Sequence record: NC_048638.1
Source of the DNA: Pseudomonas phage ZC03
Length of the DNA stretch: 64,000 nucleotides
Reading direction: 5' to 3' (one strand)
Shown here: in pieces, positions 1-64,000 of the stretch
Numbering within the stretch: the stretch's first letter is position 1
How the letters are laid out: each line of letters starts with the position of its first letter
Notes under the pieces: model-generated
Database searches by the model: none
Told to the model about the DNA's origin: nothing
What the model saw: only the letters and a program-made list of their open reading frames with translations
Translations under genes and position numbers: made by a program

Positions 1-1
1 C

Positions 2-796
2 CATCTTGGGACTGGTGTCCAAGCTCCGCATCCGCTGCAAAATGCTCTACAGAATCCCACATACAAGGGTGATAATTTAGCACCATCCCCGCATACAACT
101 ACAGGTATTAATGTTTCAGATCCACTCAAACCTTATTGTTGGATACGAAGAACTTTCCGGGTAACGCCTAGAGGCGAAAACAGGACATACGCTGAAATGG
201 GAGTAGGCTGGAACGATAACAACCTTTTTAGCCGCACTCTCATTAAAGATCCCTCAGGAAACCCAAATACTATCTCCATTCTTGGGGATGAGTATCTTGA
301 TGTCACTTACGAAGTAAGAATGTACATCCCAGTTGAAACTGCGGTGTATTCAGTAGTTCCAACTGGAGACGATGTTGAACCAAGAACAATTACTGTTCAT
401 GCTTCAAGAGTAAATACAGAGTCGACCTCTTTTGGGTGGGGACTTGCTGCATCCGGCAGTCAAGGCACAAGAGTTCCTGGTTCTATTCTCAATAATTGGA
501 CTAGTAACCACCACAATAGATTTTTTAATGGTGGAAGAGGAGGTCTGTATCAAGACCCAGAAGGCTCTCAAGTAGGGAGTACCCATAACCGTACTTCGAT
601 GGTACGTACTTCATCTACCTCAGCTACCATTACCCTTACAAGGGAATTGCCTGATAACGTAGGTCTGCTGAGAACCTATCAAATTTCTCAAGAAGCATAC
701 TGCTTCCAGATGGAATTTGACCCTCCCTTTAACAAATCCAATGAAGATAGATTCAGCATTACGTACTCCATTTCATGGGGGAGGGAGGAAGAATGA
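2..796 (+). CDS. hypothetical protein, 5' partial (reading frame is open from the window start); possible virion/fibre-like protein
   Basis: Frame 2 has no stop from nt 2 to 796; the ORF track calls 197..796 from an internal Met. Confidence 0.4.
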   Translation, partial: HLGTGVQAPHPLQNALQNPTYKGDNLAPSPHTTTGINVSDPLKPYCWIRRTFRVTPRGENRTYAEMGVGWNDNNLFSRTLIKDPSGNPNTISILGDEYLDVTYEVRMYIPVETAVYSVVPTGDDVEPRTITVHASRVNTESTSFGWGLAASGSQGTRVPGSILNNWTSNHHNRFFNGGRGGLYQDPEGSQVGSTHNRTSMVRTSSTSATITLTRELPDNVGLLRTYQISQEAYCFQMEFDPPFNKSNEDRFSITYSISWGREEE

Positions 797-1443
797 TCCC
801 TGAAAACAGGCTATCTACGGAGCCTGTTCCAGGCAGGCTGATTCATGATCTGGGGGTGGAAACATCCCCAGTTCTAGATTACAAGCCGGGGGGTATTGCT
901 ATTCAAGATCCTACAAAAGGACTTGATTATCAGATTTGGCGTGGAAGAGTTTTCAGTCCAAATACTGATCAATCTAGGATTGTCATTGATGGTAGGTTCT
1001 CACCTGAATACGAAATACTCCAATACCCGTACATCTGCGAATTCAATTTCTCATTCGATTTCAATATGAGACCTTTGGCTGTATTTCTTGCCAATGAGAT
1101 ATTGGAGGTTGGAGGGAAAGAAGTACCAGTACAGAATTGTTACATGTACTGGTTCGATAATACCCTAGGAGACTTTGATTTAATCTTTCTTGGTTCTGTA
1201 ATCAGGACACCAAAACTCTTGATAGACGACCCTAGAATGGAAGAATCCAATTTCTATAGTCTTTCAGATGTTTGCCTGTTTTACTGGAATAATGGGAATC
1301 TCTATGTGAGATACCTAAGGGATAGATTTACAGAAGAACACCTACTGAAAAGAAATGTACCTTACATTCAAAGAGTAGGTATGAATGAATATTACCGGCT
1401 ACAGTTTGAATTCTTCAGACAAGCCGATGTTTGCGAAAGATGA
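775..1443 (+). CDS. hypothetical protein
   Basis: 222-aa ORF overlapping the previous gene's stop by 22 nt; same orientation as a co-directional gene series. Confidence 0.4.
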   Translation: MGEGGRMIPENRLSTEPVPGRLIHDLGVETSPVLDYKPGGIAIQDPTKGLDYQIWRGRVFSPNTDQSRIVIDGRFSPEYEILQYPYICEFNFSFDFNMRPLAVFLANEILEVGGKEVPVQNCYMYWFDNTLGDFDLIFLGSVIRTPKLLIDDPRMEESNFYSLSDVCLFYWNNGNLYVRYLRDRFTEEHLLKRNVPYIQRVGMNEYYRLQFEFFRQADVCER

Positions 1444-1458
1444 CCTGGAGAGGAAACC

Positions 1459-1743
1459 ATGACACAAACCGAAGACATGAAAAAGTATTACTGGATGGCG
1501 TCTGTTGTAATTTCCTTCGTCCATGACGGAGTTCCAATGGATACCAACATTAACGCTCTGCTATCTAATACAGGGTATTACATTACCAAGAAAATTCTTG
1601 AGAATGCTCAAGTTCAGGCCCAGATTCAGTTAGCTAAGTCCTTGGGTAATAACCTGCCGGATGTGAAGCATGTTTACATCCAAAGCATTAGTTTCATTGG
1701 CTACATGACTGAAAAGGAATTCCTCGGTGAACCAGAAGCATAA
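1459..1743 (+). CDS. hypothetical protein
   Basis: 94-aa ORF in a tightly packed co-oriented series. Confidence 0.35.
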   Translation: MTQTEDMKKYYWMASVVISFVHDGVPMDTNINALLSNTGYYITKKILENAQVQAQIQLAKSLGNNLPDVKHVYIQSISFIGYMTEKEFLGEPEA

Positions 1744-1966
1744 CCACTATTACAGGGATGTATCCCACCTGAAGAAGATTGATATCTACAGGTTCTGTCA
1801 ATTGTTTGGTGTAACTGGACCTTTGGAGCACGCCTTGAAAAAGATTGCTTGTGCTGGACAAAGAGGAACCAAGGATTTCTACAAGGATTTGAATGAGGCT
1901 ATTGACTCAATCAACCGTGCAATTGAAATGAGGCAGGAAGATGAAGCAGCTAACCAACAACCATAA
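1727..1966 (+). CDS. hypothetical protein
   Basis: 79-aa ORF; overlapping start/stop with its neighbours. Confidence 0.3.
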   Translation: MNQKHNHYYRDVSHLKKIDIYRFCQLFGVTGPLEHALKKIACAGQRGTKDFYKDLNEAIDSINRAIEMRQEDEAANQQP

Positions 1967-2912
1967 TATTCCTCTGCTCCTTGCTGCTTGGCTCATGTCT
2001 GATGAGTACGATTACATCTACGATCCAAACTACATCAGTGTGACTACCCTGATGAAGCCTCTTCAGGAGATTGTTCTTGGTCCTCGTGCCAAGGATGTAG
2101 CACCTGAAGAGTTGGATATTTCAGATCGTATTGCCTCTGCCCTCGGTAGTAGCGTACATGGGGCTGTGGAAAGGGTATGGGAAACTAGAGACCTCTTGGA
2201 GAAGTCTCTTATTCAGCTTGGCTTTGATGTTGAAGACATCAATTCCATTGAGGTAAATCCTAAACTCCCAGACCCATCCAAGGAACAGGTATACATTGAA
2301 CAGAGAAGCTTTAAGAAAATTGAAGGCTTCACTGTAGGGGGCAAATTTGATGCTGTACTGGGAGGTATCGTACATGACATCAAAACCACCTCTGTTTGGG
2401 CCTGGATTAAATCATCTCGTGATGATGATTATCGGCTACAGGGTTCTATCTACCGTTGGTTGAACCAGGACAAAATCACAGAGGATGTAATCAGGGTATG
2501 TTTCCTGTTTACTGACTGGCAGAAGGGTATGGTAGGCACTGTTGAGGGTTATCCTGAAACTAGGTGTGCCTTCAAAGATATCGAACTCATGAGTATTCAG
2601 GAAACTGAGAAGTGGGTTCGTAACCGTCTTAAGCAGATTAAAAAGCTCCGTGAGCTTCCTGCTGAGGAAATGCCACCATGCACAGACGAAGAAGTCTGGT
2701 TGGAAAAACCCACCTACAAATACTACTCTAACCCTCTCAAAACAGATGGCAGAGCTACCAAAAACTTTGATAATCATTTGGATGCTATTGCCTATCTGGA
2801 AGAGAAGGGTAAGGGGGTTGTTCTAACCTCTCCTCCTAGAGCCAAGAAATGCAAAGACTACTGCAACGCTTTTCTGGTGTGTAAACAAAAAGACAATTTC
2901 GTCTTCGACTGA
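1941..2912 (+). CDS. PD-(D/E)xK nuclease, Cas4/RecB-like, with Cys cluster
   Basis: Motif FDAVLGGIVHDIKTT (D...hDhK) plus four Cys residues (PPCTDEE ... CKDYCNAFLVCK) arranged Cx(n)CxxCx5C, typical of Fe-S RecB-family nucleases. Confidence 0.5.
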   Translation: MKQLTNNHNIPLLLAAWLMSDEYDYIYDPNYISVTTLMKPLQEIVLGPRAKDVAPEELDISDRIASALGSSVHGAVERVWETRDLLEKSLIQLGFDVEDINSIEVNPKLPDPSKEQVYIEQRSFKKIEGFTVGGKFDAVLGGIVHDIKTTSVWAWIKSSRDDDYRLQGSIYRWLNQDKITEDVIRVCFLFTDWQKGMVGTVEGYPETRCAFKDIELMSIQETEKWVRNRLKQIKKLRELPAEEMPPCTDEEVWLEKPTYKYYSNPLKTDGRATKNFDNHLDAIAYLEEKGKGVVLTSPPRAKKCKDYCNAFLVCKQKDNFVFD

Positions 2913-2929
2913 TCTTTAGGATTTCTCAC

Positions 2930-5077
2930 ATGCCCATTGATTTGAGCAATGTGAGCCACCACCCCGTACACGAAGAACTTACCAATATTCTGTGTTCAAA
3001 AACACAGAATACGGACCATCCGTTCTTCAGGGCTATTGTGGCTCACTTCTTGGGAAAGGTAGCAAGCAATATGCGAGCTACCATTGAAACAAAAGACCGT
3101 GGATCTATCCCAGTAAATATTTACTCACTGTGCTTGAGTCCTTCTGGTACAGGTAAAGGTTATTCAGTAAACATTCTAGAGAATGAGATTCTGAATTCCT
3201 TCCGTAAACGATTTACAGAAGAGACCTTTCCTACAATTGCCGATGCCAGAATGTGGGATGTTGCCAATGATCGAGCAGCTAGATCAGGAACAGACCCAGA
3301 AGAAGAAAAAGAAAAACTGGACAAGCAATTTGAGAATGCTGGCGAATTCCCATTCACTTTTGATAGTGGGACTGTACCAGCTGTAAAACAGCTACGTGAA
3401 AAGCTTCAGCTTGCAGAAGCTGGAGCTATTAGCTTTGCTGTGGATGAGATTGGTTCCAACCTAATCAACAGTGTTGAGCTTCTGAATATCTACCTTGAGT
3501 TGTATGATCAGGGCTTGGTAAAGATGAAGCTAACCAAGAACACTGCCGAAAATAAGCGAGCTAAAGACCTTCAGGGTAAGACACCAGCAAACATGCTGCT
3601 GTTTGGTACTCCGTCCAAGCTTCTGGATGGGCACATTACCGAGCAGACATTCTATTCCTTCCTGGAAGCTGGGTATGCTCGTAGATGCTTCTTTGCTTGG
3701 GGTAGACCGAGCCAGAAGGCTTATAACGTAATGACTCCAGAGGAGGCTTATAGACAGCAGTCAAGCCAAGCTAATGACATCATTATGAGCAAATGGCGAG
3801 ACTACTTCTACAAGCTGGCTGACCCAGCCTATTTTGGTTGGAAAGCTACAGTGCCTGATGATATAGCTATCGAGCTTATTCGATACAAGTTCGAGTGTGA
3901 GAGGCTTGCTGATGAGCTTCCAGAACATGAAGCTATCTCTAAAGCAGAGATTTCACACAGGTACTTCAAAGCACTCAAGCTTGCAGGTACTTATGCCTAC
4001 ATCGACATGAGTCCTGAGGTGACGATGGATCATCTCATGCAAGCAATCCTCTTTACAGAGGAATCTGGGAAGGCTTTTGAAGCAATCCTCACAAGGGAGA
4101 AGCCTTACGTAAAACTGGCCAAGTTCATTGCTGCATCTGGTTCAGATTTAACTCATGCTGACCTGCATGAACAGCTACCGTTTTACAAAACCAGTAATGC
4201 TGCTCGAAATGAGATGATGTCCCTTGCTACTGCTTGGGGATATAAAAACCATATCATCATCAAGAAGTTCTTTGTTGATGGTATTGAGTTCTTCTCTGGA
4301 GAATCTCTGAAAGAGACTAACCTGGATGAACTCAGGATCTCCTATTCAGATCACCAAGCATATAACTACATCAATGATGTAGCTCCGTTTGATCAACTGG
4401 ATCGTCTGGTTCTATCTAAAGGATTCCATTTCCTGAACCACCATTTGCAGAATGGCCATAGAACCAAGGAGAATGTGATCGATGGATTCAACTTCTTATG
4501 CTTTGATGTGGATGGGACAATCTCGTTGGATCTTGCTAGGGAGCTTCTGTCTGAGTACACCTACCTGATTTACACAACCAAATCACACACTGAAGACGAA
4601 CACCGATTCAGACTCATCATGCCCATTAATTATGAGGTGAAGCTTGATGCGGAAGAATACAAGGAGTGCGTCAACTCAATCCTTGAATGGTTGCCGTTTA
4701 AGTGTGATGAAGCTTCGAACCAGCAAAGCAGAAAATGGAGAACTAACGATCAAGCAAAACTCTTCAAGAATGAAGGGAAGCTGCTAGATATTCTTCCATT
4801 TATTCCTAAGACTTCAAGGAACGAAGATCACAAGAAAACGCAGAACCAGTTGGACAGCCTATCCAATCTGGAGAGGTGGTTTGCTCAGCGTATTGCTGTA
4901 GGTAACAGAAACAACAATATGCTGAAGTACGCAATGGCACTGGTAGATTCTGGCATGGATTATTCAGAGGTAGAGAAGAACGTTATGCGTTTTAATAACT
5001 CTCTGAATAACCCACTTACAGAAGAGGAGCTGGAAAATACCATTTTTGTAACTGTAGCCAAGAGGTATAGCCCGTGA
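2930..5077 (+). CDS. replication protein with N-terminal P-loop; possible primase-like
   Basis: 715 aa with SPSGTGKG P-loop and LCFDVDGT (hhhDhD-like AEP motif); position matches the primase region of N4-like genomes. Confidence 0.4.
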   Translation: MPIDLSNVSHHPVHEELTNILCSKTQNTDHPFFRAIVAHFLGKVASNMRATIETKDRGSIPVNIYSLCLSPSGTGKGYSVNILENEILNSFRKRFTEETFPTIADARMWDVANDRAARSGTDPEEEKEKLDKQFENAGEFPFTFDSGTVPAVKQLREKLQLAEAGAISFAVDEIGSNLINSVELLNIYLELYDQGLVKMKLTKNTAENKRAKDLQGKTPANMLLFGTPSKLLDGHITEQTFYSFLEAGYARRCFFAWGRPSQKAYNVMTPEEAYRQQSSQANDIIMSKWRDYFYKLADPAYFGWKATVPDDIAIELIRYKFECERLADELPEHEAISKAEISHRYFKALKLAGTYAYIDMSPEVTMDHLMQAILFTEESGKAFEAILTREKPYVKLAKFIAASGSDLTHADLHEQLPFYKTSNAARNEMMSLATAWGYKNHIIIKKFFVDGIEFFSGESLKETNLDELRISYSDHQAYNYINDVAPFDQLDRLVLSKGFHFLNHHLQNGHRTKENVIDGFNFLCFDVDGTISLDLARELLSEYTYLIYTTKSHTEDEHRFRLIMPINYEVKLDAEEYKECVNSILEWLPFKCDEASNQQSRKWRTNDQAKLFKNEGKLLDILPFIPKTSRNEDHKKTQNQLDSLSNLERWFAQRIAVGNRNNNMLKYAMALVDSGMDYSEVEKNVMRFNNSLNNPLTEEELENTIFVTVAKRYSP

Positions 5078-5820
5078 GCGAAGCAGCAGAGAATAACCAG
5101 TTACTCTTGATTTCAGGTGAATCAGCAACGGGGAAGTCAGCCTCGTTGATGAATATCCGTGATCAGGAAGACTGGCTGTATCTCAATACTGAATCAGGTA
5201 AACGACTGCCATTCAGGAACAATTTCCGAGATGGGGGATTCAGAATCACTGACCCCTACGAGGTTATTGATGCGTTTGAATTTGCTATTAACGATGATCC
5301 CAGTGTGAAGGGTATTATCCTTGATAGCTTGACCTTCTGGATGGATATGCTGGAAACCCAGTATGTCGTTACAGCAGCCGATACCCGTGCTGCTTGGAGT
5401 GAGTATCAGCAAACCTTTAAACGGTTGATGCAGGAGCTTGTACCCAAGTTTGGGAAGCCTGTCATCATCATTGCTCACACCAGGACAGACTATGATGAGT
5501 CTACTATGACAATGAGGACTTCTGTCCCCATCAAAGGCTCGCTTAGAAACACGGGTGTAGAAGCATATTTCTCTACTGTTGTATCTTCAAAGGTCATGCC
5601 TCTGAAGCAGCTAGAGGAATATAAGAATGACATGCTTACCATCACGGAAGATGACAAGCTGATTGACATGAAGTATGTCTTCCAAACTCGTCATACGAAG
5701 AAAACTACTGGTGAGCGTATTCGCTCTCCTTTGGGTTTTTTCAGTGTGAATGAGACTTTCATCAACAACGATGCGCAAATGGTTCTAGACCATCTCAACA
5801 AAATGTACGGAGTAAACTGA
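5074..5820 (+). CDS. RecA-fold P-loop ATPase (Sak4-like)
   Basis: Walker A GESATGKS, Walker B-like GIILDSL; 248 aa; start overlaps the upstream stop. Confidence 0.45.
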   Translation: MSEAAENNQLLLISGESATGKSASLMNIRDQEDWLYLNTESGKRLPFRNNFRDGGFRITDPYEVIDAFEFAINDDPSVKGIILDSLTFWMDMLETQYVVTAADTRAAWSEYQQTFKRLMQELVPKFGKPVIIIAHTRTDYDESTMTMRTSVPIKGSLRNTGVEAYFSTVVSSKVMPLKQLEEYKNDMLTITEDDKLIDMKYVFQTRHTKKTTGERIRSPLGFFSVNETFINNDAQMVLDHLNKMYGVN

Positions 5821-6554
5821 TGAGCCTTCTGAAGAAGCTGAACACTGGCGGTAAAGATGTAGAACAGGCTAAAGATACCCTGGGTGGTGGTAGCTTTATC
5901 CGTGAGTCGAACATCTACATTGCTGAAATTGTTGTAGCCTATCTGACTGAATCTCAGAATGGTGCTACGGCTGTCAATTTTGAGTTCAAGATGGAAGACG
6001 GTAATAACTACCGTGAAACCATCTATGTCTCTAACCGGGACGGTGAAACCTTCTATTCGAAAGACGGTAAGAAGTACCCTCTGCCTGGGTTTACCACTGT
6101 TGATAACATCTGCATGATCACCACTGAAAAGGGTCTGGCAGAGCAGGAAACCGAAGATAAGACCCTGATGTTGTGGGACTTTGAATCAGGCAAGGAAATT
6201 CCTCGTGAAGTTCCGGTTCTGGTAGAGCTGACTGGTCAATCTGTGGCTCTTGGCATTCTGCATGTCAAAGAAAACAAGACTGCCAAGAATGAAAGCACTG
6301 GCAAGTACGAACCTATTAATGAGGCTCGTGAGCTTAACACCATCAGTGCTGTATTCCACCCAGAAGCCAAAGTTACTGTGAACGAGGCAATGGAAGGTCG
6401 TGATCCGGCCTTCTGGGATGCCTGGCTCAAACGTAACGAAGGCCGTCTGGTCGATAAATACAAGGAAGTACAGCAGCGTGGTTCCCGTGCCAGCAGCAAA
6501 GCTTCGACTAGCTCCTCTGCACCTGCTCGTAAGAGCATGTTCAAGAAGGACTGA
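5820..6554 (+). CDS. hypothetical protein (possible ssDNA-binding protein, by position only)
   Basis: 244 aa; synteny with the SSB position after primase/ATPase in N4. Confidence 0.3.
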   Translation: MSLLKKLNTGGKDVEQAKDTLGGGSFIRESNIYIAEIVVAYLTESQNGATAVNFEFKMEDGNNYRETIYVSNRDGETFYSKDGKKYPLPGFTTVDNICMITTEKGLAEQETEDKTLMLWDFESGKEIPREVPVLVELTGQSVALGILHVKENKTAKNESTGKYEPINEARELNTISAVFHPEAKVTVNEAMEGRDPAFWDAWLKRNEGRLVDKYKEVQQRGSRASSKASTSSSAPARKSMFKKD

Positions 6555-6558
6555 TTAG

Positions 6559-7401
6559 TTGAAGGTAATCCTTCCACTATATCTGTATGTGGGTAAGAGG
6601 GAGCCTAAAAAGCTCCCTCTTAACCTCAACCACTACAGAAATGCTCATTTTCATGTTGTCAACAACATGAAAATCCAGTTCAAAGAAGCCATTTTGCCTC
6701 AGCTTACGTTCCCCAAATTCACGGAACCAGTAAAGATCAGCTATGTTTTGTATCTGCCTTCTCAGAAGGAGACAGATATCTCTAACGTGCTATGCATTGT
6801 AGATAAGTATTTCTGTGATGCGCTGGTAGAAGCTGGTCTCATTGAAGATGACAACTTCAAGTATCTACCTCAAGTGAATTTCCGTTTTGGTGGGATAGAT
6901 CATGAGAATCCCCGTGCTGAGGCATTCATTGAAACAATTGAAAACTCTAGGGAGTCTGTTATGCAAATCACCATTAATCAAACTCAGATTGAAAAAGCTA
7001 TCCAGGATTTTCTGCTGAAACGTATCAACGTTAAGGAAGGTACTGAGATCAAAATTGAAATGAAAGCCACTCGTGGTGCTGAGGGCTTCAGTGCTGTTAT
7101 TGACATCATTGACGACCTGGATTCCCATAACGCCATGCTGGAGCAAGAGAAAGCACGCCAGACCAGCGTAAAGGAGGAGAAGCTGGAAAAAGCTGGTCGA
7201 TTTCTCAATAAGATCAAAACCCGAAAATCTGAACCAGAACCAGAAACTGAAGCTTCCGAAGAAGAAGAGCAGTTTGCCGAAGAACCTGATGCAGAAGCAG
7301 AATCTACTGATGAACCAGAAAAAGCTGCTGATGCTGAGGAAGAAGCAGCAAAACCCCGTAAGGCTAAAAGTATCTTTGGCAATAAAGTAACTCCTCATTA
7401 A
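6559..7401 (+). CDS. hypothetical protein with highly acidic C-terminal tail
   Basis: 280 aa; the C-terminus is E/D/A-rich (EPEPETEASEEEEQFAEEPDAEAE...). Confidence 0.35.
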   Translation: MKVILPLYLYVGKREPKKLPLNLNHYRNAHFHVVNNMKIQFKEAILPQLTFPKFTEPVKISYVLYLPSQKETDISNVLCIVDKYFCDALVEAGLIEDDNFKYLPQVNFRFGGIDHENPRAEAFIETIENSRESVMQITINQTQIEKAIQDFLLKRINVKEGTEIKIEMKATRGAEGFSAVIDIIDDLDSHNAMLEQEKARQTSVKEEKLEKAGRFLNKIKTRKSEPEPETEASEEEEQFAEEPDAEAESTDEPEKAADAEEEAAKPRKAKSIFGNKVTPH

Positions 7402-7467
7402 AATGGAGTTCCTTATTGGTTTTGCTGTGTTGTTGTTAGTTCTTTACTTTATTGAGGAGAAAAATAA

Positions 7468-7650
7468 ATGACTCAATTCCAACAGCTGCTGGATGCTGTA
7501 AGCGAGTTCAAGGATGAACTGTCTCAGTACCTAGAGAAGGGTGCTACCAATGCTTCTCAGGCTAAGCGACTGCGTAAGGCGAGTGTGCAACTAGGTAAGG
7601 ATCTGAAGGAATTCAGAACTAACTCCGTGGCACATCACCGGAAGGACTGA
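7468..7650 (+). CDS. small basic helical protein (possible DNA-binding)
   Basis: 60 aa; lysine/arginine-rich segment AKRLRKASVQLGKDLKEFR; RBS-like GAGGAG upstream. Confidence 0.3.
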   Translation: MTQFQQLLDAVSEFKDELSQYLEKGATNASQAKRLRKASVQLGKDLKEFRTNSVAHHRKD

Positions 7651-7665
7651 TTCGCCAGAGGAAAT

Positions 7666-7700
7666 AAAAAGCCCCCAATTATGGGGGCTTTTTTTTTTTT
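7666..7700. terminator. bidirectional rho-independent terminator between convergent genes
   Basis: GCCCCCA-ATTA-TGGGGGC hairpin flanked by an A-run upstream and a T13 run downstream. Confidence 0.7.
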
Positions 7701-10700
7701 TATTTGAATATTAATGCTGATAGTGGGTGCAGCATTGCAGAGTTGATACCCATCTCAGGACCGATTGAGTATCCTACTGCTCCTGTGAAGGTCTGAGATA
7801 GGATGTTGTCATCCAATGGTAGACCCAGATTGCCTACAGGAGTAGACATAGGTACAGCACCTACTGTCATCAGTGCAGTAATTGGGTTTTCTCTAATCAT
7901 GCTCAGGGCAATCTTCAACGATCTCAATTTGAAGTTGAAGAACCAGAGTAAACCATTAGCTTCTAATGCTCCTCTTACCCTACCAGGCAGGTAATCGTAG
8001 TTGATAAATTCTTCTTTGATTCTGCCTAGAGCGTACTGAGGGCTTCTCTTCTGTCTCTGAACAATATCATCGAAAATGATGGCTTTAGCAATAAAGTCAC
8101 CATAATCAACTGACTTCTGAAGGAACTGGTAGATAGCAGTATTCTTAGAAATCAGTAAGTTATTGGCTAGAGTCCTGCCGCCAGAAGGTAGCTGATTGAT
8201 CTTACTTTCAAGATATTCAGCAATCTTACCTTTGTTCAAATCTCCAGATTCTTGATCAATTTGCACGCTGACAATTGAAGCAAATTCCCCAGATTCAATC
8301 AGAGGGTAAATTGACAGAGATCTGTGATGCTCAAGGATGGAAGATCTTTCAGCTTCCAGTCTCCTGATCTGTGCTGGTTCCGAAGAAGCCAGAATCTCTG
8401 ATTCAATTTCAATAATTCTCTTCATGCCTTGAGAGTACTGCTCAATTTCAGCAAGCTTTCTAGGTATGCCTCTCACAATAGACTGTAGTGGTACACCTCT
8501 AGCCATCATGTGCAGAATGTTAGACAGACCATTGACGGCAGGAATCACTACAGACTTCACTACAATCAACTGCTTAGCATCTGCCACCAGCCCTCTCAGG
8601 GCATTCTCACCTTGAACCATGTATTTGAACGCCTTAGGTCCAATCATGGTTTCTAAAGCTCTCTGAATCTGTCTCCTGGTCTCTGGCTTCAGTCTAGAAA
8701 TGCCATTCCAGATATCAGCTACACCAGCCTGTCTATACCCAATGACGTTATTCAGAAGCTCTTTTCTTACCATCATTCTTCCATAGGTATCTTTGGAGTA
8801 TCTGATGGCTTCTTTATTAAGAATGCTAAGAGCATCTTTTATTACTGGGTCATCAGTATTCAGATTCAGAAGATCTACATACTCACCTTTTTTGGTATCT
8901 TTGTTGTATGCAGATTCCAGCTCATCAACAATTACTCTGTTGATTTGCTCAGCGGTACTCTCCTCAATCTGTCTACCTCTCCATTTACCCAGGTTGGCAG
9001 CAAAGTCATTATTGGAGTTCTTCTCTCTAGCTACTGCTGGATCAATAGCACGAACCAGATTCACTACATTGCCGTTCTCATCAAAGATTGGAACCAGACC
9101 AAATTTACTGGTGTTTTGAATGCCATCTGCAATGATGTTTTCAATGGTTTCAATATCAAAGCCGGTAGGAATCAGGTTCTCTGACAGGGGATCATCATTA
9201 ATAGTCAGGCCATTATGTGAAGCTACTACGTTCTGGATAATGCCTTGTGCAAAGGGTCTAGCCTCATCCAGCATGTTCACATAATAGCCACGCTTGATGT
9301 TTTTATTGTCGTAGTGGGTACCTTCGTAGTCGCCCACTCTGACATACCCCTTATTGATGTACTGCTCTGCCATATCGTCTCTGATGATCTTGATAGAGCC
9401 AGCGGATCTGCTAGGGATATAGCCTTTGATGCCGATAGGCTTACCGTATGATCCAGGCTTAGCCATCTCATCCTTTCTGATACCATCCAGAATGGCCATG
9501 ATGTATCTAACTGCTTCTGGTTCAGTCTGAAGTAACTGCCTGAAGGTCTCTTTATCAGAGTCTTGGAAAGCCAGTAGAGACACATACTCGTCAATGACAT
9601 TGACAAGATTTGCATCTACAGCCTCAATGCTTTCAGCGCTCCCCTCATGGCCGAACTTGCCAGCAATATGGGTAGCATTCAAAAGCAGCATAGAACCAGT
9701 CTCGCCAGTAGTTAGATACTTAGCGAGCTGTTTGGACTTCTCAATCAGGAAGGCACTATCAGGATTCCTGTTGATGATGTTTTCTAGCTGCCTAATTCTG
9801 CGTGTAACCTTGTTATCGTCCGAAAGGATATCAATAGCCTTGTCCAGTCCTAACGAGCCTACAATCGCAGCAGAATCGGTTTCAGCAAGGGTTCTCTGAA
9901 GACTGTTCATTTGCTCCTGTGAAGGTGTAGTTTTGAATCTCTTCTTAATGTTGGTTTCAACACCTTCAACATACATCTGACGAAGTCTTTGTACGTGAGA
10001 ACGTACGACCTTAATCAGATCGTACACAGAGGCATTCAGATCAGTTCTTCCGATAATGTCCCTCATCGTATCTTTCAGGAAATTGAAGTTATCCATGCTA
10101 TTGAATACAGAGTTCATTTGCTCTGCAAAACCCATAGCAGAATCTTTACTCAGTGCAGCACCTACAGCACCGAGTATCCCACCTGAAATAGTGGCAGCAC
10201 GGCTATTAGAATTCCTGATCAGATTCTGACCAGTTCCTCCAATATAGTTACCTAAGTCTGTAAGCAGGTCAGAAGTCTTATCGTTGATCTGATCAATCAA
10301 CTGACCAGGAAGAGTCCAAATTTTATTGGACTCCCCCTCTGGCTTTTTTTCTACAGACTCCATCAATCTGCTTAGAAGCTCTGTAGGTACTTCTCCTTTT
10401 CTGGTTCCAGACAGGTAGTTACTCAGCTTGTTCATTGCATCGTACCCAGCCTGCCCAAGTACCCTTTCCCAAGTGGATTCAGTCTCAGAAGACTTCTCAG
10501 CTTGAGGAATACCAATCTGGTTCAGTACTTCTTGCATCTCTGGGTTTACTGAAGCTAGAGCCAGGAGGTTAACTACCATAGCCTCTCTTGAGCCAGAGGC
10601 TGAACCAGTAACAGCAGCATGTTTGTTATGTGCAACATGGTATGAAGGGGAACCAGGCTGAGATACATCACCAAAATGCTCAGGTTTGATGTTTCTCAAG

Positions 10701-13700
10701 ATATGAGAAGCAAGCCTATACAGGTTAGATTTAACTTCTGGATTCACTTTGGTAGAGACAGTGAATATCTCTCTCAGCTGGTTGAATGCCTTCTCCTGAT
10801 TAGCATCCATGTAGAAGCCGTTAGCTTTAAAAATGTCAGCAGAATCGACAGAATCTAAAGCTCTCTTCAGAGTCAGGTCTTTGTCTACCTCTCTTAGTTG
10901 AGCCTCTGCCTGGTTCACAACATCCATGAATTCCCTATACAGTGGCTGGCTCATGCCAATACCGTTGGGATCAAACATATCCAGAGACGGCTCAGAACCT
11001 TCTGTAACCTCATTCAAACTACGAACTGCATCTCTAGCCAGCACATCCATGCTGTAAGCCATACGCATAAACAGGCTATCTACTTTGTCATCCTGCTTCA
11101 GGCCAAAGGTGTTTCTAAACAGATTCAGTACAGCCTCTCCAAGCTTTCTCAGCTTAGATTTAGGCGGTCTGCTCATAGCATCGGCAGCCAGAGTAGGATT
11201 AGTCAGCCAAATAGCCAGCATCTCATTGATCATAGAACCAGTGGCCGCTCTGGCACCCCAAACCGCTCTTGTCCTATTACCTGCTCGAACCATGTGAGTA
11301 ATGGCCATATTCCAGACAGGAGACAGGATGGCATTAGGATCATTGATAAGCTCATTCATAATGGCTTCAAGATCTGCAAATGCTCTTTCCACAGCAGGTC
11401 TCATTTTCTTCCCACGAATGTATTTATCGTGGATGGTCTGAGTAATGACACCGTGGATCATTTCATGGAGAGCAGCAGTACTAGAGTTATTAGTCAAAAT
11501 AACTCTATTAGTTTCAGGGCTGAAATGCGGGCCATAAGCCTTAGGATCGACAACTATTTCGACCTCAAGAGCCTCAAGCATCCTAACTACCCTGTTAGCT
11601 ACGTTGCTTCTAAAGTCTCCTTGTGGGAAGGATCTAGCCAGAAGCTCTCTGAATCCTGCGTAGTCAGTCAGGGTCATAGAACCATCAGCATTTTTTTGCC
11701 AATGCCGAGTGTTCATTCTGAAGAGATATTCTTTACCCCCTGCAAATGCGTCTTCTTTTGCTTTTTTGCTCTCAGCTTGAAGAGCCTGAGAGATTTCATT
11801 GAAGTCTTTAGAGTCCAGTGAAATACCGTCATTGACAGCAGGCTGACCTACACCAGCCATCTGGTCTACAGAGAATTTGAATTTCTTCAGGGTATCCAGG
11901 TTCTCTGTGACTCTGTTAGCCAACAGCTTGATGCTTGCAGTAGAGAATATGCTACCGATACCTTCCGGATGCTCCAGATAGATATCATCGTATTTCTTCT
12001 TCACACTCTGAAGATGCTCTACATCCTCAAATACCCTCATGAAAGGATGGATGGCTTTCCATACTTCAAGCTCTGCATCGGTCTTAATCAGCTTCTGAAG
12101 ATCCTGAATACTTCTGGCAACTCTTGGAACCAGAATAATAGGCTCATCGAATGTTTTATCTGCAAAGTCGCTGAGTTTTACAGACTCATCCTGAGCCAGA
12201 CCAGGAATAGCATTCTTGAGACCTCTCAGAACAATGGACTCTGCTACATCTTTGTTGCCAATACGCTCAGTAAGGGTATCTACCAGTGCTTTAATCTCTT
12301 CACCATTCTGAACAGACACCGAAGAATCAGGACCAATCTCAAATCCTAATTCTTCAAGCATTGGATACATCCCCTTCTCGATCTGGTTCGACAGACCTTG
12401 AACAGGATTCTGCATAATGCTGTGCAGTACAGATTCGTTAGCCAGCTTACTGCCTGTCTCGAATTCGTTAACCCCAAGGTTGATACCGTCGAATATAGCT
12501 AACGGAGTGGTTACACCTTGTTCTAAAGCCCTGTTGAAGAATTCAACAATAGTAGCCCCATCACCTCTAGAGATAACGAAACGAGGGATACCCCCTACAC
12601 CAATATTGGTCAGGTTCTTATAGGAAGATTCCATGTGGTGTAGACCACTACCTCTGATTGTATCCAGAGGAATTTCTAGACCAGGAATTGCACCCTCTTG
12701 GGTAATCAGAGAGAACAGAGAATCCCCAATAGTGTCTGTAATCCCAAATGCTTTCAGCTTATCAATGATCCCCTGAATATCCTTTCTGCTTAGACCTACA
12801 GTAGGATCAAAGTCAGGATTAGAAATCAGCTGAGATACCTCTTTCTGGAATACAGCTGCTAACAGGTCACTAAAGGCACTGGTGCTTCTCTGTATAACCT
12901 CAGTGCCTTGCAGTGTAGAACCAGCAAGACTTTGCAGAGAAGTTACCAGAGGGTCTACCAGAGTAGGTTTCAGGTTTGTCTGAAGGTTTTCAAGTTGTTC
13001 TTTTGTCAGCCTCAGGTTTACTAGAGATTCCTTATTGGTATTGAATCTCCCCAGCAGGTTTAGTCTGGTTCCAGTATTAGTGCTGTAGTAGGGCACCCCC
13101 TCCTTCATACCAATTCGACCATTAACCAAGTAGTCAAAGGCATTCAGAAGGTTTTTTAGTGCTTCTACTTTCTGCTCTGTGGACAGATCACCTTTAATTA
13201 CAGATTCAGCAAACTCGTTGATATTGCTGCTCTGAAGTGCGGCTGTAGCAATCTCATAGATTCCATGCGCCACTTCATTTGCAAACTTGGAAGCAATACC
13301 TGTCAAACCTGAACCATAGAAGGTAACAGTCACAGGGTTCTTACCCACATTACGGGCAATCTCAATCTGCCCATCTGCGTTGATTACAGGGGAAGACAGG
13401 CCATGTTTAAAGAGATCTCTAATGCTCCTAATTGCTTGTTTTACTTGATTATTCCCACCTTCGTGGAAGAACCTCAAAGCCTTTTCTACAAGTACGTTAG
13501 CTTCCTGAGTAACAGCAGTATAGTTATCAGGTCTGGAGGCATTTGGATCAGCTATCTGCCCGCTACGGTAATCGTTAGAGGTCTCCTCTCTGCCGATGTA
13601 CAGCCCCCCATTAGAAGTGAATCTTACCCAGTCAGGGCTGAATTGCTGGATACCCAGAATCATCCCAGCCATGAATGGACCGTTGGTAATACCGTCAGCC

Positions 13701-16700
13701 TCTACATACGCATGAGTAGTGAAGTTACTGGTGTTGTTGCCTGCAAGAATATCCCCAATCTCAACCAGAGTCTGAACAGCAAGCTCAGTGAAGTCCCCAC
13801 CAAGTTTTTCCTTGGTTCTGTCAATGAGATTTGACAGGTCTGTCTCAGTTGCCTGAGAAGCAGCCGCAGCCCACTCACCAGCAATTTCCCTCATTTCAGA
13901 GTCCAGAATCTTATTCAGATCTTGATGGATCTGTTCCATAGTTCTGTTCTGGATACTGACTCCAAGTGCCTGTGCGTAGGCAATGGTGAGGAATCTATTA
14001 ACGTTTGAGGCATCAGCCATAGAACCAGAAGCCAGATGCTCTATAAAGCCTGAGGCATCTATGGTGGTTCCATGTGGGGACATTACAGCTCTGATGATTT
14101 TATCAGCCTGAGGGTTATACCCCCCTTCCATCATCAGACGTGTAACACTGCTGTATGCGTGAGAGTAGTAAACAGGAGTCTCTGTCAGATTACCGCCCTG
14201 AGCAGTAATCTCATTCTCCAAGCTATAAAGCTCTTGTAGCGAGTTCAGTACTTGAATGTTCTTACCGTTCTTGGATTCTCTATCCAAGCGAGACATTGGA
14301 ACATTGTCATCCAACGCATCTGGGTTACCAAAAGCTCTCAGCATTCCTACTCTGCCAAGTACTCTGGTAAACAGGTTGAATGTTTTCGGGTTAGCTCTGA
14401 AGGCTACATTGTTAGCTACTTCCAGTGCATCCTGTTGTTTCTTGGTAAGCCTGTTGCCTTGCTTATCAGTAGTTTTCTTTGGAGGAACAGTATTTACATA
14501 TCTAACCCGTTCAGGCTCTACAAGAGTAGATCTGTTCCCGAGGTCACCTGCCTGCATAAGGTTAGATAACTGGCTACCCTCTTCTGGTGTTGAAACAGGA
14601 ATCAGAATAGGGAATGTGACACCGTTATCGTTGGTTACACGAATGCTTACAAAGCTCAAAGGAGATGCTGAGGATTCGCCCATATTCTCCATTAAGGTGC
14701 CAATCAGGTTCTGCATTGGGGAGTTAATATCACCGTCCCCAGCAGTGCTTTTCCCCCTCATGCCAAGCATGGCATTGGCAATAGACGAGACATTGGCTAC
14801 TGCACGTCTGAATGTGCTGTACCCCATAGTAGACAACTGCTCTACGGTAAGACTGCCTTGCTCCCCATCGAATTCATAGGTCAGTGCATTGGATTCAGTT
14901 GCACCCAAAGCCTTAGCAATTTCATTTGGCTCTTGGTAGGTTTCAGCATAGTTTCTGAAATTACCAATGTAGTCAGTCAATGCTAAGGCAGCAGCATTCA
15001 TTACTCTATTATCCAGAGTGAATCTGTTTGTTTCTGGATCATAGGACATGAGATCCAGCATTCTGTGGGTTCTGTTACGGGCCAGAATATCTGCCTTGAA
15101 CTGGTTCATGGCACGATTTACAGAAGCCTCATCCATGCCTTGAGCCAGCACAGATTTGATAGCAGCTTCTGCCCTTCTTCTGCCTTGCTCTCGTCCAGCA
15201 GCAGTATTCTTGGCTGGCTTAGGCATGTTCTGGTTCATCCATTCACGGATATCTTGTTTACCGATATAAGGACGAATCAGATTTTCCAGAATCTTCAGTT
15301 TGGAAGGTGAGGAGTCCAGGTTGTAAAGCAGCTGGCCATCCATAGCAGTATGGATGTTATGCAGCAGAGAACCGGGGGTAGGATTACCTACCTCATCGTA
15401 TGCACCCAACATTTCAGAGATTCTGGTTCTCTGTTGAACCAGATAATCTCCATAGGTTTTGGTAGGTGCATCAGTAGCTTCTCTAAATCTACGAACCAGA
15501 GAATTCATGAAGTTCTCTGTGTAGATTCTGGTTTTATCTGCTGCAATGTTTACTGCTTTGGCAATCTTGGTATTCCCAAAGATTCTCTCAGCCACTGTCT
15601 TACTTTGAGACTCAGCAGTTGGCTGGGACTCTGTTTCAGCAGTAGTTTCAGGTTGTTGAGCAGTTTCCTGTGTTTGAGGTGCAGCTGTTTCATTAACTGG
15701 CGCAGAAGCCTCTGTGCTGCTATCAGGAGACGTTGGAGGGGTTGACCTGTTCAGGTATGCGTTAATACGCTGCTCAAGCAGAGCAAGCTCACCAGGGCTG
15801 ATGCTACCATCATAAAGCTTGGTAACTACAGCACCCATGTTTGAGATCAGTCTTTCGCTGCTCTCAAGGTCTAGCTGTTCAAATTTGGCTTTAACTCTCT
15901 CAACTGCTTCAGATGGTTCTGGTGTAGCAGGGGCAGGAACAGCCTCGGGTTCAGGCTGCGAAGCAGGCTCTGGTCTGTTAAGTACATCAACTACTTCAGC
16001 AATATGAGCAGCTAGTTCATCGCTTCTGAATGCTTCAGGAATAGTTCTCAGAGTGCTCAGATATGCTCTCTGCTCTGGACGAGACATTGCTTCAACTTGC
16101 TCAATAGGCTGAATGCTGTCCATAACAGCTTTTTCTCTACGAGCAATTTCATCCCTCAAAACATTGAAGTCAGATTCCTGATTGAAGTTTCTGTTTGCTG
16201 TTGCTTCCAGATTCTGGAACTGTCTGTACACATCAGACGAAGACATCTGCTGTACAGACTCTGGAGTCATTCTAGATACAACTCTTGGTTTTCTTGGTTC
16301 AGTAACCTTTTCCTGTGAGGTGCGGGTATCAGCTTCACTGGAACCAGTGAACACAGTATTCACTGTTTCCGGTGGGGTAATGGGATTACCTAAACCCTTA
16401 TACGCATCAACCAGCCGGTTGTATACGTCAGTCATGAAGGCAAGCTCTTGAGCTACAGCACGTCTTAAATTCTGTGCTTTACCCTTCACCTCAATAGTAG
16501 TGTTTACACCTTTGTTCAGGGCTTTGTTGTAGGTACGATAAGTAGCTTTGTTGCTACCTTCTGCTACTGCCTTTTCCAGTGCATTTAGCTTGTTGGTGTG
16601 AGATGCAATAAATCTTCTCAGAGTACCCATCTGCGCTTTAGCATCAGAAGTTCTACCTGCTCTCATGGAGTCCATGACGGAGGTAGCATGACCTAAGACA

Positions 16701-18634
16701 GATTTACCTTTAGAACCTTCACCATACTCAGACAACACTTCTCTGCCAACCACATCAATTGGCTGGTTCATGCCTGCGTCTGCTCTCTGCTGATCAAGCT
16801 CTCTTTGCTTATTCAGGGAGTCACGAATGAACTTCAGCTTTGCTCTATCCGAGTCACTGAAGTCAGGCAGCATTTCCAGTGCAGCTTCTACATCTTCTCG
16901 TGTAAGAGATTCAGGAGCCAATGCCAGCTTATCTGATACTGTCTTGGTTCCCTCTTTTGTGAGCTTTCCTGATTCATCTTTCTGGACTTCACGGGAAGCT
17001 ACAAGCTCAGTAGCTTTTTGAACAGCAGCCTCTAAGTTCTTGTTATCGTTAAGAATCTGATCTCTGTTTTTAATGGCTGCCTGAATGATTCTTGCTTGGT
17101 CTGCATCTTCAATCTGGTTCGGATCACCAAGCTCATTTGTAGCAGCATCCAGATCAGCAGAGTACTCCTGAAGTACTTTGCCAATCTCAATGGTTTCTTC
17201 TGGTGTAGCCTTGCCTGAAGCTACGTGCTCGTAAAGAGAAACAATCTGCCTGATTCTGCTTTGCTCAGCACCTGCAATCTCTCTGAGGCTTTCTGGAAGT
17301 TCTTTGCCTCCACCAGTGTTGTAAAGCTCCTGTACGTTTCTTAACTTGGAGACAATATCATTTTCAGCCTCAGGTACGTTTTCACCTTTAGCTGCCGGTA
17401 GAGCAATATTACTGATTTCCTGTGTCAGCCCCTCGGAATCTGAGATCAGTTTTTTTGAGCCAGTGTTATCAGATTCCCCTGCGAGGGTATTTGCTATACC
17501 TGTAAGAACAGTGCCTGGGGATGCAGCAGCTACACCACCAATAGACCCAATAACAGCGCCTGGGATGTTCTCACCTACACCTGCCAGCCTGTCTCTAGAC
17601 TTATCGAAGGTTTCTTGAATACCTACGTTAGCACCAATAGTGCTACCAGTATCACCTGTGACTTCAGCAGCTGTTTCACCTACAGTAGCTTTTGTCAGGT
17701 TTTTGGGAATTGCTGTAATACCACCAATTTGTCTGGCTGTTTTCAGTACGCCAGACATTCTCAGCAGCAGTCTCTCCCCAAACAGCTCTATCAGAGTGCC
17801 ACCAAGGTTTTCCCAAGATAGGACACTCTTTGTTCTAGCTTCATTGAATACTGCACGTCTAGCTTCTTCTTCGCTACCTGTTTCTTTAAAAGCTTTCTGG
17901 TAGACAGGAGAAGAATCCATTAGATCTTCGTGGGTGTATTTAAATACCCCAGGAGATTCTTCTGAATACAGTTCAGACAGAACAGTATCAACGGGAGCAG
18001 CCAAGCTGGATGCACCCATAGCAGTCCATGCAGCAGCAGCACCAACAGGACCACCAAAGGCAGACATACCAATAAGGAACCCAACGGAACCAGCACCAGC
18101 AGACATATAAGCTTCGGCTGTGCCAGCGTTCATGGATTTAAAGCTGTTCTTGGCAATAAGAACTTGACCATCAAAACTAGAAATTCTGCCCTCCATGACA
18201 GCATTTTCGATGGTCTTGTTATATAGAGCAGTCTCTCTATTGTAGTACTCCATCTGGTTCCTTGCTTGAGGCGATTTAGCATTCTCAAGCATTTCCAGTG
18301 GAGCACGCAGAGCGTTAATTGCTTCAGGGTTCAGGAAGAGGTTTAAACCACCAGTAACGGTCCCATAAACACCTGAAGCAACCCCAGCAGTAACATCCCC
18401 AACAGCTCTCGCATTAGATCTTTCAGAGATTAAGTTGGAGGCTTGCTCAATAGCTCCCTGAGTTCTTTTAGCGAACTCTTCAACATCGTAGTTGGTTTCT
18501 CGTTCTCTACGGGCAGCATCGAAGCTTTCAAGAATATCTCTAGCGTTCTTCTGTGCTGGTCTTGGATCTGGGGTACTGTTATTAGAAATTGTAGATGTAC
18601 CCACTTGCTCTAGGTATTTCAGAAGATCGTTCAT
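7700..18634 (-). CDS. virion-encapsidated giant RNA polymerase (N4 gp50-like vRNAP)
   Basis: Single 3,644-aa ORF. Its size matches the ~3,500-aa N4 vRNAP and it sits at the distal end of the leftward late operon. Split RNAPII and gp24/gp25-like genes co-occur elsewhere in the window. Confidence 0.8.
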   Translation of the reverse strand: MNDLLKYLEQVGTSTISNNSTPDPRPAQKNARDILESFDAARRERETNYDVEEFAKRTQGAIEQASNLISERSNARAVGDVTAGVASGVYGTVTGGLNLFLNPEAINALRAPLEMLENAKSPQARNQMEYYNRETALYNKTIENAVMEGRISSFDGQVLIAKNSFKSMNAGTAEAYMSAGAGSVGFLIGMSAFGGPVGAAAAWTAMGASSLAAPVDTVLSELYSEESPGVFKYTHEDLMDSSPVYQKAFKETGSEEEARRAVFNEARTKSVLSWENLGGTLIELFGERLLLRMSGVLKTARQIGGITAIPKNLTKATVGETAAEVTGDTGSTIGANVGIQETFDKSRDRLAGVGENIPGAVIGSIGGVAAASPGTVLTGIANTLAGESDNTGSKKLISDSEGLTQEISNIALPAAKGENVPEAENDIVSKLRNVQELYNTGGGKELPESLREIAGAEQSRIRQIVSLYEHVASGKATPEETIEIGKVLQEYSADLDAATNELGDPNQIEDADQARIIQAAIKNRDQILNDNKNLEAAVQKATELVASREVQKDESGKLTKEGTKTVSDKLALAPESLTREDVEAALEMLPDFSDSDRAKLKFIRDSLNKQRELDQQRADAGMNQPIDVVGREVLSEYGEGSKGKSVLGHATSVMDSMRAGRTSDAKAQMGTLRRFIASHTNKLNALEKAVAEGSNKATYRTYNKALNKGVNTTIEVKGKAQNLRRAVAQELAFMTDVYNRLVDAYKGLGNPITPPETVNTVFTGSSEADTRTSQEKVTEPRKPRVVSRMTPESVQQMSSSDVYRQFQNLEATANRNFNQESDFNVLRDEIARREKAVMDSIQPIEQVEAMSRPEQRAYLSTLRTIPEAFRSDELAAHIAEVVDVLNRPEPASQPEPEAVPAPATPEPSEAVERVKAKFEQLDLESSERLISNMGAVVTKLYDGSISPGELALLEQRINAYLNRSTPPTSPDSSTEASAPVNETAAPQTQETAQQPETTAETESQPTAESQSKTVAERIFGNTKIAKAVNIAADKTRIYTENFMNSLVRRFREATDAPTKTYGDYLVQQRTRISEMLGAYDEVGNPTPGSLLHNIHTAMDGQLLYNLDSSPSKLKILENLIRPYIGKQDIREWMNQNMPKPAKNTAAGREQGRRRAEAAIKSVLAQGMDEASVNRAMNQFKADILARNRTHRMLDLMSYDPETNRFTLDNRVMNAAALALTDYIGNFRNYAETYQEPNEIAKALGATESNALTYEFDGEQGSLTVEQLSTMGYSTFRRAVANVSSIANAMLGMRGKSTAGDGDINSPMQNLIGTLMENMGESSASPLSFVSIRVTNDNGVTFPILIPVSTPEEGSQLSNLMQAGDLGNRSTLVEPERVRYVNTVPPKKTTDKQGNRLTKKQQDALEVANNVAFRANPKTFNLFTRVLGRVGMLRAFGNPDALDDNVPMSRLDRESKNGKNIQVLNSLQELYSLENEITAQGGNLTETPVYYSHAYSSVTRLMMEGGYNPQADKIIRAVMSPHGTTIDASGFIEHLASGSMADASNVNRFLTIAYAQALGVSIQNRTMEQIHQDLNKILDSEMREIAGEWAAAASQATETDLSNLIDRTKEKLGGDFTELAVQTLVEIGDILAGNNTSNFTTHAYVEADGITNGPFMAGMILGIQQFSPDWVRFTSNGGLYIGREETSNDYRSGQIADPNASRPDNYTAVTQEANVLVEKALRFFHEGGNNQVKQAIRSIRDLFKHGLSSPVINADGQIEIARNVGKNPVTVTFYGSGLTGIASKFANEVAHGIYEIATAALQSSNINEFAESVIKGDLSTEQKVEALKNLLNAFDYLVNGRIGMKEGVPYYSTNTGTRLNLLGRFNTNKESLVNLRLTKEQLENLQTNLKPTLVDPLVTSLQSLAGSTLQGTEVIQRSTSAFSDLLAAVFQKEVSQLISNPDFDPTVGLSRKDIQGIIDKLKAFGITDTIGDSLFSLITQEGAIPGLEIPLDTIRGSGLHHMESSYKNLTNIGVGGIPRFVISRGDGATIVEFFNRALEQGVTTPLAIFDGINLGVNEFETGSKLANESVLHSIMQNPVQGLSNQIEKGMYPMLEELGFEIGPDSSVSVQNGEEIKALVDTLTERIGNKDVAESIVLRGLKNAIPGLAQDESVKLSDFADKTFDEPIILVPRVARSIQDLQKLIKTDAELEVWKAIHPFMRVFEDVEHLQSVKKKYDDIYLEHPEGIGSIFSTASIKLLANRVTENLDTLKKFKFSVDQMAGVGQPAVNDGISLDSKDFNEISQALQAESKKAKEDAFAGGKEYLFRMNTRHWQKNADGSMTLTDYAGFRELLARSFPQGDFRSNVANRVVRMLEALEVEIVVDPKAYGPHFSPETNRVILTNNSSTAALHEMIHGVITQTIHDKYIRGKKMRPAVERAFADLEAIMNELINDPNAILSPVWNMAITHMVRAGNRTRAVWGARAATGSMINEMLAIWLTNPTLAADAMSRPPKSKLRKLGEAVLNLFRNTFGLKQDDKVDSLFMRMAYSMDVLARDAVRSLNEVTEGSEPSLDMFDPNGIGMSQPLYREFMDVVNQAEAQLREVDKDLTLKRALDSVDSADIFKANGFYMDANQEKAFNQLREIFTVSTKVNPEVKSNLYRLASHILRNIKPEHFGDVSQPGSPSYHVAHNKHAAVTGSASGSREAMVVNLLALASVNPEMQEVLNQIGIPQAEKSSETESTWERVLGQAGYDAMNKLSNYLSGTRKGEVPTELLSRLMESVEKKPEGESNKIWTLPGQLIDQINDKTSDLLTDLGNYIGGTGQNLIRNSNSRAATISGGILGAVGAALSKDSAMGFAEQMNSVFNSMDNFNFLKDTMRDIIGRTDLNASVYDLIKVVRSHVQRLRQMYVEGVETNIKKRFKTTPSQEQMNSLQRTLAETDSAAIVGSLGLDKAIDILSDDNKVTRRIRQLENIINRNPDSAFLIEKSKQLAKYLTTGETGSMLLLNATHIAGKFGHEGSAESIEAVDANLVNVIDEYVSLLAFQDSDKETFRQLLQTEPEAVRYIMAILDGIRKDEMAKPGSYGKPIGIKGYIPSRSAGSIKIIRDDMAEQYINKGYVRVGDYEGTHYDNKNIKRGYYVNMLDEARPFAQGIIQNVVASHNGLTINDDPLSENLIPTGFDIETIENIIADGIQNTSKFGLVPIFDENGNVVNLVRAIDPAVAREKNSNNDFAANLGKWRGRQIEESTAEQINRVIVDELESAYNKDTKKGEYVDLLNLNTDDPVIKDALSILNKEAIRYSKDTYGRMMVRKELLNNVIGYRQAGVADIWNGISRLKPETRRQIQRALETMIGPKAFKYMVQGENALRGLVADAKQLIVVKSVVIPAVNGLSNILHMMARGVPLQSIVRGIPRKLAEIEQYSQGMKRIIEIESEILASSEPAQIRRLEAERSSILEHHRSLSIYPLIESGEFASIVSVQIDQESGDLNKGKIAEYLESKINQLPSGGRTLANNLLISKNTAIYQFLQKSVDYGDFIAKAIIFDDIVQRQKRSPQYALGRIKEEFINYDYLPGRVRGALEANGLLWFFNFKLRSLKIALSMIRENPITALMTVGAVPMSTPVGNLGLPLDDNILSQTFTGAVGYSIGPEMGINSAMLHPLSALIFK

Positions 18635-18647
18635 CGTGCCTGCCTAC

Positions 18648-21146
18648 TCAAAAACGGTTTTCGAACCAATGAATTAAATTGTTTGAACTTTTACTCGAAG
18701 CTCTAAGGTCAGCGGATGTGCCCCCAGTATTAGCACTGGTTTCTCCCTTTCCTTTTTGGTTGTTTTTCACGTCATTTTCAGCCCGCTGGCTAGATGCATT
18801 TGTAAACGCATCTTTAATAGCTTTTCGGATGCCAAGAATAGCATTAATTTCTTTCTGCATGTCTTGTTGGTGCTTGATGGTCATCCTATGAAGGTAGTCT
18901 TCTTTTTTTGCCTTCTGCTCTGTGGCGATTTCCAATGCCTTAATATCTGTAGCACTCATGCTTCTTGGGTCTTTGCCTTGATAATCGTATAGAGCATTAT
19001 CGAGTGCCTGAATTTCATTTTTTGTTTTTGTATAAATTTCTTGGAAACCTTCTGTGTATCTTTTTAAGTCATTTGCATGAGTCATTTGTTTTCTGATCTC
19101 ACTTTTGTGTGTTTCCCACACAGTCATCAGGTTTTCCAAGTTTTTCTCGAAGGCTGCCACATCCATAGAATCATTCCATGACCACATTTCTACTGGAGCA
19201 TATGACAGCACAACAGCAAGATCTTCAGCAGGAAGGTTACGAGCATCAGGGTTTTTATTAATAGCTTCGTAAACCTTGCTTAAGTTTTGAGGGGAAGTCT
19301 CAATACCTGTAACTTTAAGCATCTCCTTAAGCTTGGTAGCACTTAGTTTGCTTGCCCCACCAGCTCCCCCTCCAACTGAACCAGTTGCCTGAACAATAGG
19401 GGCAGCAAGAACGCTGGTATAAATATCGGCAGCGTAATTGAGGCCAGCATCAGGATTCGCAAATAGGTTCAGTTCAGAACTGGTTCCTAATTCCCGTGCA
19501 GTAACAGCTTCATCAATAGGAAGCTCGTTAGATCTAGGTAAGTTAGGGCTATTGCTATTTGCCCATGTTGCAGCCTCATCCTCTGAAATACCAGCAGTCT
19601 GACTTAATTGTCTAATAACGTCAGAATTTCCTCTCTCTGGTTCAAGCCCCATACGGTTTTTAATTTCAGAGGAAATTTCTTCTACTGTTTTCCATCTGTT
19701 TTCTTTGTTGTTGTAGTACAGCCCCTTATTTTTTTGGAAGGAGTCGAGACCTACATTTACTCCTGGAAGCTTATCAATGGGGACATTTCTGATATGGAAT
19801 TTATTTACCAGAGGGTTGTTGGGACCAAGGTTGTATGCAACATACAGTTGATCAATAGGGGCACTACCACCTAAGTACTTGTCCCTGATATGGGCAAGGT
19901 AGGCTACACCAGACAGAGCTGATACTCGTGGGTTAGATCTATCAGATGAATCAGTAAGGTTTCTTTCTTCAAAGACTCCTTTGTACTGCTTCATCATGTC
20001 TTCTGTAGTTTTAGTCGTAACCTGCATCAACCCTGCTACATTTGAAGGGCTAACAGCATTTGAATTGAATGCGGATTCTGCTCTTGTAACAGCAAGAACA
20101 GTATCCATAGGAACACCAAATGTTTCAGATGCTTCAGTTAAAGCATTACTGACCTCAGGGGAGAGTTTTTTTCCGTCTACCCAAACTACACCACCATCGT
20201 CGATCATGTAGTTAAATCGGAAATTCTCCCCGTTAGCATCAACCAGGCTGAATCTTTTTTGTTGAGCATCTAGATTGGCGAGGCTCTTGTTAAATTGGTT
20301 GTCAAGGGCTTCAAGTTGTTTTTCAAAATCTTCTCGTGTGATGACCCCGTAATCCAGATCCTGTTGAAGACTTTCTCTCTGGATCTGATATTCGGTATGC
20401 AGGTCATTTGAAAACTCTTTGAATACATCAGATTTGCGTGGAGCAGGTGAACTGCCTCCGGCTGAACCAGGTGTAGCTACAGTATCAGTAGACCCTCTTT
20501 GTGCTGAATCTGTATTAGTACCTGGGATATTACCTAGAGCAAATCTACCGAAGCTTCTCCGAGAGGAGAGGTTCTTAATTGCAAGTTCTTGTAGACCCAT
20601 TCGACGATTATGGAACTCAGCATCTAAGTCTTTTAGTAGCCCTTGCTTAACGTCATCTGGATCGGACCTTCTGTCAATTTCACCTTTCTTGTAGTTGTAC
20701 TCAAGATCTAACGCAGAGCTTAGTCTTGTAAACTCTGTTTGAACTTCCTTATCCCACCGAGTTTTTGCAGCAGTAGCATGTTTCCATGCGTCTTCACCGT
20801 ACTGCTGGATGAAGCCACTCAAGACAGAGTTCTGAGAGATATTGTCTAAAGTGCCCCCTTGCTCAAAGTGGTCGAAAAAGAGGTTCTCACCGAGAGCATA
20901 GTCGTACGGAGCAGACGTTTCTTTCTCTGATTCTTTTGATGCAGTTATTTTATCCTGAAGCAGAGAATTCCTAATTAAGTCATTGTATCCACCCAGGATG
21001 GCCTCTTCGTTTGCTCTTTCACTGTTCCTCAAGTCTTGGATAGCTTTTGCAGCACCACGAAAGCCTTCAATAGAAAGACCCATAGCACTTTGAGGGTTCA
21101 ATCCTTGGGCAGAGATTTGCTGCCATTCAAGCCTGTTAGCCATCAT
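18648..21146 (-). CDS. virion protein with lytic transglycosylase (SLT) domain
   Basis: 832 aa; SLT-like segment AVTRAESAFNSNAVSPSNVAGLMQVT; directly upstream of vRNAP on the same strand. Confidence 0.55.
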   Translation of the reverse strand: MMANRLEWQQISAQGLNPQSAMGLSIEGFRGAAKAIQDLRNSERANEEAILGGYNDLIRNSLLQDKITASKESEKETSAPYDYALGENLFFDHFEQGGTLDNISQNSVLSGFIQQYGEDAWKHATAAKTRWDKEVQTEFTRLSSALDLEYNYKKGEIDRRSDPDDVKQGLLKDLDAEFHNRRMGLQELAIKNLSSRRSFGRFALGNIPGTNTDSAQRGSTDTVATPGSAGGSSPAPRKSDVFKEFSNDLHTEYQIQRESLQQDLDYGVITREDFEKQLEALDNQFNKSLANLDAQQKRFSLVDANGENFRFNYMIDDGGVVWVDGKKLSPEVSNALTEASETFGVPMDTVLAVTRAESAFNSNAVSPSNVAGLMQVTTKTTEDMMKQYKGVFEERNLTDSSDRSNPRVSALSGVAYLAHIRDKYLGGSAPIDQLYVAYNLGPNNPLVNKFHIRNVPIDKLPGVNVGLDSFQKNKGLYYNNKENRWKTVEEISSEIKNRMGLEPERGNSDVIRQLSQTAGISEDEAATWANSNSPNLPRSNELPIDEAVTARELGTSSELNLFANPDAGLNYAADIYTSVLAAPIVQATGSVGGGAGGASKLSATKLKEMLKVTGIETSPQNLSKVYEAINKNPDARNLPAEDLAVVLSYAPVEMWSWNDSMDVAAFEKNLENLMTVWETHKSEIRKQMTHANDLKRYTEGFQEIYTKTKNEIQALDNALYDYQGKDPRSMSATDIKALEIATEQKAKKEDYLHRMTIKHQQDMQKEINAILGIRKAIKDAFTNASSQRAENDVKNNQKGKGETSANTGGTSADLRASSKSSNNLIHWFENRF

Positions 21147-21157
21147 TCAATCCTCAA

Positions 21158-21610
21158 TTAGTATCGTCTAGCCTTTCTTTCTTCAAACTGACGATCAGCA
21201 GATGCTTGATCTCTACCTTCCATCTTAGCTCGGCTATCCAGACGATCTCTTAAGGAGTTATTGTAGGATTGAATCTGGTTCATCATGTTAGTGTTGAGAA
21301 CAGATTTCTGAGTTCTCCACTGATCTTTTGCCAGCTTACTAGCCTGGTATCCTTGCCATAACTGAGCCAGAGAAGACAGGCCACCCATTACGTTATTGAA
21401 GGTGTTCAGGTTTAGACCAAACTGAGAATTCTGGTTAAGTCGAGATAGGTAGTTTCTTTGCTCGTTCATCAGACCAATAGTGGCAGCTTGCCACTCTGGA
21501 TTCTGCTCCAATCCAGGGACATAGGAACCACCAATAGGCGTAAATCCACCGCCTAGGCTATTAGGATTAATCCTGCCCACTAATTTAAAGAAGTCATCTT
21601 CGTTTTCCAT
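21158..21610 (-). CDS. hypothetical virion protein
   Basis: 150-aa ORF in the structural operon. Confidence 0.4.
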   Translation of the reverse strand: MENEDDFFKLVGRINPNSLGGGFTPIGGSYVPGLEQNPEWQAATIGLMNEQRNYLSRLNQNSQFGLNLNTFNNVMGGLSSLAQLWQGYQASKLAKDQWRTQKSVLNTNMMNQIQSYNNSLRDRLDSRAKMEGRDQASADRQFEERKARRY

Positions 21611-21618
21611 GTCTTACC

Positions 21619-24327
21619 TCATGCAAGAATCAAAGTATTATCAAGGTTAATAACTTCCCTAAAAGCATTTAGGGATATGTTACTTACTTCTGAACCAGTC
21701 ATTAAAGTTCTAGCAAAGAATTGATCTGGTGATTCATTTATAACTACTGAATCCAGTATACGCTGATAGAATTCCGTTGGATTTATTGCAGCCCTATTTG
21801 CATATTCATTAGCATATAGGCTGTTTAAGTAATCACTCTGTTTCTGAAAATCTTCAGCATATTTTTGTGCCTCTGACTGAATAAATTCTAGTTGCTGCTG
21901 ATAGTATTTAGCCAGATCAGTTGAAATAGTACCAGCAAGCTTCACTAAGTTAACGCTATTGAAAGACTCAAGCAGGTTAATAGGTTGACCAGCAAAGTAG
22001 GAGTTCATGGTTGTAATAGCAACCATTGACACAATTGCAGCAACTATTAAACCAATTTCATCTCCAAAAAGCCGTGTAGCTGCTTCTGAGACGATTCTTG
22101 AAACGATAATACCTACAATAGCGTTAACAGCTGCTGCAAATACCAGTGCTGCAACCCCTGTAAGACCTATTGCTGCTGCTACCGCAGCCCCCAAAGATGC
22201 ACCAGCAGCTAAACCGGCAGGAGGAAAAACAATAACTACAACAATGATTAGTATGGTTATGATGATTTTAAACCAATCAGTCTGATACCACTTTTGTTTA
22301 GTATCTGAATAGTAGTTCAGCAACAGATACATGCATGAAGATCCAAACTGAGTTGAATCTACAAGACTCATATTTTTAAATGGTATCTCGTGAATAGGGA
22401 TAATAAACCCTGATTCATCATTATCATCTAACGCATCGTGAGCACGGATACGAATAGACTTACCTCTATGGATTGTGTTTTTACAGCTCAATCCGTAGAC
22501 AGTTAAGATTTCCCAGCTATCAGCATCTTTTTGGTACTTCAGCTTTATTGAAGTCCCATGAGGATTGGTGGTTTTAACCTGATTGTATGAGTTGTTGACA
22601 ATCTCAATAGCTGTAAATTCATCAGGTAATGGAGAATTTGTTTTCTCAATTACTACAGAACCAGGAGTCATTCCCTCTAGAACTCCTGAACCAGTCTCAG
22701 AATGGATATAACTCCAACTGATTTTATAGTTCAGGTTAAGTCTAGCTGTACTCCTTATTGTGATTTCCCTTAATGGAATTCTTGGGTAAGGAATAATCAC
22801 TGGTTCTGGAGTAGCATACAGAGGATTATCTGGGTCTTTCTGTGCTTCTACCCACTCTATCCAAGCTTCCCTGGATTCTTCTGCTATCTGCTGTGCATCA
22901 AGATACGAATTAAATTCATTGGCAGTCTCAGGAGAATAATCCCCAAAGGTTTTAAAGAAGTTATAGATGTACTTCTTCGCTGAGTTAGCTGGGGTATTTA
23001 GCGAGGAACCATACATTACATAGATATAGTTGATGTTTTTAACATCGTTGTTCTTTTTTAAGTTTTTTACGATGTCATCGTATGATTTTCTGGTTCCTGC
23101 TTTAGCAGCAATTTTTTTGCCTTTATCGTAAATCTGCTGATCAATTGGATCAGTACTGTCGCTAATAAAAATAGGTTTGGGGTTTGTCCCAGGTTTTCTG
23201 TCGTATCTGACTGGGATGATTGGGAAAAACTGACCTGAGGCAGTAGCCTCTGAGAACAAGGCATCAAAAATAGGATCATCCCCTCTCTTGTGGATGAATA
23301 CCTTTTGATCGTTTACCTTGAAAAGCTCGAATAGTTTTCTGTTGTATTGCAGAAACTTAGCTGGTTCTACTTTGTAATCTGTAGTAGTGGTGTATCTGGT
23401 AAATCCTTCAAATTCTTCTACTGTTTCTGTAACCTCAGGAACCAGTTTAAAACCTTCAGTGGTTATGTAGGTTTCATCAGTTCGCGTAGATATAGTTGAT
23501 GATTCTGAGGCAGGGGTATCAACAACTCTGTTGTACGTTTTAATTAGGTTTTCACGTGTATCAGATTTTGGCAGTACAAATTCTTGTACGTCTTCATAAT
23601 CAGGGTATACATCCCTGACTTTGACTACCTCTTCCCATTCATATGTGACATCTTTGGTTTCCTCTTCTACTGGATCACCAAAGCCCTCTACAGCTGTAAA
23701 GTCATCTACCTCGTGTGTTGGTATGTCTTCTTCTTCTATGAGGCCAGGAGTAGCCTGTACACCATATAAGACAAAGAGATAATCAGCATTGTTATCTACA
23801 ACACTTGGGTCTGAAGGAAATTCTAAAGACTCATAAGGCTCCAAAGCATCATCTGTTTCATAAAAATCAATCTGCATTGATGTCTCATCTTCATTGATGC
23901 TGACATCAAATATCTCATTAGCCCTCTCAGGTAAATGATCCAGAAGATATTGGAGACCCCACCATTCAAGGTCAGGTGCTCCTATCTCGTATTCATACAC
24001 ACTGGCAGAGATACCCAACCTGAAATTCAAAGCATCTCTTAGTGCGTTTGGATCTATATTCCCTTTGGACTGAATAGTGGCTTGGCTCTGACCTACAAGA
24101 TTGTAAAAGTCTAGCCTATTAGCCTTTTTGATTACCTGCCTGAGTTTTATGCCAATGCCATTAACATAACTTTGGTTAATAGCCTGACCCATGCTTGGAT
24201 ACGGTTGGTACATGGTTTGGTCAAAAACCAAAGTTTTTAAAAAGTTAGGTCTCTTATGTATATCCCCTGCTAGGTTATATACATCTGAGTAAACCTTAAC
24301 TTTTCTTTTACTTGAAAATAAACCCAC
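21619..24327 (-). CDS. large virion protein with long hydrophobic/transmembrane segment
   Basis: 902 aa; ~90-residue hydrophobic block (IIITILIIVVVIVFPPAGLAAGASLGAAVAAAIGLTGVAALVFAAAV...); position matches N4 gp53-like. Confidence 0.5.
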   Translation of the reverse strand: MGLFSSKRKVKVYSDVYNLAGDIHKRPNFLKTLVFDQTMYQPYPSMGQAINQSYVNGIGIKLRQVIKKANRLDFYNLVGQSQATIQSKGNIDPNALRDALNFRLGISASVYEYEIGAPDLEWWGLQYLLDHLPERANEIFDVSINEDETSMQIDFYETDDALEPYESLEFPSDPSVVDNNADYLFVLYGVQATPGLIEEEDIPTHEVDDFTAVEGFGDPVEEETKDVTYEWEEVVKVRDVYPDYEDVQEFVLPKSDTRENLIKTYNRVVDTPASESSTISTRTDETYITTEGFKLVPEVTETVEEFEGFTRYTTTTDYKVEPAKFLQYNRKLFELFKVNDQKVFIHKRGDDPIFDALFSEATASGQFFPIIPVRYDRKPGTNPKPIFISDSTDPIDQQIYDKGKKIAAKAGTRKSYDDIVKNLKKNNDVKNINYIYVMYGSSLNTPANSAKKYIYNFFKTFGDYSPETANEFNSYLDAQQIAEESREAWIEWVEAQKDPDNPLYATPEPVIIPYPRIPLREITIRSTARLNLNYKISWSYIHSETGSGVLEGMTPGSVVIEKTNSPLPDEFTAIEIVNNSYNQVKTTNPHGTSIKLKYQKDADSWEILTVYGLSCKNTIHRGKSIRIRAHDALDDNDESGFIIPIHEIPFKNMSLVDSTQFGSSCMYLLLNYYSDTKQKWYQTDWFKIIITILIIVVVIVFPPAGLAAGASLGAAVAAAIGLTGVAALVFAAAVNAIVGIIVSRIVSEAATRLFGDEIGLIVAAIVSMVAITTMNSYFAGQPINLLESFNSVNLVKLAGTISTDLAKYYQQQLEFIQSEAQKYAEDFQKQSDYLNSLYANEYANRAAINPTEFYQRILDSVVINESPDQFFARTLMTGSEVSNISLNAFREVINLDNTLILA

Positions 24328-24336
24328 GGATCAACC

Positions 24337-25161
24337 TCACGGAGTAATATCGAATCCGTTGTTATCTCTGAGAGTCTTCAGAACATCATCAATTCTGGCA
24401 TTGGTGAACCCATCAGGTGGTGTAATACCCTCGTCAATGGTTTTCATTGTGATCCAGGCATCAGTAAAGATTTTTGCTGCTTTAACCTCAGCGTCTCTCT
24501 GATAGGCAGTAATCTGCTGGTTGTACAGTGCTATCTGGGTATCTTGCAGTTCTGCCTGCTTGGCTAGAGTGATTTCTCTGTTAGCGACAGCATTTGCATA
24601 GGCTTCTTTGTTGGTCATCAGCTGCATCTTGCCATTAGCAAATTCGATCTGCTGATTGATCTGTTGCATCTGAGCCAGAGCAATCTGGTGCTTAGCCAGT
24701 TCTACTTGTGCCTTGGCAGTATAAGCATCATATAAGCCTTTCTGGGCCTGCCAGAAGGTAAGATCTCTCTGGAGTAGCAGTTGAGTAGCATTACCCAATG
24801 CTGCCTCAATAAGAGCAGAAAAGGTTCGAGAATACTCAGGACCATTAATCCTGCCTTTCTCGTATTCTGTTTGGAGAATGCCTCTTAGGCTTGTAATGAT
24901 ACGGTCAAAGGCACCTGTACCGTCTTCGTTAGTAAGCTCGTTTACTTCAACACGTTTAACAGGTCTGAGCATATCCCCATCAGGATCAAAGGGGATATTC
25001 CATTCATTGCTGTCGAAGTCTACAGCTGGGGGACAGATATCTGTAATACAAAAACACTGATCCCCAAGGAGAGCCTTGTACAAGATATCAGCATCTAAGC
25101 CAATTTCTTCCAGGCTTACATCTACAACGTAATCTTGATTTATAGGCATTTTTATCTCCAA
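24337..25161 (-). CDS. hypothetical structural protein
   Basis: 274-aa ORF in the late operon. Confidence 0.4.
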   Translation of the reverse strand: MEIKMPINQDYVVDVSLEEIGLDADILYKALLGDQCFCITDICPPAVDFDSNEWNIPFDPDGDMLRPVKRVEVNELTNEDGTGAFDRIITSLRGILQTEYEKGRINGPEYSRTFSALIEAALGNATQLLLQRDLTFWQAQKGLYDAYTAKAQVELAKHQIALAQMQQINQQIEFANGKMQLMTNKEAYANAVANREITLAKQAELQDTQIALYNQQITAYQRDAEVKAAKIFTDAWITMKTIDEGITPPDGFTNARIDDVLKTLRDNNGFDITP

Positions 25162-25188
25162 ACAAAAAGGGGGAGTTAATACTCCCCC
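25162..25188 (-). terminator. intrinsic terminator/attenuator (minus strand)
   Basis: GGGGGAGT-TAAT-ACTCCCCC hairpin followed on the minus strand by TTTTTGT. Confidence 0.45.
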
Positions 25189-25203
25189 GTATTAAAGCAT
25201 AAG

Positions 25204-25803
25204 TTAAATTCTGCCTGAGGCTCTTTGGTCTTTTGCCAGTTTCTCAAGTTCCTCTTTGGTAAGAGGAGGAAGAACTTCAATAGCAAATTCTTTTCTTTCT
25301 ACCTTGGTTTGGTAGGGCCTCCCTTGAGCATCTCGTTTAGTCGCAGTAACAGTAAAAGTTCTGCGTTTCATCATCTTGTAGATGGCATTAGGGACATGCC
25401 AACCATTCTCGCTGGCAGCACCATACGGAACATATTTCCTGATGGTGCCAATAACACTGTTAGCCACTGTAAAGAATTCACCAGGAACATCTTTTTTCAG
25501 TGGGTTCATATTGGTGTAACGAATGCGAATAAGCTTCTCTGCTTCTTTACGCAACTCGTTACGGGTAGGACCAGCAGGAGTTTCAGCAGCAGGAGCCTCA
25601 CTTTTCTTTACTGGTTCCTCTGTATCCTTATTACCTTCCATTGCTTTTGCTACTCGTTCCCTTAAGGTCTCTAAACCAATGTTATTGGAATAAGAAATAC
25701 CAAGCTGAGTAGCTCGACGTTTCAGCAGCGTAAGTTCATCTACAGTCACTTCAGTTTCTTCTTCTTGGTTCTCAGGTTGTTGAATATCTTTAGTCATGTT
25801 CAA
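25204..25803 (-). CDS. hypothetical structural protein (possible decoration/scaffold-associated)
   Basis: 199-aa ORF immediately downstream of the capsid gene. Confidence 0.4.
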   Translation of the reverse strand: MNMTKDIQQPENQEEETEVTVDELTLLKRRATQLGISYSNNIGLETLRERVAKAMEGNKDTEEPVKKSEAPAAETPAGPTRNELRKEAEKLIRIRYTNMNPLKKDVPGEFFTVANSVIGTIRKYVPYGAASENGWHVPNAIYKMMKRRTFTVTATKRDAQGRPYQTKVERKEFAIEVLPPLTKEELEKLAKDQRASGRI

Positions 25804-25815
25804 TCCCTAATTAGA

Positions 25816-25843
25816 TAAAAAAGGGGGAGTGTTACCTCCCCCC
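25816..25843 (-). terminator. intrinsic terminator downstream of the capsid gene (minus strand)
   Basis: GGGGGAG-loop-CTCCCCC hairpin followed on the minus strand by a T6 run. Confidence 0.5.
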
Positions 25844-25850
25844 ATTGAAC

Positions 25851-27047
25851 TTACAGAGGTGCCACAGTCTTAGCAACTGCAATACGCTCAGGACGGTAAA
25901 CCAGCATACCGTAGTACCAGGTCAGGCTGGAAATACCAATCTTGCCGTAAGGATCGTTGTAGTCCATCGCTTCCTTACCGTAGTTTCTGGTCATTACGTT
26001 AATGCCCAGTTTCTTACCATCGTTCTGGAAGCCCAGAGCGGTGAAAGAGTCATCCCCAACAACAAGCATTGGATATACGTCATACCTGCCGTCGGTAGCA
26101 CGGAAGCCAGGGTTGGCGTTAGTCTCTACAGCACCAGCACCCGCCCAGTGGAGCATTTCAGGAACCTGAATGACACGGAAGGCATCAATCGAACCAATCT
26201 CACCGTTCAGCAGGTTACCTGCGTCAGCATAGTGCTGCACTTCGATGAAGGCTTTGTTGCCAAAAGAATCCTTCAGAGTCTTCAGATGAGGAACCAGCTC
26301 GGAACCAACATACATGATACGGGATGCAGGGATCACACGAGTATCAGTAAATCTGGAACCAGAGATGATTGTGGTATTACGAGGTGTACGGTTCTCGGTC
26401 AGAATCTGATCCAGACGCATAATATCTGCGTGACTGATCAGAGACGGAGTAGGACCTTCACCTGTAATCTCATCATCAGCTGTTGCAGCACCAGCAAACA
26501 GTTCCACACCAGCGTTAGACAGGAGGTCAATCTGGAGTTGTGCTTCCTGGATCTGAACAGCACCGTTCATCAGTTCACGAGACAGGTGTTCACGAAGCTG
26601 ATCATCCGAGTCGAATTCAATTGAGTCCTTAGTGAACTCAGTGAACATACCAAACTCGGAAATTTCACCTTCCAGAGTTAATCGTTTGAAACCTACACGG
26701 TTAACTCGACCACCGTTCTCAGACAGAACTGGCAGCTTACCTTTGATGGTTCCAATATCTTTGCTAGAACCATACAGGTTACCGTCTGCAATGGTTACAC
26801 CATTGGCGTCGATACCTTGGTCGTTGATGTTGCGATCATCTAACAGAGGAACGTACTCAAACACACGGATGGTTTTACCGTAGTGTTTAGGCATGTTCTT
26901 CACGTTAGCCAGAGGGAAGAAGTACTGTTCCTTACGAGCTTCGATAATTGCTTTACGGAGCCACAGGAACGACTGCATCTGGTCGGAACCAGGACCATCA
27001 ATAGATGATTTCTGGCCAGCAATTGGAGCATTGTAATTTAAAGCCAT
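25851..27047 (-). CDS. major capsid protein (N4 gp56-like)
   Basis: 398 aa, the same size class as the N4 MCP (~400 aa). It lies between the scaffold/portal genes and the vRNAP operon, with a strong terminator downstream. Confidence 0.65.
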
Positions 27048-27058
27048 ATTTTAATTTC

Positions 27059-28186
27059 CTAAAGCCTGTTTTTCATTGCCTCAAGGAACTTGTCATCATC
27101 AAGATTCATCAAGTCCTCTAAGACTACTGACGAGGTTCGCTTACCTGAGTTTGGTGCTCTGGCAGCTTTTGCCCTCTTTGTACTACTGGGGGCTGAACTT
27201 CGGGAAGCTTTTCGGGTATCAATAGGCTGTTTTGTAGTATCGTTTTGAGGTTGACCAAAGAGTTGGTTCCCAACGATATTGTACTTCTCCAAGATACTAC
27301 CGTGCGGATGCAATATTCCTAAAGTGGTTTGTCTGTCGATTTCATTCATGATTTGATCGTAGACGCCACTTACCCTCTGTTCATGGATGATCTTAAAAGC
27401 ACTTGGGTTGTTCCACATAAATCTTGTGGACTCGTCATCCCAAGTATCAGCAATAAGTCTTAGAGTTTTAGCACCTTCTGGGTCAGAGTTTAACTCTTCC
27501 AGAATGGCTCTAGTCTCTAAAACTTCTTCTGAGACCATCTTTACTTTCGGTTTATAGTTTACTTCCGTAGAAGTGTCAACATCAAATGGGTCAATGTTAT
27601 TGTCTTTAAAGAACTTTTTAATTGCTTCTGGATTCTTATTCTTAAGATCTAGAAGGAATGCTAGTTCTTCATCAGTAGTAATCCCATTCTCTTGCAGAGT
27701 TGCAATAGTCTTTCGATGTTTACTGATCTCTTGCATCTTACGGGTGTAGTTAGCACCCATCTGCATGAGTTGAATTGCTTCCTGAGCATTACGAAGTTCA
27801 ATAGTTTTACCGTTTGCCTTAAACGGTTTCATGACAGTTTCATAAAACTCTTTGTAGTTTATGTCACTGTCTTGAACTGGTTCTTTTTGCTCTGGCTTCT
27901 GTTCTTTTAAGCCTTCATTCTGAGGAACAGGAGCAGGTTCATTCTCTTCCTTTTCCTCTTCAATCTCTTGATTGTGGTCCTGCTCTTCTTCTTGCTCCAC
28001 AGTTTCATCAAGTTCAGCTTCTTCCTCTGGTTCAACATCATCCTCAGGAAGGTCTTCATCTACTTGTGAATCTTGAGCAGTTTCTTCCTCTTCTTCTTCT
28101 TCAGGTTGGTTCTTCAATTCTTCCTGAAGAGAATCAAGGCTTTGCTCAAAATTCTTGATGAACTCTTCATCAGACTCGTAAGTCAT
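27059..28186 (-). CDS. scaffolding protein (acidic, Glu-rich)
   Basis: 375 aa with poly-E tracts (EEEEEE) and coiled-coil character; position between portal and MCP. Confidence 0.5.
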   Translation of the reverse strand: MTYESDEEFIKNFEQSLDSLQEELKNQPEEEEEEETAQDSQVDEDLPEDDVEPEEEAELDETVEQEEEQDHNQEIEEEKEENEPAPVPQNEGLKEQKPEQKEPVQDSDINYKEFYETVMKPFKANGKTIELRNAQEAIQLMQMGANYTRKMQEISKHRKTIATLQENGITTDEELAFLLDLKNKNPEAIKKFFKDNNIDPFDVDTSTEVNYKPKVKMVSEEVLETRAILEELNSDPEGAKTLRLIADTWDDESTRFMWNNPSAFKIIHEQRVSGVYDQIMNEIDRQTTLGILHPHGSILEKYNIVGNQLFGQPQNDTTKQPIDTRKASRSSAPSSTKRAKAARAPNSGKRTSSVVLEDLMNLDDDKFLEAMKNRL

Positions 28187-28521
28187 TACGCTTCCTCCCT
28201 GTATTCAGCAACCAGTTCAGCTTCACATTCTTCAATATCTCGCAGATTAGCTTCTGCACGATTACCCATCATCTCTACAGCATGGAAGTATTCTTTCAGA
28301 TGGCCTGCTGCCTGACATTTAGCCAAAGCATCTTCCCTTACCTCTGGGGAGTTAGTAACTAACCCAGACATTCGAGCATATCTAGCACAATCCTTTTCCA
28401 TGAACGCCTCTTCGATTACAGCTTTAAAGTCTTTATTTTTGTAAAGACGTAGCAAAGCATCTCGAAGAGCAACTCGTTCTTTATTCAATCGTTTTTCTTC
28501 TGCAATTTGATTTACAGACAT
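28186..28521 (-). CDS. hypothetical protein
   Basis: 111-aa ORF between the portal and scaffold genes. Confidence 0.35.
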   Translation of the reverse strand: MSVNQIAEEKRLNKERVALRDALLRLYKNKDFKAVIEEAFMEKDCARYARMSGLVTNSPEVREDALAKCQAAGHLKEYFHAVEMMGNRAEANLRDIEECEAELVAEYREEA

Positions 28522-28524
28522 TAA

Positions 28525-30765
28525 TTATCTCCCAATGAATTCATCGTTATTTACTGGACCCGTGCCTGCTTGATTGTTCCTCGGTGGGTATAATCTTGCA
28601 GTCGAGTTCTCAGCTAACTCAGTTAATTTATTGAAGCCTATAGCTGCTGCAATATTAGGGGGAATCTCTCCAGGCTTGGTGGATTGAACCAGTGCCTTAG
28701 TAATTGTGAGATCCTGGTTCCCTTTGGCTTGTGCTTTCTGTTTCTCCAGATCTCTCTGGTGTTTAATACCACTACCTTGCTCGAATGTATCTAGGTTGTC
28801 TTTGTCTCCTTTAGCTTCACGTTGTTTGGCATCTGCAAGATTTCTTGCAATTTCAGATTTTAATTTTTCAATCTCAAGTTGTGCTTTTTCAAGTTCCAGT
28901 TGCTGAAGCATTAGTTCATGTTCTGATGGTTCACGTCTAAAGTTTCTAAGTTCTTCAGCTACATCAGGCATTCTCTTCAGAGATGCAATTTCAGCAACCA
29001 ACTTGAGTGCTGCTTCTGGTCCTGCAATAGGACCAATAGTCTGAGCCATGAATGCCAGATCTTGTGCTTTGGCATCATCTACTTCTGCTGTAGAGATATC
29101 AACAATAAGATCATAATTTCCTTTTAGATCTTCTCTGTTGATTTCAATAAATTCTCTGTTGGTTACTCTTACTACTTCAACCTCATCCAGAAACTCAGCA
29201 TTCATGGCAATGATTTTTTTGCCAATCTCAACTACACCTTTTGCCAACCTTCTGAGAATAGCCATTTCGCGTTTAGAGGTTGCATCCAATGCTCCCTTAA
29301 TACCTGTTGCTACTTGGCCGTAGGCTGAACCAGAAATACCTCCTGAGAATGCTTTTACCCCTGACATAGATTCAGCTTCTTGATGCTGAAGCTCCCAAAT
29401 AGTTAATGCACTATTTGGAATTTCAGGGTACTTGTGGGTGTACACAGCAGTAGCTGGATGGAGACCAGCTTGGGGGTTATAAACGTAGTCCTGTCCTTGC
29501 TTGAATTTCCTCTCGTTAACCATGTCAAGGAAACCGGCAGGAATACCAGTTTGAGCATTGGCATTTCGACCTAACAGGTCAATCATGCCTCTCATAACTG
29601 CACCAGCAATGATTTGGTTATCCCTCAGCAGTTCACTATCTGGTTCACCAAAAAGCTCTCGTTTTACTGGCAGATAGGGGATAACAACAAAGGGAAGCTT
29701 GCCATCAGGGAATGGAGACTCCTCCATTCGAATCAATACGTTACCTACCCAGGTAGCTACAATGGGAACCATGATCCCATCATCATGAATATCGTGATAT
29801 CCCCAGTATTCATAAGCAGTGACTTTGGTTTTCATTTCATCTTGGAATTTAAAACCAAACTCTTTATCTGCCCTGTCTGGGTCTACAGATGTCTCAGACC
29901 ATTTGATCTTGTCTAGATTCTTGTAGTTGGCAGCATTCTTTAGAAGCTCGTGCTTACTGGTTTCGTAGGCATGTACAACAAAGAGTGCATTGTCCAAATT
30001 ACCTTTACAGGTAGGATCAATGTATACGTCTTCCGGATCTAGAACATCAACGGTAGGTCTGTTGATGAGGGTTTTCTCTACCTCTTCTTCAACATATCCA
30101 GAGATCTCTACACGAACAGGAATACCTGTTTCTCGGTAATATGAAACAGCTTCTCGCATTTCCTCTGGAACTGTTTCATTAAACTCTCTTGGATTTTGAA
30201 TGCTGAATTCAGTTAGCTGATTCAGCTGATCCAGTAACATCAGAAACTCTTCGTCTTCTGGACCTTGTGGCTCTAACGGGTAGTACTCAAATACAGGTAC
30301 TTCTTCAATTACTTTAGTGGTTTGGGTTTCCCAACCCACACGACAAATAGCTGTACCTTCATCTACGACTGATCTTACAAGATCATCAATGAATTTGATT
30401 TTGTCGATTTTGGTTCTGAATTGCCAGTTGAGAACCAGCTCATTCTGTACAGCACCTTCTTTATCTTCAAAAGTAACAGGAATGACTTGGAAGAGTTTTT
30501 CTGAGCTGAGGAAGGGTTCTGTGAGTGCAGAGTATCTCCATTCAGCTTGCTTACGGGCAAGCTTGGGTTGAACAGATGATCTCCCAGGAACAGAAGGAGG
30601 GGCATACTTTCCCTTAGCTGCCATAAGATCACGCCAATCTTGAATCTTGGCCATCTGATCTCGATGGGCAGTTTTGGAATCATTGAACAGACCTTGGAGT
30701 TCAGACAGAGTGGGTTCTTTTTCCCAATCTGTCAGTGGTCTTGGATTATCATTCATTTCCATCAA
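28525..30765 (-). CDS. portal protein (N4 gp59-like)
   Basis: 746 aa; size and synteny (terminase ... portal - scaffold - MCP). Confidence 0.65.
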   Translation of the reverse strand: MMEMNDNPRPLTDWEKEPTLSELQGLFNDSKTAHRDQMAKIQDWRDLMAAKGKYAPPSVPGRSSVQPKLARKQAEWRYSALTEPFLSSEKLFQVIPVTFEDKEGAVQNELVLNWQFRTKIDKIKFIDDLVRSVVDEGTAICRVGWETQTTKVIEEVPVFEYYPLEPQGPEDEEFLMLLDQLNQLTEFSIQNPREFNETVPEEMREAVSYYRETGIPVRVEISGYVEEEVEKTLINRPTVDVLDPEDVYIDPTCKGNLDNALFVVHAYETSKHELLKNAANYKNLDKIKWSETSVDPDRADKEFGFKFQDEMKTKVTAYEYWGYHDIHDDGIMVPIVATWVGNVLIRMEESPFPDGKLPFVVIPYLPVKRELFGEPDSELLRDNQIIAGAVMRGMIDLLGRNANAQTGIPAGFLDMVNERKFKQGQDYVYNPQAGLHPATAVYTHKYPEIPNSALTIWELQHQEAESMSGVKAFSGGISGSAYGQVATGIKGALDATSKREMAILRRLAKGVVEIGKKIIAMNAEFLDEVEVVRVTNREFIEINREDLKGNYDLIVDISTAEVDDAKAQDLAFMAQTIGPIAGPEAALKLVAEIASLKRMPDVAEELRNFRREPSEHELMLQQLELEKAQLEIEKLKSEIARNLADAKQREAKGDKDNLDTFEQGSGIKHQRDLEKQKAQAKGNQDLTITKALVQSTKPGEIPPNIAAAIGFNKLTELAENSTARLYPPRNNQAGTGPVNNDEFIGR

Positions 30766-31291
30766 GATGATTCCTGTCGTTTTTAATTAGGCTAATAAAA
30801 TTCTGAGCAGCTACTCTACACTGTTTAAGATCTGCTCTGAACTCTTTAACCAATTCTCTGCCCTCAGTAAGAGATCTGTCGAGTCTGGCAGCGTGTTCAG
30901 CAAGCTCTCTGCATTGATTGCCTGCATTTTCTGCTCTTGCTCTATATATATTACTTCTCTTTTCGGATTCCCACATCCTGCCATTAAACTCGCTACGAAG
31001 ATCAGTAATATGTTTTTCATATTCATTTTTAGTTTCTTCAAGTTGGGCGAGAATCTCTGATTGTCTCTTGGCGTGTTCTTCCAGCTTCTGTCTGTGCTTT
31101 TCTTTGAGTTCTTCTATTTGCAGTCTTATCTGGTACTTTTCTTCGCTGTTTTTTAAGTTTGTTCTGTAGGTGCCTGTGTTGTACCCCAAAACAAAAACAA
31201 CCACTAGAACCAGAAAGAAGAGGAATACCTCTTTAATTTTCATTACATGATTCCTCTGGAACATTGCCAATTCTGTTGGAGAACCAACCAA
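30749..31291 (-). CDS. i-spanin (Rz-like): N-terminal TM + coiled coil
   Basis: N-terminal hydrophobic helix FLFFLVLVVVFVLGY followed by charged coiled coil; adjacent to the endolysin and holin. Confidence 0.55.
   Translation of the reverse strand: MVGSPTELAMFQRNHVMKIKEVFLFFLVLVVVFVLGYNTGTYRTNLKNSEEKYQIRLQIEELKEKHRQKLEEHAKRQSEILAQLEETKNEYEKHITDLRSEFNGRMWESEKRSNIYRARAENAGNQCRELAEHAARLDRSLTEGRELVKEFRADLKQCRVAAQNFISLIKNDRNHLDGNE
30811..31041 (-). CDS. o-spanin (Rz1-like lipoprotein) embedded in the Rz frame
   Basis: 76 aa in the +1 frame entirely inside the Rz gene; lipobox LMAGC after a signal peptide. Confidence 0.55.
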   Translation of the reverse strand: MKKLKMNMKNILLIFVASLMAGCGNPKREVIYIEQEQKMQAINAESLLNTLPDSTDLLLRAENWLKSSEQILNSVE

Positions 31292-31817
31292 CAGTAAAAT
31301 CCTGAAGATTTGTTAAGCTAAGGTAATGGTATCCCTGCTGAGCATCTAAAGATCTAAGCATCAGCTTACATGTAAGAACACTGCCTCTCTTCTTAATCAA
31401 AGCTTTATGGGCTGCTAATGTATTAGGCCCAATAACACCATCCACTTTGATACAAGAATAGTCTTTACAGTTTCTGGAGAAGCTATTTAAAGATGTTTGA
31501 TACCACTTTGCTGCTCTTCCTTGTCCTACATTTACTCCAGCATCTACCAGTTTTTTACCTACTGGTTCAGATAACTCAATTACCCCATCAAATCCTGGTT
31601 TGTAAACGTAAGTTTGAGCATAGATATCAATAGCTACTTCTTCAGGAAGATCCTTCATGGAACCAGTATAACCATGCTGAACAGCAGTGGACTTGGTTAT
31701 ACCTTTATTGGTTTCTCCACCAGGATCTGAGGGGTGGTCAACATAACCACCCTCTACAGCCAGAATGCTAAGTATGATTGCTAGAATAGCACTAGGATAC
31801 TTAACACTCTTCTTCAT
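31233..31817 (-). CDS. endolysin, GH108 N-acetylmuramidase type (N4 gp61-like), with N-terminal signal/SAR-like segment
   Basis: EGGYVDHPSDPGGETNKGIT, the GH108 signature; hydrophobic N-terminus. Confidence 0.7.
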   Translation of the reverse strand: MKKSVKYPSAILAIILSILAVEGGYVDHPSDPGGETNKGITKSTAVQHGYTGSMKDLPEEVAIDIYAQTYVYKPGFDGVIELSEPVGKKLVDAGVNVGQGRAAKWYQTSLNSFSRNCKDYSCIKVDGVIGPNTLAAHKALIKKRGSVLTCKLMLRSLDAQQGYHYLSLTNLQDFTVGWFSNRIGNVPEESCNEN

Positions 31818-32130
31818 ACATAGATACTCCAGCCCTTAGTTTTTCCATTCTAAGAGCATGAAGCTCTTGCCTTCTTCTTTCTTCTTCTTGTAATTGTGCT
31901 TTCTCTAGTTCCCATTTTTCTTTGTTTCTTAGATTTTGTCTTCTCTGAAAATACAGGTTAAAGGCAAAACCAAGAACAGTAAGAATGATCCCCAGTAAGA
32001 CAGCAAAGCCACTGCTAGACAGATATCCCAGAATAAGGGATATTGTCCCGCCCCCCATACTCTTTGTTCCCAGCGATATCATTGTGCTGTCCACAGTACT
32101 ACTACCTACATTTTCAAGGGGTTTCATCAC
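31801..32130 (-). CDS. holin-like membrane protein
   Basis: 109 aa with two hydrophobic helices; immediately upstream of the endolysin. Confidence 0.5.
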   Translation of the reverse strand: MMKPLENVGSSTVDSTMISLGTKSMGGGTISLILGYLSSSGFAVLLGIILTVLGFAFNLYFQRRQNLRNKEKWELEKAQLQEEERRRQELHALRMEKLRAGVSMYEEEC

Positions 32131-32283
32131 GCACCTCGACTCTTGAGGAATCCAGGATACGCATATTTTTTATATCTCTGTGGGATTCCGTTGGTTTATT
32201 GATATCGTCAAAGAATACTGAACTGTTACTTATCAGTACTGGTTCTTCAATAATTTCAGGTTCTTCCCAACCTTGAAGTTCCA

Positions 32284-32790
32284 TTACGCTCCTCCTCCAT
32301 TGTTATTCTCAAGAGCCTCTACACGAGAGGTTAGATCAGCAACGGAACTTTCTAGTAAAGATATTGTATCCTCGTGGGTTGAAATAATTCCACTGAGGTC
32401 ACTTAGCTGAGTATTCAGGTTTTGAAGTGCTTGGTCTAAATCCGAAAGTGTACTGCTGTGCCCTGAAACAATCCCATTGAAGTTATTCAGCTGAGTATTC
32501 AGGTTTTGGAGTGTCTGATTTATCTGTACAAATTTCTCATCGTACTCTTCAACTAGAATTTGAAGATCAACTAAATCATTCCACTCAGTACCATTTACAT
32601 ATTTCCATTGAAGAACAGAACCTTCACTTCTGAGTTCAATATTTCCAGATCTCAGGTTCTTAATGTTGTCAGCCACGAGCTTGATATCTGAAAGATTCTC
32701 TAGAGCTTTCTTGATATCCATATAGGCTCTGCCTAGCTCGTGTTCTCCCCTGAACCTGATTTGATTAAATGGATTAGTCATCAGACCCAA
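32284..32790 (-). CDS. coiled-coil protein (possible fibre/assembly)
   Basis: 168 aa with repeated LQNLNTQL heptad-like repeats. Confidence 0.35.
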   Translation of the reverse strand: MGLMTNPFNQIRFRGEHELGRAYMDIKKALENLSDIKLVADNIKNLRSGNIELRSEGSVLQWKYVNGTEWNDLVDLQILVEEYDEKFVQINQTLQNLNTQLNNFNGIVSGHSSTLSDLDQALQNLNTQLSDLSGIISTHEDTISLLESSVADLTSRVEALENNNGGGA

Positions 32791-33482
32791 CCTCTGTTGT
32801 TGAATGCGTTTGCTGTAAATCTGGATTCAGATAAAGCATCTGCCTGTTTAAGACTATTAATTGCAGTGATGTATTGAATCTGAAAATCCTGACCGAGCCT
32901 CATGTTATCACTCGACCCTAAAGTCATGAACACTTTAGAAGCAACAAACATTCGTAAAGCTGGAACCATGAAATCAGGAATATCTAATTCTTCATCCAGA
33001 TTTTCAGTGGTTACTAATTGAGGCTTGGCTGAGTAGTGTACAAATAACGTAACCTTATCTTCAGGGTAAGGCACAGTAAGAACATTAGGTCTTAAAGTGA
33101 ATACACTCCTAAAGTCAGATTCATCATTTAAAGACCTTTCTCTGTCGAAGTTATCCCAAACAGCTAGGACTTTTAAAACATCTCCTTTGAAGGGGGTTCT
33201 GTTTGAATCCAAGATATAAGGAAAAGGAACATCAGGCTGGGGTTGCTGAGACACAGCAAATCTGCTGAGTAAGTGGTAGTCAGTGATGTGATCATAAAGT
33301 TGAATGTGTACTACCTTTTCATTCAACTTAAACCTAGTAGCCAGATCCATCAGACCATCATTGATATAGGTAAGTACCCTACCCATATGTGCTTTGTTGA
33401 TGGTTCCACTACCTTCATTACCTATAGAGGTATTATTAAATTCACCATATGAAAGCTGAGATAACAGGTGTCTTGCGTTCAT
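32781..33482 (-). CDS. hypothetical protein
   Basis: 233-aa ORF downstream of the terminase gene. Confidence 0.35.
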   Translation of the reverse strand: MNARHLLSQLSYGEFNNTSIGNEGSGTINKAHMGRVLTYINDGLMDLATRFKLNEKVVHIQLYDHITDYHLLSRFAVSQQPQPDVPFPYILDSNRTPFKGDVLKVLAVWDNFDRERSLNDESDFRSVFTLRPNVLTVPYPEDKVTLFVHYSAKPQLVTTENLDEELDIPDFMVPALRMFVASKVFMTLGSSDNMRLGQDFQIQYITAINSLKQADALSESRFTANAFNNRGWV

Positions 33483-33490
33483 TCAATCAC

Positions 33491-35098
33491 CTACACAATA
33501 TAAGAACTTAGGGACGAGGTTTCATTATATGTTGGGAGACTCCAAATCCCTGATGAATCTCTTGATGTTGGGATTACAGCACCTGGTTTCACAGCATCCA
33601 AGTGAGGCAACATTGAGATAGTATCTAAGAAGTCATCTTTACCTTTGAAGCCAGTTCTCATTGCCAGTCTTAATTGTTCCATGCCTACTTGCAATGCTTC
33701 ATGGTCTTTCTTATCTACTGGGAAATAAATCTTCTTGTTTTTAAATAGAGGAAGCACATAGCTAAAGTTGGTGAGCTTATCTGCTGTTCTTCTAATCCCT
33801 GGATTATTTCCATTGTTGTTACTGGTAAGTGTGAACCAGATATTCTTTCTCAGCATCTCTTGCTGAATCCAAGAGATAAACCCACCCTGCTGACCATTCA
33901 CTTCAATGCCTACACCTAATGGCCTGTATTCCGATACAAAATCAAATAGCCTGTTAATGGTGACATCCATAGTTACACGGCTTGCCATTCCATCAACCCA
34001 GAACCAGTCACCATTGTTATTGATGGCCCATACAGAAATTACAGAATAGTCAGCATGTTGTTTGGCAGAAGTAGCAAAGTCAGTGGTGATATAGAAATTG
34101 AAATGACCTCTATTTTCCATGAAGGTTTTAGAGTCATACCACTGAATATCTGAATCAAGAACCAGTCTATCTTCTTCGTTAGTAATTCGAAGCATCAGCT
34201 CCTGATAGAAGTCATTTATTTTGTTCTGGTTCTTATAGAACTCGTATTGAGTCATCAGAGCATCATAGGAGAATCTATCTTCCCATGCTCCCCTGAAATC
34301 CTTTCTCTCACATGGGAACTTCTCTGCTACAGGGTATACGTTTACTGTCCATGCTCCTGATTCAACAGCCTTAACGATTACGTCTTCCTTGTTGAATGGG
34401 GTACCATTGAACACCACTTTTCTGTTTACTGGGTCCAGAGCCTGCATAACCCCCTTGTAAACAGTATCTTCAATGGCTTCCATAGTAGCCTTAGACACAG
34501 CATCAGCATCCCCAATCAAGTCATCAAGGATTGCTAGAACAGGTCTCTTACCAAAGATCTTAGATCCACGAATACCTGTAGCTGCACCATACAGTTTGAC
34601 CCCAAGTTTTTTACCGGCCTTGTTTGTGAACTCTAGGTACTTATCTGTAAATTTAGCTTCAGGAATCCATTCTTGTAGAAATTCACTATGGTTGTACCTG
34701 AATTCAATGTTTTGTCTGGCGTTTTTTACACCGTTATCAATTGAGTCAGATACATAAATAAATCCCCATATCGTACCCATATGAGGAAGTTCCCCAAATA
34801 CGGCTAAGTACAGAGTCAGATACTCCATGAATACTGTTGTCTTGGCAGCACCTCGAAACAGTAAATTCACAATGTACTGATCTGGGGTGGACAGTTTGTC
34901 CAACATGGCAAGGTGAACAGGAGGAGTCTTATGTGACTCTCCGTCTTTACCGTTTACCAATTTGATAAAGTTCATGAACTTTAAGGAGAATTCTGAGGGT
35001 ACATACTTCCCTGAATTCAGGTATTCATACGATACCTCATCCAATAGTTCATCAAGAGTTTTAGCTCTTTTCTCAGTTAATTCTTTCATACTCACCAT
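33491..35098 (-). CDS. terminase large subunit (N4 gp68-like)
   Basis: 535 aa; deviant Walker A FRGAAKTT; position at the head of the late operon. Confidence 0.7.
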   Translation of the reverse strand: MVSMKELTEKRAKTLDELLDEVSYEYLNSGKYVPSEFSLKFMNFIKLVNGKDGESHKTPPVHLAMLDKLSTPDQYIVNLLFRGAAKTTVFMEYLTLYLAVFGELPHMGTIWGFIYVSDSIDNGVKNARQNIEFRYNHSEFLQEWIPEAKFTDKYLEFTNKAGKKLGVKLYGAATGIRGSKIFGKRPVLAILDDLIGDADAVSKATMEAIEDTVYKGVMQALDPVNRKVVFNGTPFNKEDVIVKAVESGAWTVNVYPVAEKFPCERKDFRGAWEDRFSYDALMTQYEFYKNQNKINDFYQELMLRITNEEDRLVLDSDIQWYDSKTFMENRGHFNFYITTDFATSAKQHADYSVISVWAINNNGDWFWVDGMASRVTMDVTINRLFDFVSEYRPLGVGIEVNGQQGGFISWIQQEMLRKNIWFTLTSNNNGNNPGIRRTADKLTNFSYVLPLFKNKKIYFPVDKKDHEALQVGMEQLRLAMRTGFKGKDDFLDTISMLPHLDAVKPGAVIPTSRDSSGIWSLPTYNETSSLSSYIV

Positions 35099-35756
35099 CT
35101 ACAATAGATGACTCAGCAATTGATTTAGCTGTTATACCAGACTCAATAAGTTTTTTCTGTTGTCTGGCTAGATCTGTAATAGCATTCTGTAGATCTTTCA
35201 ATCCAGAAGTTTCAGGTGTTCCAATATTTAATTGGACCTGTGCGGTCTCCTTCTTAACCAGATGTGTGAGTAAACTGTTTGCAGCCTGTGTTCTAGCAAT
35301 AGCAGGATTAGACTCATCAGTCATAATCTCAATCTGCGTATTAATTGCCTTCTGTACTGCATCCTGGTTCAGGATATGAATTGGAATCAGACTCTGCTCA
35401 AGAATGGCATTAACAAGTTTGTTCTTGTTATAAGCTGCCACGTAAGCAGAGATGTCTTTCTTTGAAGCTCCCTTTGCAACAAGAGCAGCGTGTCTATCAG
35501 GGAAGGTTTTGAAATAACTATCTTGGTTGTTATAACCCATTAGCTTGTAGCTAACATAAGCTACAGCATTCATATAGTCTTCAAGCTTATATTTTCCATC
35601 CTGAAGGACACGTGTATAGGTAATGAAGTTTTCTCTAATAGTCTCTGCGTGCAAAGGATCAGCACTGATATTGTTGATCTTATCAACAAGATCTTGTGTA
35701 ACACTGATCTTTAGCTTCTCAGGGAGAGCAGACTGAAGTTCTTTCTTAGAGATCAT
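35073..35756 (-). CDS. hypothetical protein (gp69-like; small-terminase candidate by position)
   Basis: 227-aa ORF overlapping the terminase start. Confidence 0.35.
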   Translation of the reverse strand: MISKKELQSALPEKLKISVTQDLVDKINNISADPLHAETIRENFITYTRVLQDGKYKLEDYMNAVAYVSYKLMGYNNQDSYFKTFPDRHAALVAKGASKKDISAYVAAYNKNKLVNAILEQSLIPIHILNQDAVQKAINTQIEIMTDESNPAIARTQAANSLLTHLVKKETAQVQLNIGTPETSGLKDLQNAITDLARQQKKLIESGITAKSIAESSIVDGEYERIN

Positions 35757-36190
35757 TTCTACTCCTTTTTTGGTTCTTAAAAATCTTGGGGTTTAGGTAG
35801 GATTTAGTATATATGAGGAAATTTTTGGTGTACAAAGACATAGTAGGCACCATCAGATTTGTTAATACAGGAGATGAGTGTCCTATTACGTATTTGAAAT
35901 GGGGTAAGAAACTTCCTTCTATTCTTGTGGAAGCTGGAGCACCTGCACCTTATTCCCCTGTATTTGCCTTGATTAACTGCAAATGAAGTCTTTTTTGGTG
36001 TTTAAAGACTTTTGAAAGAATGCCTTCCTCCAAGGGCTAGTAAGTCTGACAGGCAGACTGGGTGAATACCCTGTAAGTACAATAAACCTAAATTGAAGTC
36101 TTTTTTGGTTGTTTGGATCTCTTGAGAGAACCAAGCTGGAACCAGAGATAACTAGACAAGCTGAAAAGCTTTTGGAAGAATTACAAACAT

Positions 36191-36267
36191 ACACCCGTAG
36201 CTCAGTTGGATAGAGCAGGAGCCTTCTAAGCTTTTGGTCGTAGGTTCGAATCCTACCGGGTGTGCCA
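36191..36267 (+). tRNA. tRNA-Arg (anticodon TCT)
   Basis: Manual cloverleaf: acceptor ACACCCG/CGGGTGT, D-arm GCTC..GAGC, anticodon loop CTTCTAA, T-arm GTAGG-TTCGAAT-CCTAC, CCA encoded. Confidence 0.75.
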
Positions 36268-36274
36268 ATTAAGA

Positions 36275-36351
36275 GGGTCTCAAGCTTAAGTGGTATAAGC
36301 ATCCCGCTCATAACGGGGAGATACAGGGTTCAAATCCCTGGAGACCCACCA
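36275..36351 (+). tRNA. tRNA-Met/Ile2 (anticodon CAT)
   Basis: Acceptor GGGTCTC/GAGACCC, anticodon loop CTCATAA, T-arm CAGGG-TTCAAAT-CCCTG, CCA encoded. Confidence 0.7.
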
Positions 36352-36370
36352 AAACGTGTTTACTTACAGT

Positions 36371-36434
36371 CGTACTATCTGATGAGCTTCCGACTATAAA
36401 TGAAGCGAAACTCCTGTAAGGGAGTCATAGTGTC
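36371..36434 (+). ncRNA. hammerhead ribozyme (open stem I, type I topology)
   Basis: Complete core read directly: stem I 5' GTACTAT, CUGAUGA, stem II GCTTC-11nt-GAAGC (G10.1-C11.1), GAA, stem III ACTCC-TGTAAG-GGAGT (A15.1-U16.1), C17, stem I 3' ATAGTG. Predicted cleavage after C at 36426. Confidence 0.7.
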
Positions 36435-36677
36435 TGCTATGAGTAGACCATGAATGAGTTGTTACCCTTATCATTCATGTTATGTTAATGACTACTGAGC
36501 AACTCAAAACTCATAGTCGATGGGTAACGGTAGCCTTGAGAAAGCTACAAGTTGTTCGTTGTGCTAGTATTCAGGACGAGAAGACAGGATGTCCTGGTAC
36601 GGTATAGTGAGCAGCCGTCAACCATCCTGATGGGGATTCCGGAGTCTTTGTTAGGATGGTTGGTGGATGTTCATTAT

Positions 36678-36752
36678 TGGTAAGTAGCTCAATGGTAGAG
36701 CATCCGGCTGTTAACCGGACGGTTGTAGGTTCGAGTCCTACCTTACCAGCCA
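36678..36752 (+). tRNA. tRNA-Asn (anticodon GTT)
   Basis: Acceptor TGGTAAG/CTTACCA, anticodon stem TCCGG/CCGGA with loop CTGTTAA, T-arm GTAGG-TTCGAGT-CCTAC, CCA encoded. Confidence 0.75.
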
Positions 36753-36756
36753 ATTT

Positions 36757-36835
36757 TGGTAAGCTGGCTCAGCTAGAGGGCTGGTGGATCTGGTTTCTAG
36801 CGATCAGATTACAGGTTCGAATCCTGTCTTACCAA
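36757..36835 (+). pseudogene. degenerate tRNA-like element (same acceptor stem as tRNA-Asn; no canonical anticodon arm)
   Basis: Perfect 7-bp acceptor TGGTAAG/CTTACCA and T-arm ACAGG-TTCGAAT-CCTGT, but the D and anticodon regions cannot be folded into a 5-bp stem with 7-nt loop. Confidence 0.4.
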
Positions 36836-36845
36836 TCAATTTATT

Positions 36846-36920
36846 CGGAGTGTAGCGCAGAGGTAGCGCGTCTGCTTTGGGAGCAGAATGTCGGGAGTTC
36901 GATCCTCCCCACTCCGACCA
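36846..36920 (+). tRNA. tRNA-Pro (anticodon TGG)
   Basis: Acceptor CGGAGTG/CACTCCG, D-stem GCGC/GCGC, anticodon stem TCTGC/GCAGA with loop TTTGGGA, T-arm GGGAG-TTCGATC-CTCCC, CCA encoded. Confidence 0.75.
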
Positions 36921-37153
36921 AACACCTTTCCCCCGAGGTGTAATAGTGCCTCATCGACGCCTCATCGAGAAAGCACTAACCGTTCCCTCTGGCGGTATAT
37001 CCAGAGGGCATTGAAAAGGGATCGTGAACCGCAGTTGATCGAGCGGGATTGTTCAGTAGGGTCCGTGTGTCCTGTCGCGCGAAAGGATTACCTCCCTCTG
37101 GCCCGGTTTGCCCCGGACGATCCTTTCTCAATGCAAGTGAATGTATTGAAAAG

Positions 37154-37233
37154 AACCCTGTAGCTGAATTGGTTCACGCGCTGGCGATTACGGGCAACGT
37201 CCAGAGATGCAGGTTCGAATCCTGCCAGGGTTC
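37154..37233 (+). pseudogene. tRNA-like element without a resolvable anticodon arm, flanked by 19-bp direct repeats
   Basis: Acceptor AACCCTG/CAGGGTT (complementarity extends to 10 bp) and T-arm GCAGG-TTCGAAT-CCTGC. An exhaustive by-eye search found no 5-bp/7-nt/5-bp anticodon arm. Flanking repeats are TTCTCAATGCA(A/G)GTGAATG at 37125..37143 and 37234..37252. Confidence 0.35.
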
Positions 37234-37398
37234 TTCTCAATGCAGGTGAATGCGTAGGCTGATGCGCCTCTGGAACTTGCAATGGCCAGCGGCCCAGATT
37301 CTGCGGGGGTCGCAAGCCGGAGATCAGCACCGGCCACCTGCATTACCCGTGCGACGGGTAGCTGGGAATATTCGCGTCATCCAATACCAGCACTTTAA

Positions 37399-37482
37399 GG
37401 GGAAGTGGTGTAGTGGTAGCCACGCTGGTCTTAGAAACCAGTGCTGAAAAGCGTAAGGGTTCGAATCCCTTCTTCCCCACCA
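37399..37482 (+). tRNA. tRNA-Leu (anticodon TAG), class II
   Basis: Acceptor GGGGAAG/CTTCCCC, anticodon stem CTGGT/ACCAG with loop CTTAGAA, long variable arm, T-arm AAGGG-TTCGAAT-CCCTT, A73, CCA encoded. Confidence 0.7.
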
Positions 37483-37487
37483 ATTAA

Positions 37488-37574
37488 GGAAGAGTGGCAG
37501 AGTGGTTTAATGCATCGGTCTTGAAAACCGACGACTGTAATGGTCCGTGAGTTCGAATCTCACCTCTTCCGCCA
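37488..37574 (+). tRNA. tRNA-Ser (anticodon TGA), class II
   Basis: Acceptor GGAAGAG/CTCTTCC, anticodon stem TCGGT/ACCGA with loop CTTGAAA, long variable arm, T-arm GTGAG-TTCGAAT-CTCAC, G73, CCA. Confidence 0.7.
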
Positions 37575-37580
37575 ATCAAT

Positions 37581-37656
37581 GCCAATGTAGCTCAATAGGT
37601 AGAGCAGTGCTCTTGTAAAGCAAAGGTTGTAGGTTCGATTCCTATCATTGGCTCCA
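37581..37656 (+). tRNA. tRNA-Thr (anticodon TGT)
   Basis: Acceptor GCCAATG/CATTGGC, D-arm GCTC..GAGC, anticodon loop CTTGTAA (one mismatch at 27:43), T-arm GTAGG-TTCGATT-CCTAT, CCA. Confidence 0.65.
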
Positions 37657-37660
37657 ATAC

Positions 37661-37737
37661 GCGGGTGTAACCCAACAGGCAGAGGTAGAGGACTTAAAAT
37701 CCTTTCAGTGTGGGTTCGAATCCCACCACCCGTACCA
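37661..37737 (+). tRNA. tRNA with anticodon TAA (Leu-UUA reading) but a short class I variable loop
   Basis: Acceptor GCGGGTG/CACCCGT (G1-U72), anticodon stem GAGGA/TCCTT with loop CTTAAAA, 5-nt variable loop, T-arm GTGGG-TTCGAAT-CCCAC, A73, CCA. Confidence 0.5.
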
Positions 37738-37792
37738 CTTTATTTGTAGGTATACTACTTTGCACGGTCACCAACACTACCGAGGTATACCT

Positions 37793-38131
37793 ATGAGTGA
37801 AGTAACATATAATGTTTTTCTGGTGTCTGGTTCCACTGGGGAACTTCAAGTACTCCTCACTGATGAGTCAGTAGAAACAGTTGAGGATGCTGTAAGGATT
37901 GGGAATATCTCCCACCCCAGTGAGGAAGATCCTGAAGGCTTCTCCGATAACCACGTCCTGTATCAGCATATTCGTCAAATGCTGTATCACGTCAATCGTG
38001 AAGGAGAGTCCTCATTCTGGCCAGACAACATTACTGATCTGTCTCGTCTGAGTATCAAATACTACGAGCCAGAATCTACTCCTGACCCAGAACCAGAACC
38101 GGAACCTGATCCAGGTGAAGGTGAAGGTTAA
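37793..38131 (+). CDS. early hypothetical protein with PEPEPEP-rich acidic C-terminus
   Basis: ATG at 37793 preceded by GAGGT RBS; the ORF track's TTG extension from 37760 runs back into the end of the tRNA array and is unlikely. Confidence 0.4.
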   Translation: MSEVTYNVFLVSGSTGELQVLLTDESVETVEDAVRIGNISHPSEEDPEGFSDNHVLYQHIRQMLYHVNREGESSFWPDNITDLSRLSIKYYEPESTPDPEPEPEPDPGEGEG

Positions 38132-38152
38132 GCTTTAAACCAACACCATATA

Positions 38153-38181
38153 GAACCCTCTTCGGAGGGTTCTTTTTTATT
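38153..38181 (+). terminator. rho-independent terminator
   Basis: GAACCCTC-TTCG-GAGGGTTC followed by TTTTTTAT. Confidence 0.65.
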
Positions 38182-38341
38182 TGATTTAGGAGAAATTAAA
38201 TGCTGAGCAATTACATTAAAAGCAAGGAACCAGAAAGACAAAAGCTCAATGAGCAGATTGAAAAGTTTCTGGCTCAAGGAAAGAAAATTGAAGTACTACA
38301 CTCCCCAAAAGAAGATCAACCTTCTCGAAGGGTACAAGTAA

Positions 38342-38632
38342 ATGAACTCTTCTGATCATTCCAAGGCAATAGCCAAACTCAAGAGTTTTATTGAAAGCCT
38401 CGTAGAACACGAGGCTTTTTTAATTGAATCACCTATATCATCTATTGTTTGGATCATACAGATTCCTAAGAAATTCTTTCCACAGGTCAAAGCCTATGTG
38501 GAAATCAACAAAGATGAGATAGGTGAAGTCTCTCTGGTTCCCTCAGATGTGATCTATTCTAGAGCTGATCCAATGATTAACTATATTTCTGATATAGCCC
38601 CTGAAGGGAAAATATTCAGGAGGGGTATGTGA
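38342..38632 (+). CDS. early hypothetical protein
   Basis: 96-aa ORF; overlapping stop/start with the next gene. Confidence 0.4.
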   Translation: MNSSDHSKAIAKLKSFIESLVEHEAFLIESPISSIVWIIQIPKKFFPQVKAYVEINKDEIGEVSLVPSDVIYSRADPMINYISDIAPEGKIFRRGM

Positions 38633-39060
38633 ATCTCATTATCTTGGAGTTTGTAAGGGGGTATGGAGAATTACCAAAGCCCTTCGTACGAATCCTTCAA
38701 ACTACTCAAAGGTACGGCAAAAAACTGTATTACCTTGAAGATAAGAAAAACAAAGACCATTTAGACTTAATGAAGTCTTTGTCTTTTCTTGAGGACATTT
38801 CAAGAGACTTCCATAAGTTACCAGATGGGTGGACAGGAAGTGTATGGGATTTGTTACCCATACTCTTTGATAACTACGCTATAACTCAGAGTAGTCGTAG
38901 TAATGGATTTATTCTGTATGCTGATCAGAGCTATGTTAGGTGTAATAACAAATTTAACTCTGTATCAGATCCATACATAGATCTAGCCAACAACACCCAT
39001 GTATCTACTGTTGTTTGTCTTGAGCCATCAACTATAGAGGATGAATATATAATTAAATAG
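38629..39060 (+). CDS. early hypothetical protein
   Basis: 143-aa ORF. Confidence 0.4.
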   Translation: MNLIILEFVRGYGELPKPFVRILQTTQRYGKKLYYLEDKKNKDHLDLMKSLSFLEDISRDFHKLPDGWTGSVWDLLPILFDNYAITQSSRSNGFILYADQSYVRCNNKFNSVSDPYIDLANNTHVSTVVCLEPSTIEDEYIIK

Positions 39061-39226
39061 CAAAAATCGTGCCAGTTTATATACACGACAGTGAAAAAAA
39101 TCCTTAGGGAAGTTGGGGATATTTAAGTATCAAATCAGTGGGTGGTCTCGCTGACACTGACACACTCTTCGAAATATCCCCCCCGTACATCTCCTCCATA
39201 TTTTTTTACCCCACCCCCCATTGACA

Positions 39227-39240
39227 CTACGCAAGCGTAG
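39227..39240 (+). promoter_or_regulatory. candidate vRNAP hairpin promoter (CTACG-CAAG-CGTAG)
   Basis: Perfect short hairpin with core CGCAAGCG about 40 nt upstream of the ORF starting at 39281; the same core recurs at 40082. Confidence 0.4.
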
Positions 39241-39280
39241 GTCTGGCATTCCAACCAACCTTAACCTTGCGAGGTGAACT

Positions 39281-39589
39281 ATGTCTTCCATCCGCTCTAC
39301 CGTAGCTGCCCTGAACAATGGCATCCAAGGATTCATTCGATCCTCTGGTTCCTTGCTTAACGGGGCAGCTACTCGTATTGCTGCATATCTCGAAACCGAG
39401 AACGAGATCTACGAGCAAACTCGTGAGATCGATATCGAGCAACGTGTAACCTCCCGTGTTGCCGAGTTCTACGACTTCGAGACTATGCTCAACGATAAGT
39501 ACGGAGCTGCTGGTACTGAACGTATCAATCAGCTCCGTGAGCAGTTCGCTGCCAAAGCTCAAGCTCGTCTTGAGAAATCGTCCAAGTAA
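39281..39589 (+). CDS. early hypothetical protein
   Basis: 102-aa ORF with RBS GCGAGGTG 7 nt upstream. Confidence 0.45.
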   Translation: MSSIRSTVAALNNGIQGFIRSSGSLLNGAATRIAAYLETENEIYEQTREIDIEQRVTSRVAEFYDFETMLNDKYGAAGTERINQLREQFAAKAQARLEKSSK

Positions 39590-39708
39590 TTAGAGGAGCC
39601 AAGGGGAGAAATCCCCTTGGAAATTACTATGACTATTTCCTGCGTGAACATTGGCAACAACCGTTACTTTATCTTCTTCGAGTACGAAGACGGTACAGTA
39701 GACTTCAT

Positions 39709-39742
39709 GGAGATCTCCTCGTGAGATCTCCTTTTATTTTTT
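39709..39742 (+). terminator. strong rho-independent terminator
   Basis: 9-bp stem GGAGATCTC-CTCGT-GAGATCTCC followed by TTTTATTTTTT. Confidence 0.7.
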
Positions 39743-40081
39743 ACACAAACACTGACACAGACACTCCTAGATAGTCTCCTTGCTCTCCTAATTCTCTCAC
39801 CTCCGTAAAGGCTCCTGTAAGGCTCTACAAGAGGCGTTAGTCCTTACCCTAGGTAACCCCTTAATAGGGGTGAGATCGTTGCAGGAGGAGGCTCTACAGA
39901 CTGTCTACACCACTCTCAACTCTATCTACTTCCTTCCTCAATCCTAAAGATCACCTAAACACTGACTCCTTTCCTGCTGACGTTCTGTGCCAAGGTGTTT
40001 CCTTCTTCTCTCGGTGTTGGTTTTGACTGGCTGTTCGTTCCTTTTTTCTTTCCTTTCCTTCTTCGTTGCTGTTGGTTCCTT

Positions 40082-40097
40082 CCTGCGCAAGCGCAGG
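40082..40097 (+). promoter_or_regulatory. candidate vRNAP hairpin promoter (CCTGCG-CAAG-CGCAGG)
   Basis: Second hairpin with identical CGCAAGCG core about 60 nt upstream of the ATG at 40157. Confidence 0.4.
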
Positions 40098-40156
40098 TTT
40101 GGTATGTGCAATTCCGTGCATACCTTTCCATTAACAGTCCTTGGAGGGACCGAACC

Positions 40157-40540
40157 ATGCTGCAACCCAAGCTGAACATTGCTCTGGGCAAAAACAAAAA
40201 CACCGTTGAAGAGCGTGCTCCGGAGAAGTACTGGCTCAACATCGGTGAATTTGTTGAATATGAAACCGAAGATGGCGAGATCGAACGTCAGTTCATCTCT
40301 CTGAACTACGGCATTCCGCTGTCTTCGGTGCCTGACATGAAGAAGGGCAATAACCTGCACTGGAACGCAGTCTGTGATGCTAAAGACGGACTGCGTGACC
40401 AGCTGCTGGAAATTGCCCAGAATCTGAAGCCGGGCGAAACCTTCGAGTTCCCCATTACTGTGCAGATCCGGCACGTTGGGGAGAAGCCTGAAATCACCGC
40501 AGAGGAGAACCCGATGCGTGTGAAGCTCCGGATCTCTTAA
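40157..40540 (+). CDS. early hypothetical protein
   Basis: ATG at 40157 preceded by GGAGGGA. The longer track ORF (39995..) would run through the noncoding hairpin region. Confidence 0.45.
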   Translation: MLQPKLNIALGKNKNTVEERAPEKYWLNIGEFVEYETEDGEIERQFISLNYGIPLSSVPDMKKGNNLHWNAVCDAKDGLRDQLLEIAQNLKPGETFEFPITVQIRHVGEKPEITAEENPMRVKLRIS

Positions 40541-40605
40541 GCAATAAAGGGAACCAGTATGCCTTATGGTGTACTGGTTCCCTTGTTTAGTTGAGAAGAT
40601 AGTCC

Positions 40606-40845
40606 ATGAGCAAAGTCATCAGATTTAAAGACGACGGTAGCTACTCACTTATGGATACGAAGACATTTAGCAAGTTCACGCTAAGTAAATGTACTTCACC
40701 TGAGGAGTGCTTTAAGTACGTTTGGAGATCAAAAGTTTATGGAGGTCTTCGGTATACAACAGACAACCAGGCACACGCACAAAATATCTCACTCAGTGAG
40801 TTACCTGAGTTTGTTAGAGCTTTGATAGTCATCTACGACATCTGA
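40606..40845 (+). CDS. early hypothetical protein
   Basis: 79-aa ORF. Confidence 0.35.
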   Translation: MSKVIRFKDDGSYSLMDTKTFSKFTLSKCTSPEECFKYVWRSKVYGGLRYTTDNQAHAQNISLSELPEFVRALIVIYDI

Positions 40846-40855
40846 GGAACCAGAA

Positions 40856-41074
40856 ATGAAGATTAACTTCAATGAGAAAAACAAAATGGTGACCTTTTAC
40901 AGTATTGAAGTAGGACAGTGCTTCATGCACGAGGGCTGGCTCTATATCAAGATTGCTGAAAACACCAAATCCGTCAGTACAAGAGGATGCAAACTGTGTA
41001 CTGGCGTTATACGAGAATTTCTCCAAGACACGTGGGTGGAGCCTGTAGTGGCAGAAGTCACAGTCATTCCGTAG
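40856..41074 (+). CDS. early hypothetical protein
   Basis: 72-aa ORF; GGAACCAGAAATG context. Confidence 0.35.
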   Translation: MKINFNEKNKMVTFYSIEVGQCFMHEGWLYIKIAENTKSVSTRGCKLCTGVIREFLQDTWVEPVVAEVTVIP

Positions 41075-41098
41075 AGGATTAGATTCAACTCAACCTAA

Positions 41099-41127
41099 AG
41101 GCTAAAAGTTAAATTTTTAGCCTTTTT
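41099..41127 (+). terminator. rho-independent terminator
   Basis: AGGCTAAAA-7nt-TTTTAGCCT followed by TTTT. Confidence 0.6.
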
Positions 41128-41160
41128 GGCTAAAGACAGTCTAAAGACTAAGGAGCCAAC

Positions 41161-41343
41161 ATGACTACACAAATCATGATAGTCATTAACCTATTTACGT
41201 TGATAGTAAACACTGCATTGCTCAGTGAATCTTTTAGACAGGGGAATGTTATCAATGTAGTGATACAAACTACTCTAGCAGTCTTAGCTGCTTGGCTTCT
41301 GATCTATAAGTACATCCCTACCCATTGGGGATTTATCAATTAA
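41161..41343 (+). CDS. small membrane protein
   Basis: 60 aa, two hydrophobic helices; RBS AAGGAG upstream. Confidence 0.4.
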   Translation: MTTQIMIVINLFTLIVNTALLSESFRQGNVINVVIQTTLAVLAAWLLIYKYIPTHWGFIN

Positions 41344-41360
41344 AAACAAGGAGAATTACT

Positions 41361-41546
41361 ATGAAATCATCAACTGAAATTCGTGTAACTCTTGAACTAA
41401 CTGCTGCTGAAGCAGCATGGCTGCACGAGGTAATGCAGAATCCACTTACAGAAGGTGGTGATCCAAATCTTGAAGATCCTTATGACAGGATGATGAGAGA
41501 GGCTTTCTACGAAGCTACAGAAATTGAAGGTCGTGATGAAGACTAA
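41361..41546 (+). CDS. early hypothetical protein
   Basis: ATG at 41361 preceded by AAGGAGAATT; the track's upstream extension from 41325 overlaps the previous gene. Confidence 0.35.
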   Translation: MKSSTEIRVTLELTAAEAAWLHEVMQNPLTEGGDPNLEDPYDRMMREAFYEATEIEGRDED

Positions 41547-41557
41547 GGATAGCCACC

Positions 41558-42058
41558 ATGAAAACCTACGCTGGGATTGGAGCCAGAAATACTCCTGATG
41601 ATGTACTGGATCTAATGAGCCAGATTGCAGAAGAACTATCTCCTGCATATATCTTGAGGTCTGGTGGTGCAGATGGAGCTGATGCAGCTTTCGAAAAGGG
41701 AGCTGAACACAGTGAAATCTACATTCCATGGAAAGGCTACAACATTCGAGAAGAAGGAGATGGAATCCTTCTAGATAATGTTCACGCATGGAATGAGGTA
41801 TCCAAGCACTTCCATCCCATGCCTGATAAATGCACCGTAGGAGTACAAAAACTTCATGGAAGAAATGCTTATGTACTCCTTGGACCAGAACTCAATGATC
41901 CAGTCAGCATGGTTATTTGCTGGACTCCTATGGGTGCAATAACAGGAGGTACAGGTTTGGCTTTGAGGATTGCAAAGTATTTTGAAATCCCTGTTTTCAA
42001 CCTGTCTGAAAAGAATGCACTTTCTACATTGATTAACTTTGTGGAGAACCAGCAATGA
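41558..42058 (+). CDS. SLOG/DprA-like Rossmann-fold protein
   Basis: GIGARNTP ... RSGGADGADAAFEKGA resembles the DprA/SLOG-family glycine-rich nucleotide-binding signature. Confidence 0.4.
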   Translation: MKTYAGIGARNTPDDVLDLMSQIAEELSPAYILRSGGADGADAAFEKGAEHSEIYIPWKGYNIREEGDGILLDNVHAWNEVSKHFHPMPDKCTVGVQKLHGRNAYVLLGPELNDPVSMVICWTPMGAITGGTGLALRIAKYFEIPVFNLSEKNALSTLINFVENQQ

Positions 42059-42274
42059 AAGAAAGAGATAAGTGGATTGCTTTGGTTATTTTCAATGTCG
42101 TGCTCTATGTGGCACTGGCTATTGAGATAGCTTACTTTGGGAAGCCTATGTAATGAATTACAGAAAGCACAGTGATTCGTTGAAGATGGTGGCTTTGGTT
42201 GCATATGAGTTTGGAGTTAAAGGACTCCTGTATGACCGAGTCATCTACATCAACTACATAGACTGAGGAAGAAC

Positions 42275-42442
42275 AATGAAACACCCAGAATGTTCTATGT
42301 GTGGTAGCGATCAAGTAGTTCTTGATGCTTATGCTGAATGGTCTTACGTATTTCAAGAGTGGGTATTGCAGTCTACTTTCGATGATGCTTACTGCCTTGA
42401 GTGTGAGGAAAGTACAGAAATCAATTGGGTAGAGGACGAGTA
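42275..42442 (+). CDS. small zinc-ribbon protein
   Basis: 55 aa with CxxC (CSMCGS) ... CxxC (CLEC); below the ORF-track cutoff. Confidence 0.35.
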
Positions 42443-42613
42443 ATGTTTGAAATCATTGTGGTTAGTCTTCTAGCTGTAGTTGTAATAGGTTTTCGAATTG
42501 AGAAAGTCCTTAACAACATCAAGCTAACTTGGTGGGACCATCTAGCGTTGGCTATTTGCCTTGTTTGGTTCTATTTTGTTTTCCTTTGGGCATTCGAGGC
42601 ACCTCCTCAATGA
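42425..42613 (+). CDS. small membrane protein
   Basis: 62 aa, two hydrophobic helices. Confidence 0.35.
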   Translation: MGRGRVMFEIIVVSLLAVVVIGFRIEKVLNNIKLTWWDHLALAICLVWFYFVFLWAFEAPPQ

Positions 42614-42769
42614 ATAATAAAAAAACCCACTACGAACTTCGTACTGTCACTGACTTTGTAATTTGTCAGTATGTCGATTTTGGCATGTTAAAGCGCCATC
42701 TGACGACACATTACAGTCATCTGACAAATTACAAGATCCTCAAAATTACCAAAGAAGAGGAAATCATCT

Positions 42770-43561
42770 ATGAAGTCTCCAGCAGTCCAGAAACAAGAAC
42801 ATCTAGAGACTCTGTACAACAAGTTTCAGCAGATTCCCTTTCTGACCAAGCTGTTTGAAGAGGCTAACATTGCACCAGCAGGTGACCCTGCAACACCTCA
42901 TATCATCAAGCTTCTGGTTCATCTTGCTATACAGAAACGGCTACAAGTAGGGGCTGCTATTGGAATATTAGCTTCCAAGATCAGCCTTGAAGATGCTGTT
43001 ACTGTTATTGAGGCTTGTGTAGAAGCTGGGATTGTGGCTCATGATCCTAAAAAGAATGAGCTGATAGTAGTGCTGGAACCAGACAAGGCTACACAGGAGA
43101 AGATGAAACATTATATGTTTCCACCTCCTATGGTATGTAAGCCTAAGACTGTAAAGCACAATGGACAGTCTGGATATCTTCTGATTGATACTTCTGTAAT
43201 GACTAAGAAGTCTCATACCAAAGAAGATGTCTGTCTGGATGTAATAAACATCCTTAACAGTTTCCAGTTCAAGTTGAACCTGGACATCTTGAAATACTCA
43301 TCTAAGTACAAGTCTCTTTCTAAAATGAAAGAAGGAGAAACTGTAATTGAGTACAACAAGAGGCTGAAGCAATGGAAAAACTTTGACAGTGAAACTCGTG
43401 AGCTGATCAAGAATCACTATTCTGATGAAGATACTATCTGGTTCACTCACTGCTACGATAAAAGAGGTAGGATCTACTGTCGTGGATACCACTTCAATTA
43501 TCAAGGCTGTGAGTGGAGAAAGGCTCTTATCCAATTTGAACCAGAAGTCCTTCAGGAATAA
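42770..43561 (+). CDS. RNA polymerase II small subunit (N4 gp15-like, N-terminal-domain half of a split T7-like RNAP)
   Basis: 263 aa, immediately upstream of the catalytic-half gene. The sizes match the N4 RNAPII heterodimer (about 269 and 404 aa). Confidence 0.55.
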   Translation: MKSPAVQKQEHLETLYNKFQQIPFLTKLFEEANIAPAGDPATPHIIKLLVHLAIQKRLQVGAAIGILASKISLEDAVTVIEACVEAGIVAHDPKKNELIVVLEPDKATQEKMKHYMFPPPMVCKPKTVKHNGQSGYLLIDTSVMTKKSHTKEDVCLDVINILNSFQFKLNLDILKYSSKYKSLSKMKEGETVIEYNKRLKQWKNFDSETRELIKNHYSDEDTIWFTHCYDKRGRIYCRGYHFNYQGCEWRKALIQFEPEVLQE

Positions 43562-43613
43562 AAGCTAACTGGCTTACTGAATAAAGGCACTTACATAGTG
43601 CCTTTTTTATTGC

Positions 43614-43817
43614 TTGGAGGAAGCAGTAATGATTAATACCACACTCTTGGTTACTCGCTTGAATGCTAGATGTCTGCAAGTTGTAGCTGAAGAGTCAGGA
43701 GTATCTTATTCCTGTCTTTCAAACATTAGGCACGGTAGGACCAAGCTACCTCAGCATAGGACATTGGTAAAACTTCTTCCTGTACTCGGATTGAAGCTGG
43801 AGATCAAGAATGCTTAA
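43614..43817 (+). CDS. small HTH (XRE-like) DNA-binding protein
   Basis: 67 aa; LQVVAEESGVSYSCLSNIRHGRTK helix-turn-helix signature; lies between the two RNAPII subunit genes. Confidence 0.4.
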   Translation: MEEAVMINTTLLVTRLNARCLQVVAEESGVSYSCLSNIRHGRTKLPQHRTLVKLLPVLGLKLEIKNA

Positions 43818-45003
43818 TCTCACTCCCAAAGACTTCCTTTATTCTGAGATCGCTGGTCGATTTGGTAAGGACAAAGAGAGCTGGGAAAACAGATTACTTT
43901 GGTGTCTGCTCAATATTGATCATCTTGAAGAGCTGGCCTCTGAAGCCAAAGAACCAATCCTGTATCAAGCTGCTGTTCAAGCTCTGAGAGATGTAGAAGC
44001 AGGAAAACCCACTGGGTATCCAGTTATGTTTGACTGCTCTGCTTCAGGTATGCAACTCCTCTCGATTCTTACAGGAGATAGGAATGCTGCTCGTATCTGC
44101 AACGTCATAGGCCAATCCTTCATTGATCCTTATATGCACCTTCATGGTTCCATGCAGGAGCGTCTGGGAACCAATGAAACCATTGAACGGGATTCAGTTA
44201 AGCAAGCCATTATGACTAGCCTCTACGGCTCTGAAGCTGAGCCAGGAAAGCTATTCCAAGGTGATGCATTGAATGCTTTCTACGAGACCATGGAAGCTGA
44301 GCTGCCTCTGTGCTGGGAACTCAATCAGGCGATTCTGGATTTCCTCAAGGAGAGTGATGCAGAGTCCTATGACTGGGTGATGCCTGATAACTTTCATGTC
44401 TTCTGTCCTGTAACTGAAACGGTATACACAGAGGTAGCCTGCTTGGGTTCTACCCATGTGGTAGGACAGAAGAAACAGCAGGCTCATCGAAGGAATAGAA
44501 GCCTCGGAGCCAATATGACTCATTCTGTCGAGTCTTTCTTGGTTCGTGAGCTTATCCGTAGATGCAACGTACCCAGTGAAACCCGTATCAAAGTACAGGA
44601 GCTACTCAATACATGGAGAACCAGTGACAAGCACAGTAGGAAAGGAAATGTGGAGATGGTCCTCAAACTTCAATCTCTGTACGAGAAGTCAGGATTCATG
44701 TCTGCACGCATCTTTGAGTATCTGGATAACATCAGTATTCAACTTGTGGACATAAAGGCTGTAGAGAAGATCTTCAAAACAGTTCCTGATAAAACCTTTC
44801 CGATTAAATCAGTACACGACTGTTACGCTACCCATCCCAATAATGCTTTGGATCTTCTTTTGGTGTTTAGAAGTCTCTACGCCGAGCTGTCTCAAAGCAA
44901 CATGCTTAACTACTTATTGGGATGTATAAGTGGTGATGATATGGGAGTAGACATTGAAGATATGTCTGAAGACATTCTTCAAGCTACCTATATCCTCACC
45001 TAA
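43810..45003 (+). CDS. RNA polymerase II catalytic subunit (N4 gp16-like; T7-like palm/fingers)
   Basis: 397 aa; FDCSASGMQ (T7 RNAP DGSCSGIQH motif A analogue) and VHDCYATHPNN (HDSFG motif C analogue). Confidence 0.65.
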   Translation: MLNLTPKDFLYSEIAGRFGKDKESWENRLLWCLLNIDHLEELASEAKEPILYQAAVQALRDVEAGKPTGYPVMFDCSASGMQLLSILTGDRNAARICNVIGQSFIDPYMHLHGSMQERLGTNETIERDSVKQAIMTSLYGSEAEPGKLFQGDALNAFYETMEAELPLCWELNQAILDFLKESDAESYDWVMPDNFHVFCPVTETVYTEVACLGSTHVVGQKKQQAHRRNRSLGANMTHSVESFLVRELIRRCNVPSETRIKVQELLNTWRTSDKHSRKGNVEMVLKLQSLYEKSGFMSARIFEYLDNISIQLVDIKAVEKIFKTVPDKTFPIKSVHDCYATHPNNALDLLLVFRSLYAELSQSNMLNYLLGCISGDDMGVDIEDMSEDILQATYILT

Positions 45004-45009
45004 CACACT

Positions 45010-45041
45010 CCCACAGGTTAACGCCTGTGGGAATTTTTTTT
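45010..45041 (+). terminator. rho-independent terminator
   Basis: CCCACAGG-TTAACG-CCTGTGGG followed by AATTTTTTTT. Confidence 0.65.
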
Positions 45042-45052
45042 AAGGAAAGACA

Positions 45053-45250
45053 ATGAGCAATCTCAAGAATCTGTACACCATTTCCCCTAAACATGCTCCT
45101 GCCATTCTGGAGAAACTGTTTGAGGCAAATCTGGTTCCCTTCCTGAAGTCTCCACCCGGACGAGGGAAGTCAGCTTTGTTTCGTGCATTTGCTGAGAAAT
45201 GGAATTTAGAACTAATCGACATTCGACTGTCCATGTATGAGCCTCAAGAT
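45053..45250 (+). CDS. MoxR-like AAA+ ATPase, exon 1 (Walker A)
   Basis: SPPGRGKSALF Walker A; the frame ends ...IRLSMYEPQD directly before the inserted element. Confidence 0.55.
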
Positions 45251-46165
45251 TAATTTAGTCCTTTACGGTAGAAATACCGTATCGAAAATCGCCTAAACGG
45301 GGGAACTCCGACATTGATTAAATGATGAACCATATGTATTATTGGTTTACCGTTTAATCAAACAAGGACAATCCCGTGCTAAATACAATTTGGAAGCCTG
45401 TACCTGGATTTGAAGATCAGTATGAAGTTTCAAATACAGGACAAGTTAGATCAAAACTAAGGTATGTTCCTACGAGCCGAGGAAAGGGGTTAAGACCTGT
45501 AAAAGAAAAAATTATTGCTCAGACACTAGATAGTGCTAAGCAATATTTGCAGGTCTCTCTTTGGAAAAACAATACAGCAAAAACAGTAAATGTGCATAGA
45601 CTGGTTGCTTCGGCTTTCCACGAGAATAAGGACAATCTTAGAGAGGTAAACCATATAGATGGAAACAAGCTAAACAATAATGCTTGTAACCTCGAATGGT
45701 GTACTTCATCTGAAAACAAAATACATGCTAGAAAATTAGGGTTATACCCCAATCTTGGCTTGAGTGGCTCCCAAACCAGTAAAGCTATTGGCAGAAAATT
45801 TAGCAAAACCAGTAAATTCCATAATGTTGGAAGAGACAATCGTAGAAATAAATGGATTGGATCAATAAAACATAATGGAAAAACCTACAAACCAAAAAGG
45901 TTTGATTGCGAAATTGAAGCTGCCAAGTATGTAGATATGCTTTTGGATGAAGTAAACGACACAGTTCGTCCTCGAAATTCCGAATTGTTAAATGCCTAAC
46001 GACTATCCCGCAAGGGAGTAGGGCCAAGTGGCTCGAAACGGCGATAGCCCAAACAGGTCAAGCTGTGGGCTTTGATATAGTCTGCTCTGCATAGAGATAT
46101 GCAGCAGTCATAGTTTGAAGGGAACTATGACGGGTGTGACTTAACGAATCACACTGAACACAAGG
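45251..46165 (+). mobile_element. putative group I intron carrying an HNH-AP2 homing endonuclease ORF
   Basis: 915 nt interrupting the ATPase frame. P7-like GACTAT (46001) pairs with ATAGTC inside GATATAGTC (about 46083). A GNRA hairpin CCCGCAAGGG is present. There is a U at the 5' splice site and a G at the 3' end. The exon join restores EPQD-FTGLP, matching the MoxR PSDITG segment. Confidence 0.5.
45376..45999 (+). CDS. HNH homing endonuclease with C-terminal AP2 DNA-binding domain (intron-encoded)
   Basis: NHIDGNKLNNNACNLEWCTSSEN (HNH) and RKFSKTSKFHNVGRDNRRNKWIGSIKHNGKTYKPKRFDCEIEAAKYVD (AP2-like). Confidence 0.6.
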   Translation: MLNTIWKPVPGFEDQYEVSNTGQVRSKLRYVPTSRGKGLRPVKEKIIAQTLDSAKQYLQVSLWKNNTAKTVNVHRLVASAFHENKDNLREVNHIDGNKLNNNACNLEWCTSSENKIHARKLGLYPNLGLSGSQTSKAIGRKFSKTSKFHNVGRDNRRNKWIGSIKHNGKTYKPKRFDCEIEAAKYVDMLLDEVNDTVRPRNSELLNA

Positions 46166-46996
46166 TTTACAGGTCTCCCTTTCGATGACGGTAAGAAGTC
46201 CAAATTCAAGCCTTTCGATCTGCTGCCTCTTGAAGGTGATCCTTTGCCCAAGGGCAAAGATGGATGGCTGATCCTGTTGGATGAGTTCTCACATGCTGAA
46301 CCAGAAATGATTCGTGCCAGTTACAAGCTGGTATTGGATCGTATGGCAGGACAGAATCGAATTCATGAAAATGCTCTGGTAGCTCTGGCAGGTAACTCTG
46401 TAGATGACAATGCTCTAGCTAATAACACTGGTACTGCACTGAATAGCCGAGTTACTCATCTCATTCTTGGTTCTGATCCAGAATACTGGACTCAGCAGAT
46501 TGCAGCACCTCAAGGTTTTGACCACCGAGTTATTGGCTTCATCTCTGCAAACAAGGACTGTCTGAACGACTTTGATCCAGACCAAGATGAGCACAGCTTC
46601 TGCTCTGAACGTACTTGGGAATTCGTATCTCGTCTGATCAAAGGCGTTGATGACGTAAGCCCTCTGACTCCTGCTATTGCAGGCACCATCACTCCAGGTG
46701 TAGCTACGAGTTTTGTTCAGTTCTGTGATGTGTATAAGGATCTGGTCAACATTAATGATGTTGTAAATGATCCTGAGAATTGTCCTCTGCCTAGTGAAAA
46801 CGTAACACGTTGGGCATTGGTAACTCACCTGGCTAAGGAAGCAGACATAAATAACATTGAAGCATTGGCTATCTATGTTGATCGTCTGCCTATCCAGTAC
46901 GTCATTATTTTCCTTCAAATGATTCGTGGGCAGAGTAGCCTTATTTCTAATAAGAAAGTTCATGCTCTGTTGGCACGTCTCGGGAAGATGCTCTAA
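46166..46996 (+). CDS. MoxR-like AAA+ ATPase, exon 2 (Walker B onward)
   Basis: FTGLPFDD...LILLDEFSHAEPEM (Walker B and sensor). The frame is open from 46145 and joins in-frame to exon 1. Confidence 0.55.
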   Translation, partial: FTGLPFDDGKKSKFKPFDLLPLEGDPLPKGKDGWLILLDEFSHAEPEMIRASYKLVLDRMAGQNRIHENALVALAGNSVDDNALANNTGTALNSRVTHLILGSDPEYWTQQIAAPQGFDHRVIGFISANKDCLNDFDPDQDEHSFCSERTWEFVSRLIKGVDDVSPLTPAIAGTITPGVATSFVQFCDVYKDLVNINDVVNDPENCPLPSENVTRWALVTHLAKEADINNIEALAIYVDRLPIQYVIIFLQMIRGQSSLISNKKVHALLARLGKML

Positions 46997-48153
46997 TGGA
47001 AAAAGAACTCGAAAAGGCATGGGACGAGTTAGTCGTCTCTGTCTTTATAGGCTCTAATAGAGCCTTCTATGGATCACTCTTGTGTAGTCTTGACCTGAAG
47101 TGGGATGAGACTATTCCCACTGCTGCTGTTACAACTGACATGGAAATCCTTTGGAATCCCAACTTCTTTCTAAGACTCCCAAAAGAGACTCGTAAGTTTG
47201 TACTGCTTCATGAGATCGAGCACGTTGCACGTTTGCACATGATTCGTAAAGGTGATCGAGATCATGAGACATGGGTACAAGCCTGTGACTATGAAATTAA
47301 TCTGGCTCAGGTAGATGAAGGTCTTACCTACGAGGGAACCAGTCCACTTATCTCTGAAGAATATCGTGGTATGACTGCTGAGCAGATCTATGATCTGCTC
47401 CAGCAAAAGAAAGAAGATGGTGGCAATGGAGAGGAAGATAAAAATGGATCTTGGGGTGATGGCTCAACTGACATAGTGGAAGGCGAAGGTAATCAACCTG
47501 AGCTGACTCAAGCACAGATAGCCAAAATCATCAATACGGTAGCTAAAGCTATCCAGGCTGAGAAGATCTCTGGATTCAGTACAAATAAGACTGAAGCCAT
47601 TGAATCCATCCTGAATAAATTCCTTAAACCTTCTCTGGATTGGAATAAGTTTCTGAGACGGTACATGACAGATAAGTTGCAAAAGCAACTGTCATGGAAA
47701 AGGAGAAACAAGAGGTACTCAGATATCTATCTTCCTTCCCGAAGAAAAGACAAGAAGGGACTTACCAATATTACCTTCTATCTGGATACCTCTGGTTCCA
47801 TCACTAACAAGATGGTCGAGATCTTCAATTCAGAAGTGAAGTATGTATTTGAACACTTTCAGCCTAAAGCTTTGAATGTTATCCAGTTCGATACAGAGAT
47901 TCGACTTGAAACTACCTATACCAGGGGAACCAGAATCAAACAGATGAAGGTATCTGGTCGAGGTGGTACTGATCTCACCTGTGTGCATGAGCACATCAAG
48001 AAAACCAAACCCAACATTGTTGTAGTCCTGTCTGACCTTGATTGTTTGCCTATGGAAACTATCAAGGGTTTAGACATTCTCTGGATCGTGTTTAATAACC
48101 CAAATGCCCAAGTACAACAAGGTAGGGTATTCCATGTAAATACAGGGGGTTAA
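46996..48153 (+). CDS. vWA-domain protein with HExxH motif (N4 gp25-like partner of the MoxR ATPase)
   Basis: MIDAS DTSGS (FYLDTSGSIT) and LLHEIEHVARLH. Confidence 0.55.
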   Translation: MEKELEKAWDELVVSVFIGSNRAFYGSLLCSLDLKWDETIPTAAVTTDMEILWNPNFFLRLPKETRKFVLLHEIEHVARLHMIRKGDRDHETWVQACDYEINLAQVDEGLTYEGTSPLISEEYRGMTAEQIYDLLQQKKEDGGNGEEDKNGSWGDGSTDIVEGEGNQPELTQAQIAKIINTVAKAIQAEKISGFSTNKTEAIESILNKFLKPSLDWNKFLRRYMTDKLQKQLSWKRRNKRYSDIYLPSRRKDKKGLTNITFYLDTSGSITNKMVEIFNSEVKYVFEHFQPKALNVIQFDTEIRLETTYTRGTRIKQMKVSGRGGTDLTCVHEHIKKTKPNIVVVLSDLDCLPMETIKGLDILWIVFNNPNAQVQQGRVFHVNTGG

Positions 48154-48345
48154 ATGAAAGATAAAGAGAAAGAATTGGAAAAATGGCTAGAAGCCTGTCC
48201 TCTGCCAGTAATCGGTAGAGTACTGGATGACAAAACGGATATCCGTTTTTTAGCAGCATCTCATTTTCTTTATAAAGAAGACCCATTAATTGCTATTCCA
48301 TTAAGCACACTTGCTTCGCTTCTATTGAAAAGAGAGCAGCCATGA
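48154..48345 (+). CDS. hypothetical protein
   Basis: 63-aa ORF in the middle-gene series. Confidence 0.3.
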   Translation: MKDKEKELEKWLEACPLPVIGRVLDDKTDIRFLAASHFLYKEDPLIAIPLSTLASLLLKREQP

Positions 48346-48605
48346 CAGCCAAAAAATCCAACAAAGAAAAGAAGCCATTGCCTGGCTTTGAATTAACTGA
48401 AGTAGCATTAATTGCTTCTTTTTTGAAAATAGAAGCCTTGGAAGAAGAAAACGAGAAGCTACGCCAACTCCTGAAAGAACTGGTTTCTTGGATTCCCTCA
48501 GCTGATACCTACAGACGTTTGGGATTTGACCCCGAAGCACCAATGCGAGCGTATAAAGAGGCTAAAGCTGTACTAGGTATCACAAATAGTAAAGAAAATG
48601 CGTAA
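48342..48605 (+). CDS. hypothetical protein
   Basis: 87-aa ORF; overlapping starts/stops. Confidence 0.3.
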   Translation: MTAKKSNKEKKPLPGFELTEVALIASFLKIEALEEENEKLRQLLKELVSWIPSADTYRRLGFDPEAPMRAYKEAKAVLGITNSKENA

Positions 48606-48969
48606 ACGAAAAGGTCAACCATCAAATGTAATTACTTTGCCAACATGGCTATCTCAACGAAGTAAATACATAACCAAAACAGGTGGTGATTGGGGACCAG
48701 AAACTGTAGCTCTATGTCTGGCTCTGTCTTTACGAATTCACGGCACTGTTGATCAAGTTCGAGTAACTGCTCGTAGGTTGGCAGAACGTGTGTGTCGTGA
48801 ACAGGAGCCAAAACTGAAAGGTATTGCTAGGGAACCAGATGACTCAATCGTAGTAATGACTGCTGAGTCCATCGTAAACCGAGTATGTGACCTTCTGGAG
48901 ATTGATCCTGAATATAGGTTTACGTCAGGACTAGAAGTGAAGACGAATCATGAAAATCAGAACCAGTAA
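48598..48969 (+). CDS. hypothetical protein
   Basis: 123-aa ORF. Confidence 0.3.
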   Translation: MRKRKGQPSNVITLPTWLSQRSKYITKTGGDWGPETVALCLALSLRIHGTVDQVRVTARRLAERVCREQEPKLKGIAREPDDSIVVMTAESIVNRVCDLLEIDPEYRFTSGLEVKTNHENQNQ

Positions 48970-49351
48970 TCTGATGGGATCTGCTCTCGATTGGGCAGTC
49001 ATTGTGGCAGAACACGGCAAGCATGATGCCAATAACCTATCCCACATAGAACATTTCAAGAACATACGTGAAGGACATTCTCTGCACCAGCAAGCTCATT
49101 ACTCTACTAATTGGTCACATGGTGGACCAATCATTGAGAGGGAAGGAATTGCTATCCGTGAAATCCATCCAGTTTCTGGAGAAAACGGGTACATCTTCAC
49201 ACGACGCTGGATAGCCGAGATGTTCCGTTTTCCTGGTGGACCACGGAAGGCCGTAGCCTACGGCACTACTCCCCTTATTTCTGCCATGCGTTGTTACGTC
49301 ACTTCCCGTCTTGGAAATGAAGTTGAGATACCAGAGGAATTATTAGGATGA
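48950..49351 (+). CDS. hypothetical protein
   Basis: 133-aa ORF. Confidence 0.3.
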   Translation: MKIRTSNLMGSALDWAVIVAEHGKHDANNLSHIEHFKNIREGHSLHQQAHYSTNWSHGGPIIEREGIAIREIHPVSGENGYIFTRRWIAEMFRFPGGPRKAVAYGTTPLISAMRCYVTSRLGNEVEIPEELLG

Positions 49352-49680
49352 AAACTCTCTATGAAGTGAACTGGCATTACAATAATGACCTGCTGATAGG
49401 TATTAGCGTAACTCCCATCAAAGTACTACGTGAAGGTATCTTGCCTGGATGTTCAGCAGTTTCAATTTCAGCAGTAGATAAAGATGGTCATCAATTTCTA
49501 GGTAATCCTGAAGATTACTTTGAGACTGAAGAAGCTGCATGGAAGCAGGCAACAGTTGATCTTCAAGAAACTATTGCATCAGAGCAGCAGGCCATAGATG
49601 AAGCACAAAAACGTATTGAAAGCTTTCGCAATGTTCTCTCAACAATGCACGGAGAAATGCTGAATTTGTTATTGCGATAA
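49348..49680 (+). CDS. hypothetical protein
   Basis: 110-aa ORF. Confidence 0.3.
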   Translation: MKTLYEVNWHYNNDLLIGISVTPIKVLREGILPGCSAVSISAVDKDGHQFLGNPEDYFETEEAAWKQATVDLQETIASEQQAIDEAQKRIESFRNVLSTMHGEMLNLLLR

Positions 49681-49708
49681 GCACTTATGACATTGAGGGA
49701 ACCAGGGA

Positions 49709-49909
49709 ATGAAAGTCAAAGTAGAACGTGGCTTAAAACACTTTCGATTGTCATGGATGGATAACGGACAACCCTACAGAGAACTAATACCTTACCGTAA
49801 TCCTGATGATACGTGGTGGGATCGAAAGTACTCCACAGAGGCATTAAACCTTCTGGAAAATGTTTACCACTATGTCCGAAGAAACATTCGATTCATAGAG
49901 GCAAACTAA
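49709..49909 (+). CDS. hypothetical protein
   Basis: 66-aa ORF. Confidence 0.3.
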   Translation: MKVKVERGLKHFRLSWMDNGQPYRELIPYRNPDDTWWDRKYSTEALNLLENVYHYVRRNIRFIEAN

Positions 49910-50313
49910 TGAATAAAACAAACTGGAACAGTGAACTTTCATCCTGGAGTGATGAAGATTTTATTCGTATCTTTCATGAACATCCTAACTTAGCAGATCG
50001 TTTACGAAAGGTACTTGCTAAACCAATGAGAGTACCCAAGGGTTATGTCTTGGTTGCTGAAAACTGCTTGGAGGAATTAATTGGTTCAGATCTTATGGAT
50101 CAATTGCGTCAGTCATGTAGATTCCCAACTTCTAAGCACATACCCAGCACACAAACACTGTCAGATGAATACAAAGACATTCTGAAGGAATGCCGTAATA
50201 AAGCAATGTATTGGACCATGTATGGCAGGATTCCTGAGTGTGGTGTGTTTTCCCAAATTGCCCAAGATCTTGATTATCTCTGTGATCAACTGGGAATAGA
50301 CAACGATCAATGA
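49910..50313 (+). CDS. hypothetical protein
   Basis: ATG at 49910 (MNKTNWNSE...) abuts the upstream stop; the track's longer 49813 start overlaps the previous gene. Confidence 0.3.
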
Positions 50314-50322
50314 GGTAACAGT

Positions 50323-50676
50323 ATGAGTCGAAAAACTAGAGCCTTGCGTGTATTCCTGCACCAAAACAAGAACCCCACCATTAAAGAAGCATGGGATGCT
50401 GCATGGAAACGAGCACAGAAAGTATTCCATGCACGGAGTATGCAGAACCTAGAAGAGAAACTTGCTTCTACTCAGGCTGAGCTTGAAAAGCTGAAGAGCT
50501 ACTACGGGAATGGAATCGACTGCTTTGCTAATCCATGCAAAGAACACAGCGGAGAAAAGACACCCCCCTTCGATGAATTCTTTGAGAAGTACGGCGGGAA
50601 GTGTGTGATCTGTTTGGTGAACCAGAACCAAGAACTACGAGCAAAACTGGCAGCCTTAAAAGCAGGAGATGTTTAA
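50323..50676 (+). CDS. hypothetical protein
   Basis: 117-aa ORF. Confidence 0.3.
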   Translation: MSRKTRALRVFLHQNKNPTIKEAWDAAWKRAQKVFHARSMQNLEEKLASTQAELEKLKSYYGNGIDCFANPCKEHSGEKTPPFDEFFEKYGGKCVICLVNQNQELRAKLAALKAGDV

Positions 50677-50873
50677 TGAAATTCTGGTTTGGAGGTTTTG
50701 GATGGGGTTGGCGATTGTGGGGTGTATCCTTCAAGGATAAATGGTTTTTTGGTTTGAGTATTAAATCAAAAACCGTAGTTCACCCTGGTGTCGTCTTCTG
50801 TGAAAACTGTGGTTGTGACTGGCTCGACAACGGTTTAAATCCTGTTGGCTGTCCTTACTGCAAGAAAGGATAA
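50676..50873 (+). CDS. small zinc-ribbon protein
   Basis: ATG at 50676; CENCGC ... CPYC, two CxxC pairs. Confidence 0.3.
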   Translation: MKFWFGGFGWGWRLWGVSFKDKWFFGLSIKSKTVVHPGVVFCENCGCDWLDNGLNPVGCPYCKKG

Positions 50874-50878
50874 GAACA

Positions 50879-51154
50879 ATGATTACCCGCTATGAGCGTT
50901 TTGTAAGGGCACTGCAAAAGTTCCTTGATATTCTGGTTCCCCGCTTCCTCACTGAGGACATGGCATGTAAGAAGGTCGGGAAGCACGACAACATTATCTG
51001 CCTAATGCCAATTTGTTCATTGGCGGATGTCCAGCCTGGTGAAGTCTTTGACGCGATTGTGCGAGTCCAGATGTTTAATCTATTTGGATTTGGTCTATTC
51101 CCTAAGCCTATTGGCAAGCCACGTCCATTCGTGAATCCGTATGACGTGAAATGA
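50879..51154 (+). CDS. hypothetical protein
   Basis: 91-aa ORF. Confidence 0.3.
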   Translation: MITRYERFVRALQKFLDILVPRFLTEDMACKKVGKHDNIICLMPICSLADVQPGEVFDAIVRVQMFNLFGFGLFPKPIGKPRPFVNPYDVK

Positions 51155-51172
51155 GAGTAGGGAGAATAAAGT

Positions 51173-51427
51173 ATGAACAAAACCAATGACAGTGGTCCTG
51201 CTTTTCCTGTCCATCGGGACTATGAAACATTCAATTCAGGGATGTCCCTACGCGATTACTTTGCAGCGAAAGCTATGCAGTCAATGCTGCTCAGCGTAGA
51301 GCAATCTGCAAAATACGAGCTTGATGAAGTATCACTGGATGTTATCCACGACGCTATTGCAGCTTGGTCTTATAGCATGGCCGATGCCATGCTCAAGGCA
51401 AGAAAGCTATCAAGTGTGGAGAAATAA
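51173..51427 (+). CDS. hypothetical protein
   Basis: 84-aa ORF. Confidence 0.3.
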   Translation: MNKTNDSGPAFPVHRDYETFNSGMSLRDYFAAKAMQSMLLSVEQSAKYELDEVSLDVIHDAIAAWSYSMADAMLKARKLSSVEK

Positions 51428-51428
51428 G

Positions 51429-51644
51429 ATGGGACAGAAGAAGAAGATGAAGGTGTTTCTGTGGGAAAACGTACTGACCGATTACACTAGCGGAATGATG
51501 GTTGCAATTGCACCTACCATTGAGGAAGCGCGAGCAGCATTGCTGAAGGAGTGCAGCTATATCCCGGAAAACGACCTGAACCAACAACCGAAGGAACTGG
51601 ATTTGTCGGAAGCAGTCGGGTTCGTGTGCTGGGGCGGAGGCTAA
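51429..51644 (+). CDS. hypothetical protein
   Basis: ATG at 51429 in frame with the track ORF 51321..51644. Confidence 0.3.
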   Translation: MGQKKKMKVFLWENVLTDYTSGMMVAIAPTIEEARAALLKECSYIPENDLNQQPKELDLSEAVGFVCWGGG

Positions 51645-51776
51645 TCGTGACTAAGATCGACAGGTGGAAATTTCCACATGCTTATCACGACGAGTACCTT
51701 GAAGGCTACAACTCTTCTCCGTCTGACGAATGTCCTTACCCGACTTCAAAAATTGGAAAGTATTGTGCTTGGGTAG

Positions 51777-52130
51777 GTGGAAAATTCGACAGGTACGGAA
51801 GCACCGAAGGTAGGAAAAATGACCAGCATTACCGAGAAGATCTCCCAGTTGGGAGCAGCGGCAAAGGAAGCAGATAACTATACAAACATGCCTATGGAGG
51901 TTGATCCACGAGATATTCTCGAATTGATCTCTCGTATCCATATCTTGCAAGAGAGACAGGATGCTCTTGCACGTGAAAACAAGGCAATGAAACGCTGTGC
52001 TATTAAATATCTGGAATGGTTGGGAGTTACTCATGTGTCTCTTGACCTGGCTCTATATGAGGACATGCACAATCCAGATATGTGTGGTAATGCCGCCCTC
52101 GCCGCGCTGGCCAAGGTAGGTGAAGGATGA
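51777..52130 (+). CDS. hypothetical protein
   Basis: 117-aa ORF. Confidence 0.3.
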   Translation: MENSTGTEAPKVGKMTSITEKISQLGAAAKEADNYTNMPMEVDPRDILELISRIHILQERQDALARENKAMKRCAIKYLEWLGVTHVSLDLALYEDMHNPDMCGNAALAALAKVGEG

Positions 52131-52372
52131 CTACTCTTCAGACCACTATCACTGCCATTGCAATCCATAGACCTGGCGATTCACCGATCTTAGGGGATAG
52201 CACCACTATCGTCCGTCTGAGTGATGAGGGTGGCGGTCCGTTCATTGTCATTGAGCAAGTAACAACCGCACCAGGTAGTATCGAGCTAGACCCGGATGAG
52301 TGCGAGATTGTCCTACGGGAAGCTAGAAGGCTGCTCAAGCAGGAGGGCGTCAAGGAAATGGAGTCGATTTGA
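52127..52372 (+). CDS. hypothetical protein
   Basis: 81-aa ORF. Confidence 0.3.
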   Translation: MTTLQTTITAIAIHRPGDSPILGDSTTIVRLSDEGGGPFIVIEQVTTAPGSIELDPDECEIVLREARRLLKQEGVKEMESI

Positions 52373-52498
52373 TGTGTACATTAGACGATATCCATGTAAT
52401 TCCAATAGATGACTTCCGGGACCACGAAGAAACCGAGCATTGTTGGTGCAAACCCCGACGAGACGACGAAGAGCCACGAGTTGTAATTCATAACGCGC

Positions 52499-52711
52499 TT
52501 GACGGCAGAGAGAGCTATGAGAATGGACGAAAACAACATTAATGCCGCAGCAATTGACATCGCTCTCACAACTCACCCCCTTGGTGAACCAGAATGCAAC
52601 CATTGTGGTGGCACTGGTGATGTGAGCGGGGAATATCCAGGCATAGCCTGTCCTGATTGTGCTGGGACGGGTAAAGCTCAGCACAAGCAAGGAGATATCG
52701 ATGGATCTTGA
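52499..52711 (+). CDS. small DnaJ-type zinc-finger protein
   Basis: CNHCGGTGDVSG ... CPDCAGTGKA: two CxxCxGxG repeats. Confidence 0.35.
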   Translation: MTAERAMRMDENNINAAAIDIALTTHPLGEPECNHCGGTGDVSGEYPGIACPDCAGTGKAQHKQGDIDGS

Positions 52712-53069
52712 ATATGTGGGTATGGGCGTACATGTTTGCCCTGTTTGCCTGAAGGAGCACGATGAGGTCGTGCTAATAAATAATCACTTGCGTCCCACGC
52801 TCAAGAGACGAAATTTTGTAGGCTGGTCTTTGTGTGATGAGCATGAGGAACTCTGGCAGAAAGGCTACATTGCCTTGATTGAGTGTAGTAACGACAAGCA
52901 ACCTACGTTAGAAAATGCAGAACGTACCGGAGCAATTGCTCATGTACGGAAGGAAGCTTGGTCCTTCATTTTCAATACGCCAGTCCCTGGTACGCCAATT
53001 GCTTTTGTGCAACAAGGCGTAATTGAACAGCTACAGAACATGTGCAAAGAGATAAAAAATGACAACTAA
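52701..53069 (+). CDS. hypothetical Cys-rich protein
   Basis: Likely start at MDLEY; contains CPVC ... C..DEHEE. Confidence 0.3.
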   Translation: MDLEYVGMGVHVCPVCLKEHDEVVLINNHLRPTLKRRNFVGWSLCDEHEELWQKGYIALIECSNDKQPTLENAERTGAIAHVRKEAWSFIFNTPVPGTPIAFVQQGVIEQLQNMCKEIKNDN

Positions 53070-53307
53070 ATTGCGTGAAGATTACGAATGTCTTCGTAAG
53101 GCATTGGCAGAAATTCGGAATGCGCTCTTAATCAATATAATAGTGAATTCTGATCCACGAGAAATCATTGGTGAGCTAGAGGAAATCTACCAGATTGCTG
53201 ATGATGCACTGTCAAATACAAAAAGTGCATCTCAGGATTCTCTGGCTCCATCTGTGCGATGGGCAGTAATAGAACGCTGTAGGCAATTTAAGGAAAAAGA
53301 AGTATGA
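53059..53307 (+). CDS. hypothetical protein
   Basis: 82-aa ORF. Confidence 0.3.
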   Translation: MTTKLREDYECLRKALAEIRNALLINIIVNSDPREIIGELEEIYQIADDALSNTKSASQDSLAPSVRWAVIERCRQFKEKEV

Positions 53308-53735
53308 GTGGCAATATTTATATTGGTTTAAGGGAACCAGAAGCCAATGCTTCTGCAATTCCTACAGATCTTCCTACAGACTCTAAACGTAGAGCTGCTA
53401 TTTTGGAGAAGGTTTACAAAAGGGTATCTATTGAAGATAGAGGATTCACAATAAACAACAAACCCTCTCCTTGTCATATTTGGACTGGACCTACTTCAGG
53501 TAATGGTAGAGGTGGTGGGTACGGTAGAATGTCTCTTGAGGGACAAACTGTTGCTACCCATCTTGTTGTTTATACCCACTTCTACGGATACATCCCAAGT
53601 AGAAAGCAAATAGATCATCTTTGTAAACAAAGAGCTTGCTGTAATCCTGAGCATCTCGAACTGGTAACTCATCTCCAGAACCAGAGAAGAAAGGTTGCAA
53701 GAAAGGTTACAACCTGCGAACCCGCACACAGTTAA
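53304..53735 (+). CDS. free-standing HNH endonuclease
   Basis: HLCKQRACCNPEHLELVTHLQNQ (HNH with Cys ligands). Confidence 0.55.
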   Translation: MSGNIYIGLREPEANASAIPTDLPTDSKRRAAILEKVYKRVSIEDRGFTINNKPSPCHIWTGPTSGNGRGGGYGRMSLEGQTVATHLVVYTHFYGYIPSRKQIDHLCKQRACCNPEHLELVTHLQNQRRKVARKVTTCEPAHS

Positions 53736-53746
53736 AGGATTTTTAG

Positions 53747-54196
53747 ATGATAATTAACGGTCAGGATCTTCTAGATATCTGTCCCTTGGAACCTATGGTT
53801 CCAATGAAAATCTGGCATGAACCTTCTAATACTTCGTGGGGGTTAACTGAGTGCGGCTATGACATTCGAATCAAACAGGATGTTTGGTTACATCCGTTCA
53901 AACGATTCGTGTTAGCCTCGTCTATTGAGTATTTTTCAATGCCAGATTATTTGATGGGCAGAGTACTCAATAAGAGTACATGGGCACGTCGAGGACTAGA
54001 CGCATCCATGACCACCAATATCGAGCCTGGGTGGAAGGGATACCTTACACTTGAGCTTGTATACAGCAGGTACAAACCCCTGTTTATTCCTGCTGGTTCC
54101 GGAATATGCCAAGTCATATTCGAAGAAGTGAAAAATCCTGCGCAGTATTCAGGAAAATACCAAAACCAACCCGATCATCCAGTGAGTGCAAAATGA
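53747..54196 (+). CDS. dCTP deaminase/dUTPase-superfamily protein
   Basis: 149 aa with a beta-rich dUTPase-like pattern (GYDIRI ... SMTTNIEPGWKGYLTLEL); neighbours ThyX. Confidence 0.45.
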   Translation: MIINGQDLLDICPLEPMVPMKIWHEPSNTSWGLTECGYDIRIKQDVWLHPFKRFVLASSIEYFSMPDYLMGRVLNKSTWARRGLDASMTTNIEPGWKGYLTLELVYSRYKPLFIPAGSGICQVIFEEVKNPAQYSGKYQNQPDHPVSAK

Positions 54197-54639
54197 TTAA
54201 TACCAGTCTTTTTAAAAATGCCCACGCAGTCATGAAAACCGTTGAGGAGCTTTCTGACTATAAATTTGCTTATCGAAACGGTAACGATACCCTTTTCTTT
54301 TCTATTGGTGGCTTTGATGTTTCTGCTGTTTATGAAAACTACTCCATCGAACTGTATGAGGTAGATCTTCAGGGAAATCTCATTAAAGACGGTGAGTACA
54401 TTGAGGTAGATATTCCTGATACAGATGCTGATGCTGTACTCACTACCCTGCTTAAACATGGTCTGGTTCCTGTAGTTATGGTTCCTGAGGCTTCGAGCTA
54501 CACTACAGAACCAGAAGAAGAGGAACCAGAAGAGGATGAACAGAAATGTGATTGTTCTCTTTGCTCTGCTCAGGATAGTGAATCACTGTCTGCACTCTTC
54601 GATCTGATTTTTGTTCTGAACAAGGACTTTAAGAACTAA
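54193..54639 (+). CDS. hypothetical acidic protein
   Basis: ATGA overlap with the upstream stop; acidic tail EPEEEEPEEDEQ. Confidence 0.35.
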   Translation: MINTSLFKNAHAVMKTVEELSDYKFAYRNGNDTLFFSIGGFDVSAVYENYSIELYEVDLQGNLIKDGEYIEVDIPDTDADAVLTTLLKHGLVPVVMVPEASSYTTEPEEEEPEEDEQKCDCSLCSAQDSESLSALFDLIFVLNKDFKN

Positions 54640-55451
54640 TGTATCCAATTGACGCAAAGGTGATTCTTCATTCTAGATATGAGGGTCACCCTGATCTGAT
54701 AACACTGGCTCTGACGTATCCACGGTACATCCATGCAGAGTTTCTCACTCACCGAGTTTTCTCACGGAATGCTTCTTCTAGTCGTGCCATTCCAGTGACT
54801 AGGATGCTGAAGAACATCAGTGAGAATCCTGTTATGCCTATTTACTGGGGATCAAACAAGCCAGGGATGCAGGCAGGAGAGGAACTCGAAGGATGGAGAC
54901 TGGTAGTAGCTAAGGCTACTTGGAAGATGGCAGCAAAAACTGCTTGCTTCTATTCTTGGATTCTCAATGAAGTTGGCTTGCATAAGCAACATGCTAACCG
55001 AGGCACAGAACCATACCAGCTAATCTCTGTACTTGTAACAGCTACTGAGTGGTCCAATTTTATGGATCTAAGGAACCATCCTGATGCTCAACCAGAAATT
55101 CAGTATCTGGCTCAGAAGATTCTACAAGCTATGAGTGAGAGCCAACCTCAAATTCTTCATCAGGGTGATTGGCATTTGCCTTTCATTCGAAAAGAAGAAT
55201 TTGGAATGTATCCTCTACGTGACTTGCAGGAAGCTTCTGCTGCGAGATGTGCTAGAGTGAGTTATCTAACTCATGAAGGTAAACTACCTGAGGTAGCCCA
55301 GGATAAGATTTTGTTCCAAAAACTGGCAGGTAGTACACCTATTCATGCTTCTCCCTTGGAACACATTGCAGTTCCCTCTTGGAAGAAGAATGCCAACCTT
55401 GTTGGCTGGAAACAGTTCCGTAAAGTAGTAGAAGACGAACTGTATTCCTAA
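54639..55451 (+). CDS. thyX: flavin-dependent thymidylate synthase ThyX-like
   Basis: LTHRVFSRNASSSRAIP resembles the ThyX RHRx7S signature; 270 aa. Confidence 0.55.
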   Translation: MYPIDAKVILHSRYEGHPDLITLALTYPRYIHAEFLTHRVFSRNASSSRAIPVTRMLKNISENPVMPIYWGSNKPGMQAGEELEGWRLVVAKATWKMAAKTACFYSWILNEVGLHKQHANRGTEPYQLISVLVTATEWSNFMDLRNHPDAQPEIQYLAQKILQAMSESQPQILHQGDWHLPFIRKEEFGMYPLRDLQEASAARCARVSYLTHEGKLPEVAQDKILFQKLAGSTPIHASPLEHIAVPSWKKNANLVGWKQFRKVVEDELYS

Positions 55452-55468
55452 GTGTTTTTTATTTTTAT

Positions 55469-55500
55469 AAGCCCCCATTATTGGGGGCTTTTTTCTTTTT
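55469..55500 (+). terminator. rho-independent terminator
   Basis: AAGCCCCCA-TTAT-TGGGGGCTT followed by TTTTCTTTTT. Confidence 0.7.
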
Positions 55501-55529
55501 ATGGGTTTAAACATAACTTGGAGTTCTAA

Positions 55530-57704
55530 ATGGAAATTCTCCCCCAGTATGAAGATAACCTGGTATCGGCTGGATTGACTGATTCGGTTTCGATGTCGTT
55601 TTCTTCTGACGTTTCTCACCTGTTCTCCCTGATGAGCAAGAATCTGTATAAAGATCCAAATCTTGCTGCTGTCAGGGAAATTATTACTAACGCCTGGGAT
55701 GCTCACATTGATGCTGGCTGTGCTGATAAGCCTATCTGTATCAAATCTGACGGTAATACTTTTACCATTCAAGATTTTGGTAAAGGTCTGAGTAAGTCAG
55801 AATTCTTGCGTCTTTATGGCGTTGTAGGTGAGTCCTCTAAGAGGAAGGACAACAGGCTTACTGGTGGTATGGGCATCGGTAAGATGGCTCCTCTGGCTGC
55901 CCTGCCCTACTTCTCTGTACGTTCTCACCACGGTGGTATTGCTACCACTTATCATATTTCTGGACCCACAGAAGAATCTGGTGGTGTACCTACCATTACT
56001 GAAATGGTTTCTGTTCCTACAGATATTACTGGTCTGGAAGTGATCTTCCCTGCTCCCCTATATCAATTTTTGGGGAATATCAATTCGGTAGTGAATCTAG
56101 GAGCAATTAAAGCCATTCTCATCAAAGAAGATGGAGAAGAGGAATACATTAAAACTATTCCTGATGCTGATGTAGTAGTAATTAAAGACTCCTTCTATTA
56201 CGGCAGCAGGGTAAGACTGAGATACGGAAATATTGTTTATCCAATCCATCATTCCACTTTTCAAGAACTTGGTCCAAAGCTGGCTTCTATGCTTTACGAT
56301 TTGGATCTTAAGTTGATTGTTCTTGTTGAACCAGGAAAAGCTGTAGTAACTCCTAACAGGGAAGAACTGGTTTTCTCTGATAAGTTTAAAGATTACCTGA
56401 AGGATAGATTTGAAGAGGTATATCAACGGCTTATCAAGAATACGAGAAAACTTATTCTTGAGAATCCTACAGTTAGGATTCGATATATTGCTCCTGCTGG
56501 AAGCAAGGCACTTCTAGGTATTGATTCTCCCAATGAAGATTTGGGTACTTATGACAACTCTTTTGCTTTAGAAGATTTGTCTAAGTACATGCCTCGCATG
56601 ATTGCCTGGAATGACAATCCTCAAATGACAAACACAGATTCTTTTAAGGATGCTGTGATTTGTAGGTTTAACAGAGATATCCTGAAGACTTTTCGTGGAA
56701 TGCACAAAAGCTCTGTAAGGGAGAAATTGGATAATAAGTTTAAGAGACTTATTTACAAGACTGGGATCAAACCTAAGAACGTATATACCAGATGGGATAA
56801 GTACAGACCCGGCTATTTTGGTAATGCGTTTTATCTCAGCCACCCATTAAATACTCTTGCTCAAAACAGGAAGATTGTAATCCATTACCATAATCCCGTT
56901 ACGACCTATGCCAGAAAAGAAGATACCCTGTATATCAGGGTATTGATGAAAACCAATGTAGATGCCCTAAAAAAGCGTCTTCAATCTTTTCTTGGTTCCG
57001 AAGTGGATATTGAGATTTGGGAAAACGTAAAGGAAGAAAAACCAAAGCAAGAGAAGGAAGTTAAGAAAGCAGAACCAAAGAAATACATATCCCTCAATAG
57101 CTTCCTTGAACGTAAGACCAGAGTTGCTTACGCACGTGGGGGCAAGATAGATAAGGAGGTTGAAAATCCTGAAGTAATCCTTTCAGAGAAAGACTGGGAA
57201 TCTCGTTTTATTTGCAGATTTGCCGACTGGTTAACCGCTGAAGAGATTACTAAAGATAAAGTGGCTGTAGTTTCCCCTAGAGAATACGCCGCTATGATGC
57301 GCAGGAAAAATCCTCCAAAGGATTTTCTTGAGTATTGCAAGGAAAAGGTTAAAGCCTTTGTACAGGAACCAGAGGTTCTTGCAATCTTTCAATTGATTCC
57401 CCACAGAGTGTCATACCCAAATCCATTTCTGTACCCTGATTTCAGAAAACTGGTTGCTGATGTTCTTGGTGTGAAAACTGATTTTGATGATTCTCTTGTT
57501 AATCGAGTCATCACAATCTTGGATTACTCTTCGTATATAAACAGGGTAGTCGACACCTCGGATCTTCAAAACAAAGACGAGGACTACATAAAGAAAGTAA
57601 CCAAGCTGAAATTAATTGCAGAAGACTTTGATGTAAGAAAGCTCAAAGAATTTGGCATGTATGAACTCTTTGTTGAAAAACTTAAGGAGCGTGTAAATGA
57701 TTAA
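55530..57704 (+). CDS. GHKL (Bergerat-fold, HSP90/MORC/MutL-like) ATPase domain protein
   Basis: N-box REIITNAWDA, G1-box IQDFGKGL, G2-box TGGMGIGKM, all in the N-terminal 120 aa of a 724-aa protein. Confidence 0.55.
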   Translation: MEILPQYEDNLVSAGLTDSVSMSFSSDVSHLFSLMSKNLYKDPNLAAVREIITNAWDAHIDAGCADKPICIKSDGNTFTIQDFGKGLSKSEFLRLYGVVGESSKRKDNRLTGGMGIGKMAPLAALPYFSVRSHHGGIATTYHISGPTEESGGVPTITEMVSVPTDITGLEVIFPAPLYQFLGNINSVVNLGAIKAILIKEDGEEEYIKTIPDADVVVIKDSFYYGSRVRLRYGNIVYPIHHSTFQELGPKLASMLYDLDLKLIVLVEPGKAVVTPNREELVFSDKFKDYLKDRFEEVYQRLIKNTRKLILENPTVRIRYIAPAGSKALLGIDSPNEDLGTYDNSFALEDLSKYMPRMIAWNDNPQMTNTDSFKDAVICRFNRDILKTFRGMHKSSVREKLDNKFKRLIYKTGIKPKNVYTRWDKYRPGYFGNAFYLSHPLNTLAQNRKIVIHYHNPVTTYARKEDTLYIRVLMKTNVDALKKRLQSFLGSEVDIEIWENVKEEKPKQEKEVKKAEPKKYISLNSFLERKTRVAYARGGKIDKEVENPEVILSEKDWESRFICRFADWLTAEEITKDKVAVVSPREYAAMMRRKNPPKDFLEYCKEKVKAFVQEPEVLAIFQLIPHRVSYPNPFLYPDFRKLVADVLGVKTDFDDSLVNRVITILDYSSYINRVVDTSDLQNKDEDYIKKVTKLKLIAEDFDVRKLKEFGMYELFVEKLKERVND

Positions 57705-58836
57705 GTCTTTCACCCTTACCCCTGAGGGTATGACCTGCTACGACATCAAGGGCAATATATTTCGTGTATCTGCTGATAGGCTTCCTTCCCTTGAAGCTAT
57801 TATGCAGATGATGAACAACATCCGGCTCAATGGCTGCACTGAGTTTATTGGTATGGGTGTTGAAGCACTTTCTGAAATTCTGGAAGGTTTTGGATTCAGA
57901 ACTGTGCTGGAAAAGGGCCAGCTGAGCATTGCCCATGAGAATGGGAATATTCAAGTAGAGCCTCTAGAAAACTTGATTCGCCATGCTCATGTGACGAAAA
58001 ACAATGCAGCCATCACTGCTCTTCTGAATCGTATTGCCTCTGTTAATCGTCAGCATTCCAAAGAGGATTTGGTTAAATTTATCGAGAAGTCCTCAATGCC
58101 TGTTACCAACGACGGTCGTCTGGTGGCATTCAAGCGTGTCAACAAGGACAACGGTAATAACTACGACTGCCACACAGGTACGATCCTGAATAACGTAGGC
58201 TGTCGTGTTGAGATGGACATTGATCAGGTAGACCCAGATCGAACCAGAGACTGCTCTTATGGTCTGCACGTAGCTTCGCGTAGTTATCTGAGAACTTTCA
58301 CAGGTGACACGCTGCTTCTTATTCTTGTGAATCCTGAGGATGTGATTGCAGTACCTGAATACGATCCTCGTAAGGTTCGTGTGTGTCGATATGACATTGT
58401 TCATGAATTTACTTCTGAACAAATGAGACACATCATGAGTGATGAGAAGCTCAATGATGAGGTATGGCAGATCATCAAGCCGTTCATTGAAGGTGCTAAA
58501 TACACTATTAACAGAATTGTAAATGGCACTGATGTACGCAATCAGGTTATCCAACAGACATACAAGTCTGTAGATGAAACCAACGAAGAGTACTTCAATG
58601 AGGTTAACACCAAAGAACCTCAGGACACTGTTAAAACAGTTAAGGCAGTCAAGAATATGAATAATTTCCAGAAGATGCTGGATCTGTTTGAGAAAGCAGA
58701 AAGCTGGTCTGATCAGAAGTCTCGGTTTGCTGATCTCCTGCTGTTCAAACGCAAGCAGAAGAAGTCTTGGACTATGTTGGGTGCTACCATAGAGCAAGCT
58801 AAGAAACTGCAAAAATTTGCTGAGCGAATTAAGTGA
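57697..58836 (+). CDS. hypothetical protein (translationally coupled to the GHKL ATPase)
   Basis: 379 aa; start overlaps the upstream stop by 8 nt. Confidence 0.35.
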   Translation: MIKSFTLTPEGMTCYDIKGNIFRVSADRLPSLEAIMQMMNNIRLNGCTEFIGMGVEALSEILEGFGFRTVLEKGQLSIAHENGNIQVEPLENLIRHAHVTKNNAAITALLNRIASVNRQHSKEDLVKFIEKSSMPVTNDGRLVAFKRVNKDNGNNYDCHTGTILNNVGCRVEMDIDQVDPDRTRDCSYGLHVASRSYLRTFTGDTLLLILVNPEDVIAVPEYDPRKVRVCRYDIVHEFTSEQMRHIMSDEKLNDEVWQIIKPFIEGAKYTINRIVNGTDVRNQVIQQTYKSVDETNEEYFNEVNTKEPQDTVKTVKAVKNMNNFQKMLDLFEKAESWSDQKSRFADLLLFKRKQKKSWTMLGATIEQAKKLQKFAERIK

Positions 58837-59291
58837 TGACCGAGAAGAACACAGTACAGAGTGTTTATGACTGGTTCCAAGAAGCACGTCCAATGTCTGA
58901 CCATGATACTTTAATGGTTCAGACAGGAGTTCACTTCGAGGAAATTGGCGAGATGCTGAATGAGATGCAAGGTGTTTGCCCTACCAGCATTCGTCTGATT
59001 CGACATCTCAAGATGGTAGTGAACCAGATGGCACACAATCTTAAGAATGGACGTGTTAAGTTCATGATTAAGAATGATGTAGCTTTTCTGGATAGCCTAG
59101 GAGACCAGTTCGTTACTGGTGTGGGAATCGGTCAAGCTCTTAAGTATGACATCCCTGGTGCATACAAGGAGATTGATCGTAGTAACTGGAGCAAGTTCGA
59201 TGAGAACGGTAAGGCTGTATTTCAGCCTAACGGGAAAATCGATAAAGCTCCCGGCTATACGCCACCGGACCTGAAACCTTACATTAAATAA
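58833..59291 (+). CDS. MazG-like nucleotide pyrophosphohydrolase (tentative)
   Basis: 152 aa; helical EExxE-type motif HFEEIGEMLNEM. Confidence 0.35.
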   Translation: MMTEKNTVQSVYDWFQEARPMSDHDTLMVQTGVHFEEIGEMLNEMQGVCPTSIRLIRHLKMVVNQMAHNLKNGRVKFMIKNDVAFLDSLGDQFVTGVGIGQALKYDIPGAYKEIDRSNWSKFDENGKAVFQPNGKIDKAPGYTPPDLKPYIK

Positions 59292-59295
59292 GCTA

Positions 59296-59323
59296 AAGCC
59301 CCTTTCGAGGGGCTTTTTCTTTT
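59296..59323 (+). terminator. rho-independent terminator
   Basis: AGCCCC-TTTCGA-GGGGCT followed by TTTTTCTTTT. Confidence 0.65.
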
Positions 59324-59333
59324 AGGAAACGCT

Positions 59334-60551
59334 ATGTCAGATGCAAACAACAAAATAGTTCTAAATAGCAGTCAAGAAGAAGGGTACATGAAAATCCTAT
59401 CTTTTCTGCTATCTGATGAAAAATACTTCATCCTATCTGGGGGACCAGGAACAGGTAAAAGTACCCTCATCAACTACATGAGCGATAACCTGCTAGAGAA
59501 ATACAGGAAATACGCTGATGTTCTTGGTTCCAATTACATGCCTAACATGCTGACTATTACAGCCACTACTAATAGTGCAGCAGACTCACTCAAGAAGACT
59601 ATCAACACCTATCAGATATCTACCATTCATTCTGCTCTAGGTTTGGTAGTACAGGGTGATCGACTCCAAATGAAGAGACCTCCCCACTATCTTTCAGACT
59701 CTATTCTCATCATTGATGAATACACTCTGATTGATAATGCCTCGTTTGAATTCATTGATACTTACGCTAGAAAGGTGATTTTGGTTGGGGATGCTGACCA
59801 GCTTCTAGCTGTTAAAGGTCTAGCTTCTCCCCTTAAAAGAAAGAAACCAGATCATGTTTTAGACATTCCAGAACGAACCAAGTCAAAAGACATTCTGGAA
59901 GTCATTAATACTTTTCAGAAATACGTACATAACACAGAAGAACCAGTAGACCTAGACCTATCTGGAATGACTGATGTGGAAGTTATTTCTGAAGAAGATT
60001 TCATTGCACTGGTTCAAGATCCTTCTACGAGCTTCCGAGACGCTCGAATCCTTACCCATACCAATGCAGAAGTAATTGCTATCAACCAGGCCATACGACA
60101 GGCTAGAGGACTTCCTGAACATTTTGTGCATGGGGAAAGGGTGATACTGAATAAGTATGTTCGTTGGGGCAATGAGAACTTCAAGACAGACAGTGAATAC
60201 ACCGTCCTTGGACATCATGAAGATGATCTAAGTAACGAGTTTTCTTCCGGTCATTATAGGTGGTACATAATTCAAGATTCTTGGGGTGTAGCTTATAAAG
60301 TTCCTTATGAAGTACTTAAATGTTCTTGTGCGTTTCAATATCCACTATTCGACCTGAGATCTTTGTACTGCTCTACTGTGTACAAAGCTCAAGGTCGTTC
60401 AGTAGATACCGTTTATCTACATCTCTCAGGATTCCCTAACAATATAAGCAGAAGTGTTCTTGTGAGATCTCTTTACGTTGGAGCCAGTCGAGCAAGAAAG
60501 AAACTTATATTTGTAGGGGATCTGTCACCAACTCTGTTGAATAAGCTATGA
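59334..60551 (+). CDS. SF1B DNA helicase (Dda/RecD-like)
   Basis: Walker A GGPGTGKST, Walker B IIDEYT, motif V/VI-like VYKAQGRSVDTVYL. Confidence 0.6.
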   Translation: MSDANNKIVLNSSQEEGYMKILSFLLSDEKYFILSGGPGTGKSTLINYMSDNLLEKYRKYADVLGSNYMPNMLTITATTNSAADSLKKTINTYQISTIHSALGLVVQGDRLQMKRPPHYLSDSILIIDEYTLIDNASFEFIDTYARKVILVGDADQLLAVKGLASPLKRKKPDHVLDIPERTKSKDILEVINTFQKYVHNTEEPVDLDLSGMTDVEVISEEDFIALVQDPSTSFRDARILTHTNAEVIAINQAIRQARGLPEHFVHGERVILNKYVRWGNENFKTDSEYTVLGHHEDDLSNEFSSGHYRWYIIQDSWGVAYKVPYEVLKCSCAFQYPLFDLRSLYCSTVYKAQGRSVDTVYLHLSGFPNNISRSVLVRSLYVGASRARKKLIFVGDLSPTLLNKL

Positions 60552-61009
60552 AACCAATGCCCATTTACTTCAAAAACTGCAATAAGGACTTAGCTTATCT
60601 ATTTGATAAGTACCTATATAACTTAGAAGAAGCGTGTAGAAATGTATTCTTCTACCGATTCCCTCGCTACGCCAAAATAGTAATTCAGGACATGGAATTT
60701 ACTGGGTTCTATGAAACCAGAGTCCTGGTACAGAACGGTATACCGTTACTTACTGCATATGTTGATGAGTGGGATGTTGACAGTGCTCAAATCTATGATG
60801 GGTATAAGGAAATTATCAAAGTATGGGAAGACTTATCCCAGTATCAGAGTATTTTAAAATTCATAGGCCGTGAGGATTTATTTCTCAAAGTGTTAGATAA
60901 CGTAGATGCACTGGAAAAAGTTACAGACAGCAAGCAGTTAAATTGGCTAGTAAAAGTAGAAGAAAACTTTAATGTCTTTAAAGCATCGAAGTTAATTGAG
61001 GGAATGTAG
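60548..61009 (+). CDS. hypothetical protein
   Basis: 153-aa ORF between the helicase and DNA polymerase genes. Confidence 0.35.
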   Translation: MKPMPIYFKNCNKDLAYLFDKYLYNLEEACRNVFFYRFPRYAKIVIQDMEFTGFYETRVLVQNGIPLLTAYVDEWDVDSAQIYDGYKEIIKVWEDLSQYQSILKFIGREDLFLKVLDNVDALEKVTDSKQLNWLVKVEENFNVFKASKLIEGM

Positions 61010-63523
61010 ATGGATTATGTGTTTCTCGGAAGCCATAAAGGCAGTTACCAGTACGCATTACTCACTGGTTCCAATGATATTGATGCACTGGATAAGCATT
61101 ATTTGGAGCCTGCTGGTTTATCTGAAGAAACCATTATTGTTGAACTGGTGAACCAGGGAAAGAAAACTCCCAAGAAGGTAATTCGAGAATACTGGGATGA
61201 GATCAAGCCTGAGTTGATCAAAATGGGAGTTAAGACTCTCATGGTTGCTGATGTGGAATACTTTAAACACATCATTGGTCAAACCAAGGCAGAAGCATTT
61301 CTAGGTATCAAATGTGATACCGATGATTTCTCTGTATTTTATCTGCCAAATTACAGGGCACTGTTTTATAACCCTGAAGGTGTTAAGACAAAGATAAGTC
61401 TTGCTGTAGATTCCATAAAAGCTTTTGCTGAGGGAACCTACAAGGAACGTGGAAAGGACATCATTAAAAGTGCTACCTACGTTCACACCAAAGAAGAAGC
61501 AATAGAATGGTTTCAAAAACTCTATGAGTGTGATGCACTCACTTTGGATATCGAAACCACAGGCTTGAAATATTACAGGGATTCAATACTCACCGTTGGT
61601 TTTGCATGGAACCAGCATGAAGGTGTGGTATTCAAGTATGGAAACTACCTCAAGCTTCTGCTTAAGAAATTTCTTGAAAGCTACAAAGGAAAGAAAATCC
61701 TTCATAATGCAGCTTTCGATATCACCTTCCTGATTTACCACCTATGGATGAACCATTTGGTAGATCAAAAGAACATGCTGAAAGGGTTGGAAGCATGTAC
61801 CCGAAATATTCAATGTACTCAGATCACAGCATATCTGGCATTGAATTCATGTGCTGAAGTTGAGCTAGGGCTGAAACCTCTATCCCACGAGTACACAGGC
61901 AACTATGCAGTAGATGTGTCAGATGCAGCATCTGTACCTATTGATGATTTGCTGGAATATAACCTCATTGACTGCTTAGCTACCTGGTTCGTGTATAACA
62001 GGTACAACCCTCAGATCAAGAAAGACAAGCAGGAACTCATATTCCAGCTATTCCATGCCTGGCTCCGTGATGTTATTCAGATGCAGCTTACAGGTATGCC
62101 CCTCTGCATGGAGAGGGTAAAGGAAGTCAAAGAAATCATCAGCAACGATGCTCAGAAGAGTTTGGAAGTCATTCTGAAATCACGAGCCGTACAGGAGACA
62201 GTGAATATCCTGAAAGGCGAGTGGGTTATTAAGAGGAATGAAAAGCTCAAGGTTAAGAAAGTAACAGTCGAAGACGCTGATATCGAGTTTAATCCCGGTT
62301 CTCCTGATCAGCTTCAGAAGCTTCTGTACTCTGTTCTTGAATTTCCTGTTATTGAGCTTACTGACTCTAAAAACCCTGCAACAGGCAAGAAGGTTCTTAA
62401 ATCACTTAAGAACTACACAGATGATCCAGAAGTTATTGAGCTACTCGATAATCTCATTATTCATGCTGATGCGTCTAAGATTCTAGAAGCCTTTATCCCA
62501 GCATTTGAGGCAGCCCCATACTGTAAAGAATTGGGCTGTCATATGCTCATGGGTAACTTCAGACTTGGTGGAACCAAGTCAGGAAGACTATCTAGTAACG
62601 ACGTAAACCTGCAACAATTACCAAGTGGAGGAAGATACGGAAAGCTAATCAAATCATGCTTCCGTGCCCCAGAAGGTTGGCTATTTGTAGGTCTAGACTT
62701 TGACAGTCTTGAAGATAGGATCAGTGCTCTTACTACTAAAGATCCTAACAAATTGAAGGTGTACACCGATGGTTATGATGGCCACTGTCTACGGGCATAC
62801 TCATATTTTAAGGATCAGATGCCCCTGATCAAATCAGAGAGTGTAGAGGATATTAATAGCATCGAAGATTTGTATTCAGACCTGAGACAAGAATCTAAGG
62901 CACCCACCTTTGCCCTGACCTACGGTGGAACTTTCAAAACTCTAATGAGAAACCTCGGCTGGTCCAAGGACAAATCTATGGAGATTGAGAGTCGATTCAA
63001 GCAGCTTTACAAGGTATCAGTAGAGTGGGTAGCAGATAAAATCAAGAGAGCATCTGTAGACGGTTATGTCACAGGAGCTTTTGGATTGAGACTTAGAACC
63101 CCCATTCTTTCACGAACAATTCTAGGCAGTAGAGCTACACCTTTTGAGGCTGAAGCAGAAGCTAGGACAGCAGGTAATATGCTTGGTCAAAGCTACTGTA
63201 TGCTCAATAGTAGGGCTGCTAACGAGTTTATGGAGAAGGTCAGAACCAGTGAATACAAGTACGATATTCTTCCATGTGCCCAGATTCATGACGCCAGTTA
63301 CTATTTAATAAAAGCTGATGTTAAAATTCTGAAGTATGTTAACGACAATCTCGTAAAAGCTGCATATTGGCAGGAACTTCCTGAGATTCAGCATCCAGAG
63401 GTTACTCTTGGTGGCACTCTTGGAGTGTTTTATCCTTCATGGGAAAAAGAGCACGAAGTACCTAAGTATGCCTCTGAAGAAGAGCTAATAAAATTTGGAG
63501 AGGAAGTTATAAATGCAACGTAA
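61010..63523 (+). CDS. family A DNA polymerase with 3'-5' exonuclease domain (N4 gp39-like)
   Basis: Exo I LTLDIETTGL, pol motif A LDFDSLEDR, motif B-like RQESKAPTFALTYGG, motif C AQIHDAS. Confidence 0.7.
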   Translation: MDYVFLGSHKGSYQYALLTGSNDIDALDKHYLEPAGLSEETIIVELVNQGKKTPKKVIREYWDEIKPELIKMGVKTLMVADVEYFKHIIGQTKAEAFLGIKCDTDDFSVFYLPNYRALFYNPEGVKTKISLAVDSIKAFAEGTYKERGKDIIKSATYVHTKEEAIEWFQKLYECDALTLDIETTGLKYYRDSILTVGFAWNQHEGVVFKYGNYLKLLLKKFLESYKGKKILHNAAFDITFLIYHLWMNHLVDQKNMLKGLEACTRNIQCTQITAYLALNSCAEVELGLKPLSHEYTGNYAVDVSDAASVPIDDLLEYNLIDCLATWFVYNRYNPQIKKDKQELIFQLFHAWLRDVIQMQLTGMPLCMERVKEVKEIISNDAQKSLEVILKSRAVQETVNILKGEWVIKRNEKLKVKKVTVEDADIEFNPGSPDQLQKLLYSVLEFPVIELTDSKNPATGKKVLKSLKNYTDDPEVIELLDNLIIHADASKILEAFIPAFEAAPYCKELGCHMLMGNFRLGGTKSGRLSSNDVNLQQLPSGGRYGKLIKSCFRAPEGWLFVGLDFDSLEDRISALTTKDPNKLKVYTDGYDGHCLRAYSYFKDQMPLIKSESVEDINSIEDLYSDLRQESKAPTFALTYGGTFKTLMRNLGWSKDKSMEIESRFKQLYKVSVEWVADKIKRASVDGYVTGAFGLRLRTPILSRTILGSRATPFEAEAEARTAGNMLGQSYCMLNSRAANEFMEKVRTSEYKYDILPCAQIHDASYYLIKADVKILKYVNDNLVKAAYWQELPEIQHPEVTLGGTLGVFYPSWEKEHEVPKYASEEELIKFGEEVINAT

Positions 63524-63821
63524 AAAGGTATACATAGATCACGACCCTGAGGCTACATTTCTTTATGTGCTCAGACTCCCAGATATTGCTGGTTCCATAT
63601 TTGATGAAACATCGGAAGTAAGTGCAGTAATTGAAGTTCCTGTAACCAGCGGTATTAACCAACTCACTGCACAAGCTGAATGGACAGGTAATTGCAGAAC
63701 CAGAATCAAAGTAAATGGTGGCTCTCTTTTAGGGGCCACCTCTGCAAGGCTACTCGTTAAGATTGTGCATGAAGGCGTCACATACACTACAGACCCAGTA
63801 AATATCAGGATGGTAGGATAA
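63513..63821 (+). CDS. hypothetical protein
   Basis: 102-aa ORF overlapping the DNA polymerase stop. Confidence 0.3.
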   Translation: MQRKKVYIDHDPEATFLYVLRLPDIAGSIFDETSEVSAVIEVPVTSGINQLTAQAEWTGNCRTRIKVNGGSLLGATSARLLVKIVHEGVTYTTDPVNIRMVG

Positions 63822-64000
63822 TGCAGGACTACCTGTTACCAACAGTTGATGTTGGAATATTTCCTTCTGGTACAGAAACCAGGGTTAACCTGTATCCCGA
63901 CAATAGTGTTATTGATGTAAATCTGTACGCTATTGGCGAGATGAATCCTGAAGACTTCTTTCCCAATCCTCACTTAAAAAAAAAGTAAGAGAGTATGAGA

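What the first reader, a model, noticed from the sequence alone, without database searches (positions are those of the whole stretch)
36921..37398. GC-rich foreign-looking insert in the tRNA array containing a tRNA-like element bracketed by 19-bp direct repeats
The roughly 480 nt between tRNA-Pro and tRNA-Leu(TAG) is visibly more GC-rich than the rest of the genome and full of stable hairpins. Examples: ACACCT...AGGTGT, CCCTCTGG-CGGTATAT-CCAGAGGG, GAAAGGA...TCCTTTC, CCCGT-GCG-ACGGG, and the long-range GCAGGTG...CACCTGC. 

Inside it sits an 80-nt element with a perfect tRNA acceptor stem and T-arm (GCAGG-TTCGAAT-CCTGC), but no foldable anticodon arm. This element is flanked by near-identical direct repeats TTCTCAATGCA(A/G)GTGAATG at 37125..37143 and 37234..37252. 

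That pattern looks like a target-site duplication or recombination scar. A small mobile or tRNA-derived element may have inserted into the array, or the region may encode an unrecognised structured RNA. 

A second degenerate tRNA-like copy (36757..36835) reuses the exact acceptor stem of the adjacent tRNA-Asn.
Basis: partly seen in the sequence, partly recalled or inferred. Interest (0 to 1): 0.55.

Follow-up and report, generated by a model that had tools for sequence, protein, structure and literature searches.

The report
Widespread tRNA-shaped phage RNA motif
The GC-rich stretch in this phage's tRNA array is a composite structured non-coding RNA, not a transposon scar, and its last 113 bases belong to a highly conserved, tRNA-shaped RNA family found in hundreds of phages and prophages (including P1, HK620 and Stx phages) that is absent from Rfam and that I could not find described.

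Summary
The region has the highest GC in the window (0.552 vs 0.427). It holds 19-nt direct repeats 109 nt apart and a tRNA-like element with no usable anticodon.

The closest relative, Pseudomonas phage ZC08, lacks exactly one repeat plus the tRNA-like element. The repeats are not a target-site duplication. They are the 3' strand of a module-closing stem plus the 5' strand of helix P1 of a conserved RNA at 37235-37347.

That RNA is a four-way junction:
- P1, then an AAU linker.
- Hairpin P2 with loop GGCUGA.
- A variable arm P3 of 24-170 nt.
- Hairpin P4 with loop AGAUCAGCA, running straight into the P1 3' strand.

P1, P2 and P4 covary. The two loops are complementary and nearly invariant.

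I collected about 300 distinct copies. They come from viral contigs, from bacterial genomes (mostly Proteobacteria), from 1040 of 5426 complete E. coli genomes, and from more than 150 GenBank phages. No Rfam 15 family matches.

Copies sit in untranslated leaders (Q-to-holin, after put RNA, the P1 ban operon) or beside tRNA genes.

Function is unknown. My best inference is a stable RNA released by tRNA-processing enzymes that binds a conserved host component.

The parts
36922..36941 (+). Hairpin ACACCU/AGGUGU, immediately after the CCA of tRNA-Pro
   Evidence: Folds. Conserved in ZC08, where the only change is in the loop.
36944..36978 (+). Hairpin region containing the tandem 10-mer GCCTCATCGA x2 (36948-36968)
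   Evidence: Identical in ZC08.
36985..37008 (+). Accessory hairpin CCCUCUGG-[CGGUAUAU]-CCAGAGGG, followed by GCAUY
   Evidence: The same loop, followed by GCAUY, lies 99-262 nt upstream of the core in six loci (window, ZC08, L042, L089, L079, L090). The stem shows a compensatory variant, CCAGCAG/CUGCUGG. Fold z = -2.8.
37009..37131 (+). Module 1: a domain closed by the 16-bp stem CAUUGAAAAGGGAUCG / CGAUCCUUUCUCAAUG
   Evidence: MFE fold. ZC08 has compensatory changes in the stem (U-A to C-G, and an A.C mismatch repaired to G-C).
37125..37143 (+). Direct repeat copy 1: the 3' strand of the module-1 stem plus a duplicate of the P1 5' strand plus AAUG
   Evidence: This copy pairs with the P1 3' strand with one A.C mismatch (read from the sequence).
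37142..37244 (+). Module 2: a tRNA-like pseudo-tRNA (Rfam tRNA match 37154-37233) with an acceptor stem extended to about 16-18 bp, D and T arms, a CUGG/CCAG stem with a 16-nt loop, and no CCA
   Evidence: z = -4.6. Absent from ZC08. Analogous modules occur in Jeremy, L027, L064, L077, L108, L118 and P1.
37234..37252 (+). Direct repeat copy 2: the 3' strand of the module-2 stem plus the working P1 5' strand plus AAUG
37235..37347 (+). Core conserved motif. P1 37239-37248 / 37335-37344. Linker AAU 37249-37251. P2 37252-37256 / 37263-37267 with loop GGCUGA 37257-37262. Variable arm P3 37268-37315. P4 37316-37320 / 37330-37334 with loop AGAUCAGCA 37321-37329. Proposed loop-loop pairing GCUGA:UCAGC.
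   Evidence: Covariance model R1 scores it 83.9 bits, E = 1e-19, and it is the only copy in the window. Covariation is shown. ZC08 carries a completely different P3 between identical flanks.
37345..37398 (+). 3' tail: hairpin ACCCGU-GCG-ACGGGU (37345-37359) and stem GCUGG/CCAGC (37361-37391), ending at the 5' end of tRNA-Leu(TAG) at 37399
   Evidence: 100% identical in ZC08.

Best explanation
The 478-nt interval is a composite structured non-coding RNA locus transcribed with the tRNA array.

Its 3' part (37235-37347) is one member of a very widespread phage and prophage RNA family that appears to be uncatalogued. The family has the layout of a tRNA cloverleaf:
- A closing helix of 7-10 bp.
- A 3-nt linker.
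- A 'D-like' hairpin.
- A freely variable third arm.
- A 'T-like' 5-bp hairpin running straight into the 3' strand of the closing helix.
- Two nearly invariant, mutually complementary loops that could kiss, as the D and T loops do at a tRNA elbow.

Upstream sit optional stem-closed accessory modules. This phage has two. One of them is a pseudo-tRNA with an over-long acceptor stem.

The 19-nt direct repeats are the duplicated junction between a module and the core. They arose when a second cassette with the same closing stem was added, or was lost in ZC08, by recombination between the repeats.

Inferred mechanism, not shown: the RNA is cut out of the array or leader transcript by the tRNA-maturation machinery. 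That means RNase P at the 5' end of the downstream tRNA, plus 3' trimming, and here also a neighbouring hammerhead further upstream. The result would be a compact, stable RNA. Its invariant loop and junction surface would bind a component conserved across bacteria, most plausibly something that normally handles tRNA-shaped RNA. The variable arm and the accessory modules would be peripheral.
For: SHOWN

Distribution:
- A 22-nt word of the motif occurs in more than 119 viral contigs (capped).
- A 20-nt word occurs in more than 120 species genomes (capped).
- The 3' half, searched alone, retrieves further loci.
- 1040 of 5426 complete E. coli genomes match.
- 153-171 GenBank phages match, including HK620, HK633, Stx2 phages, T1-like, N4-like and Ackermannviridae phages, and Aeromonas ST4. 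Copies in P1 and RCS47 are confirmed by CM hits.
- About 293-297 distinct copies in total.

Structure:
- P1 has 8 pairs with changes on both sides and 4-5 pair types per position.
- P4 covaries in A3. P2 covaries in A5, which was retrieved through the opposite half, so the P2 result is not biased by the search pattern.
- Covariation score is 0.27-0.28, against 0.08-0.09 in shuffles (0 of 500 reach it) and at most 0.11 when partners are slid.
- G.U outnumbers A.C 39 to 11, so the + strand is the folded strand.

Identity of the window copy: model R1 gives 83.9 bits in the window, and 72.5 in ZC08, 57.2 in Jeremy, 85.1 in HK620-type prophages and 65.3 in P1.

The indel: it is repeat-bounded and module-sized.

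tRNA linkage:
- 36 of 293 copies have a same-strand tRNA within 300 nt, against 7.2 expected.
- 27 of these tRNAs lie downstream, often only 6-14 nt away. Three copies carry a whole tRNA inside P3.
- T-arm motifs occur upstream about 13 times more often than background.

Context: copies lie in untranslated leaders. These include Q antiterminator to holin, a position after a putL-like RNA, a position after cI in an Stx2a phage, and the P1 ban-operon leader with a dicF-like region and tRNAs.

INFERRED
- Processing by RNase P and related enzymes is inferred from the tRNA spacing and from a 3' tail biased to A73 (58%), C74 (51%) and C75 (67%).
- Dependence on host factors is inferred because unrelated phage types share the RNA but no common neighbouring gene.
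Against: - No experiment or transcript data were available. Expression, ends, stability and binding partner are all unverified.
- The loop-loop pairing is invariant, so covariation neither supports nor refutes it. An alternative nested 'rod' fold using the same GCUGAU/AUCAGC pairing is the single-sequence MFE.
- P1 is longer than 7 bp in about 60% of copies. The U(-1)/A73 bias may therefore only reflect an eighth base pair.
- Only about 12% of copies have an ARAGORN tRNA within 300 nt. Most prophage copies are bounded by terminators instead.
- Rfam's tRNA model does not detect the core. The tRNA likeness is one of topology only.
- Collection scans were capped and pattern-based, so counts are lower bounds and the sampling is biased. 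A few non-proteobacterial MAG hits may be mis-binned.
Confidence: 0.7

Rival explanations
1. A small mobile or tRNA-derived element transposed into the array and left a 19-bp target-site duplication.
For: The window has 109 extra nt relative to ZC08. These are exactly the tRNA-like element plus one repeat copy.
Against: - The repeats coincide with conserved functional helices: a module-closing stem and P1, which occur in hundreds of homologues.
- Both modules also share the 5' word ATTGAAAAG, so a stem-closed cassette is what was duplicated.
- Equivalent tRNA-like modules sit at the same position in Jeremy, P1, L064/L077 and L118 without direct repeats.
- There is no ORF for a transposase or integrase.
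- The P3 arm has also been swapped between identical flanks. That points to homologous recombination at conserved RNA segments.
Confidence: 0.07
2. The conserved core is a cis-acting catalytic or processing element, that is, a new self-cleaving ribozyme class that trims array or leader transcripts.
For: - The loop and junction nucleotides are invariant while the helices covary, which is the usual signature of ribozymes and riboswitches.
- It lies in the same array as a probable hammerhead.
- It often starts right after the discriminator position of an upstream tRNA-like module.
Against: - No similarity to any Rfam ribozyme at E up to 10.
- Many copies are followed directly by intrinsic terminators.
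- No conserved candidate cleavage dinucleotide is evident at the P1 borders.
- Cleavage cannot be tested with these tools.
Confidence: 0.12
3. It is a cis-acting transcription element, put-like or anti-Rho, that keeps RNA polymerase elongating through untranslated tRNA arrays and terminator-rich leaders.
For: - It is found in leaders of antiterminated operons and just upstream of intrinsic terminators.
- Conservation across bacterial classes would fit contact with RNA polymerase.
Against: - In L158 it sits about 25 nt downstream of a bona fide putL-like RNA, so the put function is already supplied there.
- In late leaders it lies downstream of Q and of tR'.
- It occurs in the middle of the array here, and as two or three copies in P1 and RCS47.
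- HK639, which has put, has no copy.
Confidence: 0.08
4. The region is decaying tRNA genes, or a DNA-level feature such as an origin, a single-strand initiation site or a recombination joint, or a small protein gene, rather than a functional RNA.
For: - tRNA-like pieces are present.
- P1 annotators placed ORFs (plp, upl) on the opposite strand.
- The conserved halves do act as recombination joints, as the P3 swap shows.
Against: - Compensatory changes occur in three helices.
- The variable arm is of any length, not multiples of three.
- The G.U over A.C asymmetry identifies the + strand as the folded strand.
- Wherever the annotated flanks were inspected, the motif lies on the same strand as adjacent tRNA genes.
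- No convincing ORF is present.
Confidence: 0.03

Closest known systems
GOLLD and ROOL large ornate RNAs
   Same: [quoted passage not shown] From my own knowledge, not verified here, GOLLD can carry a tRNA inside a variable region. Here P3 does so in L024, L033 and L337.
   Different: - No covariance-model match at E up to 10.
- This core is much smaller, about 70 conserved nt in 100-250 nt total, against 580-800 nt.
- It is mainly proteobacterial, whereas GOLLD and ROOL come from Firmicutes, rumen and lake samples.
- Its architecture is a single four-way junction.
tRNA and tRNA-like domains (tmRNA tRNA-like domain, bacterial Y RNA YrlA, mascRNA)
   Same: - The order and sizes of the helices resemble a cloverleaf.
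- The T-like 5-bp hairpin is contiguous with the 3' strand of the closing helix.
- The two loops are positioned like D and T loops.
- The third arm is replaced by a variable insert, as in tmRNA.
- It is adjacent to, and co-oriented with, tRNA genes.
- The 3' tail is biased to A-C-C.
   Different: - The Rfam tRNA, tmRNA and YrlA models do not detect the core.
- The loops form, or could form, a 5-6 bp Watson-Crick helix rather than the canonical G18/G19-psi55/C56 elbow.
- There is no G3.U70, no tag ORF and no conserved CCA.
- The third arm has no conserved 7-nt anticodon loop.
Stable non-tRNA RNAs encoded and processed with phage tRNAs or by RNase P (T4 species 1 and 2 RNAs, phi80 M3 RNA, P1 c4 and P4 CI RNA)
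   Same: From my own knowledge, these are small phage RNAs that are co-transcribed with tRNAs or are RNase P substrates, and several still have no known function. HK639 carries an annotated 'M3-like RNA'. This is the processing logic I infer here.
   Different: I could not compare sequences for T4 species 1 and 2. There is no match to the Rfam C4 families. No processing data exist for this motif.
HK022/HK639 put antiterminator RNA
   Same: It is a phage RNA element in the untranslated leader of early operons. One copy of the motif lies directly after a putL-like RNA.
   Different: The sequence and structure are different. HK639 has put but no copy of the motif. The motif also occurs in tRNA arrays and in late leaders downstream of Q.
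Self-cleaving ribozymes in phage tRNA arrays (hammerhead; HDV-like 'theta' ribozymes, the latter from my own knowledge)
   Same: They are small conserved RNA folds interspersed with phage tRNAs. A probable type I hammerhead lies 800 nt upstream in the same array.
   Different: No model match to any ribozyme family. The topology is not a hammerhead or an HDV fold. Catalysis was not tested.

Membership tests
Canonical decoding tRNA (element 37154-37233) | Cloverleaf scoring above the Rfam tRNA gathering score | tested here: met
   42.6 bits against a gathering score of 29.
Canonical decoding tRNA (element 37154-37233) | 5-bp anticodon stem with a 7-nt loop and a definable anticodon | tested here: not met
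   The CUGG/CCAG stem closes a 16-nt loop. ARAGORN reports 'tRNA-???' with a 2-nt anticodon.
Canonical decoding tRNA (element 37154-37233) | Free 7-bp acceptor end with an encoded CCA, as in the other tRNAs of this array | tested here: not met
   All eight canonical tRNAs encode N73-CCA. This element has C-UUC, and its stem continues to about 16-18 bp.
Canonical decoding tRNA (element 36756-36837) | Score above the Rfam gathering score and a normal anticodon arm | tested here: inconclusive
   Rfam gives 27.6 bits, below 29. ARAGORN calls an 82-nt tRNA-Pro(tgg). The MFE fold has a 9-bp stem with a 6-nt loop. There is no CCA.
tRNA (core motif 37235-37347) | Detectable by tRNA covariance model or ARAGORN | tested here: not met
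   No tRNA hit on the core at E up to 10. ARAGORN finds none. The resemblance is topological only.
Any Rfam 15 family, including GOLLD, ROOL, twister, pistol, hatchet, HDV-like, C4 and YrlA | Covariance-model match at or near the gathering score | tested here: not met
   There is no hit on the core in the window at E up to 10. There is none in 16 homologous loci at gathering score or in 4 loci at E up to 10. The only overlap is a weak isrJ match (30.4 bits, below 37) on the P4 hairpin plus terminator of L059.
GOLLD/ROOL-like context | Frequent location next to tRNAs and in prophages | tested here: met
   This is a resemblance of context, not evidence of membership.
skipping-rope RNA (RF02924) | Score at or above the gathering score of 36.7 | tested here: not met
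   24.4 bits, and the match is on the pseudo-tRNA at 37153-37233, not on the core.
put antiterminator RNA (HK022/HK639) | Homology to an annotated putL-like RNA | tested here: not met
   Model R1 finds nothing in HK639. In L158 the putL-like sequence is a separate element upstream of the motif.
Transposable element with target-site duplication | Element with its own ends or a transposase, flanked by duplicated target sequence that has no function of its own | tested here: not met
   There is no ORF. The repeats are conserved helix strands of the RNA family.
tmRNA | tRNA-Ala-like acceptor with G3.U70, a tag reading frame, and detection by ARAGORN | tested here: not met
   ARAGORN finds no tmRNA. 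Position 3:70 of P1 is A-U or U-A in the common types.
Hammerhead ribozyme (neighbouring element 36372-36433) | CUGAUGA and GAAA core, NUH cleavage triplet, three helices | tested here: met
   The sequence shows CUGAUGA at 36379-85, GAAA at 36407-10 and GUC at 36424-26. Stem I has three compensatory changes relative to ZC08 while the core is invariant.
Hammerhead ribozyme (neighbouring element 36372-36433) | Rfam gathering score | tested here: not met
   Hammerhead_3 scores 21.2 against 48.5. RAGATH-1-hammerhead scores 18.5 against 56.3.
RNase P substrate (inferred property of the core) | Cleavage by RNase P at the 5' end of the closing helix or of the downstream tRNA | not testable with these tools
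   The only evidence is indirect: tRNA spacing of 6-14 nt and the A73-C74-C75 bias.

The most novel reading that the evidence does not exclude
The core motif is a previously unrecognised class of tRNA-shaped phage RNA. It is present in model phages (P1, HK620, Stx phages) and in about a fifth of complete E. coli genomes. Its invariant 'elbow' would give it a biochemical role of its own. Candidate roles are a decoy or inhibitor of a conserved tRNA-handling enzyme or a tRNA-targeting immune nuclease, a ligand or second-messenger sponge, or a new ribozyme. In this reading it is not a passive processing spacer.
Probability: 0.3. Interest if true: 0.9.

Novelty: new variant of a known kind. Interest (0 to 1): 0.75.

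Why it matters
If the family is really undescribed, it is among the more widespread and better conserved bacterial or phage RNA motifs still lacking a name. It has about 35 nearly invariant nucleotides across proteobacterial classes. It occurs in temperate and virulent phages of at least six morphotype groups and in roughly 19% of complete E. coli genomes.

It sits in phages where genetics is easy (P1, HK620, lambdoid prophages), so its function is directly testable.

It offers a proteobacterial counterpart to the unexplained tRNA-associated GOLLD and ROOL RNAs.

It affects annotation in two ways:
- It shows that some 'hypothetical ORFs', such as P1 plp and upl, may be mis-annotated RNA genes.
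- It shows that odd 'tRNA-???' calls in phage arrays can be modules of larger RNAs.

It also identifies conserved RNA segments that act as recombination joints, swapping cargo (tRNAs, pseudo-tRNAs, variable arms) between phages.

Tried and rejected
- **Rfam at gathering and at E up to 10**, on the window and on homologous loci. Nothing matched the core.
- **Protein coding.** Only short overlapping ORFs are present.
- **Literature search for exact motif strings.** 0 papers.
- **Other literature checks**, none of which mention it: the phage candidate-RNA catalogue (PMC10690425, no supplements held), the 224-motif paper, the GC-IGR papers, the Minerva preprint and the Pas sRNA preprint.
- **isrJ.** There is a weak partial model match only. 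In Gifsy-1 isrJ lies after anrP, not in the motif's position.
- **put RNA.** It is a separate element.
- **RNase P RNA.** I noticed a 9-nt resemblance (AGAUGAAUG) to E. coli M1 RNA from memory. There is no model hit and no P4-like pairing, so I dropped it.
- **Retron, guide-RNA and integron-attC-like readings.** The topology or the neighbouring genes do not fit.
- **An anticodon-like 7-nt loop in P3.** It is seen in one subtype only and is not general.
- **A 109-nt periodicity suggested by repeat D3.** It is not consistent with the other repeats.
- **BLAST of the 5' 200 nt, the pseudo-tRNA and the tail against all fetched loci.** Only ZC08 matched, plus the CGGUAUAU hairpin and generic T-arms.
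Full report
**Observation.** The window is an N4-like Pseudomonas phage. It is 96.7% identical over the tRNA array to phage ZC08 (Schitoviridae, Zicotriavirus). ARAGORN finds ten tRNA-type genes between 36191 and 37737 on the + strand. Between tRNA-Pro (ending 36920) and tRNA-Leu(TAG) (starting 37399) lie 478 nt with GC 0.552, against 0.427 for the window. This is the GC maximum of the whole 64 kb. The 19-nt repeats are at 37125-37143 and 37234-37252, with 18 of 19 positions identical. The element between them is reported by ARAGORN as 'tRNA-???' and by Rfam as a tRNA (42.6 bits). Its CUGG/CCAG stem closes a 16-nt loop, and it lacks the CCA that all eight ordinary tRNAs here encode. The second odd element, 36756-36837, shares its acceptor stem with tRNA-Asn.

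**Relatives.** ZC08 is 97-100% identical on both sides of the region but differs in two ways. It lacks exactly 109 nt, which is the tRNA-like element plus one repeat copy. It also carries an unrelated 111-nt segment where the window has 46 nt, between identical flanks. A distant phage, Pseudomonas putida phage Jeremy, shares only a short stretch: GAUGCAGAUGAAUGCGCAGGCUGAUGCGCC. In Jeremy this stretch is preceded by its own tRNA-like element and followed, about 100 nt later, by CAUCUGC.

**A large family.**
- The word GCAGRTGAATGCGYAGGCTGAT occurs in more than 119 IMG/VR contigs (capped).
- TGAATGCGYAGGCTGATGCG occurs in more than 120 species genomes (capped). These are mostly gamma-, beta- and alpha-proteobacteria. 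A few MAGs of other phyla also match but may be mis-binned.
- The 3' half alone (GCCGGAGATCAGCRCCGGCCA) retrieves a further set of viral contigs.
- 1040 of 5426 complete E. coli genomes match, on chromosomes and on plasmids.
- 153-171 GenBank phages match. They include HK620, HK633, mEp460, Stx2a and Stx2c phages, T1-like and Webervirus phages, N4-like IME11, S5 and 24-32N, Ackermannviridae, and Aeromonas ST4.
- P1 and its relative RCS47 carry two to three copies each.
- I counted about 293-297 distinct copies.
- No record annotates the motif as RNA. Some place hypothetical ORFs over it.
- No Rfam 15 family matches, at gathering score or at E up to 10.
- Exact-string and topical literature searches found nothing.

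**Structure.** The conserved core is:
- P1, 7-10 bp.
- Linker AAU.
- P2, a 5-bp stem with loop GGCUGA.
- P3, variable, 24-170 nt.
- P4, a 5-bp stem with loop AGAUCAGCA.
- The P1 3' strand, with no nucleotide between it and P4.

On 59 diverse copies, P1 has eight pairs with changes on both sides and up to five pair types per position. P4 has three such pairs. On 91 distinct copies retrieved through the 3' half, so that the 5' half is unbiased, four of the five P2 pairs show double changes and 99% of cells are paired. Covariation scores are 0.27-0.28, against 0.08-0.09 in shuffles (0 of 500) and at most 0.11 for slid partners. G.U exceeds A.C 39 to 11, which identifies the + strand as the folded strand. 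The loops stay almost invariant while the stems vary. GCUGA and UCAGC are complementary. A kissing interaction is therefore possible, but covariation cannot test it.

A covariance model built from these data (R1) scores as follows:
- 83.9 bits at 37235-37347 in the window, which is the only copy there.
- 72.5 bits in ZC08.
- 57.2 bits in Jeremy.
- 85.1 bits in HK620-type prophages.
- 65.3 bits in P1.

**Resemblance to tRNA.** The helix order and sizes are those of a cloverleaf:
- A closing helix most often 7-8 bp long.
- About 19 nt for the linker plus P2, comparable to positions 8-26 of a tRNA.
- A variable arm where the anticodon arm would be.
- A 5-bp 'T-like' hairpin contiguous with the 3' strand.
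- Two loops placed like the D and T loops.
- After a 7-bp stem, the next positions are A (58%), C (51%), C (67%).

This is a likeness of shape only, because tRNA models do not detect the core.

**Context.**
- In temperate phages the motif lies in untranslated leaders. One setting is between a Q-type antiterminator and the holin/spanin genes. It is often flanked by terminators, and in HK620-type prophages it sits just after a lambda-like tR'.
- It lies after the cI-like repressor gene in an Stx2a phage.
- It lies about 25 nt after an HK639-type putL-like RNA in an Enterobacter prophage.
- In P1 it is in the C1-controlled ban-operon leader, together with a dicF-like region and three tRNAs.
- In virulent phages it heads or interrupts tRNA clusters.
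- 36 of 293 copies have a same-strand tRNA within 300 nt, against 7.2 expected. 27 of these are downstream, often 6-14 nt away, and three lie inside P3.
- T-arm motifs are about 13-fold enriched just upstream.
- Where a T-arm lies just upstream of P1, the upstream region folds as a long-stem domain with a T-arm, that is, a pseudo-tRNA. The outer pairs of that stem use part of the P1 5' strand.

**Anatomy in the window and the meaning of the repeats.** From 5' to 3' the region contains:
- Two small hairpins.
- A hairpin with loop CGGUAUAU. It recurs upstream of the core in five other loci, with a compensatory stem variant.
- Module 1 (37009-37131), closed by CAUUGAAAAGGGAUCG / CGAUCCUUUCUCAAUG. 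ZC08 shows compensatory changes in this stem.
- Module 2 (37142-37244), the pseudo-tRNA, closed by AUUGAAAAGAACCCUG / CAGGGUUCUUCUCAAU.
- The core.

Both modules start with AUUGAAAAG and end with CUUYCUCAAUGCARGUGAAUG. The simplest account is gain of a second cassette with the same closing stem, or its loss in ZC08, by recombination between the repeats. The same process explains the exchange of P3 between identical flanks. A target-site duplication by a mobile element is not supported.

**How it probably works.** What is shown:
- A conserved, strand-specific, covarying RNA fold.
- Its linkage to tRNA genes and to leaders.
- Its modular, recombining periphery.

What is inferred:
- The RNA is released from array or leader transcripts by tRNA-maturation enzymes or terminators, and accumulates as a compact RNA.
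- Its invariant loops and junction bind a partner conserved across bacteria.
- That partner is a host factor rather than a phage protein, because unrelated phages share the RNA but no neighbouring gene.

I rate the identity claim at about 0.95 and the processing and stable-RNA mechanism at about 0.45. The figure of 0.7 is for the combined statement.

Rival explanations are a new self-cleaving ribozyme (0.12), a put-like or anti-Rho transcription element (0.08), a transposon scar (0.07), and junk, DNA element or ORF (0.03).

**Comparison with known systems and novelty.** The nearest analogues in behaviour are GOLLD and ROOL, which are tRNA- and prophage-associated with unknown function, and the small stable RNAs processed with phage tRNAs or by RNase P. 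The nearest in shape are tRNA-like domains. Membership in each was tested where possible and was not met. I therefore classify this as a new variant of a known kind, a tRNA-like phage ncRNA. I give a probability of 0.3 that it represents a functionally new RNA class.

**Caveats.**
- The collection scans were capped and pattern-based.
- I could not inspect the supplementary catalogue of PMC10690425, so prior listing as an anonymous candidate cannot be excluded.
- No expression data were available.

Noticed in passing
window 36372-36433 (+): A probable type I hammerhead ribozyme lies 20 nt after tRNA-Met. It has CUGAUGA at 36379-85, stem II GCUUC/GAAGC, GAAA at 36407-10, stem III CUCC/GGAG and GUC at 36424-26, with the cut after 36426. 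ZC08 has three compensatory changes in stem I and otherwise only loop changes, while the core is invariant. Rfam hammerhead models score below gathering.
   Followed up: partly
window 36427-36677 (+): About 250 nt of non-tRNA sequence lies between the hammerhead cut site and the 5' end of tRNA-Asn. It is almost identical in ZC08 and includes a long hairpin (AACCAUCCU...AGGAUGGUU). It may be another processed RNA. No homologue was found outside ZC08.
   Followed up: no
window 36678-36837 (+); L001 2076-2235: In the window, tRNA-Asn and the adjacent 82-nt tRNA-like element share the acceptor stem TGGTAAG/CTTACCA. In ZC08 tRNA-Asn has TGATGAG/CTCATCA (compensatory changes), while the tRNA-like element keeps TGGTAAG. 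This suggests gene conversion between neighbours in one lineage.
   Followed up: partly
L369 (phage P1 NC_005856) 1666-2369; L368 (RCS47) 2502-3325: In P1 and RCS47 the motif copies lie on the + strand downstream of trnA-trnT in the ban-operon leader. They sit underneath the minus-strand ORFs plp and upl, which may therefore be mis-annotations. The P1 copies score 65.3 and 27.8 bits. RCS47 has three copies.
   Followed up: partly
L158 (Enterobacter sichuanensis prophage), about 90 nt upstream of the motif; L366 10188-10313 (HK639): A sequence nearly identical to the annotated HK639 'putL-like antiterminator RNA' sits about 25 nt upstream of a motif copy.
   Followed up: partly
L123 (E. coli N4-like phage 24-32N) 2203-3761: A 1.5-kb unannotated gap holds the motif (82.1 bits), several T-arm-bearing tRNA-like elements, a 'tRNA-???' and a tRNA-Ile. 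This is an RNA island analogous to the one in the window.
   Followed up: partly
L004, L005, L016, L028, L029, L039, L078, L085, L121 (about 60 nt upstream of the motif): A conserved sequence, GAUGCGGAUGAGUACACACCGCGAAAGCGGCCCCCUGCAUCA, precedes the motif in many Pseudomonas-type prophage contigs. It may be another small structured element.
   Followed up: no
P3 arms of L016, L078, L085, L091, L118, L138, L169, L176: A recurrent P3 subtype contains ...CUGAUGAGCUACUGAGUCCUAGAUGAGUUAGGCC... in otherwise different loci. This suggests that P3 arms fall into exchangeable classes.
   Followed up: no
L252, L283, L284, L337: Some viral contigs carry two motif copies. In L337 they are directly tandem (393-501 and 518-748), and the second holds a tRNA-Pro in its P3 arm.
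   Followed up: no
window 36948-36968 and 36984-36993 / 37093-37102: There is a tandem 10-mer GCCTCATCGA x2. There is also a second copy of UCCCUCUGGC, 109 nt downstream of the 5' strand of the CGGUAUAU hairpin, which could compete for pairing with CCAGAGGG.
   Followed up: no

Follow-up and report, generated by a model that had tools for sequence, protein, structure and literature searches.

In Pseudomonas phages ZC03 and ZC08, the gp24-type ATPase gene was described in 2017 as split by an 'HE element' (PMC5418858), and a gp24 homologue, likewise split and 'possibly carried on an intron', had been published in 2013 for the Vibrio phages JA-1 and VchO139-I (PMC3670811). The ZC03/ZC08 authors cited Aeh1 as a parallel; as worded in the title of their reference 36, an endonuclease insertion in Aeh1 nrdA leaves a split, still functional reductase (PMC5418858). 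A second 'HE insertion', in the RNAP2 gene of ZC08, is in print as a model for N4-type RNA polymerases becoming two-subunit enzymes. Concerning the placement of endonuclease genes in phage introns, the I-TevI ORF of T4 td overlaps the ribozyme core (PMC3073962), and the I-HmuI ORF of the Bacillus phage SPO1 intron lies in P8 (PMC3073962, Table 1). A first-pass annotation of the ZC03 sequence was aware of no intron in gp24-like ATPases of N4-like phages, which is contradicted by PMC5418858 and PMC3670811: the interruption is already published, although it was not recognised there as a ribozyme.

The locus was analysed within a 64,000-nucleotide stretch of ZC03 (NC_048638.1), hereafter the window. 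From the sequence, positions 45251..46165 are very probably a mobile T4-td-type group I intron (subgroup IA, with P7.1 and P7.2) in the gp24-type ATPase gene. The first-pass proposal that a group I intron with an HNH endonuclease splits a single ATPase gene is borne out by empty sites, helices, covariation, homology and likeness to I-HmuI.

The interrupted gene and the limits of the insert

The features of the host gene and its surroundings are the following:

45009..45041, + strand, terminator-like hairpin with a 10-bp stem and a T-run
45053..45250, + strand, exon 1 of the gp24-type AAA+ ATPase, 66 codons with Walker A (GRGKS), from the ORF list
45251..46165, + strand, predicted group I intron of td-like IA type, 915 nt, from empty-site alignments, RF00028 and covariation
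46166..46996, + strand, exon 2 of the ATPase, 276 codons plus stop, with Walker B (LILLDEF)
46996..48153, + strand, downstream partner gene, N4 gp25 homologue, overlapping the ATPase stop codon, domains from Pfam

The first-pass annotation had placed a Walker A half at 45053..45250 and a Walker B half in a frame open from 46145, about 915 nt apart. Both halves were found there, the second frame reading ...FTGLPFDD...LILLDEF..., and the gap 45251..46165 is exactly 915 nt. Exon 1 is an exact match to ZC03_061 and aligns with residues 1–66 of uninterrupted homologues. Its ORF (45053..45253, 66 aa, ending ...SPPGRGKSALF...IRLSMYEPQD) runs directly into TAA, and the exon ends in GAU, U45250 being the 5' splice-site U. 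The insert thus starts with UAA, an in-frame stop for unspliced RNA, and it ends with G46165 (omega-G). Exon 2 starts with UUU (F67) and has no initiation codon where the exons meet. In frame, a conventional start first appears 26 codons downstream (TTG 46244), and the ZC03 and ZC08 records annotate exon 2 only from there. In both annotations the halves are separate genes, a 'hypothetical protein' of 66 aa and an 'ATPase' of 250 aa, and one proteomics table names the 250-aa piece I-HmuI. The prediction is that the two entries should be one spliced 342-aa gp24-type ATPase.

An uninterrupted 342-aa ATPase ORF was found in two intron-less relatives, L004 (82% amino acid identity to the window's ATPase) and L032/P0007 (about 97%). 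Both ORFs run collinear with the joined exons, without a gap at D66|F67, and both read SMYEPQDFTGLPFD (...SMYEPQD|FTGLPFD...), exactly the predicted junction. The DNA alignments of L004 and L032 to the window stop at 45249 and pick up again at 46166. The insertion lies between codons D66 and F67, in EPxD|(F/L)TGLP, the motif whose conservation is highest in the stretch from Walker A to Walker B. The junction EPQD|FTGLP that had been proposed from splicing after U45250 and G46165 can be read in uninterrupted ORFs, and the suggested alignment with intron-less homologues yielded the exact site. The predicted exon join GAU|UUU gives the junction peptide LSMYEPQDFTGLPFDDGK. Other splice registers were rejected, since U45250/G46165 is the only pair that combines U(-1) with a terminal intron G and with the D|F junction of the empty alleles. 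The match of the insert features is far beyond chance.

The interrupted gene is, by family assignment, an N4 gp24-type phage ATPase with Walker A and Walker B: its predicted product matches phrog_1297 (PHROG 1297, N4 gp24-type) with E = 1.3e-107 over residues 5–342, it is 38–41% identical to the N4, inbricus and Zuri proteins, and GxGKS and LDE are invariant in the alignment. The narrower label 'MoxR-type' was not established, as Pfam gave AAA_5 at 14.3 bits (cutoff 22), AAA at 15.1 bits (cutoff 21.2) and no AAA_3 match, and NCBIfam gave nothing relevant. A profile search against the PDB matched only the midasin AAA domain (E = 1.9e-4), and the AlphaFold single-sequence model (pLDDT 43.7) was too poor for a fold search. 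The product of the gene at 46996..48153 has a DUF2201_N metallopeptidase-like domain and a VWA-like DUF2201 domain (Pfam); a VWA-like gene adjoining the ATPase is suggestive, hinting at a MoxR-like pairing. Family searches of the ATPase lent no support to the idea, in print, of the fused protein being a ribonucleotide reductase. The terminator-like hairpin lies between RNAP2 (stop 45003) and the ATPase start.

The putative ribozyme and the endonuclease gene inside it

The elements assigned within the insert are the following, in sequence order:

45248..45260, + strand, P1, from the MFE fold with exon context and pair check
45264..45281, + strand, P2 hairpin, 7 bp, GAAA tetraloop
45288..45393, + strand, 5' core strands and P5 extension, from fold, covariation and pair check
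45288-93, + strand, P3 5' strand
45297-302 with 45372-77, + strand, P4
45307-09 with 45366-68, + strand, P5
45314-24 with 45351-61, + strand, P5a
45326-32 with 45343-49, + strand, P5b
45364..45378, + strand, endonuclease translation start region, from sequence and helix map
45376..45999, + strand, homing endonuclease gene, NUMOD4 plus HNH_3, I-HmuI-like, 207 aa, from Pfam, PHROG and PDB
45378-79 with 45994-95, + strand, P6
45385-93 (5' strand) with 45980-88 (3' strand), + strand, P6a
45980..46165, + strand, 3' ribozyme domain, from fold, covariation, pair check and Berlin/td-locus identity
46001-05 with 46078-82, + strand, P7
46006-09 with 46014-17, + strand, P7.1, GCAA loop
46021-25 with 46030-34, + strand, P7.2
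46040-45, + strand, P3 3' strand
46046-51 with 46066-71, + strand, P8, with an inner helix 46054-56 with 46063-65
46072-77, + strand, J8/7
46087-93 with 46098-104, + strand, P9, GAGA loop
46107-15 with 46123-31, + strand, P9.1
46133-39 with 46149-55, + strand, P9.2
to G46165, + strand, 3' tail

In the pair check, the helices from P1 to P9.2 were all Watson-Crick or G.U in the window, and the unconstrained MFE fold of an ORF-deleted construct gave the group I topology. RNAalifold on nine related ORF-less introns yielded 56 pairs, of which 44 show compensatory changes. When P7 was added, 95.5% of the cells paired across the nine phage introns (37–43% with partners slid), double (compensatory) changes were seen in 45 of 61 pairs, and the observed values were reached in 0 of 500 shuffles. 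These data support a td-like group I ribozyme (IA type) in the insert, with core helices P3–P9 and the P7 pseudoknot. The presence of P7.1 and P7.2 between P7 and the P3 3' strand is the hallmark of subgroup IA in the Michel-Westhof classification; both are present in the window, and both covary in the family. Of the sequence elements singled out in this half, GACTAT occupies 46001-46006, CCCGCAAGGG 46007-46016 and TTTGATATAGTC 46071-46082. The earlier assignments of GACTAT to the P7 5' strand and of the P7 3' strand agree with the helix map, and the GNRA hairpin noticed at that stage corresponds to P7.1. The 3' tail CUGAACACAAGG| aligns with CUGAACAUAAUG| of the T4 td locus, its terminal G being G46165. 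On the 5' side, P5a keeps 10 of its 11 pairs in the metagenomic copies L033/L034 although there are 6 substitutions, and the P2 loop of these copies is GAGA, so that the GNRA character is kept.

The search with RF00028, which had been put forward as a check, gave a mixed answer. It produced the only intron-type Rfam match in the window, inside the 915-nt gap, but at 25 bits (E = 5.7e-4 when 1.15 kb was searched and 0.031 over the whole window), under the gathering score of 50; at the gathering threshold, no intron match was obtained in the whole window. The 586-nt P6a loop, with most of the endonuclease ORF inside, splits the model. Among the controls with an internal ORF, a T4-like td locus scored 42.7 and the Berlin DNA-polymerase locus 26.2, both below 50, while the contiguous control, the ZC08 RNAP2 insertion, matched strongly (88.9). 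Because annotated ORF-bearing intron loci are also sub-threshold, the result was not counted as negative. The ZC08 RNAP2 insertion, if truly spliced, probably does not split the protein.

P1 is weak. It is formed by G45248-C45260, A45249-U45259, the splice-site wobble U45250.G45258, U45251-A45257 and A45252-U45256, and the wobble has A-U and G-C beside it towards the exon and two further pairs towards the intron. There are only three contiguous exon pairs, followed by the A(-4)xC45261 mismatch (A45247). The guide sequence of the intron would fit G(-4) of the intron-less alleles better than A(-4), and both intron-less alleles have C at -1. As to P10 (guide versus exon 2 start), only U46166-A45257 pairs beside P1, and P10 is essentially absent. 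This pairing is usual in group I introns, not universal; its near absence is a weakness for exon ligation, not disqualifying.

The 207-aa ORF reported in the insert was located from a GTG start (45376-78) to a TAA stop (45997-99), 1 nt before P7. The gene occupies the P6a loop, and both of its ends are made of ribozyme core sequence: its SD AAGGA (45364-68) overlaps the P5 3' strand, with a 7-nt spacer to the GTG, which belongs to the P4 3' strand and to the first P6 pair. Pfam gave NUMOD4 at 53.9 bits (cutoff 23.4, 2e-14) and HNH_3 at 33.1 bits (cutoff 24.8, 4e-8), and further matches were PHROG 59 (4e-44) and PDB 1U3E, I-HmuI (E = 6.8e-12). Of the HNH plus AP2 make-up first ascribed to the protein, the HNH part is robust, as HNH_3/NUMOD4, while AP2 is a weak Pfam match (15.0 bits versus a cutoff of 33.3, E = 0.031, residues 151-184). 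The best IMG/VR relatives reach 48% identity, over the N-terminal half; the closer copies, L033, L034 and L035, came from an exact-cluster look-up. When the window was compared with these three metagenomic copies, substitutions by codon position were 7/5/50 against L033/L034 and 3/1/27 against L035, and synonymous:nonsynonymous codons were 45:10 and 27:3, respectively. By these counts, the gene is under purifying selection, not decaying. A sigma-70-like match at 45314-45342 was considered as an internal endonuclease promoter and rejected: there were 2 matches versus 4.5 in shuffles, hence no evidence of such a promoter.

We infer catalysis, translational coupling, endonuclease specificity and homing from the sequence, as follows. 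The pre-mRNA would fold into the P1–P9.2 ribozyme; exogenous guanosine would attack after U45250, in its U.G wobble with G45258 in P1, and the freed exon-1 3'-OH would attack after G46165, joining GAU|UUU and restoring the 342-aa ATPase. In unspliced RNA, translation would stop at UAA, the first intron codon. In a mixed infection, the endonuclease would presumably cleave or nick alleles that lack the intron, close to the insertion site, and repair from an intron-bearing genome would copy the intron and a few flanking exon bases. Since the SD and GTG are in P5/P4/P6 and the last codons in P6a/J6-7, ribozyme folding and endonuclease translation should exclude each other. It is a tentative idea, held with somewhat less than even confidence, that this layout acts as a switch, in which ribosome loading versus folding would set the ratio of spliced ATPase mRNA to endonuclease, and that the gp24-type ATPase may be a recurrent landing site in Schitoviridae. 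The elements of the possible switch are the endonuclease SD, the non-AUG start and the last codons, placed in P5, P4, P6, P6a and J6/7, and the layout is common to the Vibrio phi 1 DNA-polymerase intron. In the gp24-type ATPase, three independent insertion sites were found, each in a conserved protein stretch.

Distribution and alternative readings

The same intron was found at the same site in ZC03, ZC08, L033/L034 and L035, and it is absent from L032 and L004. The intron-plus alleles have A(-4), T(-1), T(+3) and A(+6), where the intron-minus alleles have G, C, C and T. The exon 1 of L033 has an L004-like backbone except for its last 30 nt, and the exon 2 of L035 is L032-like except for its first 8 nt. 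These allele markers and the sporadic distribution look like co-conversion and homing, in which case public data would hold a natural example of intron homing among related phages, with intron-plus and intron-minus alleles and short co-conversion tracts. A greater conservation of the intron than of its surroundings between ZC03 and ZC08 was rejected, since the identity between the two genomes is complete from 45105 to 49500 and takes in the exons as well.

It was considered that the ribozyme might be a relic, with no splicing or with protein-helped splicing only, and the ATPase dispensable or made at trace level. The weak P1 with its A.C mismatch, the almost absent P10 and the sub-threshold Rfam score are in line with decay. 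Yet the core helices are all intact, the junction segments are identical or near-identical to those of the T4 td locus, and across copies 5–10% apart the changes mostly preserve pairing (11 pairs kept, 6 broken, 246 unchanged), with the ribozyme diverging less than the flanking exons. In addition, PMC5418858 lists the gp24 orthologue among the 15 ortholog groups most conserved in N4-like phages, and ZC03 is a viable lytic phage. Decay is quite improbable.

It is also very unlikely that an endonuclease cassette was inserted without any splicing, the 66-aa protein and the 250-aa protein started at TTG 46244 reassembling as in the published split Aeh1 NrdA, a case named among the parallels in the original ZC03/ZC08 paper. 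Such an arrangement agrees with the separate genes of both database annotations, and the SD-like GAAGGTGA 4 nt before TTG 46244 makes a separately translated C-terminal piece possible. Both pieces were detected by mass spectrometry at low level (ZC03_061 by 1 peptide and ZC03_063 by 2, in published particle proteomics); as only the split ORFs were searched, these peptides are compatible with splicing as well as with separate translation. Against separate translation, a protein begun at TTG 46244 would lack residues 67-92, 26 in all, of which ten are invariant across homologues, and the L004 codon aligned with this TTG is CTC, i.e. the start is not conserved there. Moreover, a complete, covarying group I core flanks the endonuclease ORF, with U at -1 and G as the last intron base, and excision gives the exact uninterrupted sequence of two relatives.

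Nothing was found in favour of another kind of element, which can be practically dismissed: an intein is ruled out by stop codons and the frame change, a group II intron had no match in Rfam, and an assembly artefact is countered by the presence of the insert in the genomes of two isolates and in three independent metagenome assemblies.

Comparison with known introns and split genes

A group I intron predicted to self-splice and encoding a homing endonuclease, the insert would be a textbook selfish element. The 57 nt from 45984 to 46040 recur with 91–94% identity at two loci annotated as split genes, td and T7-like DNA polymerase (E about 1e-11 to 1e-12), with an endonuclease ORF between the gene halves in each. 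The ends of the insert match T4 and T4-like td loci in UAAUUxAG..., CUAAACGGGGAAC, GACAAUCCCGUGCUAAAU and ...CUGAACAxAAxG|. For the 5' ribozyme domain, BLAST against the phage collection found only ZC08, and homology of this domain with the introns of the td locus and of phi 1 was recognised by eye and by alignment. Homology of the window ribozyme to the introns at the td and T7-like DNA-polymerase loci is supported by these comparisons. The understanding of group I introns is unchanged by the ZC03 findings.

The T4 td intron (I-TevI) appears to be of the same ribozyme lineage, P1–P9.2 with P7.1/P7.2, and shares with the window the core segments UAAU at the start, CUAAACGGGGAAC, GACAAUCCCGUGCUAAAU, UAAAUGCCUAACGACUA, GAUAUAGUC and ...GAACAxAAxG at the end, an ORF in the P6a loop whose last codons (AAU GCC UAA) are core sequence before P7, and an in-frame UAA as first intron codon. 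In contrast with td, the window has an ATPase as host gene, a NUMOD4-HNH endonuclease (GIY-YIG in T4 td), an ORF that overlaps the core at its 5' end too, with the SD in P5 and the GTG in P4, a large P5a/P5b extension, a weaker P1 with its register shifted by one base, and a core identity of only about 58%.

Among the nine introns compared, the one in the DNA polymerase of Vibrio phi 1 shares most with the window: the P5 extension, a P2 with GNRA loop, the AGGACAAUCC-NUG arrangement with the ORF start in P4, and the same SD/start layout (AGGACAAUCCUAUG). Of the ORFs compared, its own comes closest to the window endonuclease (43% over 199 aa, E = 5.5e-47). It differs in host gene and phage genus, with a nucleotide identity of 62%, and its P7 shows a compensatory U-A to C-G change. 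The DNA polymerase introns of Yersinia phage Berlin and relatives are 94% identical over the P7/P7.1/P7.2 core and belong to genes annotated as joined CDS, with the endonuclease ORF in the P6 loop; their P3–P6 sequences, endonuclease-VII-like endonuclease and host gene are different. I-HmuI of SPO1 (PDB 1U3E) is of the same family as the window endonuclease in its N-terminal NUMOD4/HNH part (residues 6-116), but the window ORF lies in P6a, and the C-terminal DNA-binding part is not alignable.

Like ZC03, Aeh1 nrdA/mobE presents a conserved phage gene annotated as two ORFs around an endonuclease gene; unlike it, ZC03 has a complete predicted ribozyme and exact splice boundaries. Finally, in Vibrio JA-1/VchO139-I and Gamaleyavirus NAN33P5 the gp24 family gene is also split by an HNH insert with group I features. 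The split lies just after Walker B in JA-1, at R215|T216 in NAN33P5 and at D66|F67 in ZC03, and these different sites indicate independent invasions, i.e. one conserved phage ATPase invaded at three separate sites.

The interrupted ATPase gene and its empty sites

Pseudomonas phage ZC03, the source of the window, is an N4-like Zicotriavirus. By exact look-up, the 66-aa product of 45053..45250 is identical to ZC03_061, and the 207-aa and 250-aa products of the region are ZC03_062 and ZC03_063; this region is 97% identical to phage ZC08. The first gene half ends in ...IRLSMYEPQD, immediately followed by TAA, and the second, open from 46145, reads FTGLPFDD...LILLDEF from 46166, with 915 nt between them. 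The fused protein contains both Walker A and Walker B, matches PHROG 1297 ('ATPase') at 1e-107 and is 38–41% identical to N4 gp24 and its orthologues; the gene 3′ of it encodes a metallopeptidase-like and VWA-like protein. The label 'MoxR-type', proposed by the first-pass annotation, is plausible and was not confirmed by the searches: the Pfam AAA_5 and AAA matches were under threshold, NCBIfam gave no relevant match, and a PDB profile search returned only the midasin AAA domain (E = 1.9e-4). An AlphaFold single-sequence model was unusable (pLDDT 43.7).

The insert was delimited with two intron-less relatives. An IMG/VR contig (L004) contains an unbroken 342-aa ORF, 82% identical to exon 1 plus exon 2, which reads ...SMYEPQDFTGLPFDN..., and the 342-aa protein encoded on a Logan contig (L032) is about 97% identical and reads ...SMYEPQDFTGLPFDD..., the intron-less target sequence of this contig being ...TATGAGCCTCAGGACTTCACTGGACTGCC.... 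The DNA alignments of both to the window stop at 45249 and restart at 46166, and there is no gap across the junction in the alignment with N4 gp24 and two further orthologues, so that the insert is exactly 45251..46165. This agrees with the EPQD|FTGLP junction predicted by the first-pass annotation, whose listed features (66-aa half, open frame, 915-nt gap, 207-aa ORF and ribozyme elements) were all found in place. Residues P64, D66, G69, L70 and P71 are invariant in the homologue alignment across the junction, and the insert sits within the best-conserved motif of the stretch that separates Walker A, in exon 1, from Walker B, in exon 2. The sequences of interest are:

After U45250 / from 46166, + strand: predicted ligated exons, ...CCTCAAGAT|TTTACAGGT...
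Spliced 342-aa protein: predicted junction tryptic peptide, LSMYEPQDFTGLPFDDGK
3′ of the 207-aa ORF, + strand: elements GACTAT, CCCGCAAGGG and TTTGATATAGTC

Concerning the surroundings of this gene, the 68-position profile phrog_21479, of unknown function, covers the exon-1 fragment in full length (E = 1.6e-36). After the RNAP2 stop and ahead of the ATPase start there is a strong hairpin resembling an intrinsic terminator (45009..45041; stem of 10 bp, T8 run), so that transcription of the ATPase/VWA pair may be separate or attenuated. A 67-aa ORF (43614..43817) between the RNAP1-like gene (42770..43561) and RNAP2 (43810..45003) shares 8 nt with the start of RNAP2, and the corresponding ORF in ZC08 carries the annotation 'transcriptional regulator'. 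The stretch 36191..37734 contains a cluster of nine tRNA genes that reach the Rfam gathering score, with one further borderline match at 36758..36834 (27.6 bits, cutoff 29), consistent with the publication of ZC03 and ZC08 as tRNA-carrying N4-like Pseudomonas phages.

Ribozyme core and predicted splice sites

At the gathering score, the Rfam search of the window gave zero intron matches. A permissive search gave a single match to RF00028, the group I model, located in the insert (45919..46104, 25 bits against a cutoff of 50; E = 5.7e-4 locally and 0.031 window-wide). For calibration, the model was scored on the annotated td locus of a T4-like phage with an I-TevI homologue, which gave 42.7 bits, on the split DNA-polymerase locus annotated in Yersinia phage Berlin, which gave 26.2 bits, and on the contiguous intron in ZC08 RNAP2, which gave 88.9 bits. 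Since the annotated loci with an ORF score 42.7 and 26.2 bits, an ORF in a loop suffices to drop the score under 50. Positions 45984–46040 are 91–94% identical to the T4-like td and Berlin loci, directly 3′ of their endonuclease ORFs, and the 5′ end of the insert, the P3–P6 junction segments and the 3′ tail are near copies of the T4 and T4-like td loci.

When the ORF loop was replaced by GAAA, the unconstrained minimum free energy fold contained P2, P3, P7.1, P7.2, P8, P9, P9.1 and P9.2, with P4/P5/P5a/P5b/P6/P6a enclosed by P3. Nine ORF-less cores were then aligned (window, T4 td, T4-like td, Berlin, a Klebsiella phage, a Xanthomonas phage, Vibrio phi 1, Gamaleyavirus NAN33P5 and Pseudomonas KIL2). 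RNAalifold returned 56 pairs, exactly the helices of that fold, with compensatory changes in 44 of them. With the P7 pseudoknot added, 95.5% of cells were paired, versus 37–43% when the 3′ partners were slid by 1–3 columns, and double changes occurred in 45/61 pairs; none of 500 shuffles equalled any of the observed covariation measures. The window fails four of the 61 pairs in the MAFFT register because an extra G in P4 displaces it by one column, and in the correct register all its helices are entirely Watson–Crick or G.U. The most striking helix is P6a, which always pairs the segment 3′ of GCUAAAU with the segment 5′ of UAAAUGCC...GACUA despite unrelated sequences: ACAAUUUGG/CCGAAUUGU in the window, UGUAGGAC/GUUCUACA in T4 and UUUAAUAAUG/CAUUAUUAAA in phi 1.

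Splicing is predicted at U45250/G46165. In P1, U45250.G45258 forms the wobble, flanked on the exon side by A45249-U45259 and G45248-C45260 and on the intron side by U45251-A45257 and A45252-U45256; the intron ends in G46165. Other registers were discarded, as only this one gives U(-1), a terminal G and the D|F junction of the empty allele. The weak points are A45247 opposite C45261 in P1 and, on the 3′ side, a P10 of one pair at most. The guide sequence would fit the G at exon position -4 of intron-less alleles better than A(-4).

The insert is very probably a group I ribozyme of T4-td type. The first-pass reading, a group I intron with an HNH endonuclease, was right in its essentials, as judged from the empty sites, the covarying helices and the homology to td loci.

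Natural variants, other insertions and the published record

Exact-cluster look-up yielded three metagenomic copies of the same intron at the same site, all gap-free, two of about 90% identity (L033, L034) and one of 95% (L035). Substitutions in the endonuclease ORF fall on codon positions 7/5/50 against L033/L034 and 3/1/27 against L035, with synonymous to nonsynonymous codons of 45:10 and 27:3; this excess indicates that the endonuclease gene is under purifying selection. Divergence among copies is 0–8% in the ribozyme halves versus 15–16% in the flanking exons. Across the copies, 246 helix pair-cells are unchanged, 11 changed yet paired and 6 broken; in P5a, 10 of 11 pairs survive six substitutions, and the P2 loop remains GNRA.

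As far as each contig extends, all intron-plus alleles (ZC03, ZC08, L033/L034, L035) share the synonymous markers A(-4), T(-1), T(+3) and A(+6), and both intron-minus alleles have G, C, C and T at these positions. Exon 1 of L033 resembles intron-less L004 up to the final 30 nt before the intron, which are identical to ZC03; exon 2 of L035 resembles intron-less L032 apart from the first 8 nt. The pattern is that expected of homing with short co-conversion tracts, which we infer rather than consider proven.

In Vibrio phage JA-1, the gp24-type ATPase (L008 19548..21292) is split right after Walker B (RF00028, 22.5 bits), and in NAN33P5 it is interrupted at R215|T216 (L012 607|1473) by a td-like intron of 865 nt whose ORF is of NUMOD4-HNH type. 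As these sites differ from that of ZC03, the gp24-type ATPase has been invaded independently at no fewer than three distinct sites in Schitoviridae.

Another insert, of about 970 nt, is present in the ZC08 RNAP2 gene (L001 2324..3295), the window having the empty site 44822/44823. It gives a strong RF00028 match (88.9 bits); a 210-aa ORF comes after this match, and splicing is predicted at GACU|GAAC...GAUG|GUUU within a ...VHD-C-(Y/F)... motif, which we take to resemble motif C of T7 RNAP. Between the window and ZC08 there are 167 mismatches in 42717..44817, dense in the RNAP2 exon just 5′ of the ZC08 intron site, merely 10 in 45005–45104 and none in 45105..49500, a pattern suggestive of a tract of co-conversion or recombination on one side, linked to gain of the RNAP2 intron by ZC08. 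The insert is in print solely as an 'HE insertion', used as an argument for the origin of two-subunit RNAPs; should it splice, RNAP2 would remain in one piece.

The interruption of the ATPase gene is already published, whereas the first-pass annotation was aware of no report for N4-like phages. In 2017, Amgarten et al. remarked that the ZC03/ZC08 protein is predicted as two pieces, citing as parallels one genes-in-pieces case and one intron case, and presented no ribozyme analysis (PMC5418858). Their proposal that the fused protein is a ribonucleotide reductase is not supported by the searches, which give instead the PHROG 1297 match (1e-107) and the 38–41% identity to N4 gp24 and orthologues. 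In Vibrio phages JA-1 and VchO139-I, Fouts et al. (2013) described gp24, DNA polymerase and gp43 homologues that are split by HNH genes, and suggested that these genes were perhaps intron-borne (PMC3670811). A 2024 ZC03 paper leaves introns unmentioned; its particle proteomics, searched with the split annotation alone (PRIDE PXD055478), found one peptide of ZC03_061, two of ZC03_063 and none of the HNH protein. The naming of both exons is an annotation problem: in the public ZC03/ZC08 records the exon-1 piece is a hypothetical protein and the exon-2 piece an 'ATPase' from an internal TTG, and the 2024 table labels the latter 'DNA-endonuclease I-HmuI'. What is new here is modest: a ribozyme model that is explicit and places the splice sites exactly, the alleles with an empty site, the co-conversion pattern, the overlap of endonuclease ORF and core at both ends, the three-site gp24 pattern and the rereading of the ZC08 RNAP2 insertion.

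The endonuclease gene and its overlap with the core

The 207-aa ORF (GTG 45376 to TAA 45999) contains NUMOD4 and HNH_3 domains (Pfam) and matches I-HmuI (PDB 1U3E, E = 6.8e-12) and PHROG 59 (4e-44). Of the 'HNH + AP2' make-up first assigned to it, the HNH part holds, and the AP2 match is weak (15 bits, cutoff 33.3). Most of the ORF is held in the P6a loop, and core sequence makes up both of its ends:

45364-68, + strand: Shine-Dalgarno AAGGA, overlapping the P5 3′ strand
45376-78, + strand: GTG start, in the P4 3′ strand and first P6 pair
P6a 5′ strand, + strand: endonuclease codons 4-6
P6a 3′ strand and J6/7, + strand: final endonuclease codons
1 nt 5′ of P7, + strand: endonuclease stop

Translational coupling of endonuclease and ribozyme and site specificity of the enzyme are predicted. 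A sigma-70-like match (TTGATT-17-TATTAT, 45314..45342) lies within the P5a/P5b extension, about 35 nt 5′ of the endonuclease start; the promoter scan gave fewer matches than shuffles, so this match is no evidence for an internal promoter. The T4 I-TevI ORF (GIY-YIG; compared over L009 1092..1113) and the ZC03 HNH ORF (compared over 45980..46001) share the terminal AAU GCC UAA (...N-A-stop), codons that are ribozyme-encoded and directly 5′ of P7. Two unrelated endonuclease genes, GIY-YIG and HNH, fill one loop of a common intron scaffold.

Overlap of ORF and core, or 'core creep', is known for td/I-TevI and others, and the published description also includes a start codon other than AUG and sequestration of the ribosome-binding site (PMC3073962). 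The ZC03 layout is the same in all these respects. The Vibrio phi 1 intron has its ORF start arranged as in ZC03, and its ORF is the closest to the ZC03 endonuclease among those compared (43% over 199 aa). The insert is very probably a mobile td-like group I intron of the usual kind, carrying an I-HmuI-type HNH endonuclease.
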